Origin: Candidatus Thorarchaeota archaeon
GTDB lineage: Archaea > Asgardarchaeota > Thorarchaeia > Thorarchaeales > Thorarchaeaceae
Direction: 5' to 3'
Length of the DNA: 31,139 nt
Assembly (NCBI GenBank): GCA_048884785.1
Contig: JBHLQM010000022.1
Span: 15,664-46,802 of the forward strand
Position numbers and translations under genes: made by a program. Positions 1 to 31,139 of this stretch are shown piece after piece. How positions within the stretch are numbered: position 1 is the first letter of the stretch; each line of letters starts with the position of its first letter. The notes under the pieces are model-generated. The model saw only the letters and a program-made list of their open reading frames with translations. It ran no database searches and was not told the origin of the DNA.

Positions 1-3000
1 AGACCTACCCAGCTATCGTATGATGTGGAAGCGGCTGCTCCATATTTGGATAATGTTACAATTACGGTGACATTCGAGGATACACTTACCGCGGTTGGAA
101 TTGCTGGAGGGACTATTCTCCTCTCTTGTGCAACGGCAGCCGAATCGCTTGTACTGAATACCAACTACTGGATATCAGATTTGGGCGCGGGGGTGTATAA
201 TGCTTTCATTGATACCACAGCACTTGGGGCCGTTTCAACGTATTCAATCTCGGCACAAATCAGGTACTCAGGAGAACCATTCTACCAGAACAGAACAACA
301 TCTATTCCAGTTGAGGTGAGAGAGAGAGCAACACGACTTACCTACACACCTCCGTCGGAAACTCCATTCGGGAATGACTTGATTATCGCATTGAACTACT
401 ATGATGTGGATGCAGGATTGACGGGAATCTCGAATGCCGAGTCATTCTTCAGTCTTGATGAACTCAATGGTACTCCAGTAGATTCAAGTTATTATTGGGT
501 GGAGTTTGTATCTGGAGCTTCATATAGACTACATGTTAACACCACAAAGCTGGACATCTATGGAAGATATATTCTCACTATAAGCGTCGTTGGAAATCCA
601 ACCTATGAATATGATGATCAATTGATCTCGGTTGATGCAGACATTCGGGCAAGAAACACGCAGCTTACAACTGCACCCATCTCTCAGGCTAGCTACACAC
701 AGAACGCAACAGTGACTTTCTACTACAAGGACATCGAAGCGAATGTAGGGGTGTACAATGACACGATTGCAGGCGGAGTCTATGTCACCCTTAATACGTC
801 TGTCAGCTGGTGGGTTGTCCAAGAAACAGCAGGCAGATTCAAGGTATTGATCAATGCCACTGATCTTGGATCTACTGGCGAATTTGCCTTTCTGGCTTCA
901 TTTTCATGGATCAATGGAAAGCCATTCTATGAGAATCAGACACTTGAGTTCACGGTTTCAATCACTGGTGCTGGTTCACTCCTCACTTACTCCCCGCCAG
1001 AGCACGTACCAATTGGCGATGATATTGTAATTACCGTTGAATACAAAGACAGCTCAACAGGTTTTGGAATATCCAATGCTTCCGGATTTGTGCATACATC
1101 AATCACTCCGCTCAATGCAACACCCGCAGGGCCATTCCAATACATATTGACTAACCCTCAGCTGGGTGTATTTGTCTTTACAATCAATAGCACCCCCTTC
1201 TGGACGAGTGGACCAATATTCTTTGAAATAGATGTTTCATGGACAGATGGTGAATTACCATTCTACCCAGATGTGAATGGCACAATAATTAGGGCGGTCA
1301 TACGAGAGATATTCACTCAGACCCTTGCAGACGCTCCCAATCCAGGCACGGTACCGAAGGGAGACTCCACCTACGTGGTAATCGCTTTCTATGATCTGGA
1401 CCATGACAGCAATGTTCTAAGTGCAACAATAACGTCCACGTGGGCATACGGATGGTCCTACGAAGTTCTTGGAGATGGCAGTTTCAATATCACCATTCAA
1501 ACAAGTGGAATTGTAGCAACAGGGCAGGTGTCGGCACAGTTCACCTTCAATAGGTCATTCTATCAAACAAAGACTGCAACTGTGTATCTAACGATTCGCC
1601 TCATAAGCACAAGCGGATACTCAACCACACCAGATCCCTCGATTGTACCAGTTGGAGATACTGTGAGTGTTGAAATCGTCCACTTTGACACAGACCACCA
1701 GGTGAATATCACGGATGGTGCGATTGCCACAAGCTGGGCATATGGCTGGAGTTGGGTCAGAACTCCAACCGGCAGTTTCAGTATAACTCTCAACACAGCA
1801 AGTGTACCGAACCTGCTAAAGTACACAGTGACATTCACTCTATCGAAGGCGAATTATGCAAATGCAGTTGTCAGCATTCGCTTTGAAGTAAGGGCAATAC
1901 AAACTGGAATTACGGCAAGCTTCCTAACAGAGGTGGTTGCGGGTAGCAATATCACCGTCACAGTGACCTATGAAGACCTGGATCACAGTCAAGGAATCGA
2001 AGGAGCCAACATCCTAACAAATGCGCCAATGGGAACCTATGCCTGGGTCGAATTGGGTGCCGGGCAGTATAGCATAACATACTACCTCTGGTTGCAACCT
2101 GCAGGTACCTATTCTTATGATATCACAGCGACAAAGAGTCTCCACAATCCAGCATCAATGATAGTTGATTTGCAGCTCAGACAAGTGAGAACGGAGCTGA
2201 CAACGGACTATTCAATAATTCAAGTAAACTGGAGTGATCCGATTAGCCTCTCAGTATACTATGATAATCTGGATTTAGGAGGTCTCGTGGACGGCGCTAT
2301 AGTCAGGGCAACATTGAGCGGCGTGCAGTACCCAATGATATCATCTGGTTCATCCTACGACGTCACAATAGATTCAAGCTCTGTCAAGGCTGGAACCTAC
2401 CTAATAACCATCACCGCAAATAAGACCAACTTTGAGGCGCGGATAATTCAGGTAACTGTTGTTATCTCAGTTCTTGAGACCAGATTTGTGAGTCTTGGAG
2501 ATGTCTATTCATTCTCAGTTGTCAGTGGAGAGTCCGTCAATGTCACAGTATACTATGAATCTCTAGCATTTGGTGGAGTGTTGGGTGCGACAGTTGCTTA
2601 CTCATGGGACTACGGAACCGGAGTAATGGCATCTACTGGCCAAGCAGGTTACTACACGGCAATCGTTGATACAACTGACACTCCAGTGAATGTGTATACT
2701 CTATATGTTCGAGCAAACAAGTCCAACCACATCGAAGCGAGTATCTACTTCAGTCTGGATGTTGGCCTCGTTGAAACTGACTTGACACCTGTTGGCGAAG
2801 CAACACTCAGAGTGGTGTATGGAGAAATCGCAACTCTACTTGTGAATTACTCAAATGTGAATCTTGAATCACCTGTGACTGGCGCTACGCTGCTGTTCAG
2901 GTTTGGTGATGCAGATTACAACGGAACACTATCAGAGAGCTCTCCAGGAATTTACAATGCCACGATCTACACATCACAGCTGTATTCCGGAACGTTTAGC

Positions 3001-4608
3001 CTGTATATTGTTGCTACTAAGCCAGGATACGAAACTGGAACTCTCTCAATGTTGCTAGAGGTTGAGAGAATCAATACGATTGCGTCCGCACTGAATGTCA
3101 CTCTCACTATGATATATGAGCAAACAGGTGAGGTCTACTTTAGCTACCACGATATCCACTATGACCTACCAATTGAGAATGCGACACTCGAGTATCGCTG
3201 GCAAGGAGGTACCGGACTCCTGGAGGAAGTAGGAAATGGTACATACAAGATACTTCTTGATAGTACCACTGTCACTCCAGGTGTATATGATGTATATGTT
3301 ACGGCAAGTAAGAGCAACTATATGACAAGGACAACCTCATGTACGGTTCAGATCACAAAAATTGAGATGGAAATCGTAGTTAGTAATTACTTCGAAGTTC
3401 CTGTGGGAGATGTTCTGGTGATACCAATCAGAGTCAATGATATCTCATACAACCGCACAATAGAGGACATCGATGGATCGGTCGTATGGGCGCTGGGAAC
3501 TCCAACTCTAGAGGCCTTAGTGGGTGTACCTGGCAACTACACATTCATCATCCCCGCAGACACAGGCCTTGGTCAGTATGATATAACAATCATCGTCAAC
3601 AAACTTCATCACCGCACCATTTCCACAATTATCACTGTCGTAGTCCGGCCAATTGCCACCAGCCTGACCACACTTGATGGAAACAACTACGTAAGTGCTG
3701 TCAATGGGCAGTATCTCCAGATTGAAATCGTATACACTGACATCGACCATGGCTTGCCTATCTCCGGAGCAACGCTCTATGTTACTCAGACAACTGGCGT
3801 GCTAGAAGAGGGCGATGTGACAATAACTGAGGGAGCTTTGGCCGGGCATTATATCATCTCATTTGCCGTCACGGTTAGTGAGGAGTTTGAGATTGCAATC
3901 CATGCCTCGAATGGTCAAAACTACCAGGTGCAAAACCTACCATTGACCATAGTTGCCACTGCGCCGCCACAAGATCCATTGATGAACCTCATCATGATTG
4001 GTGGAAGTGCTGGAATCATCTTTGCACTGATTGGTGCTCTACTATGGGTTAAGATATTCAGTATTCCTAAAATCATTCGGATACTCAATAAGATGATCAA
4101 GTCTGTATCGAAAGGTAAGGTACCAGAGAAGCCTGAGTGTGCTGGCAGGAACGATCTTCTGCATGATATGGTCAATGAGGCGCTGGCACCAGTTGGCATC
4201 TACAAACCACTAGATGAAATGCCAACCGAAACCATCGACTTCAAGGTCCCAGAAACGGAGTCGCTTTTGATGGAACTGGCATCCATAACAGGTCTTGCAG
4301 AGTCTGATATTGCAGCTTTCCGTACCGACCTTACGAGGATGAAACCAAGTGAGCGACCGGGATTCCTCAATGAAGTCATCAAGCAGGAGAAGGCAAGACG
4401 AGCTCAAGAGCTGGCTGAAAAGCAAGCTGTGGATGAAGATGCGACTCGAACTGTCACTCCAGAGGAGCTCAGGGAAGTTGGAGAACGTCTTCTCAAGATG
4501 GGGTTACCACCTGAACAAGTTGAAGAGGTTCTAGAAAGCGCCAAGGATATGACTCGAGCTGAATTGGAAACAGTTCTGGAGCAACTCGACAAAAGCCTGA
4601 ACGAGTAG
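1..4608 (+). CDS. Giant surface (glyco)protein, 5'-truncated: at least 13 Ig-like beta-sandwich repeats of ~100 aa, one C-terminal TM helix and a ~180 aa cytosolic helical tail
   Basis: Frame 1 is open from base 1 (RPTQLSYDVEAAAPY...), so the GTG at 25 is probably not the true start. Repeats begin with an R/I-x-T-x-L-like motif and carry Y-x-D-x-D, G-I-x-x-A, G-x-Y-x-I-x-I-D/N-T and A-x-K-x-N-Y/H motifs, with many N-x-S/T sequons. The TM LIMIGGSAGIIFALIGALLWV (~3988-4050) is followed by basic residues. Confidence 0.9.
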   Translation, partial: RPTQLSYDVEAAAPYLDNVTITVTFEDTLTAVGIAGGTILLSCATAAESLVLNTNYWISDLGAGVYNAFIDTTALGAVSTYSISAQIRYSGEPFYQNRTTSIPVEVRERATRLTYTPPSETPFGNDLIIALNYYDVDAGLTGISNAESFFSLDELNGTPVDSSYYWVEFVSGASYRLHVNTTKLDIYGRYILTISVVGNPTYEYDDQLISVDADIRARNTQLTTAPISQASYTQNATVTFYYKDIEANVGVYNDTIAGGVYVTLNTSVSWWVVQETAGRFKVLINATDLGSTGEFAFLASFSWINGKPFYENQTLEFTVSITGAGSLLTYSPPEHVPIGDDIVITVEYKDSSTGFGISNASGFVHTSITPLNATPAGPFQYILTNPQLGVFVFTINSTPFWTSGPIFFEIDVSWTDGELPFYPDVNGTIIRAVIREIFTQTLADAPNPGTVPKGDSTYVVIAFYDLDHDSNVLSATITSTWAYGWSYEVLGDGSFNITIQTSGIVATGQVSAQFTFNRSFYQTKTATVYLTIRLISTSGYSTTPDPSIVPVGDTVSVEIVHFDTDHQVNITDGAIATSWAYGWSWVRTPTGSFSITLNTASVPNLLKYTVTFTLSKANYANAVVSIRFEVRAIQTGITASFLTEVVAGSNITVTVTYEDLDHSQGIEGANILTNAPMGTYAWVELGAGQYSITYYLWLQPAGTYSYDITATKSLHNPASMIVDLQLRQVRTELTTDYSIIQVNWSDPISLSVYYDNLDLGGLVDGAIVRATLSGVQYPMISSGSSYDVTIDSSSVKAGTYLITITANKTNFEARIIQVTVVISVLETRFVSLGDVYSFSVVSGESVNVTVYYESLAFGGVLGATVAYSWDYGTGVMASTGQAGYYTAIVDTTDTPVNVYTLYVRANKSNHIEASIYFSLDVGLVETDLTPVGEATLRVVYGEIATLLVNYSNVNLESPVTGATLLFRFGDADYNGTLSESSPGIYNATIYTSQLYSGTFSLYIVATKPGYETGTLSMLLEVERINTIASALNVTLTMIYEQTGEVYFSYHDIHYDLPIENATLEYRWQGGTGLLEEVGNGTYKILLDSTTVTPGVYDVYVTASKSNYMTRTTSCTVQITKIEMEIVVSNYFEVPVGDVLVIPIRVNDISYNRTIEDIDGSVVWALGTPTLEALVGVPGNYTFIIPADTGLGQYDITIIVNKLHHRTISTIITVVVRPIATSLTTLDGNNYVSAVNGQYLQIEIVYTDIDHGLPISGATLYVTQTTGVLEEGDVTITEGALAGHYIISFAVTVSEEFEIAIHASNGQNYQVQNLPLTIVATAPPQDPLMNLIMIGGSAGIIFALIGALLWVKIFSIPKIIRILNKMIKSVSKGKVPEKPECAGRNDLLHDMVNEALAPVGIYKPLDEMPTETIDFKVPETESLLMELASITGLAESDIAAFRTDLTRMKPSERPGFLNEVIKQEKARRAQELAEKQAVDEDATRTVTPEELREVGERLLKMGLPPEQVEEVLESAKDMTRAELETVLEQLDKSLNE

Positions 4609-4623
4609 ATAGTTGGTCCAGCT

Positions 4624-4668
4624 AGAGCTCCCGGACATCTTGAGTCTGGGGGCTCTGCCAGGTTTTTT
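4624..4668 (+). terminator. Hairpin plus T-run terminator after the surface protein gene
   Basis: AGAGCTCCCGGAC-(7 nt loop)-GTCTGGGGGCTCT forms a 13-bp stem with 2 G-U pairs, followed by gccaggTTTTTT. Confidence 0.65.
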
Positions 4669-4722
4669 CACCACCCAAAAGACTTCTATCCGAGATTGAT
4701 ATCAACTGATTGGAGGAAGTGA

Positions 4723-5148
4723 ATGATGCCATTCTACGAGAGTACAGAACAACTCAAAAGCGTCTTTGAAGCCTTTTGGCCTCGAGCTATCTCAAATGAA
4801 GATGTCTATCAGAAACTTGTGAGTTCAGGTATTGTGGTTCGTTTTGATATTGAACAGCCAGAGATCCATGTCACCATTGATTTCAGGAATCCAGGGCCTG
4901 ACGGAAAGCTGGGAACACTTAGTTTTGACTCGTCAGCAGAGCCTGAAATAACTGTCTGGAGTACATCCGAAACTACTAACAAGTTCTGGCAAGGAAAACT
5001 AAACACAACCGTCGCAATGGCTAAGGGAGAGGTCAAAATGAAAGGTTCCATAGCCAAGGCACTAGGATTGCTATCGAAGATAAAGCCCCTCTTCAAGATC
5101 TTTCCGGATGTGCTGAGAGATCTTGGTCTTGATCATATGGTACTATAG
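4723..5148 (+). CDS. SCP2 sterol/lipid-binding domain protein
   Basis: C-terminal signature FWQGKLNTTVAMAKGEVKMKGSIAKALGL is typical of the SCP2 family. A GGAGG RBS lies upstream. Confidence 0.85.
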   Translation: MMPFYESTEQLKSVFEAFWPRAISNEDVYQKLVSSGIVVRFDIEQPEIHVTIDFRNPGPDGKLGTLSFDSSAEPEITVWSTSETTNKFWQGKLNTTVAMAKGEVKMKGSIAKALGLLSKIKPLFKIFPDVLRDLGLDHMVL

Positions 5149-5238
5149 CATCTGGAAACTGTAAGTATCATAATCTTAATATGGAGATACTCTGAGATTA
5201 ATCATAGTTAATACTCACCTAAGATAGAGTTGATTATC

Positions 5239-5448
5239 ATGGCTCAAGCGATAACAAAGCAACAGACCATAGCCGAAGTGGTTATGAAATGGCCCGAAAC
5301 TGCAGGCACATTCATGGAATGGGGGCTGCACTGCTACGGATGTGCAGTAGCCAAGTTCGAGAACATCGAGCAGGGCGCCCTAGCTCATGGAATTGACCCT
5401 GACAAGCTAGTTGAAGCCCTAAACGAAGCAATTAATGAGAAAGAGTAG
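5239..5448 (+). CDS. DUF1858-domain small protein (CxxC, ScdA_N-like)
   Basis: TIAEVVMKWPETAGTFMEWGLHCYGC...ENIEQGALAHGIDPDKLVEALN matches the DUF1858 pattern. ATG 5239 is preferred over TTG 5230. Confidence 0.88.
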   Translation: MAQAITKQQTIAEVVMKWPETAGTFMEWGLHCYGCAVAKFENIEQGALAHGIDPDKLVEALNEAINEKE

Positions 5449-5459
5449 AACAGAGTCCT

Positions 5460-6326
5460 CTAGGACTCTTCACTCTCTTTGTTCGGCTTTGCACGGCCAT
5501 AAAGGCGGCCGGATTCTTCTTCTACCATTTCAAAACTATGTTCTTCATCAGGGAATACACCATTTCTTACTTCATTGGAGTATTCTTCTACAGCATTTTT
5601 AATGACATCATGAACATTGGCATACTTCTTGAGAAACTTGGGTTTGAAATCGTCAAATAGACCTAGCATGTCCCAGAGCACTAAGACCTGGCCATCACAA
5701 TGGAGCCCTGCTCCAATACCGATTGTGGGGATGTCAATGGCGTCAGTAATTGCCTTTGCAGTCTCAGCTGGGACCAATTCTATCACAATGGAAAATGCCC
5801 CAGCATCCTGAAGTGATACTGCCTGCGCAACGAGTTCTTCAGTAGTTTCTTTAGTTCGGCCCTGAACGCGATATCCTCCCAGCTCATAGATTGACTGAGG
5901 GGTGAGTCCAATATGACCCATCACAGGAATTCCGGAATCAACAACGGCCTTGACAATCTTTGTGACTCGCCCAGCGCCCTCAATCTTTACCGCCTCCGCA
6001 CCCCCTTTTTGAAGCATCAGACCACAGTTCTCAAGGGCTTGTTCCTCACTCACCTTGTAGCTCATGAAAGGCATATCGCCAATAATCAGACTCTTGGGTT
6101 TGGCACGTGACACAGCCGCACAGTGATGAATGATATCATCCAATGTGACTGGTATGGTACTCTCATATCCCAGGAGACTGTTCCCTACCGAGTCTCCAAC
6201 AAGGATCATATCAACGCCCGCATCACTCAGGATCCTCGCAGTAGGAGCATCATAGGCAGTCAACATCACTATCTTCTTGCCTTTGGCTTTCATCTGACGA
6301 ATTTTGAATGTGGTCTTACGCGACAC
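5460..6326 (-). CDS. panB: 3-methyl-2-oxobutanoate hydroxymethyltransferase
   Basis: Motifs MLTAYD, ILVGDS, DMPFMSY, AVKIEG, MGHIGLTPQS, PTIGIGAG..CDGQVLV. Confidence 0.97.
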   Translation of the reverse strand: MSRKTTFKIRQMKAKGKKIVMLTAYDAPTARILSDAGVDMILVGDSVGNSLLGYESTIPVTLDDIIHHCAAVSRAKPKSLIIGDMPFMSYKVSEEQALENCGLMLQKGGAEAVKIEGAGRVTKIVKAVVDSGIPVMGHIGLTPQSIYELGGYRVQGRTKETTEELVAQAVSLQDAGAFSIVIELVPAETAKAITDAIDIPTIGIGAGLHCDGQVLVLWDMLGLFDDFKPKFLKKYANVHDVIKNAVEEYSNEVRNGVFPDEEHSFEMVEEESGRLYGRAKPNKESEES

Positions 6327-6417
6327 TCAGTAACACTCCAATGAATTACTAAGTATCTCTGGCATATATAGAATTCCAAGAGAGAATATGGTCGTCATTA
6401 TATTCTATATATTTATT

Positions 6418-8373
6418 CTAGATTTTGGCAAAGAATGTGTCAGTGGCTGAGAGATATACACCTTGGATCAAAGCCTTGAGAAGACAGAGTGCCAGTCTTT
6501 GTTGGATGTTTTGCTTTTTGGCAAAATCAGATACATTTAGGTTCCCAACATCTCTAAGATGCTCATTTAATAGATTGAGCCACCTTTCAGAAGCAACCAT
6601 TCCGCATGAATCCACAATCATATCATCTTCATTCAGTGTTTCTTTGGTCTCAGCTGCAACCTCATCATAGGATAGCTTGAGCTTCTGTACCAAGTCTTTC
6701 AGGTTGAAGATGCCTCGGTATCTCAATGCATCCGTAACTTGGCTCAGAAGCCATTCCTTGCTAACAAAGGTGTCATTTGATGTAGAAAATGCAGATGCAC
6801 GTAGAGGAGTGAACAACCGTTCGATATCATTGATATCAAATCCCCGTTCTGAAGCAAATGTCCCCAAATCTAATTCTCCACCTTTCTTGAAAATACTCTC
6901 TAGCTCCTTGGTCAGCGCCTTTCTTGAAACAAGCTTTCCTGTAGCGTCGGGAAGTGTATCATTCTGAATTCCTGAAAGAATGGATTCTACCACACTAGGC
7001 TCAGTATCAAACCTCTTCGCTAGCTCTTCGGGGGTAAAATAGCCTCCTTTACTAACACTATCAGAAACGAGCTTTCGTATCCACGAAATAGAAAGGTAGT
7101 GGCCTGAACGATTCATTGTAACTCTAAGTCCAAAACGCTTCAGAATTGCAGCGAGTTCAACTCTATTGATTTTCCATTGATTTTGGAACTTATCCGAATC
7201 CACCATCCCTGTTGTTCGGACCTCTTCAAGTATCCAATTCTTCATCGCTCTATATGAGATGTAATATCGGTCCTTCGTCCTTCGGATGCCAGGTTGATTT
7301 CTCAAGATGCGTTCAGCAAGTCCTGTGTCAATGCCAATATTTGATGCTACTTCTTCCACAGGTATGATACCTGCAAGATCGACATCATCCTGAAGCTGAG
7401 AACGCAGCTGATCCAGTGTCATTACTGAACCATCATTCGTTGAGATTAGAGTTAGCCCTGATTGCCTGAGTAGCATTTGCAGTTGAGGAGAAGGAATGTT
7501 TAGGCTCCTTGCTTCTGAATTTAAATCGAGACAACCTAGCTCCTCGAGCCTTGAAAGAAGATGTTCCTGAAGTATGTGGGATGGATATAGCCTATTATCA
7601 GTGGATTGAATGAAGTCCCACTTGTACAGACGAACCACTGTAAGTATATCTTCTGAGGAGAGGTCCAGTCTATTGGATTCTGCATCAAGGTCTAGATACC
7701 CTCGTTTTCCAACACCCCGTTCCAGAGATGAGAGGAGCCACTTAACGGAATACATCAATCCTAGAGAAGACTGCCACACATACCAGCCCCATGTCCTAAC
7801 TAGCCGTATTAGCTCCTCAACATCCACCTGCAGGCGTTGAGACTCAGCCATCACATCAACTCGGCCTTGAAGCTCGAGTGACTCCCTGATCCGATTCTTG
7901 AGATTCGGGACTAGAAGGTAATTTCCATCTTTTGTTAGAAGAATATCTAGACTCTCTCGCTCGCTAATCTCTTCAACCAGTCGGGATATCTCGGAGGGAG
8001 CCACATCCCAGCGCACTGCTTCTTTGTCTATATTTACTGTCGAATTGTTGACGAGTGTTTCTTTTAGTTTAGTAGACAGCAGCAGGGACGATACGACGGA
8101 AGATTTGGAAAAACTTAGGATTGCCAGCTTGCATCTGCTGATCAGATTTAGCAGGGTTTTAGTATCAATCCACGTGGCTTCTGTAAGGTGAATCAGCTCT
8201 GAAAGACTGACTGATAATCTTGAGAACATTAAATGGTCTAATTCTTCAACGAATTTCTTTCGCCTTCGAGTATACCAGCGAATGTATCCACCGATAACAA
8301 TTGCAGATAATATGAGGGCTATGATCATTGACCCAATCGTGTCACCCAACAGTGGAATCTGCAGTAGTATCAC
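6418..8373 (-). CDS. Membrane-anchored tandem winged-helix-repeat protein (UFL1/DDRGK1-like)
   Basis: N-terminal TM (MIIALILSAIVIGGYI) followed by RRRKK, then about 10-11 repeats of ~55 aa with pattern x-T-x-D-G-x-Y...L...L...G-x-h-D/N-h...A-x-x-L-x-h...I-x-x-h-L. The ORF is solid; the family call is by eye. Confidence 0.7.
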   Translation of the reverse strand: MILLQIPLLGDTIGSMIIALILSAIVIGGYIRWYTRRRKKFVEELDHLMFSRLSVSLSELIHLTEATWIDTKTLLNLISRCKLAILSFSKSSVVSSLLLSTKLKETLVNNSTVNIDKEAVRWDVAPSEISRLVEEISERESLDILLTKDGNYLLVPNLKNRIRESLELQGRVDVMAESQRLQVDVEELIRLVRTWGWYVWQSSLGLMYSVKWLLSSLERGVGKRGYLDLDAESNRLDLSSEDILTVVRLYKWDFIQSTDNRLYPSHILQEHLLSRLEELGCLDLNSEARSLNIPSPQLQMLLRQSGLTLISTNDGSVMTLDQLRSQLQDDVDLAGIIPVEEVASNIGIDTGLAERILRNQPGIRRTKDRYYISYRAMKNWILEEVRTTGMVDSDKFQNQWKINRVELAAILKRFGLRVTMNRSGHYLSISWIRKLVSDSVSKGGYFTPEELAKRFDTEPSVVESILSGIQNDTLPDATGKLVSRKALTKELESIFKKGGELDLGTFASERGFDINDIERLFTPLRASAFSTSNDTFVSKEWLLSQVTDALRYRGIFNLKDLVQKLKLSYDEVAAETKETLNEDDMIVDSCGMVASERWLNLLNEHLRDVGNLNVSDFAKKQNIQQRLALCLLKALIQGVYLSATDTFFAKI

Positions 8374-8391
8374 TCAACCTATTCCTTGTAT

Positions 8392-11328
8392 CTATAAAGT
8401 TCGACCTTGATTGCGCAGGTGTTTCTTGTATAATTCCATGCCAATGATGGCAGGAAATGCAGCGGCTAGGCAGATGATCCAGTCAAAGAGCGTGAGAGGC
8501 AGGAAGTAGAAATCTAATCCTGCCGATGAAAGAATCTCCTGAACAATGGGAACATACATCAATAATAGATTGGCGAGATAGATTAAGCCAAGAAGCACGG
8601 CATATCGACCAATGCCCGGCTCTGAAATGCTCTTGTGTAATGGTAGATTGATTCTTCTTATTACGAGAACTATGAGACTCTCAACAAGGAGAATTATGGT
8701 GAGAAGCATTGTCGTGGCTTTGGCGATTTGAATGTTCCATCTATCATCAATGAAGACTGTGTTTTCATTGTAGTACCCGGTGAGATTCTCTGGCAATACT
8801 TCTATAATTCCACCCCAACCTGTGAAACCCAAAGCATATACAATGGATGAGCCAATAACCATCAGAATAATGCCAATAGCCATGAACTTGGCGAGCTGGC
8901 GAGTTATGATATCCTCGCTGTCTCGAGGCTTTTCCTCCATTGCGCGGGGAGATGTCTTATCGAATACCAGAGCAAGACCTGGAAATGAATGTGTTGTGGC
9001 AACCAACATCAGTGCCTGCCAATTGGTAAGCATGTTGAAACCGGGCGGGAGAAGGAACAATGCACCAAAGAAGATGATGCTTTCAAATAGATTGATTGCA
9101 ATATAGAAGTAGACCATCATGCGTATTTTGTTAAATAGACCTCTTCCTTCATGCACACCCTTGACTATAGAGGCGAAACTATCATCTGTAATGACTATGT
9201 CAGCTGCTTCTTTTGCCACGTCCGTCCCAGTAATCCCCATTGCGATGCCTGCGTCACTCATGGCAAGCGCAAGCGCATCGTTGACACCGTCACCAGTCAT
9301 CGCCACGACTTTATCCTGGTCTTGGTATCTCTCTACGATAATCTGCTTATGATCAGGATTCACGCGTGCAAAGACATTCACACGCGAAAAGTCTTCATCC
9401 GAAATAGTTTCTATCTCAGTACCTTCAATAGCAATGGAGTTTTCATGGAGAATATTGAGGTTCCCTGCAATTGTTTTTGCAGTGGCTGCTGCGTCTCCTG
9501 TAATCATTATGACGTTTATTCCGGCACTATGACAGGCATTGACGGCTTCTTTGACGCCATCGCGAGCAGGATCAACAATGCATGTGAAACCGAGATAAGT
9601 GAGGTCCTGTTCCGTCCTATCTCTTGCAGTTGGTCCCTCTGGAAGTTTTTTCAAATCCCTATATGCAAGAGATATGACCCTATACCCGCGAGATGCAAAG
9701 CCATCAGTTAGTGTCTTTATCTTTGTGCGCGTCGCATCATCAAGGCGAGAGTGAGTTCCTGAGTTAGTTAATCGATTACAGCGCGGAAGAAGAACTTCTG
9801 TCGCACCCTTTGAGAAAACACGATATGATTCACCATTGCCGAATATCTTCGACATTCTCTTGTATTCAGAATCAAACGGAAAATCCAATGCAATTTTGTA
9901 TTCAGACAGAATCTTAGATTCATCTAGCGAACTCTTTCTGAACAGGGTCAACAGAGCGGCGTCCGTCGGATCACCCATAGGAATGTAGGCTATTCCTTGA
10001 TCAGGTATCTCCTTTATCATGATCTCAGAGTCATTATTGATGCCTCCGCAAATGAGTAGTGTTTTCAATCCGTTGTAGGATTCAATACTCTCCAAGGGTA
10101 TCGCATCATTAAGTGAAAGGTTGTCAATGTCAGTGGATTCTCTTATCTTCATTATCTGTCCAGAAGGAGTATATCCTTCTCCAGTAACTGAAAACAGATT
10201 CTCGGTGTCCCATACAAACTTTACTGTCATCTCGTTTCGTGTCATGGTACCAGTCTTATCCGAGCAAATCACACTCACTCGACCAAGACTCTCAACTGCA
10301 GAGAGGTCTCGGATTATCACACCCTCTCTTGCCATAGCGAGGACTCCGGTGAGCAATACAATGGTTGTAAGCAAGGGGATGTTGATTGGCATAATGGTCA
10401 TCGCTTTGGTGATTCCAGCCGCAATTGTATCAATTATTGCATTGAATTCCTGAACAGGAGGTTCGCCTCTTAGAAAGGGGCCTAGAAATATTGCCCATGT
10501 TATTGAGAGGACCATCAAGATTACAGCGGCCATACCCAGATACTTCGCAAGCAGGTTCACTTTCTTTCTAAGAGGGATATCTCCAGTATTTAGTTCTTCA
10601 AGAGTGCCCTGTATTTTGCCGATCTCGGTGGCACTGCCTGTGCTTGTAGCTACAATCTTGGCTGTACCGGTGGCAACATATGTTCCTAGGAAGACCATGT
10701 TTCTCATATCTGTGAGGGGAGCAGATTCCTCAACGATTAGTGAGTGATCCTTCGTTACAGGAACGCTCTCCCCAGTGAGAGATGCTTCGTTTGCTGTAAG
10801 ATTCGAGCAAGTTAGAATCCTAGAATCCGCAGGAATCCGGTCACCCTGCTCAAGAATGATGATATCTCCAGGTACAATATCAGCTGGATTAACATTTTCC
10901 TCGGCTCCATCTCTCAGAATTCTTGCATCTCCTGCTGAAAGCTTCTCAAGCGCCTCGAGTTTCTTTTGTGCTCTGAACTGCTGAAAGACTGCGACGACAG
11001 CATTTACTGTCACAATTGCTAGCCAGAAGATTGCTTGACCTAATTCTGAATTCTCAGTAGGAAAGAGGACCGCTAACGCAACTAATGCAAAGGAGCTTAG
11101 AAGGTAGATGTTAATCAGCCAGTTGAGTATTGGAGCAATATAGACTTTCCAAAGAGAACCCTTTACCTTGGGTATAAGATTGGGTCCATAGGAATGTTGA
11201 CGCTTCTTTACCTCGCTGTTTGAGAGACCCTTCCCTGAATCAACTGCCAGAGTCTGAAGTACTTCGTCTGCAGACATTGCATGAAACAGTGGTTTGGCTT
11301 CAGTTGCAATAATGTCAGGTTCAGACAC
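8392..11328 (-). CDS. P-type ATPase, P2(A)-like scaffold with non-canonical transport site
   Basis: Motifs ASLTGES, CSDKTGT, GDPTDAAL, FDSEYKRMS, KGATE, MITGD, FARVNP, MTGDGVNDA, AKEAADI. Start placed at GTG 11328 (GAGGT RBS upstream) rather than TTG 11382. Confidence 0.93.
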   Translation of the reverse strand: MSEPDIIATEAKPLFHAMSADEVLQTLAVDSGKGLSNSEVKKRQHSYGPNLIPKVKGSLWKVYIAPILNWLINIYLLSSFALVALAVLFPTENSELGQAIFWLAIVTVNAVVAVFQQFRAQKKLEALEKLSAGDARILRDGAEENVNPADIVPGDIIILEQGDRIPADSRILTCSNLTANEASLTGESVPVTKDHSLIVEESAPLTDMRNMVFLGTYVATGTAKIVATSTGSATEIGKIQGTLEELNTGDIPLRKKVNLLAKYLGMAAVILMVLSITWAIFLGPFLRGEPPVQEFNAIIDTIAAGITKAMTIMPINIPLLTTIVLLTGVLAMAREGVIIRDLSAVESLGRVSVICSDKTGTMTRNEMTVKFVWDTENLFSVTGEGYTPSGQIMKIRESTDIDNLSLNDAIPLESIESYNGLKTLLICGGINNDSEIMIKEIPDQGIAYIPMGDPTDAALLTLFRKSSLDESKILSEYKIALDFPFDSEYKRMSKIFGNGESYRVFSKGATEVLLPRCNRLTNSGTHSRLDDATRTKIKTLTDGFASRGYRVISLAYRDLKKLPEGPTARDRTEQDLTYLGFTCIVDPARDGVKEAVNACHSAGINVIMITGDAAATAKTIAGNLNILHENSIAIEGTEIETISDEDFSRVNVFARVNPDHKQIIVERYQDQDKVVAMTGDGVNDALALAMSDAGIAMGITGTDVAKEAADIVITDDSFASIVKGVHEGRGLFNKIRMMVYFYIAINLFESIIFFGALFLLPPGFNMLTNWQALMLVATTHSFPGLALVFDKTSPRAMEEKPRDSEDIITRQLAKFMAIGIILMVIGSSIVYALGFTGWGGIIEVLPENLTGYYNENTVFIDDRWNIQIAKATTMLLTIILLVESLIVLVIRRINLPLHKSISEPGIGRYAVLLGLIYLANLLLMYVPIVQEILSSAGLDFYFLPLTLFDWIICLAAAFPAIIGMELYKKHLRNQGRTL

Positions 11329-11552
11329 GATTAGTACCTCATAGACTACGATGTTAGAATGGCGACGGCATTGATAAATCAACTTCGAACCTACTATATC
11401 AAACCGTTCTAGGATGATTCCTCAACAACACTTGCGCCTTTTGAAGCTTCGGCTGAGGTATTCCTCATCCTTTCGCCCCCTTCGACAAGTTCATGTGTAT
11501 TTAGTAACAGGATATTTCGCCGCATGCGGCTCTAAAATACTGGTGCTAGAAA

Positions 11553-13541
11553 ATGCGATATTACTATGAGCCCTCATACACCAAGGAATCTTCTTCATCA
11601 ACCGGAAGAAAACTGGCCGCCGTCATTATAATCTTCATGATCCTACTCACAGGTGGCGTTATTTCAATTCTACAGTTGCTTCCTAATTCTATAATACCTC
11701 CAGGAACCCAGGAAGGAGTCCGCGTTGCAGTAATTGACTCGGGCCTTGATGTGGATTTTAGTTCTGGGTCGAGAGTTGTCGCACAGCAGAGCTTTATCCT
11801 AGTTGAATATGGCTACGATGCCACGGATTTGACAACAACAGACTCCAATCCAGATGACGGCCAAGGAAATCGTGTTCGTCATGGAACCATAGTCACCCAG
11901 GTTATTCTTCAGACAAGCCAGGCAGCAGTGATTGTAAACGCAAAAGTAATCGACCAGCAAGGCTATGCGACAGGAAGCGCTCTTGTTGCAGCCATAATGT
12001 GGGCGGTCGAACAAAATTGCAGCGTAATCAACCTAAGTGTCGGTTCGAGCCCCACGTTTGGAGACCCATTAGAAGCCGCTGTTAACTACGCATTTTCAAA
12101 GGGAGTAGTGGTTGTATCAGCCGCCGGAAATGAGGGGTTCGAAGGTATCGCGGGAACTAGCATTAGTTCACCAAGTGTATATTCAAACGGCGTATCAGTC
12201 GGAGCACTTGAAGATGATGATACCCCTTCATCGTACTCAAGCTGGGGACCAGCAAGAGAGAAATATGTTAAGCCGGATATTTCCGCAGAGGGATCTGTAC
12301 AAACTAGCAATGCGATATACTTTGGTACTAGCTTCGCAGCTCCAAAAGTTGCAGGAGTTGTTGCAGATCTAATTGGATATTGCATTCAAAATGACCTGAC
12401 ATATACTGCGGGATCTATTATTGCAGCACTTCTTTCAGGTGCCGAGCCGTTGTCATATCCATCCTATGTCGTTGGAGCTGGAAAAGTGAATTTGGCGGCT
12501 TCCAAACTCCGGATAGACCAAGCACCAAAACGGGATACTCTTCCTTTGCTTACATATCTAGGACCCAAGCAGCTCCCTCTTGATTTTGAAACTCTGTTTC
12601 AGGGGGATAATTATTCCTTCAACGTGCAGATCTTCACATCAGATTTTGAAACCTTCGAAATCACGGATCAAAGTTTGGATGACCTTTTGCTACCGTATCC
12701 AACCTCAGTTGCTGTTAATCAATCAGGGCAGATTCCAATAGAAATCAATGTCCCAGATGGAATAGCAGGGAACATGGAGGGATTACTATTCTTTGATGCG
12801 GGAGAAACGTTTGTGACGTTAGCAATTGAATTCATGGTGTCAGCTCCCGTAGCAAGAATAGCTTTTGATATTACTCATACTCCTTGGAATATTGATAGTA
12901 TGTATGGGCAGTTCAAGGAGCTGTACATAGAACTCACAGAAAACGATATAGCTGTGACGGAAATTAGAGATAGGGCACTTATCACAAGTTCATACCTCTC
13001 CAACTTTGATGCTGTCTTCATTCTGGATCCGTGTTCGAGATATGAGAATGAAACCAATCCTCTCAATCCAGAGGTATTCTTCATTCCGTTCACTCAGAAT
13101 GAAACTATGGCATACCAAGACTATTTCGAGGGTGGAGGAGGATTGTTCATAGCAGCACTTGATAATAGCTCAATAGATATCGCTTCACTAAACGAGTTTC
13201 TCAATTTCACAGGAATCTCACTAAACTTTGATAGAATTCCAAATGGAAATACTCCTATTGAGATTTCTGACTTGGAGACTCATCCTATCACAACAGGTGT
13301 TTCATCCTTCAACCACCTTGGAGCAAGTCTGGATATCACAGGTTCGAATGCAACACTACTGGCGTCTTTCTTTGGGTATGCAGTTCTTGCATGCTTGGAA
13401 AACAACTCTACAGGCAGATTAATCGTAGCAGGAACTAACTTTTTCATAGATAATTGGGGAATGAGAGGACTCTATAGTTCAAACTCGAACAGAATTCTGG
13501 CTCTCAAGATCGCGCTATGGCTAACCGATCTCCTCGGATAG
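11553..13541 (+). CDS. Membrane-anchored subtilisin-family (S8) serine protease with C-terminal GATase-like (DUF4350/GIFT-like) domain; Site-1 protease-like
   Basis: Triad VAVIDSG / HGT / GTSFAAP, oxyanion AAGNEG, and KPDI. N-terminal TM. C-terminal domain RIAFDITH...FDAVFILDP...FEGGGGLFI...GRLIVAG. Confidence 0.9.
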   Translation: MRYYYEPSYTKESSSSTGRKLAAVIIIFMILLTGGVISILQLLPNSIIPPGTQEGVRVAVIDSGLDVDFSSGSRVVAQQSFILVEYGYDATDLTTTDSNPDDGQGNRVRHGTIVTQVILQTSQAAVIVNAKVIDQQGYATGSALVAAIMWAVEQNCSVINLSVGSSPTFGDPLEAAVNYAFSKGVVVVSAAGNEGFEGIAGTSISSPSVYSNGVSVGALEDDDTPSSYSSWGPAREKYVKPDISAEGSVQTSNAIYFGTSFAAPKVAGVVADLIGYCIQNDLTYTAGSIIAALLSGAEPLSYPSYVVGAGKVNLAASKLRIDQAPKRDTLPLLTYLGPKQLPLDFETLFQGDNYSFNVQIFTSDFETFEITDQSLDDLLLPYPTSVAVNQSGQIPIEINVPDGIAGNMEGLLFFDAGETFVTLAIEFMVSAPVARIAFDITHTPWNIDSMYGQFKELYIELTENDIAVTEIRDRALITSSYLSNFDAVFILDPCSRYENETNPLNPEVFFIPFTQNETMAYQDYFEGGGGLFIAALDNSSIDIASLNEFLNFTGISLNFDRIPNGNTPIEISDLETHPITTGVSSFNHLGASLDITGSNATLLASFFGYAVLACLENNSTGRLIVAGTNFFIDNWGMRGLYSSNSNRILALKIALWLTDLLG

Positions 13542-13611
13542 AATTGTTGTGCTTCCGTCCACACTTAGATTGCCTAGTCTCTGACCTTTAAAAGGGAATG
13601 CAACATCCTAA

Positions 13612-13694
13612 GTAACACACAAAATAACCGAGTCGAAGTCGGATGGGCTGATGGAAGGACCAAATCCAACCGTCAGCTTTCCGCATTTTTTTTT
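13612..13694 (+). ncRNA. Candidate small structured RNA or attenuator (long hairpin plus T9)
   Basis: TATA-like TTTAAAAG at 13587-13594. Hairpin CGGA-U-GG-GCUGAUGG-AA-GGA-CCAAA-UCC-AA-CCGUCAGC-UU-UCCG at 13640-13683, then T9. It may be only a terminator. Confidence 0.35.
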
Positions 13695-13788
13695 CTTATT
13701 GTTAATTCAAAGCACGACTAGCTCCTAGCAGCATATTTACATAGCAGTCCGCTCGGCCAAATCAGAACCAAAAGGAGACTTAGATTAC

Positions 13789-15012
13789 TTGGCAAGAGTG
13801 ACTACGGCGTCCTATGCAGTCCTAGCCGCATGTAGTATAGCGCATTTTATGAACCACATCTATTCTGGCGCACTATCACCGTTTCTTCCCTTGATTCGGG
13901 ATGAACTCTCACTCACGCTCACAGAAGCTGGAATTCTAACCAGTGCCGTCATAGTGACAATGACTTCTGCCCATCTTGTTGTGGGATACCTAGGAGACAA
14001 AGGCTGGCGTGATAGATTCATCTCAATTAGTGTTCTTTTGGCTGGCATAGTAATGCTTTTCGAGAGTTTTGCCACAAGTTTTCTGTTTCTTGCTGGAACG
14101 CAGATCGCGCTGGGCCTTGCAGTATCAGGCTATCACCCATCCGCATTTCCTGCCATCTCAGCCAGATTTCCCAAACGGGAGAGAGCAAAAGCTGTTGGAT
14201 TGAATGCTGCAGGAGGACTGATTGGCATGGCATTAATCCCATTCTTGGGAGTTGCATTTCTTGTTCTCTTTGGAGGGTGGCGAGAATCGCTCCTCATTCT
14301 AGGCATAATGGGGATTGCACTCTTTATCCCTACGATCATAATGATGAGGTATTCAAATCAACAAGATATAATTGAGAAACGAAAGGGCAACAACAACGAT
14401 ATCATTGAAGATGAGGTTGGATGGACCCGCAACTACTTCCTGGTCATCATCCTGATAGGTCTGCGAGGAATTCCATTCAGATGTACAACACTCATGATGC
14501 CCATCTATTTAGTGGATAGTTATGGGTATGAACCAGTTTGGGCGGGGTCACTTACAACAATAATGCTAGTCGCAGGGCTATTTGGAGAGCTTGTATCAGC
14601 GCCCATTTCGGACAGGTCGGGACGTCGTGTTCCATTCATGATTATCTCAGTCGCGTTCATGGCTCCAGCACTATTATTGCTGAATTACTCATTGGATTCG
14701 ATCACACTCATTCTAGTTCTGATTGCTATAGGATTCGTTTATTTCTTCGGAGTGCCTCCCGGACAGGCATTTGAAACAGAAGTCACCCCAACCAAATCTC
14801 AGGGACTGGCTTTTGGGCTACTGTTCTCCGTTGGTGCAATTCCTGGTGCGTTGTCACCAATCATATTTGGATGGATTGGCGATGTTTATGGACTTGAATC
14901 ATCAATACTCTTTCTCGTCGTTGTCACTGCTCTAGCAGCCATAGTAGGGCTTTTTCTGAAAGATTTGCCAAAAGAAGGAACACAAAAAACGATGAGTGCA
15001 CTTCAGGAATAG
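13789..15012 (+). CDS. MFS transporter (Fsr-like)
   Basis: About 12 hydrophobic segments. Motif A variants GYLGDKG and ISDRSGRR. Also HFMNHIY and GYHP, typical of Fsr-like MFS. Confidence 0.92.
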   Translation: MARVTTASYAVLAACSIAHFMNHIYSGALSPFLPLIRDELSLTLTEAGILTSAVIVTMTSAHLVVGYLGDKGWRDRFISISVLLAGIVMLFESFATSFLFLAGTQIALGLAVSGYHPSAFPAISARFPKRERAKAVGLNAAGGLIGMALIPFLGVAFLVLFGGWRESLLILGIMGIALFIPTIIMMRYSNQQDIIEKRKGNNNDIIEDEVGWTRNYFLVIILIGLRGIPFRCTTLMMPIYLVDSYGYEPVWAGSLTTIMLVAGLFGELVSAPISDRSGRRVPFMIISVAFMAPALLLLNYSLDSITLILVLIAIGFVYFFGVPPGQAFETEVTPTKSQGLAFGLLFSVGAIPGALSPIIFGWIGDVYGLESSILFLVVVTALAAIVGLFLKDLPKEGTQKTMSALQE

Positions 15013-15064
15013 TACATAAATCACAAAACTTAGAATAATATGGAAAAATAGACATTTTTGAACA

Positions 15065-15901
15065 ATGATTGACTATCACATCCACCCCAATTACTCACTT
15101 GATGCAGAGGGTAGCATCGAGGATTTTTGCCAAGCCGCAATCTCAAAAGGAGTTACAGAGATTGCATTCACAACTCATCTAGATACAGATCCCTTCACTG
15201 AAGATTGCATTGTGAATCTAGGAGGCAAAACAATTGATGTTCATTCAAATCTATGGTTTGAAGATTATGAACAGAACATAAGGACGATGGGAGATAAATA
15301 CATAGAAAGAGGACTCAAAGTTCTTCTCGGAGCAGAACTGGACATCTATCCTAGTGTCCTAGAAAACCTACCAGAGAGTTTTCATGAAACCGAGTGGGAT
15401 ATTGTCATTGGGTCTGTTCATCTCATAGATCATCTTGCTCTATCAAAGAAAGAAGATGCCAATATTATCTACTCCAAATACGAAATGAATCAGCTTGGGG
15501 AGAAGTACTTCTCGATACTAATGGAGACCATAGAATCTTCGACTATAGATGTTCTCGGGCATTTGGACCTATATCGAAGGTATGGAGAGGAATACTATGG
15601 AAATGAGATTCACAACATTTGGCGGCCATATATTGACGACCTGTCAGCATTGATGAAAAAACACACTACAGGGTTTGAAATCAATACTTCATCTTGGCGC
15701 AGAGGTCTGTCTGAACCTATGCCATCTACGCCTTTTGTGAAGGCGCTTATTGATAGAGGGGTGACCCTGGTCACTGTTGGCTCTGACGCACATTCACCAA
15801 GCGATGTTGGAAGTGGAATTGAAATGGCAATCCAGCTCTTGAGAGATTGCAGTGAAACCGAACCTTCTAGATTTCGAAAAAGGATTCCTTTTCAAGTGTA
15901 G
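15065..15901 (+). CDS. PHP-family phosphatase, histidinol-phosphatase HisK/HisJ-like
   Basis: Motifs DYHIH, FTTH, GAELD, IGSVH, GHLDL, EINTS, GSDAH. Confidence 0.88.
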   Translation: MIDYHIHPNYSLDAEGSIEDFCQAAISKGVTEIAFTTHLDTDPFTEDCIVNLGGKTIDVHSNLWFEDYEQNIRTMGDKYIERGLKVLLGAELDIYPSVLENLPESFHETEWDIVIGSVHLIDHLALSKKEDANIIYSKYEMNQLGEKYFSILMETIESSTIDVLGHLDLYRRYGEEYYGNEIHNIWRPYIDDLSALMKKHTTGFEINTSSWRRGLSEPMPSTPFVKALIDRGVTLVTVGSDAHSPSDVGSGIEMAIQLLRDCSETEPSRFRKRIPFQV

Positions 15902-15971
15902 TCAACTAATATAGAGGCAGAATATCTACCACTAGCAAAAACTTATCGCTCTTGAAGGAAGAACATTCCCG

Positions 15972-16607
15972 ATGACAGACCTATTCAATGAAGCATTCGA
16001 CCTTATTGACAAAGGGAATTACAAAAAGGCTGTAGAGGTTCTCAAGAGATACGTTGACGAAAATCCAGATTCTCTGGAGGGATGGTATAATCTAGGCTAT
16101 ATCCTAATGGAGTTGAATAGGGATGAAGAGGCAATTGCAGCGTACGATGAGGCCTTGGCTATAGATAACCAGATCTTCGAGATCTGGTATAACAAAGCAA
16201 ACGCACTCTACAATATTGCGGATTTCAAGAAGGCAAGACTATGTTATGAAAGAGCTGTAGATATCAATCCAAACGACGCAGAAGCGTGGAATAACTTGGG
16301 AAACTGCTACTCTCGTTTGGCTGAAGGAAAGCTTGCAATTAATGCCTACACCAGAGCTGTTGTCATAAAACCAGATTATGCGGAGGCATTCTATAATAAA
16401 GCAAATGCACACTTTATAGAAGAAGAAGATGAGCACGCCATCGCATATGCAGAACTCGCGATTGAACTTAAACCTCAATTAGAAACCAGAGTGGCCCAGT
16501 GGATAGGTGTTGCCAGGGACAGGATGGAAGCAAGGAAAGCAGAGCAAAAACATCGCGAACGACTGAAGAATCTTAGTAAAACAGTGGATGAAGAGCAATC
16601 GAAATAG
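15972..16607 (+). CDS. Tetratricopeptide repeat protein
   Basis: About 4-5 repeats of 34 aa: WYNLG...A..AYDEAL, WYNKANAL...YERAVDINP, AWNNLGNCY, AFYNKA. Confidence 0.93.
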   Translation: MTDLFNEAFDLIDKGNYKKAVEVLKRYVDENPDSLEGWYNLGYILMELNRDEEAIAAYDEALAIDNQIFEIWYNKANALYNIADFKKARLCYERAVDINPNDAEAWNNLGNCYSRLAEGKLAINAYTRAVVIKPDYAEAFYNKANAHFIEEEDEHAIAYAELAIELKPQLETRVAQWIGVARDRMEARKAEQKHRERLKNLSKTVDEEQSK

Positions 16608-16649
16608 GAAAGGAAATTGATTGATTCATTACACCTAAAAAGGGGAGAG

Positions 16650-17216
16650 ATGGTACTATTAGAAGATGTGATGATAATGGAAACCATTGAGCCTCCATCT
16701 AAAGGTATAAGCCGAGTGAAAATCTCAGCACTATTAGGTACGATATTGATTGTAAGCGGGATAGTATTGGAGTGGCTTTCTGGATGGGGATATTTTGGCG
16801 AGGGCTTTCCAACTGGAGTTTTTCTTGGAATTGGAATTTTGAGTGGTTCGGTATTGCTTTGTTGTATGGCGTCTCTGATGACTGGAACATATGCCGCCAA
16901 AATTCCAGAATATGGTGAAATGGAGATCCGTTTTGAAGAAGCGAAGGAGTTCTATGATAATGGAGATTGGAAAGAAGCTCTGGATCTCTTTAGAGAGCTC
17001 ATGGGACCTCAGATGAATCACAAGCGTGCTCTATATTATGCAGCAAAATGCGCTGAGAAACTTGACTCATATGAAGCAGTCAAGACCTTCTGCCATTACT
17101 ATCTAAAGATGCAGCCAAAAGACAAGGAAGCCTGGGAGATGCTGGCAAATGCCCACAAGAAGCTCTTTGAGTATGAAGAAGCTGAGGATGCTCTATTGAG
17201 AGCAGAAAGGTTATAG
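16650..17216 (+). CDS. Two-TM membrane protein with C-terminal TPRs
   Basis: Two hydrophobic helices followed by TPR-like ALYYAAKC...YLKMQPKDKEAWEMLANAH...EAEDAL. ATG 16650 follows GGGGAG; the start is uncertain. Confidence 0.8.
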   Translation: MVLLEDVMIMETIEPPSKGISRVKISALLGTILIVSGIVLEWLSGWGYFGEGFPTGVFLGIGILSGSVLLCCMASLMTGTYAAKIPEYGEMEIRFEEAKEFYDNGDWKEALDLFRELMGPQMNHKRALYYAAKCAEKLDSYEAVKTFCHYYLKMQPKDKEAWEMLANAHKKLFEYEEAEDALLRAERL

Positions 17217-17290
17217 AAACAAAGAATTCGCTCGCAGGTAAAGCATAAGAGGACCACAGTATGCCATCCCTGCAATGGAGGCACTCTTGA

Positions 17291-19582
17291 TTGAACCTTG
17301 ATACCGAGTCATGCAAAGTAGAGATGGGAGAAAATGCCATCCATTTGACAAATGGTATTGTCACTATCAGCTATGATACAAGGATGGGAGAGCTATCTCT
17401 CAGGTCACTCAAAGACAAAAAGACATCCTTCTCGAGGGCATATGCACTTGTGCATACGGACCGTCAAGTCTATGATTCCCGCAAGATGATTTACAAATCG
17501 TTCTCCGCACTCGATTTTGAGGAGGAGGAGGTAAAGGGAAAGGCAATAATACTGAAACTACAAGATGTCGAGAAGTCTGCAGAGCTAAGCATGAAGGTTT
17601 CGGTTTTCCAAGCCATACCAGGTTTTTCTATGGTGGTCCAGTTTAGAAATAGATCTGAAGAGTTACGGATAAAGAGTGTTGATACTTTAGTCATTGATGT
17701 GGAGGACTCCTCAAGAATAGCTACTGGATGGAACGGAAAGAACATCCGACTCTTCAAAAACGGATTCCATTCATGGGAATTAAGTCAGGCGAAGGCCATT
17801 GAAGAGGGAGAGAATTTGAGTCATATGTTCTCAGTTCTCAACAATATCGATACCAAGGAGTCACTCGTCATTGGATTTACATCTCTTTCCGAGCAGTTCT
17901 CAACAGTATCTGTGCATGGCAGAAAGGAGGAAAAATCAAGGCTAGCCTCAATTGCTGCATCAGTGCAGACAGATGATATTCCTGTTACTGAGAAAGACTC
18001 TCTGGTAAGCGAAGAGATGATTGTACTTTGGGGAAATAATGCACTTGAGAACCTCTCGCTCTATATGGACATGATTGCCCTACGCATGGACGCCAAGAAA
18101 TGGAAGAATACACCTGTTGGATGGTGCTCTTGGTATTTCTACTATACAATGCCTGACGAAGCCGAGATAATCGAAAACACTGATTATCTGAAGAATAGGT
18201 ATAATGGGCAAATTGCATGGATTCAGATAGATGATGGCTATCAGAAAAGGGTTGGTGACTGGGAAGAAAACTCTAGATTCAGTAGCGGCCTCGAAAACCT
18301 AGTGAAAGAAATAAGAAAGCGAGAGTTCAGAGCTGGTATCTGGACTGCTCCGTTCGTTGCATCAGAACATTCAGATTTGTTCAAGGATAAGCGTGACTGG
18401 TTTGTCAAAGATAAAGAAGGAAATCCCATTATTGTGGGAGAGAATCCTCTCTGGCTTGGAAATTACTATGCACTTGACCTCACCAATCCTAGCGTAATCA
18501 AACACATTAAGAAGACCTTCAAAAAGCTGAAAGATCAGGGATTCGAGTATTTCAAAATCGATTTTCTATACCATGCCACTTGTCAAGGAAATCGCTATGA
18601 CAATAACATGACAACCGCACAGGCGATAAGACAGGGACTTGTGGCAATTCGTGATATCGTGGGTGAAGACCTCGTTCTTGGATGCGGGGCTCCTCTTGGT
18701 GTATGCGTAGGTCTGGTAGACATGATGCGCATTGGGACAGACATTGGGACGAATTGGAGATACGATTGGGGAGGAGGAGTGTATGAATGCTCAGTGAATA
18801 CAATGACACGTGCAGTGATGCATGATCGTCTTTGGATTAATGATCCAGATTGCATTCTTGTTCGCCAAGATGATAATGACCTCACTGAGGATGAAGTCAA
18901 GCTATGGCTGACTATTGTATCGCTGAGTGGCGGCGCAGTTCTGATGAGCGATAGAATGATGGAAGTTTCTGAGGAGCGTCTAGCACTTGTTGACAAGCTG
19001 CTGCCACCATATGGAAAAAGCGCAAAAGCTATAGATTCTCTTGAGAACATGAACCCGAGCATTTTTGGTCTTCCTATCAGCAGCGAGAATGGAAAATCTG
19101 CTGTAGTGGCCGCTATCAATTTGAATGAAAATCCCATAGATGTGACAATAAAGATGGAGGACTTGGGTCTGGACAGGGAAGTCCCTCATCATGTCTTCGA
19201 TTTCTGGGCACAAGAATATCATGGGCTCTCGGAAGATAGTGTGTCAATCCTAAATCTCAGACCTCACAGCTGCCGACTCTTCGCAATAAAACCTGAAGCA
19301 AAGACGCCAACGATTCTCAGTACCAGTATTCATGTGACTCAAGGATTGGTTGAACTTGGTGATTTGGATTGGAATAGCGGAGGCAACGAACTCAGTATGC
19401 GCCTCACTAAAAGCACCAAATCTGACGAAGCAATCTTCATAGTCTTCGGAAATGAGTGGATTCCTTCAAGAGCTTATGTGAATGATGAGCTCGTTCAATT
19501 CGAACAGGTGGCTGCAGAAGTTGTGGCAGTGCGACATAAATACAAAATGGGCGATACAGTTAGAGTCAAGTTCACTCAGTAA
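17291..19582 (+). CDS. Glycoside hydrolase family 36 (alpha-galactosidase-like)
   Basis: Motifs GWCSW, QIDDGYQ, GIWTAPF, LDLTNP, YFKIDF (nucleophile), MRIGTD (acid/base), NDPD. Confidence 0.92.
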   Translation: MNLDTESCKVEMGENAIHLTNGIVTISYDTRMGELSLRSLKDKKTSFSRAYALVHTDRQVYDSRKMIYKSFSALDFEEEEVKGKAIILKLQDVEKSAELSMKVSVFQAIPGFSMVVQFRNRSEELRIKSVDTLVIDVEDSSRIATGWNGKNIRLFKNGFHSWELSQAKAIEEGENLSHMFSVLNNIDTKESLVIGFTSLSEQFSTVSVHGRKEEKSRLASIAASVQTDDIPVTEKDSLVSEEMIVLWGNNALENLSLYMDMIALRMDAKKWKNTPVGWCSWYFYYTMPDEAEIIENTDYLKNRYNGQIAWIQIDDGYQKRVGDWEENSRFSSGLENLVKEIRKREFRAGIWTAPFVASEHSDLFKDKRDWFVKDKEGNPIIVGENPLWLGNYYALDLTNPSVIKHIKKTFKKLKDQGFEYFKIDFLYHATCQGNRYDNNMTTAQAIRQGLVAIRDIVGEDLVLGCGAPLGVCVGLVDMMRIGTDIGTNWRYDWGGGVYECSVNTMTRAVMHDRLWINDPDCILVRQDDNDLTEDEVKLWLTIVSLSGGAVLMSDRMMEVSEERLALVDKLLPPYGKSAKAIDSLENMNPSIFGLPISSENGKSAVVAAINLNENPIDVTIKMEDLGLDREVPHHVFDFWAQEYHGLSEDSVSILNLRPHSCRLFAIKPEAKTPTILSTSIHVTQGLVELGDLDWNSGGNELSMRLTKSTKSDEAIFIVFGNEWIPSRAYVNDELVQFEQVAAEVVAVRHKYKMGDTVRVKFTQ

Positions 19583-19583
19583 A

Positions 19584-20486
19584 TCAGACAACCTTGTTGC
19601 AAAGGTGTCCAATCTTCTCTATGAATAAATCCACCTCATCGCCATGCTTTAGGTACTCAGGAGGGTCTCGTGCAAATCCAACCCCAGACGGCGTTCCTGT
19701 TGCAATGACATCACCAGGCTCCAACGTGAATGACTGAGAAAGGTATGAAATGATTTGCCTAACATTGAAGAGCATGTTAGAAGTATTGGAATCCTGTTTG
19801 GTCACACCGTTGACTTTTGTGGACATCTTTAGACCCGAACCGTCTCCAATCTCATCTACCGTAACAATACACGGGCCCATGGGACAGAACGTATCGATTG
19901 ATTTGGCACGAATCCATTGACCATCGCTTCGCTGCAAGTCCCTAGCACTCACATCATGAACGATAGTATATCCTGCAACATGGGTGAGGGCATCTTCCTC
20001 CGATATATTTTGACATGCTTGCCCAATTATCACACCCAGCTCAACTTCCCAATCAATCTTCTTGCTAACACTCGGAATCTCAATATTTTCGTTTGGTCCA
20101 ATAACTGATGATGGAAATTTCGCAAAGATGACAGGAAACCCGGGTACTTCTCTTCTGGTTTCTTCAGCATGTTCTCGGTAGTTCAACCCAAGAGCTACAA
20201 TTTTTCCAGGACGACTGATGGGAGCAAGAAGTTTCACGTCAGATGCATCATAGAGCAGAGGTCTTTCATCTGCAGAAGTCTTGTGAAATCTACCGAGGAT
20301 TTGACGGACCACCTCAATTCCTGCAGGCCATTTGAGAAGATCTATCATTGTTGAGGGGAACATCTTTCCATGAACATGATGCATTCTTCCGAATCGGGAT
20401 GCGGCATCAGGGATATCCAAGACACCATCTTCCAATTCTACTCCAATTGATGGAACTCCTAACCGAGTGTAGGTGACCAGCCGCAT
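19584..20486 (-). CDS. Fumarylacetoacetate hydrolase family protein
   Basis: Motifs GLNYREH, DWEVELGVIIG, DVSARDLQ, W...KSIDTFCPMGP, TLEPGDVIATGTPSGVG. Confidence 0.95.
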   Translation of the reverse strand: MRLVTYTRLGVPSIGVELEDGVLDIPDAASRFGRMHHVHGKMFPSTMIDLLKWPAGIEVVRQILGRFHKTSADERPLLYDASDVKLLAPISRPGKIVALGLNYREHAEETRREVPGFPVIFAKFPSSVIGPNENIEIPSVSKKIDWEVELGVIIGQACQNISEEDALTHVAGYTIVHDVSARDLQRSDGQWIRAKSIDTFCPMGPCIVTVDEIGDGSGLKMSTKVNGVTKQDSNTSNMLFNVRQIISYLSQSFTLEPGDVIATGTPSGVGFARDPPEYLKHGDEVDLFIEKIGHLCNKVV

Positions 20487-20549
20487 GGAATAAGTAGGAC
20501 AAGCGGTTCATTTATCCGTAGTGGTGACTGTTTAGCGAGCGTAAAAACC

Positions 20550-20879
20550 ATGAAAGAGCCCAGAACTCTAGATGAGCTGCCCGATCAGGTATTTGTTGCT
20601 TTGGGAAGACGTGGAATGGAAGGAATCCCTCTCAAAGAGTGCACATACAGCTGCGGCGGAACCGAGCTGTCGCTCATTGAGGTCTCTAGTAGTCCTGAAA
20701 ATATCTCTGGGAGCGGGACTGAAACAGTGGTAGAGGATTGGAGAGTCAAATGTAGCAAATGTGAGAAACCTTTCACGATAAGATGCAGAATCAGATATCA
20801 CGATAGGGAAAGGATGGACACCATGGTCAACATCATTGACGATAATGGAAAGGATTTAGGTTGGCTTGGTAGCTATTAA
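20550..20879 (+). CDS. Small hypothetical Zn-ribbon-like protein
   Basis: Cys pairs CTYSC and CSKC. First gene of the dehydrogenase/hydro-lyase operon (11-nt gap to the next gene). Confidence 0.7.
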   Translation: MKEPRTLDELPDQVFVALGRRGMEGIPLKECTYSCGGTELSLIEVSSSPENISGSGTETVVEDWRVKCSKCEKPFTIRCRIRYHDRERMDTMVNIIDDNGKDLGWLGSY

Positions 20880-20890
20880 GGTGATTCCAA

Positions 20891-22039
20891 TTGGGGAGAA
20901 CATACAAGATTTCTGTATTGCCTGGCGATGGCGTTGGCAGAGAGGTGACACCTCAAGCCCTACGTGTAATGAAGTCAGCCGCGGAAAAGACCTCTGGTTT
21001 TGAATTGGATGTGCATGAGTTTGAAGTGGGGGGAGAGTATTTCCTCAGGGAGAAAAGAGAGTGGTCCCAAGAGGCTGAAGAATTCACAAAATCAGAGGCG
21101 GATGCAGTTCTACTTGGCGCAGTTGGAGCAAACCATCCCAATGGTAAACCTGTATTGAGACAAGATGGCCATCTGGCGGGATATAGTATTGTGATTGGGT
21201 TGCGATTGGATCTTCAGCTTTTTGCCAATGTGCGGCCCGTAAAACTCTACGAAGGCGTGCCAACTCCATTGGCCGAGAAGACTCATCGAGATATCGATAT
21301 GGTGATGATTCGAGAAAATACAGAGGGATTATATGCACGACAAGACGACCCATCGAAATCCGCTGATGCCGAAACTGTCATTGACAAGCGGGTCATAACG
21401 CGAAACGCGAGTAGACGTGTGACGAAGTATGCTTTCGAACAGGCAATGAAACGGAATGGGGCTCCAATTGATGGTGTAAAAAGAGTGACTTGCGTTGACA
21501 AGAGTAACCTTCTTGCTGGGTGTCAATTATTCCGGAATTCATTTGATGAGATGAGCAAATCATTTCCAGAAGTGGCAACCGATTATGCATACGTAGATGC
21601 ATTCACACAATGGGTGATTCGAAAGCCAGAGTTCTATGATGTTGTCGTTGCACCAAATGAGTTTGGAGATATTATAACTGATCTTGGAGGGGCAATTCAA
21701 GGTGGGTTGGGAATGGCACCAGCTGGGAGTATTGGCTTCAAACATGCAGTTTTTGAGCCAGTACATGGCTCAGCACCAAAGCACTATGGAAAGGGGATCT
21801 CTAATCCAATTGCTTCAATTCTCTCAAGTGCAATGCTATTGAAATGGATTGGAGATATGCATGAAGATGAGAGCTGCAGAATTGCAGGAGGACTCATTGA
21901 GAGAGGAGTTGAAAAGGTCCTTAGAGATGGAAGAATCCGAACCTATGACCTCTGTCAGGGATTATGGAGTTCAGTTACGCCAGCATCAACCCAAGAAGTA
22001 ACAGATGCGATTATTACATCGATGAACGGAGGCGAATAA
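20891..22039 (+). CDS. Isocitrate/isopropylmalate/homoisocitrate dehydrogenase family protein
   Basis: Motifs PGDGVGREV, LR..LQLFANVRP, IRENTEGLY, VDKSN, YVDA, NEFGDIITD, FEPVHGSAP. Confidence 0.93.
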   Translation: MGRTYKISVLPGDGVGREVTPQALRVMKSAAEKTSGFELDVHEFEVGGEYFLREKREWSQEAEEFTKSEADAVLLGAVGANHPNGKPVLRQDGHLAGYSIVIGLRLDLQLFANVRPVKLYEGVPTPLAEKTHRDIDMVMIRENTEGLYARQDDPSKSADAETVIDKRVITRNASRRVTKYAFEQAMKRNGAPIDGVKRVTCVDKSNLLAGCQLFRNSFDEMSKSFPEVATDYAYVDAFTQWVIRKPEFYDVVVAPNEFGDIITDLGGAIQGGLGMAPAGSIGFKHAVFEPVHGSAPKHYGKGISNPIASILSSAMLLKWIGDMHEDESCRIAGGLIERGVEKVLRDGRIRTYDLCQGLWSSVTPASTQEVTDAIITSMNGGE

Positions 22040-22041
22040 CA

Positions 22042-23307
22042 ATGTCCCAAACACTTGCTGAGAAGATTCTTGCCGCTCATACTGATGATAGAAAGGCAAT
22101 CGCTGGGGAGATAATTGATGCCTTCGTTGATTTCATCATGGTCCACGAAGTTTTAGGTTCCCGAATAATGCCTGTACTTGAGGAGATGGGCTTTGAGAAA
22201 GTATGGGATCCCACTCGTGTACTGGTGGTTAATGACCATTGGGCTCCAGCATCAGATGCAGATAGCGCGAAGATACACATTGAAAATAGAAGGTTTGTAC
22301 GCGAACAAGGGATCAAGTACTTCTGCGATGTAGACTGTGGCATCTCACATCAGGTGCTTGCCGAAAGAGGTCTGGCGGCACCAGGCGACCTCATCATTGG
22401 TAGCGATTCGCATTCAACCACTTATGGTGCATTCAATGCATTCTCAACAGGGTTGGCGGCAACTGATAGCGCACTCATTCTCGCAACTGGTCGAATTTGG
22501 CTGAGAGTCCCGGAGTCTATAAGAATCGATGTCTCAGGAGAATTCGGTCCAAGAATCATGAGCAAAGACCTCATCCTTCGGATAGTTCGAGACCTTGGAA
22601 CTGATGGTGCAAATTACCAATCAATTGAACTCCATGGACCTACGATAGAAGACATGACCGTTGGGTCTCGAATGACCATGTGCAACATGAGTGTTGAAGC
22701 AGGAGCCAAATGTTGCATAATGACAGTGAGTGACCAAGTGACAAAATGGCTTGCGGAACGAGCCCCTGGTCGGCAATGGAAGGCTGTTGCCCCTGATGAA
22801 GATGCTGAATATTCTGAACGGATTCATCTCGATCTCAAACAGGAACCATTGGAACCAATGGTTGCATTGCCACACAGCCCAGCAAATGGCAAAGTGGTCT
22901 CTGAGGTAGACCCAGTTGAGATCGATCAAGCATTCATTGGCTCCTGCACGAATGGAAGGCTAGAAGACCTGAAAATAGCAGCAGAGATTGTCAAGGGAAA
23001 GCGTATTCATTCTGGGGTGAGGATGATTGTCACACCTGCAAGCAGGGATACCTATCTTGCTGCCTTGAAGGAAGGTGTTGTTGAGACTCTGATGCAGGCG
23101 GGAGCCATAGTAACCAACTCAACGTGTGGAGCATGCGTTGGGGGGCATCTCGGTGTTTTGGGGCCTGGTGAGGTCTGTATTTCAAGTACAAACAGGAACT
23201 TCAGAGGAAGGATGGGCCACCCGGACTCACTGGTCTATCTTGCATCTCCGGCGACGGTTGCGGCAAGTGCTTTGGTAGGCCATATCGCTGATCCACGGGA
23301 GGTGTGA
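22042..23307 (+). CDS. Aconitase-family hydro-lyase large subunit (LeuC/HacA/AksD type)
   Basis: Motifs MSQTLAEKIL, DH, GSDSHSTTYGA, GSCTNGR, CGACVG, STNRNF.GRMG, LASP..VAASA. The start is most likely ATG 22042. Confidence 0.95.
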   Translation: MSQTLAEKILAAHTDDRKAIAGEIIDAFVDFIMVHEVLGSRIMPVLEEMGFEKVWDPTRVLVVNDHWAPASDADSAKIHIENRRFVREQGIKYFCDVDCGISHQVLAERGLAAPGDLIIGSDSHSTTYGAFNAFSTGLAATDSALILATGRIWLRVPESIRIDVSGEFGPRIMSKDLILRIVRDLGTDGANYQSIELHGPTIEDMTVGSRMTMCNMSVEAGAKCCIMTVSDQVTKWLAERAPGRQWKAVAPDEDAEYSERIHLDLKQEPLEPMVALPHSPANGKVVSEVDPVEIDQAFIGSCTNGRLEDLKIAAEIVKGKRIHSGVRMIVTPASRDTYLAALKEGVVETLMQAGAIVTNSTCGACVGGHLGVLGPGEVCISSTNRNFRGRMGHPDSLVYLASPATVAASALVGHIADPREV

Positions 23308-23816
23308 AGATGTCCGCTGAAGGAAACCTGATTAAAGGCAAGGTGAAGCGCTTTGGTAATGACATAAACACGGACCAGATAATTCAGGGACGATATCTGA
23401 AACTTCTTGACTACGATGAAATGGCCAAGCACACCTTTGAAGTCATTCGTCCTGATTTCGCCAGCAGTGTTGAAGAGGGAGATATTGTCGTTGGCGGCAG
23501 GAACTTTGGCAGCGGTTCATCCCGAGAGGAAGCTCCGATGGTGCTCAAAGTCCTCGGCATTGGTTGTATTATTGCAGAATCATTTTCAAGAATATTCTAC
23601 CGGAATGCATTCAATATAGGACTGCCAGCTCTAGTTGTGCCCAACATCTCTGAACAAGTAACTGAGGGCAATATAATCCTGGTAGATCTGCAGAGTGGTA
23701 AGGTCATAATCATGGAAACAGGCATGGAGCTACATGGCGATAGGATTCCTGAGAGAATGCTCGAGTTACTAAAGGCTGGGGGCGCAATCCCCTGGTTTAA
23801 GAAACATAGGGCATGA
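23304..23816 (+). CDS. Aconitase-family hydro-lyase small subunit (LeuD/HacB/AksE type)
   Basis: Motifs DINTDQII..RYL, NFGSGSSREEA, SFSRIFYRNAFNIGLP, AGG. GTGA overlap with the large subunit. Confidence 0.95.
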   Translation: MKMSAEGNLIKGKVKRFGNDINTDQIIQGRYLKLLDYDEMAKHTFEVIRPDFASSVEEGDIVVGGRNFGSGSSREEAPMVLKVLGIGCIIAESFSRIFYRNAFNIGLPALVVPNISEQVTEGNIILVDLQSGKVIIMETGMELHGDRIPERMLELLKAGGAIPWFKKHRA

Positions 23817-23902
23817 TTAAAAGGAGACTGATTCTATTACTAGAAAACCCTAATAGCCCTCAAACTTGCTTCAAGGGATAGTTGTTACAATGAGGTTTAC
23901 TC

Positions 23903-25684
23903 ATGAATGTAATGGTGTTTCTTCTCATTTCCTTAATTGTGCATGCCGTTCCCATCCCATATGACAGGGGAATGCTACGCTTCAATAGACTGTTGAAGTG
24001 GCTTCCTGTCAGAATGATATGGGGAACAGTCGCTTGGATCTTCATCTGCTTGATTGTTGGGATGACCCTGCCATGGGCACTCATCAGTCTTGTGATGAGC
24101 TTTGCACTCCTTCTGCTATTCGCAGGAGGTCTTAGACCAGGTAACATCGAGCAGATGATAGAGCGTGCGAGAATGCCTCTCATGTGCATTGGTCTGCTTA
24201 TAATCATAATAATGCCAGTCTTTTCTGGAATTATAGGCTGGACTTCTGATGTTTCAAATGCTCAGTATGTGAATGATTATTTCATTATTGAATCAGACGA
24301 GCCTCTTTTCTCATCACCAATCTTGGATGACCATGTCCGGCTTGTGACGGATGCCTATGCCTCATATGTGGCTCGTCAGCAGTTTGCATCGATTGGTTCA
24401 AACATTGAGATAGCTGCAGCACACATAACCACGAGAGGTGATAGGCTTGTCTGGGTCTGTGTTGTCGTCTCTACCAATGTATTGGCAGAGAACTATGTGA
24501 AAGCACTGATTGTGGTTGATGCCAATGACCCAACAAATGTCGAGGTCATTACAGACGTGCAGATTCCAGTGGGAGAAGGGCTATTCTGGGACCGTAATAT
24601 CCAATTTGGCAACTACCTCAGCGACATGACAAATGCCTATGAGTATGCATACCCGACGTGGGATCCACTTGGGAACTTGGTCTATGTCCAGACCAGAACT
24701 CAACTCGGCTTTGACTTTGTTGAGCGTCCGCTTGGACCTGTTATCTACTGCCAGAATGGTTCTATATTCTATTTTGATACTGTTGAGGACACACCAGATT
24801 GGGTCACACAGGCGTATAGCGAAGAGTGGCTTGAACGTCAGGTAAACCGTTGGGGTGGCTATCGAAGAGGAAGTGGCTTTGATCTCTTTGCAGGAGGCTT
24901 TCTCTGGGCCATTCAGCCTTCCAATGACCGACTCGAGATGACTGAAGACACCCGGTACATCCTGAATCCTGATACCGACCTTGTTGAGGGCATTGTCACA
25001 GTACACCCTCCAGGTTCATCTTCGCTCACTCTCAGTGGAGTACTTCGAGCAACAAAGCAAGGCATCTTCTATCATGACCTGAGCGCCGAGGGAATTCAGA
25101 GTGGTGAGGCAGCCATTAATGAGGTGATAAAGGCATTTCCACAGCCGGTCACAGGCTCATACTTTGGTGCGATGCCCCTCCTGTATCCTGTTCAGGTGAA
25201 TGCAACATACTACAGGTATGCATGGTATTGCCCAATCTACTGGCTTGATGGCTACTATGATTCAGAATCTGAGGAATACTACATTCTGGATATTCGTCTG
25301 CATGCTTTCGCAATGGCGGATGCCAAGGATGTCACAACATCCTTCATGTTAGAGAGAACCGGAAGTCTGCGAGGAGCAGCGTTGGTGCAGGCAGTTAGAG
25401 AAGGTTGGGTCGAAGAAATAGGTGGAGAGATAATTGAGGAACCAGTGGATACATTCAATCTTACTGCAAATGTGACCAGTGTTAGCTCCTATGTTGAGGA
25501 CGGTGACACTCGCATTGTTCTGGGTACTAGCAATGCAACATACCAGTTCATCGAGGGGGCACGATCGTGGATGAACCTGACTGACTGGTACACACTTCTG
25601 AACTTGGCTGTGGATGATAATTTCACTGCAACCATTCAGGTAGTGGGAGAACAATATAGAATAGTAGCAATTGTAAAGAACTAG
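23903..25684 (+). CDS. Uncharacterised membrane protein: 3-4 N-terminal TM helices plus a large beta-rich extracytoplasmic domain
   Basis: 593-aa ORF with a hydrophobic N-terminus, then a Tyr/Trp/Asp-rich domain with N-glycosylation sequons. The start may be ATG 23972. Confidence 0.75.
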   Translation: MNVMVFLLISLIVHAVPIPYDRGMLRFNRLLKWLPVRMIWGTVAWIFICLIVGMTLPWALISLVMSFALLLLFAGGLRPGNIEQMIERARMPLMCIGLLIIIIMPVFSGIIGWTSDVSNAQYVNDYFIIESDEPLFSSPILDDHVRLVTDAYASYVARQQFASIGSNIEIAAAHITTRGDRLVWVCVVVSTNVLAENYVKALIVVDANDPTNVEVITDVQIPVGEGLFWDRNIQFGNYLSDMTNAYEYAYPTWDPLGNLVYVQTRTQLGFDFVERPLGPVIYCQNGSIFYFDTVEDTPDWVTQAYSEEWLERQVNRWGGYRRGSGFDLFAGGFLWAIQPSNDRLEMTEDTRYILNPDTDLVEGIVTVHPPGSSSLTLSGVLRATKQGIFYHDLSAEGIQSGEAAINEVIKAFPQPVTGSYFGAMPLLYPVQVNATYYRYAWYCPIYWLDGYYDSESEEYYILDIRLHAFAMADAKDVTTSFMLERTGSLRGAALVQAVREGWVEEIGGEIIEEPVDTFNLTANVTSVSSYVEDGDTRIVLGTSNATYQFIEGARSWMNLTDWYTLLNLAVDDNFTATIQVVGEQYRIVAIVKN

Positions 25685-25685
25685 A

Positions 25686-25720
25686 GAGTTGGGCAATACC
25701 CAACTCCATCTTCATTTTTT
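25686..25720 (+). terminator. Hairpin terminator between convergent genes
   Basis: GAGTTGGG-caata-CCCAACTC is a perfect 8-bp stem right after the stop, followed by a pyrimidine/T6 run. Confidence 0.6.
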
Positions 25721-25832
25721 GCTTTTCACGAGCTCTTCATCTTTGCTCTCATTGCTTCGTATTTGCTTCTCTTGCTCCCCATATCCTTGATTTTCTTGAT
25801 ACGAAAGCAATGGCATGAATGGCACACTCGTG

Positions 25833-26996
25833 CTATAACATCTGTTTAAAGACTTCCCGCTGAATTAGGAATCTAAGAATCTCTGCGGTTCCACCACCGA
25901 TTGTCATGAGTCTTGAGTCTCTGAGGAATCGTTCTACAGGATAGTCTGTGGTATATCCCATACCTCCGAGTATCTGCAGAGCATCATTAGAGATGGCAAT
26001 CGCGGCTTCCGTAGTGAATAGCTTGGCGATAGATGCCTCCTTTGTTATCTTCTGACCCTTGTCATACATTCGTGCTGCGGTAAGAGTGAGCGCTCTTCCT
26101 GCTTCCAGTTTCGTTGCCATATCTGCAATCTTGAAACTGACTCCCTCAAACTCGCGAATCTTACGGCCAAATTGCTGTCGCTCATCTGAATATTTGACAG
26201 CCACCTCATAGGGAGTACGAGCGTATCCAATGGCCTCTGCGGCAATTGCAGTACGTTCGCTATCTAATTCATCCATGAGGATATGGAATCCCTGTCCCAA
26301 GTCGCCAAGAATCATCTCTGGGCCAATTCGAAAATTATCAAGTTTTAGCCATGAGACCCTGGCAGATTTCATTCCCAAGAGGTCATGGTCCTTTACAACA
26401 CTGAACCCATCTTTCTTTGTATCAACAATGAAGGCAGTCATTCCCTTCTTTGAATTGACAGTGGGATCAGTAATGGCAAAACAGCACATGAAGTCAGCCT
26501 GACTTCCGTTTGTGATGAAGCGCTTCTCTCCATTGATGACCCATTCATCACCATCTCGTGTCGCCTGTGTCTTCATCCCAGCTGTATCGGATCCCACATC
26601 AGGTTCTGTGATACCGATGCACCCTATCTTTTCACCCTTTACAACTGGTTCTAGGTACTTCTTCTTCTGTTCAGGTGTTCCAAAACGGGCAACAGGCATC
26701 CCATAGAGAGTCGTTGATGCCATACGTGCCATGTCGAGACCGCCATTTGCTGCTGAGATTTCTTCCGCCACAATAATCTCATAGGAGAGACCTCTTGCAG
26801 TTCCTCCTACATCCTTACTATGGTGGACACCCATAAAGCCGGCTTGTCCAATTTTCTTCAATAGGTCTCGCGGATATGGACCCTTGTCAATCTCGTCAGC
26901 TATTGGGTAAATCTCCTTATCACAGAAGGCACGGACTTCTTTCCTAAATTTCACCTCATCCTCGGTCCAGAGAATGTTGCTAAGATAGTCAGTCAT
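25833..26996 (-). CDS. Acyl-CoA dehydrogenase
   Basis: Motifs ITEPDVGSD, INGEKRFITNG, LDSER..IAA, RQQFGRKI..F, QILGGMGY...YPVERFLRD, IGGGTAEI. Confidence 0.96.
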   Translation of the reverse strand: MTDYLSNILWTEDEVKFRKEVRAFCDKEIYPIADEIDKGPYPRDLLKKIGQAGFMGVHHSKDVGGTARGLSYEIIVAEEISAANGGLDMARMASTTLYGMPVARFGTPEQKKKYLEPVVKGEKIGCIGITEPDVGSDTAGMKTQATRDGDEWVINGEKRFITNGSQADFMCCFAITDPTVNSKKGMTAFIVDTKKDGFSVVKDHDLLGMKSARVSWLKLDNFRIGPEMILGDLGQGFHILMDELDSERTAIAAEAIGYARTPYEVAVKYSDERQQFGRKIREFEGVSFKIADMATKLEAGRALTLTAARMYDKGQKITKEASIAKLFTTEAAIAISNDALQILGGMGYTTDYPVERFLRDSRLMTIGGGTAEILRFLIQREVFKQML

Positions 26997-27051
26997 CGTG
27001 TAAACCTATGAATTCACAAAATTCTTCTCCTTAAATCACTAACGAGAGCGG

Positions 27052-27408
27052 CTATTCTTCAGTTTCGGATTCCTCTCGCATCGCCTGGATAGTCTGCTGT
27101 GCTAATCGTCGGGCAGCTTCCCTCTTCTTCCGTATGTCAGCAGCCTGTGTGCGTATCTCACCGAATAGTGTCTTTCTTGAGTTTATTGCCCTCTCAATGA
27201 GCGCAGCAACTGCTTCAGATCTGCTCTTGAATATCTCTAGCTCAACTAGCGCATCCAGAACATCCACAATGTCTGCACTCATGCGAGTCATGACGGATAT
27301 TTCGCGTTTCTTCAGCCCAAATCCATCAACGGATGCTCTTCCCAAGAACTCAGCTCTCAGGCTCTCTTGCAGCTGTACTCTCTCGCCCTGATTATCCTCA
27401 TTGCTCAT
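27052..27408 (-). CDS. Ribbon-helix-helix (CopG-like) regulator with C-terminal coiled coil
   Basis: VMTRMSADIVDVLDALVELEIFKSRSEAVAALIERAI fits the RHH pattern. Confidence 0.8.
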   Translation of the reverse strand: MSNEDNQGERVQLQESLRAEFLGRASVDGFGLKKREISVMTRMSADIVDVLDALVELEIFKSRSEAVAALIERAINSRKTLFGEIRTQAADIRKKREAARRLAQQTIQAMREESETEE

Positions 27409-27469
27409 GAGTCATACCTTCGACGAAAATCAATTGACCTATTGTCGAGCTGTAGTTAAACACGTAACG

Positions 27470-27500
27470 GTTATATTAATTTTCATGTAATACTATTACA
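27470..27500 (-). promoter_or_regulatory. TATA-like element plus adjacent perfect palindrome upstream of the RHH gene
   Basis: Minus-strand ATTAATATAAC (27480-27470) next to TGTAATA-C-TATTACA (27486-27500). Confidence 0.45.
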
Positions 27501-27547
27501 CATCACGGCTGCGAGTTTGGATTGCTTCGGTCCCTAAAACTCGTATG

Positions 27548-27579
27548 AAAAGGGGGTTGAACATTCGTGTGAGACCCCC
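27548..27579 (-). terminator. Probable terminator of the carboxyltransferase-thiolase operon
   Basis: Minus strand GGGGG-tctc-ACA-cgaa-TGT-tcaa-CCCCC-TTTT, ~20 nt after the DUF35 gene stop. Confidence 0.5.
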
Positions 27580-27598
27580 AATCTCCGTGGTGACTTCT

Positions 27599-27928
27599 TC
27601 ATTCTTTGACGGTGTAGATAAAACGACCTTCGCTATCTCGATCAATCTGCACTCTTGCACCGATTACAGTCTTTGCTTGCATCTCTTTCTTACCAAGACA
27701 TAGGACATTGGCCCCCTCATCGAGCTCAACCATAGCCAAAAGAACAGGAGGCTCAAATCCCTCTGGAGGCATCTCAAGCGACGTATAGGTTAGGATGATG
27801 CCATTTGGATTGATCTCAATCATTTCAGTTGTTGATGAGGGCCCGCAATAGGGGCAATTGCCTCTAGGTGGTATCACAACATTATGACAACTTGTACAGC
27901 GTGACGCCTGAATTCGCATCAGTTTCAT
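27599..27928 (-). CDS. DUF35 family (Zn-ribbon plus OB-fold) thiolase partner
   Basis: CTSC...PPR..CPYC, G.ILTYT, P.LLAMVELDEG. ATGA overlap with the thiolase. Confidence 0.93.
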   Translation of the reverse strand: MKLMRIQASRCTSCHNVVIPPRGNCPYCGPSSTTEMIEINPNGIILTYTSLEMPPEGFEPPVLLAMVELDEGANVLCLGKKEMQAKTVIGARVQIDRDSEGRFIYTVKE

Positions 27929-29097
27929 CCTCCGTATCTTCTAAGAATGGTTACTACCATATTGTTACCAAAACCACCGATATTGTGAGTTAATCCAACA
28001 TCACAGCCATTGACCTGAATTCCTGAAGGGGCTTTTTCAAGGAGCTGGCTAAATAGATCATGAATCTGAGCGAGACCCGTTGCTCCAGTAGGATGACCTC
28101 TGGCTTTCAGGCCTCCAGTGGGATTCACAGGTATATCCCCGTCTACTTCTGTCTGACCGTCCTTTATTGCTTGAATAGCAGCACCTCTCTCGACAACACC
28201 AATATCCTCCATGTTGATTATCTCGAGTATTGAAAATGCATCATGCAGCTCACAAACATCCAATTCAGATGGCTGTATTCTGGCCGTTTCAAAGGCACTT
28301 TTTGCAGCCTCCACCGTTGCTGCAAAGGAACTAAGCGATCGCCTATGCTGCACTGCGTGATAATCAGTTGCGTGACCAATACCAAGGACTCTGGCAGACT
28401 CTCTTTCTAGGCCTAGTTCACGTGCCATTTTTCCGGTGGCTAATACAATGGCAGCAGCTCCGTCGCTGGTTGGACAACAGTCGTATAATGTCAGGGGATC
28501 TGCGACAAAGCGAGCTGTACTAACCTTTTCAACTGTGATCTCTTTCTGGAAGTGTGCGAATGGGTTCTTGGCACCGTTTTTGTGAGCCTTGACAGGAATG
28601 AGGGAGAGCTCATCTCTAGTAAGTCCTGTGTCATGCATGTATCGTCTTGCTATGAGCGCAGCAAGTGCTGCCGGTGTCGCACCATATTTTGTCTCGTTCT
28701 CATATGACATCATCTTTGCCAGAATTCGAGACGCGGTTCCCCTCTCAACTTCCGACATCTTCTCCACACCAACAACTAGGACTAATTCAGCAAGCCCGGA
28801 TGCTACCATCGCATATCCGGTCTCAAATGCACTTCCCCCTGCTGAAGGGCCAGTTTCAACCCGTGTTGCACCGGTATGAACAAGTCCAAGTCTATCCGCC
28901 ACCAGTGTTGATAGATGACCAATCTGAGTGAACTCATCAGGATTCTGAGAAGATACAACAATCCTGTCAAATTTCTGGTCAAGGGTGTTAGATGCTTCGA
29001 GTGCCTTCACTGAGGCCTCTTCTGCCAAGTCAAGGATTGAACTCTCAAGGATCCCGAATTTTGTCATCCCTGCACCGATGATATGCACAGGCATCAT
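27925..29097 (-). CDS. Thiolase-fold protein (archaeal/SCPx type) lacking the nucleophilic Cys
   Basis: Motifs IIGAGMTKFG, GVEKMS, DCCPTSDGAAA, ELHDAF, NPTGGL...GHPTGATG, HNIGG. ETGPSAG stands where ExACASG is expected. Confidence 0.92.
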   Translation of the reverse strand: MMPVHIIGAGMTKFGILESSILDLAEEASVKALEASNTLDQKFDRIVVSSQNPDEFTQIGHLSTLVADRLGLVHTGATRVETGPSAGGSAFETGYAMVASGLAELVLVVGVEKMSEVERGTASRILAKMMSYENETKYGATPAALAALIARRYMHDTGLTRDELSLIPVKAHKNGAKNPFAHFQKEITVEKVSTARFVADPLTLYDCCPTSDGAAAIVLATGKMARELGLERESARVLGIGHATDYHAVQHRRSLSSFAATVEAAKSAFETARIQPSELDVCELHDAFSILEIINMEDIGVVERGAAIQAIKDGQTEVDGDIPVNPTGGLKARGHPTGATGLAQIHDLFSQLLEKAPSGIQVNGCDVGLTHNIGGFGNNMVVTILRRYGG

Positions 29098-29108
29098 TGG
29101 AGCACATC

Positions 29109-29636
29109 CTACTCAATTAAGACGATACAATCATTTGGGGTTACAGCAGACCCGGGCTCAACATTGACTTGTTTGACCTTTCCTGCCGAGCCAGCTTTGA
29201 GTTCATTGAACATCTTCATGGCCTCTAGTATGCAAACAGTCTGGCCACTCTTCACAGTGTCACCGACTGCAACACGAACCTCGGTGATTTTGCCGGGCAT
29301 TGGAGGATACACACCTCCTGGAATCCTTGGACCACTGGATTTGGCAGCTGTTGCAGAACTCGTAGTTGATTGTGTCTTGGCCACTTTTTGCCACTCGATA
29401 TCTCGTGGTTCGCCATTGATGTCTACGCTGAGCTGTGAACCTGTCTTCTTCAGAATCTTGATGACATAGTCGTTTGAAGTGTCATTGAGGGTCCAGGTGC
29501 CATCATCATTCAATCTCGTCTTTATGGTGAAGCTATCATCACCAACTTTGACAACAAGCAGCCCTCCTTCGTCAAGCTTGTCTACACTCACTCTGAACTT
29601 GCCATTGTTAATGCCAATATCAAACTCCGAGCTCAT
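29109..29636 (-). CDS. Biotin carboxyl carrier protein with N-terminal beta-rich (BT-like) domain
   Basis: PMPGKI..V.V.VGD.V..GQ...ILEAMKM.NE (biotinyl-Lys motif), preceded by a Ser/Thr/Ala linker. Confidence 0.95.
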   Translation of the reverse strand: MSSEFDIGINNGKFRVSVDKLDEGGLLVVKVGDDSFTIKTRLNDDGTWTLNDTSNDYVIKILKKTGSQLSVDINGEPRDIEWQKVAKTQSTTSSATAAKSSGPRIPGGVYPPMPGKITEVRVAVGDTVKSGQTVCILEAMKMFNELKAGSAGKVKQVNVEPGSAVTPNDCIVLIE

Positions 29637-31139
29637 TCATGGACCCCCCTGTTGCCGTGGCCGCATCTGATGCTTGCGACCCGAGGTTGCCCAGGCTGAA
29701 GGACTTCTATCCCAGCTTGCAGACCTTGTGGCATGAAGGGCTTCTCTTCCACCGTGTGCCCAAGCATCCCCAGATGCAGCAGCTCCAACCATTCCGCCGC
29801 TTGTCATGTTGCTGGAATGTAGGACCGTGGCAATTAATGCAGCCTCTAACTCAGGTGTGAGCAAACCAAGAGTCTTCTTCTTAGCCTTTCGCTTCAGAAA
29901 GTCAAGTGCGTACTGCGGAAAGAGCGCATATGATACCAGGTCCCGTGGTTCGTGAGGAATGTCCTTGAGCGCTTCTTTGGCAGCCGGAAGCTCAGGCTCA
30001 AGCAAGTCAGCAGGACGAACAGTGAGAGGCTCCTCATCGCCAATCGCCATTTTCTTGACCTCCTCGTCAACCGGAGCCGGTGGCCTTCCGTAATAGCCTC
30101 TGAAATATTGCTTCACCTCATGCGGAATCATGCTATAGCGTTTGCCAGTGATCACATTGAGTGTTGCTTGCGTTCCTACAATTTGGCTCGAGGGTGTCAC
30201 TAGTGGTGGGTATCCAAACTCGGCTCTCACCTTCGGTACTTCTGCAAGAACCTCATCATAACGATCAAGCGCCCCCTGCTCTCGTAGCTGATTATCAAGA
30301 TTTGATAGCATTCCGCCCGGTATCTGGAAGACAAGAACCTGTGGGTCCACTCCTTTCAGCGAGCCTTCGAACTGCTGGTATTTTCGCCGTATCTTTCTGA
30401 AGTAGTCAGCAATCTCAGAGAGCATGGCGAGATTGAGCCCAGTATCACGGGGTGTTCCTTTCAGCGCTTCCACGATTGATTCAGTTGCTGGCTGTGATGT
30501 TGCCATAGACAACGCAGAGATTGCACAGTCAACGACATCAACGCCTGCCTCTGCTGCTTTCAGATAAGCCATAGCAGCCATACCACTGGTATAGTGTGAG
30601 TGGAGCTGGATGGGGACGTCAAGTTCTTCTTTGAGCCCCTTGACAAGATCATAGGCCGCCTTGGGTGAGATAAGACCTGCCATGTCCTTTATGCAGATTG
30701 AGTCTGCACCAAGCTCATAGAGAGCCTTTGAGGTCGCAATGAAATTCTCGATGGTATGTACTGGACTAGTAGTGTAGCAGATGCTTGCCTGAACATGACC
30801 GCCTTCGCGCTTCACATACTTCATGGCAGCCTCCATATTGCGGACATCATTCAGGGCGTCAAATATCCTGAATACATCAATACCAACCTTTACTGCTTCG
30901 ACAACGAATGCCTCGAGAATGTCATCGGGGTAGTTTCTATAGCCTACTACATTCTGGCCCCTAAGGAGCATCTGCATCTTTGTATCAGGCATTGCATCGC
31001 TTAGTGTCTCAACGCGTTCCCACGGGTCCTCGTCAAGAAAACGCATCATGGAGTCGAAGGTGGCGCCACCAAACATCTCTAGAGAGTGATAGCCCACCTT
31101 GTTGAGCTTCTCGCAGATGGGTATCATGTCCTCTGTCTT
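29637..31139 (-). CDS. Pyruvate/oxaloacetate carboxyltransferase (PycB/OadA/transcarboxylase 5S type), 5'-truncated, with an extra C-terminal tail and no biotinyl domain
   Basis: Motifs GGATFD, MLLRGQN.VGY, RIFDALND, IKDMAG, HSH, QIPGGMLSN, GYPPLVTPSSQIVG. The frame is open to the window edge (KTED-MIPI). Confidence 0.95.
   Translation of the reverse strand, partial: KTEDMIPICEKLNKVGYHSLEMFGGATFDSMMRFLDEDPWERVETLSDAMPDTKMQMLLRGQNVVGYRNYPDDILEAFVVEAVKVGIDVFRIFDALNDVRNMEAAMKYVKREGGHVQASICYTTSPVHTIENFIATSKALYELGADSICIKDMAGLISPKAAYDLVKGLKEELDVPIQLHSHYTSGMAAMAYLKAAEAGVDVVDCAISALSMATSQPATESIVEALKGTPRDTGLNLAMLSEIADYFRKIRRKYQQFEGSLKGVDPQVLVFQIPGGMLSNLDNQLREQGALDRYDEVLAEVPKVRAEFGYPPLVTPSSQIVGTQATLNVITGKRYSMIPHEVKQYFRGYYGRPPAPVDEEVKKMAIGDEEPLTVRPADLLEPELPAAKEALKDIPHEPRDLVSYALFPQYALDFLKRKAKKKTLGLLTPELEAALIATVLHSSNMTSGGMVGAAASGDAWAHGGREALHATRSASWDRSPSAWATSGRKHQMRPRQQGGP

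Follow-up and report, generated by a model that had tools for sequence, protein, structure and literature searches.

What might an archaeon do with a membrane-anchored chain of winged-helix (WH) domains related to the backbone of the eukaryotic UFM1 ligase? We know of no Asgard UFL1/DDRGK1-type protein with a UFM1-independent role that has been characterized. The gene that raises this question lies in a 31,139-nucleotide stretch (the window) of a 91% complete genome from Thorarchaeota (an Asgard archaeon). Its translation and an AlphaFold model define a single-pass membrane protein with 11 WH repeats, and full-length orthologues sharing 29–59% identity are present in Thorarchaeota MAGs. The gene and its N-terminal features are as follows.

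6418..8373, minus strand: whole gene, 651 amino acids, GTG start, stop codon at 6418–6420 (ORF list and translation).
8338..8373, minus strand: N-terminal stub, residues 1–12, predicted to be extracellular, with a conserved LQxP motif.
8269..8337, minus strand: transmembrane (TM) helix, residues ~13–35, the sole Kyte-Doolittle window above 1.4.
8254..8268, minus strand: RRRKK basic cluster, residues 36–40, read from the sequence, its basic residues kept in orthologues.

An N-terminal TM segment followed by RRRKK had been proposed in a first-pass annotation of this DNA, and both are borne out: the hydrophobic stretch is confined to residues ~1–35, the basic cluster follows directly, and the AlphaFold model has a helix over residues 13–51. 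Anchor and basic cluster are retained in 22/22 orthologues. The stub has a mean net charge of -1.1 across the family, and Gln5 of its LQxP motif is invariant in the 22 orthologues. By the positive-inside rule, RRRKK located after the TM helix places the repeats in the cytoplasm. This orientation is predicted from the order of acidic stub, TM helix and basic cluster, which is the same in all orthologues, and from the topology of paralogues.

Profile self-alignment with 15 orthologues resolves 11 tandem units with a period of ~56 residues (off-diagonal matches E 1e-23 to 1e-5, at shifts of 59, 114, 169, 224, 278, 333 and 388 residues), in line with the ~10–11 repeats of ~55 residues counted previously. 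Self-BLASTP of the 651-residue protein detects no repeats, because they have diverged too far; profile self-alignment alone reveals them. In the AlphaFold2 model (mean pLDDT 83.4) the TM helix is followed by 11 H-(E)-H-H-E-E units, of which WH1 already has the full H-E-H-H-E-E pattern. Single units superpose on the canonical winged helices of Z-alpha, IclR and ArsR with an rmsd of 1.2–1.7 Å over ~55 residues (Z 8–10), which confirms that the repeats are winged helices, as had been supposed. The units are supported by DSSP of the AlphaFold model and by the repeat alignment, WH5 also by structural superposition.

8089..8262, minus strand: WH1, residues 38–95, its first helix running on from the TM helix.
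7903..8088, minus strand: WH2, residues 96–157.
7747..7902, minus strand: WH3, residues 158–209, the most conserved repeat (mean column conservation 0.66).
7582..7746, minus strand: WH4, residues 210–264, within the stretch 204–434 that superposes on a DDRGK1-UFL1 chimera.
7417..7581, minus strand: WH5, residues 265–319.
7255..7416, minus strand: WH6, residues 320–373, fitting canonical winged helices with an rmsd of 1.2–1.7 Å.
7090..7254, minus strand: WH7, residues 374–428, among three repeats with net positive charge.
6925..7089, minus strand: WH8, residues 429–483.
6760..6924, minus strand: WH9, residues 484–538.
6589..6759, minus strand: WH10, residues 539–595.
6421..6588, minus strand: WH11, residues 596–651, its wing modelled at low confidence.

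The sequence of the WH11 wing aligns with the other wings, and Gly-638, Tyr-640 and Asp-645 are invariant.

The evidence supports the WH chain as a true distant homologue of the UFL1/DDRGK1 WH backbone of the eukaryotic UFM1 ligase. The Pfam family PF09743 (E3_UFM1_ligase) matches the protein with 50.4 bits against a gathering cut-off of 23.2 (E 3.2e-13), best over residues 529–635. It is the sole family to match consistently, and does so in 21/22 orthologues (best E 5e-15); in a search extended to E 10, no further Pfam family is significant for this protein. When two-repeat pieces are searched, 4/10 match PF09743 (E 2e-4 to 0.1) and other matches are single, with E values of at least 0.06; for the WH2–WH3 piece PF09743 is the sole Pfam match (E 2e-4). 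The following segment spans the wing of WH2 and WH3, and was located by comparing the orthologue profile with the PDB.

7810..7950, minus strand: UFL1-like motif, residues 142–188.

The peptide LDILLTKDGNYLL...VDVEEL, quoted in the first-pass annotation, is this segment, at exactly the positions claimed. The UFL1 motif that the annotation had named is the very one aligned by the profile search, in which positions 119–184 of the orthologue profile align to human UFL1 in PDB entries 8b9x (E 2e-5) and 8c0d (LEVVHTLDGKEYITP...GGRVNIV). A PDB search with the single sequence returned nothing relevant. In a Foldseek search of the PDB, UFL1 and the DDRGK1-UFL1 chimera account for the top five matches (E 1e-12 to 2e-8; UFL1 chains, 1e-12 to 1e-10), compared with 3.7e-5 for SelB and 0.024 for ESCRT-II (3cuq_B). 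VIA-align superposes 228/256 residues of the chimera (8b9x) on residues 204–434 with a Z score of 11.9, and UFL1 (8qfc_B) over 341 residues with a Z score of 9.0. Over the whole chain the TM-score to UFL1 reaches just 0.18, a low value explained by the length and flexibility of the rod. The nearest ESM Atlas clusters are UFL1, and these serve as leads only. UFL1/DDRGK1 is thus the top match by every method used, ahead of unrelated WH families. The SelB- or ESCRT-II/PCI-type repeats formerly offered as alternatives are much weaker Foldseek matches and have no Pfam match, the search covering the SelB GTPase and WHD_2nd/3rd_SelB models as well as PCI (PF01399) and EAP30/ESCRT-II at E up to 10. 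A match to the DDRGK family, which the annotation had named alongside E3_UFM1_ligase, is not significant (PF09756, 12.6 bits versus a cut-off of 27.8, E 0.11; 0/22 orthologues at E up to 0.01). An Asgard origin of UFL1 and DDRGK1 has already been published, and a UFM1-independent ancestral role of the Asgard proteins has been proposed (PMC10183829).

Like human UFL1 (8qfc_B, 8ohd_A, 9gy4_E, 8c0d), the Thorarchaeota protein consists of tandem PCI-like WH domains in which helix 1 of every unit forms the backbone, and the two have the motif L-x-V-x-x-T-x-DG..Y-h-x-P....GRV-h-h in common. It has 11 WH domains, whereas human UFL1 has a partial WH and five more. UFL1 starts with a UFC1-binding helix, followed by a partial WH that is completed by DDRGK1 (PMC9627666); the Thorarchaeota protein has its TM helix at the place of the UFC1-binding helix and contains no partial WH. 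It ends at WH11 and lacks both the PTC loop and the C-terminal helical domain with which UFL1 occupies the tRNA sites of the 60S subunit (PMC10937380), and the UFL1 C-terminal families PF23659 and PF25870 give no Pfam match at E up to 10. In having a membrane anchor at the N terminus, then a helix and WH domains predicted here to be cytoplasmic, the protein is reminiscent of human DDRGK1/UFBP1, but we identified neither the long charged N-terminal region nor a UFM1-interacting motif. The 8b9x chimera joins both human chains across a composite WH, whereas here anchor and whole array lie on one chain; since this chain is continuous, no pairing partner is expected, unlike for the partial WH of DDRGK1 with UFL1. 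Functionally, the protein is not orthologous to either UFL1 or DDRGK1. Tandem WH domains also serve as RNA- or protein-binding platforms in SelB (WH1–4) and in the WH pairs of ESCRT-II (Vps22/25/36).

These comparisons bear on whether the array could dock large ribosomal subunits at the membrane, as UFL1/DDRGK1 do with the 60S subunit at the ER translocon, yet without UFM1. Such a receptor would fit a DDRGK1-like anchor combined with a WH array homologous to that of UFL1; in the human complex RPL13, RPL36A and RPL36 are contacted by the WH domains of UFL1 (PMC10937380), and eL13 and eL42 homologues are encoded in the Thorarchaeota genome. However, eL36 was not found there, most of the grip on the 60S subunit comes from the UFL1 C-terminal domain, the UFBP1 docking helix and CDK5RAP3, none of which has a counterpart, and the neighboring genes are not ribosome-linked. 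The WH gene has moreover undergone several losses in a family where eL13 is universal; with eL13 present throughout, a co-loss comparison has no variation to work with. We therefore consider a ribosome receptor unlikely. Somewhat less likely again is an unsplit, self-anchored DDRGK1-UFL1 platform that docks large ribosomal subunits (with eL13 and eL42 among the possible contacts) or some other large complex, without UFM1 tagging. If true, such a platform would show the role of the scaffold before UFMylation and before the eukaryotic gene split inside a WH.

Could the array instead act as an E3-like scaffold for an Asgard ubiquitin-fold modifier? UFL1/UFBP1 needs no more than three tandem WH domains for ligase activity (PMC9627666), and a study using structure-guided searches reported Ufm1 homologues from nine Asgard clades (PMC12962969). 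Divergent Ufm1-like proteins of this kind would escape Pfam models, so a cryptic modifier system, with its E2, is conceivable. A search of the genome for UFM1, UBA5 and UFC1 homologues, as the first-pass annotation had suggested, detected just one ThiF-type E1-like gene: Ufm1, UFC1 and Peptidase_C78 (UfSP) have no Pfam match with an E value of 1 or below in this genome, which is 91% complete, and neither UQ_con (E2) nor ubiquitin is matched. The Ufm1 model matches 0/301 Asgard genomes. DDRGK matches elsewhere in the genome are weak, and control genomes match too. With the TM helix also replacing the UFC1-binding helix of UFL1, an E3-like function appears very improbable. Of the earlier view of an archaeal relative of the UFM1 E3 scaffold, the homology stands (PF09743, Foldseek), but the ligase parts and the UFM1 pathway were not detected.

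WH arrays are versatile, and the resemblance of single units to DNA-binding winged helices at Z 8–10 is a counterpoint to reading the array as a scaffold. The array might accordingly tether nucleic acid to the membrane, its units binding DNA or RNA in the manner of SelB or of classical wHTH regulators: they superpose on SelB as well as on Z-alpha, IclR and ArsR in this range, and SelB is the next-best multi-WH match (E 4e-5). Set against this, the protein has a pI of 5.8 and 8/11 repeats are net acidic across the family, with most repeats being so in all orthologues; the repeat alignment shows third helices of mainly hydrophobic or acidic character, with at most one terminal basic residue, and none of the Pfam families for SelB or DNA-binding HTH domains gives consistent matches. 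We rate a nucleic acid tether as having only a small chance of being right. The acidic character of the array, which is a new observation, and the analogy to human UFL1, whose WH domains contact ribosomal proteins almost exclusively rather than rRNA (PMC10937380), suggest that the partners would be proteins, not nucleic acids.

The genomic neighborhood offers a candidate partner, the product of an adjacent gene for an atypical P-type ATPase.

8374..8391, minus strand: 18-nt spacer from the stop codon of the upstream P-type ATPase gene to the GTG start, containing AGGTTGA.

A sequence scan found no terminator-like site in this spacer, so that co-transcription of the two genes is likely. At all orthologous loci examined they are 8–20 nt apart or overlap by 4 nt, and both products are membrane proteins. 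The WH protein could thus be an accessory single-pass subunit that tethers or regulates the pump, as phospholamban or FXYD proteins do on P2 pumps. Distribution speaks against this reading: an orthologous ATPase (60–74% identity) occurs in 16/16 genera of the Thorarchaeota family, the WH gene in 10/16 and hence in part of this one family. The WH gene invariably lies between the ATPase gene and panB, and where it is missing, also within genera g2 and g12, the ATPase gene directly adjoins panB, which makes the adjacency inherited synteny. Indeed the whole block MFS-S8-ATPase-WH-panB-DUF1858-SCP2 is syntenic, functionally unrelated genes included. An ATPase subunit is therefore very unlikely. On the ATPase tree, seven presence changes of the WH gene are most parsimonious, and at least three to four are forced by well-supported branches; they are best read as repeated losses with the ATPase retained. 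This distribution, the constant position between the ATPase gene and panB, and the repeated loss are new here. Retention of the ATPase without the scaffold in 6/16 genera also weakens a "proto-secretory module" of ATPase, scaffold and subtilase, which we had considered. PADLOC defence models gave no match.

Given the repeated loss of the gene from related lineages, and a genome in which we detected no UFM1 machinery, an optional scaffold, not a ligase, is most likely. We favor, with moderate confidence, a non-catalytic, UFM1-independent docking scaffold for partners on the cytoplasmic face of the membrane. The protein would be type II-like, with ~12 residues outside, a TM helix and the basic cluster, and its cytoplasmic part would form a rigid chain of 11 tandem PCI-like WH domains on one continuous, self-anchored polypeptide. 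Such an array, devoid of the ligase and ribosome-clamp parts (UFC1-binding N-terminal helix, split partial WH, C-terminal helical domain), would hold one or more protein partners at the membrane in an accessory, dispensable role.

Relatives in Asgard archaea show what else is built from such repeats. Lokiarchaeial (Promethearchaeota) proteins of ~790 residues (loci L013–L018) combine a Zn-ribbon, a PCI/UFL1/DDRGK-type WH array and a Vps28-like C terminus, a fusion noted previously (bioRxiv 10.1101/2020.10.19.343400). Their WH array is related to the Thorarchaeota array (hhalign probability 92%, E 6e-7), but the proteins differ in being soluble, with a Cys-rich N terminus, ~5 WH domains and the Vps28-like domain; they match PCI and DDRGK besides PF09743 and are far more widespread (62/68 genomes of one family). 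They are an Asgard-specific use of UFL1-type repeats. Closer in architecture are receptor-like Thorarchaeota/Asgard paralogues, P0036 (2867 residues) and P0040, P0046 and P0047 (860–944 residues). In P0036 and P0040 the same WH array comes after a signal peptide, an Ig/PKD ectodomain and a TM helix (HMM E 2e-51 and 5e-34, respectively). TM helix, juxtamembrane WH1 and C-terminal WH units are common to the paralogues and the Thorarchaeota protein, which with its ~12 external residues is a "headless" version of them. The use of this TM-plus-WH module as the cytoplasmic tail of receptor-like paralogues with Ig/PKD ectodomains is new here. No paralogue of the WH gene was found within its own genome. 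A pairing of the scaffold with the giant Ig-like surface protein encoded upstream (window 25–4608), along Rosetta-stone lines, was rejected: nothing in the cytoplasmic tail of that protein resembles the WH family, and its ectodomain shows no relationship to the one carried by the fused paralogue P0036.

The value of the finding is tempered in that the homology was known in outline, the function is one we infer, and the gene is dispensable and limited to part of one family. The Thorarchaeota proteins nevertheless present a simple version of the scaffold encoded by one gene, with 11 WH domains behind an anchor, from a lineage without a detected UFM1/ubiquitin cascade. The repeated natural losses provide a ready comparison set for co-lost partners, and a partner, once found, would reveal what the scaffold does alone. 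Judging from the receptor-like paralogues, the WH rod seems to be an adaptor that Asgard surface proteins can reuse on their cytoplasmic side.

The winged-helix (WH) gene is an unbroken open reading frame. A spacer of 18 nt separates its GTG start from the preceding stop codon, that of a P-type ATPase gene; AGGTTGA lies immediately upstream of the start, and the spacer has no terminator-like site. The WH product is arranged as follows:

6418..8373, minus strand: WH gene, 651 aa
8338-8373: residues 1-12, a short, predicted external stub with a conserved LQxP motif
7810-7950: residues 142-188, the peptide quoted at this position by the first-pass annotation as a sample repeat

The WH orthologues open with the shared residues M-x-L-Q-x-P, and Gln5 of the stub is invariant across 22 orthologues that are otherwise just 29-59% identical. 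The sole hydrophobic segment of the protein covers residues ∼1-35 and is directly followed by RRRKK, in agreement with the N-terminal transmembrane (TM) helix and basic stretch read earlier from the sequence. Repeats were not detected by self-BLASTP, but a profile self-alignment of 15 orthologues gave off-diagonal matches (E 1e-23 to 1e-5) shifted by multiples of ∼56 residues, which defines 11 units. An AlphaFold2 model built with the same alignment (mean pLDDT 83.4) predicts a TM helix followed by eleven H-(E)-H-H-E-E units, and individual units superpose on canonical winged helices with r.m.s.d. of 1.2-1.7 Å, so that the ∼10-11 tandem WH repeats initially proposed are now counted as 11.

The protein matches the Pfam family E3_UFM1_ligase (PF09743) with E 3.2e-13 and 50.4 bits (cut-off 23.2). 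This is the sole family matched consistently, by 21 of 22 orthologues. Four of ten two-repeat pieces also match it (E 2e-4 to 0.1); any other families hit by such pieces give isolated single matches with E 0.06 or worse. The orthologue profile finds the engineered human DDRGK1-UFL1 chimera 8b9x in the PDB (E 2e-5), and the aligned region is that of the UFL1 motif given in the first-pass annotation. Foldseek ranks UFL1 chains at the top (8qfc_B, 1.4e-12; 8ohd_A, 2.7e-11; then 9gy4_E and 8b9x), followed by SelB (E 3.7e-5) and ESCRT-II (E 0.024). With VIA-align, 228/256 residues of the chimera superpose at Z 11.9 and 341 residues of UFL1 at Z 9.0, and ESM Atlas leads agree. UFL1 matches the repeats best, ahead by some seven orders of magnitude; these units are winged helices, and unrelated WH families do not outrank UFL1.

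UFL1 itself comprises an N-terminal helix that binds UFC1, a partial WH that UFBP1 (DDRGK1) completes, five WH domains, and a C-terminal helical region; from UFBP1 come the TM anchor, a long helix, and one WH plus a partial one (PMC9627666). The Thorarchaeota protein, in contrast, consists of an N-terminal TM helix and eleven complete WH units with nothing beyond. It has no Pfam match to UFL1 C-terminal families, and the DDRGK model gives E 0.11, not a match. The proposed kinship holds for the UFL1-type array, by PF09743, Foldseek, and PDB profile, but not for these other parts.

In the ribosome-bound complex, UFL1 WH domains touch RPL13, RPL36A, and RPL36, and 60S is gripped mostly by the C-terminal domain of UFL1, the helix of UFBP1, and CDK5RAP3 (PMC10937380). 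That the WH protein is a ribosome receptor seems unlikely: eL13 and eL42 are encoded in the window genome, but eL36 was not found there, and eL13 does not co-vary with the WH gene. eL13 (PF01294; G000:C3:87177-87446 in the window's genome) is present in 78 of the 86 genomes of the same Thorarchaeota family, including 23/23 of high quality, and in 0/14 control genomes, four of them archaeal.

UFM1 and UFC1 homologues, which the first-pass annotation had proposed to seek, did not turn up: the 3.6-Mb, 91% complete window genome has no match to Ufm1, UFC1, Peptidase_C78, UQ_con, or ubiquitin and a single ThiF gene. The Ufm1 model matched 0/301 Asgard genomes, a count limited by the fact that Pfam would miss the Ufm1-like proteins reported in nine Asgard clades by structure-guided work (PMC12962969). 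We regard a scaffold for a cryptic modifier as very improbable.

PF09743-type arrays occur in 107 of 301 Asgard genomes. The main form, present in 62 of the 68 genomes of a single family, is soluble, measures ∼790 aa, and has ∼5 WH domains (PCI, E 3e-23; E3_UFM1_ligase, 2e-20; DDRGK, 4e-15). It is related to the Thorarchaeota family with an hhalign probability of 92%, and Liu et al. had already described its fusion to a Vps28-like part (bioRxiv 10.1101/2020.10.19.343400). Neither this form nor other sampled PF09743-type forms share the N-terminal TM helix. Receptor-like paralogues combine a signal peptide, an Ig/PKD ectodomain, and one TM helix with a UFL1-type array, and match the TM helix plus WH1 and later units of the WH family. 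The relatives are:

L013:436-2799 (also L014-L018, L038): Lokiarchaeial ∼790-aa protein; Cys-rich Zn-ribbon N-terminus, WH array, Vps28-like C-terminus (E 1.5e-4)
P0036: receptor-like paralogue, 2867 aa, E 2e-51
P0040, P0046, P0047: receptor-like paralogues, 860-944 aa, E 5e-34
P0043: WH module behind three TM helices
P0041, L034:240-2117: UFL1-type array behind an nSTAND3 (STAND/P-loop) NTPase; from Njordarchaeia and a further Asgard genome

Fusions placing the TM-plus-WH module behind an ectodomain support a cytoplasmic location of the array, which from these architectures appears to be an adaptor module that membrane proteins can reuse. The giant Ig-like surface protein encoded upstream has a cytoplasmic tail of ∼180 aa (window 3901-4608), in which hhalign detects no similarity to the WH family (E 0.7).

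Full-length orthologues are ∼650 aa long, share 29-59% identity, and fall into ∼17 clusters when grouped at 50% identity; every named member comes from a Thorarchaeota MAG. Among 301 Asgard genomes searched with a profile, the gene was confined to the window genome's own family (21/76 genomes); in that family in full (86 genomes) it is a single-copy gene of 10/16 genera, and no paralogue was found in the window genome. Seven loci at 29-55% identity conserve the order MFS, S8 protease, then the oppositely oriented ATPase, WH gene, and panB, then DUF1858 and SCP2, with ATPase-WH spacers of 8-20 nt or a 4-nt overlap. ATPase and panB are neighbors throughout the family (window 5460-11382; loci L019-L026, L059, L060), the WH gene being an insertion/deletion between them. 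An accessory subunit of the ATPase would fit this arrangement, but the atypical P-type ATPase has orthologues (60-74% identity) in 16/16 genera and directly adjoins panB in genomes lacking the WH gene, among them sisters of WH-bearing genomes in genera g2 and g12. When presence of the WH gene is mapped onto a 38-member tree of ATPase orthologues, at least 7 changes are needed, 3-4 of them forced by well-supported branches. Conserved synteny thus does not couple the scaffold to the pump, and we consider the subunit reading improbable. The WH gene sits at the same position wherever it occurs, so the simplest history is that it was ancestral and then lost repeatedly. It is dispensable and evolves at ∼2 times the rate of its neighbor.

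A previous publication traced UFL1 and DDRGK1 to Asgard archaea and raised a UFM1-independent role, in a single sentence and a figure of its appendix (PMC10183829); we found no description of the TM-anchored 11-WH form in the literature. New here are the record of losses, the finding that the gene is uncoupled from the ATPase, the receptor-like paralogues, and an argument from charge. The WH array is acidic (pI 5.8), 8/11 repeats are net negative family-wide, and the third helices of the WH units carry few basic residues. This argues against general nucleic-acid binding, rendering a nucleic-acid tether improbable as well, and would favor protein partners, as for the UFL1 WH domains. On this basis, the WH protein is probably a non-catalytic, UFM1-independent docking rod, which would be tethered to the membrane, receive protein partners, and play an accessory role.
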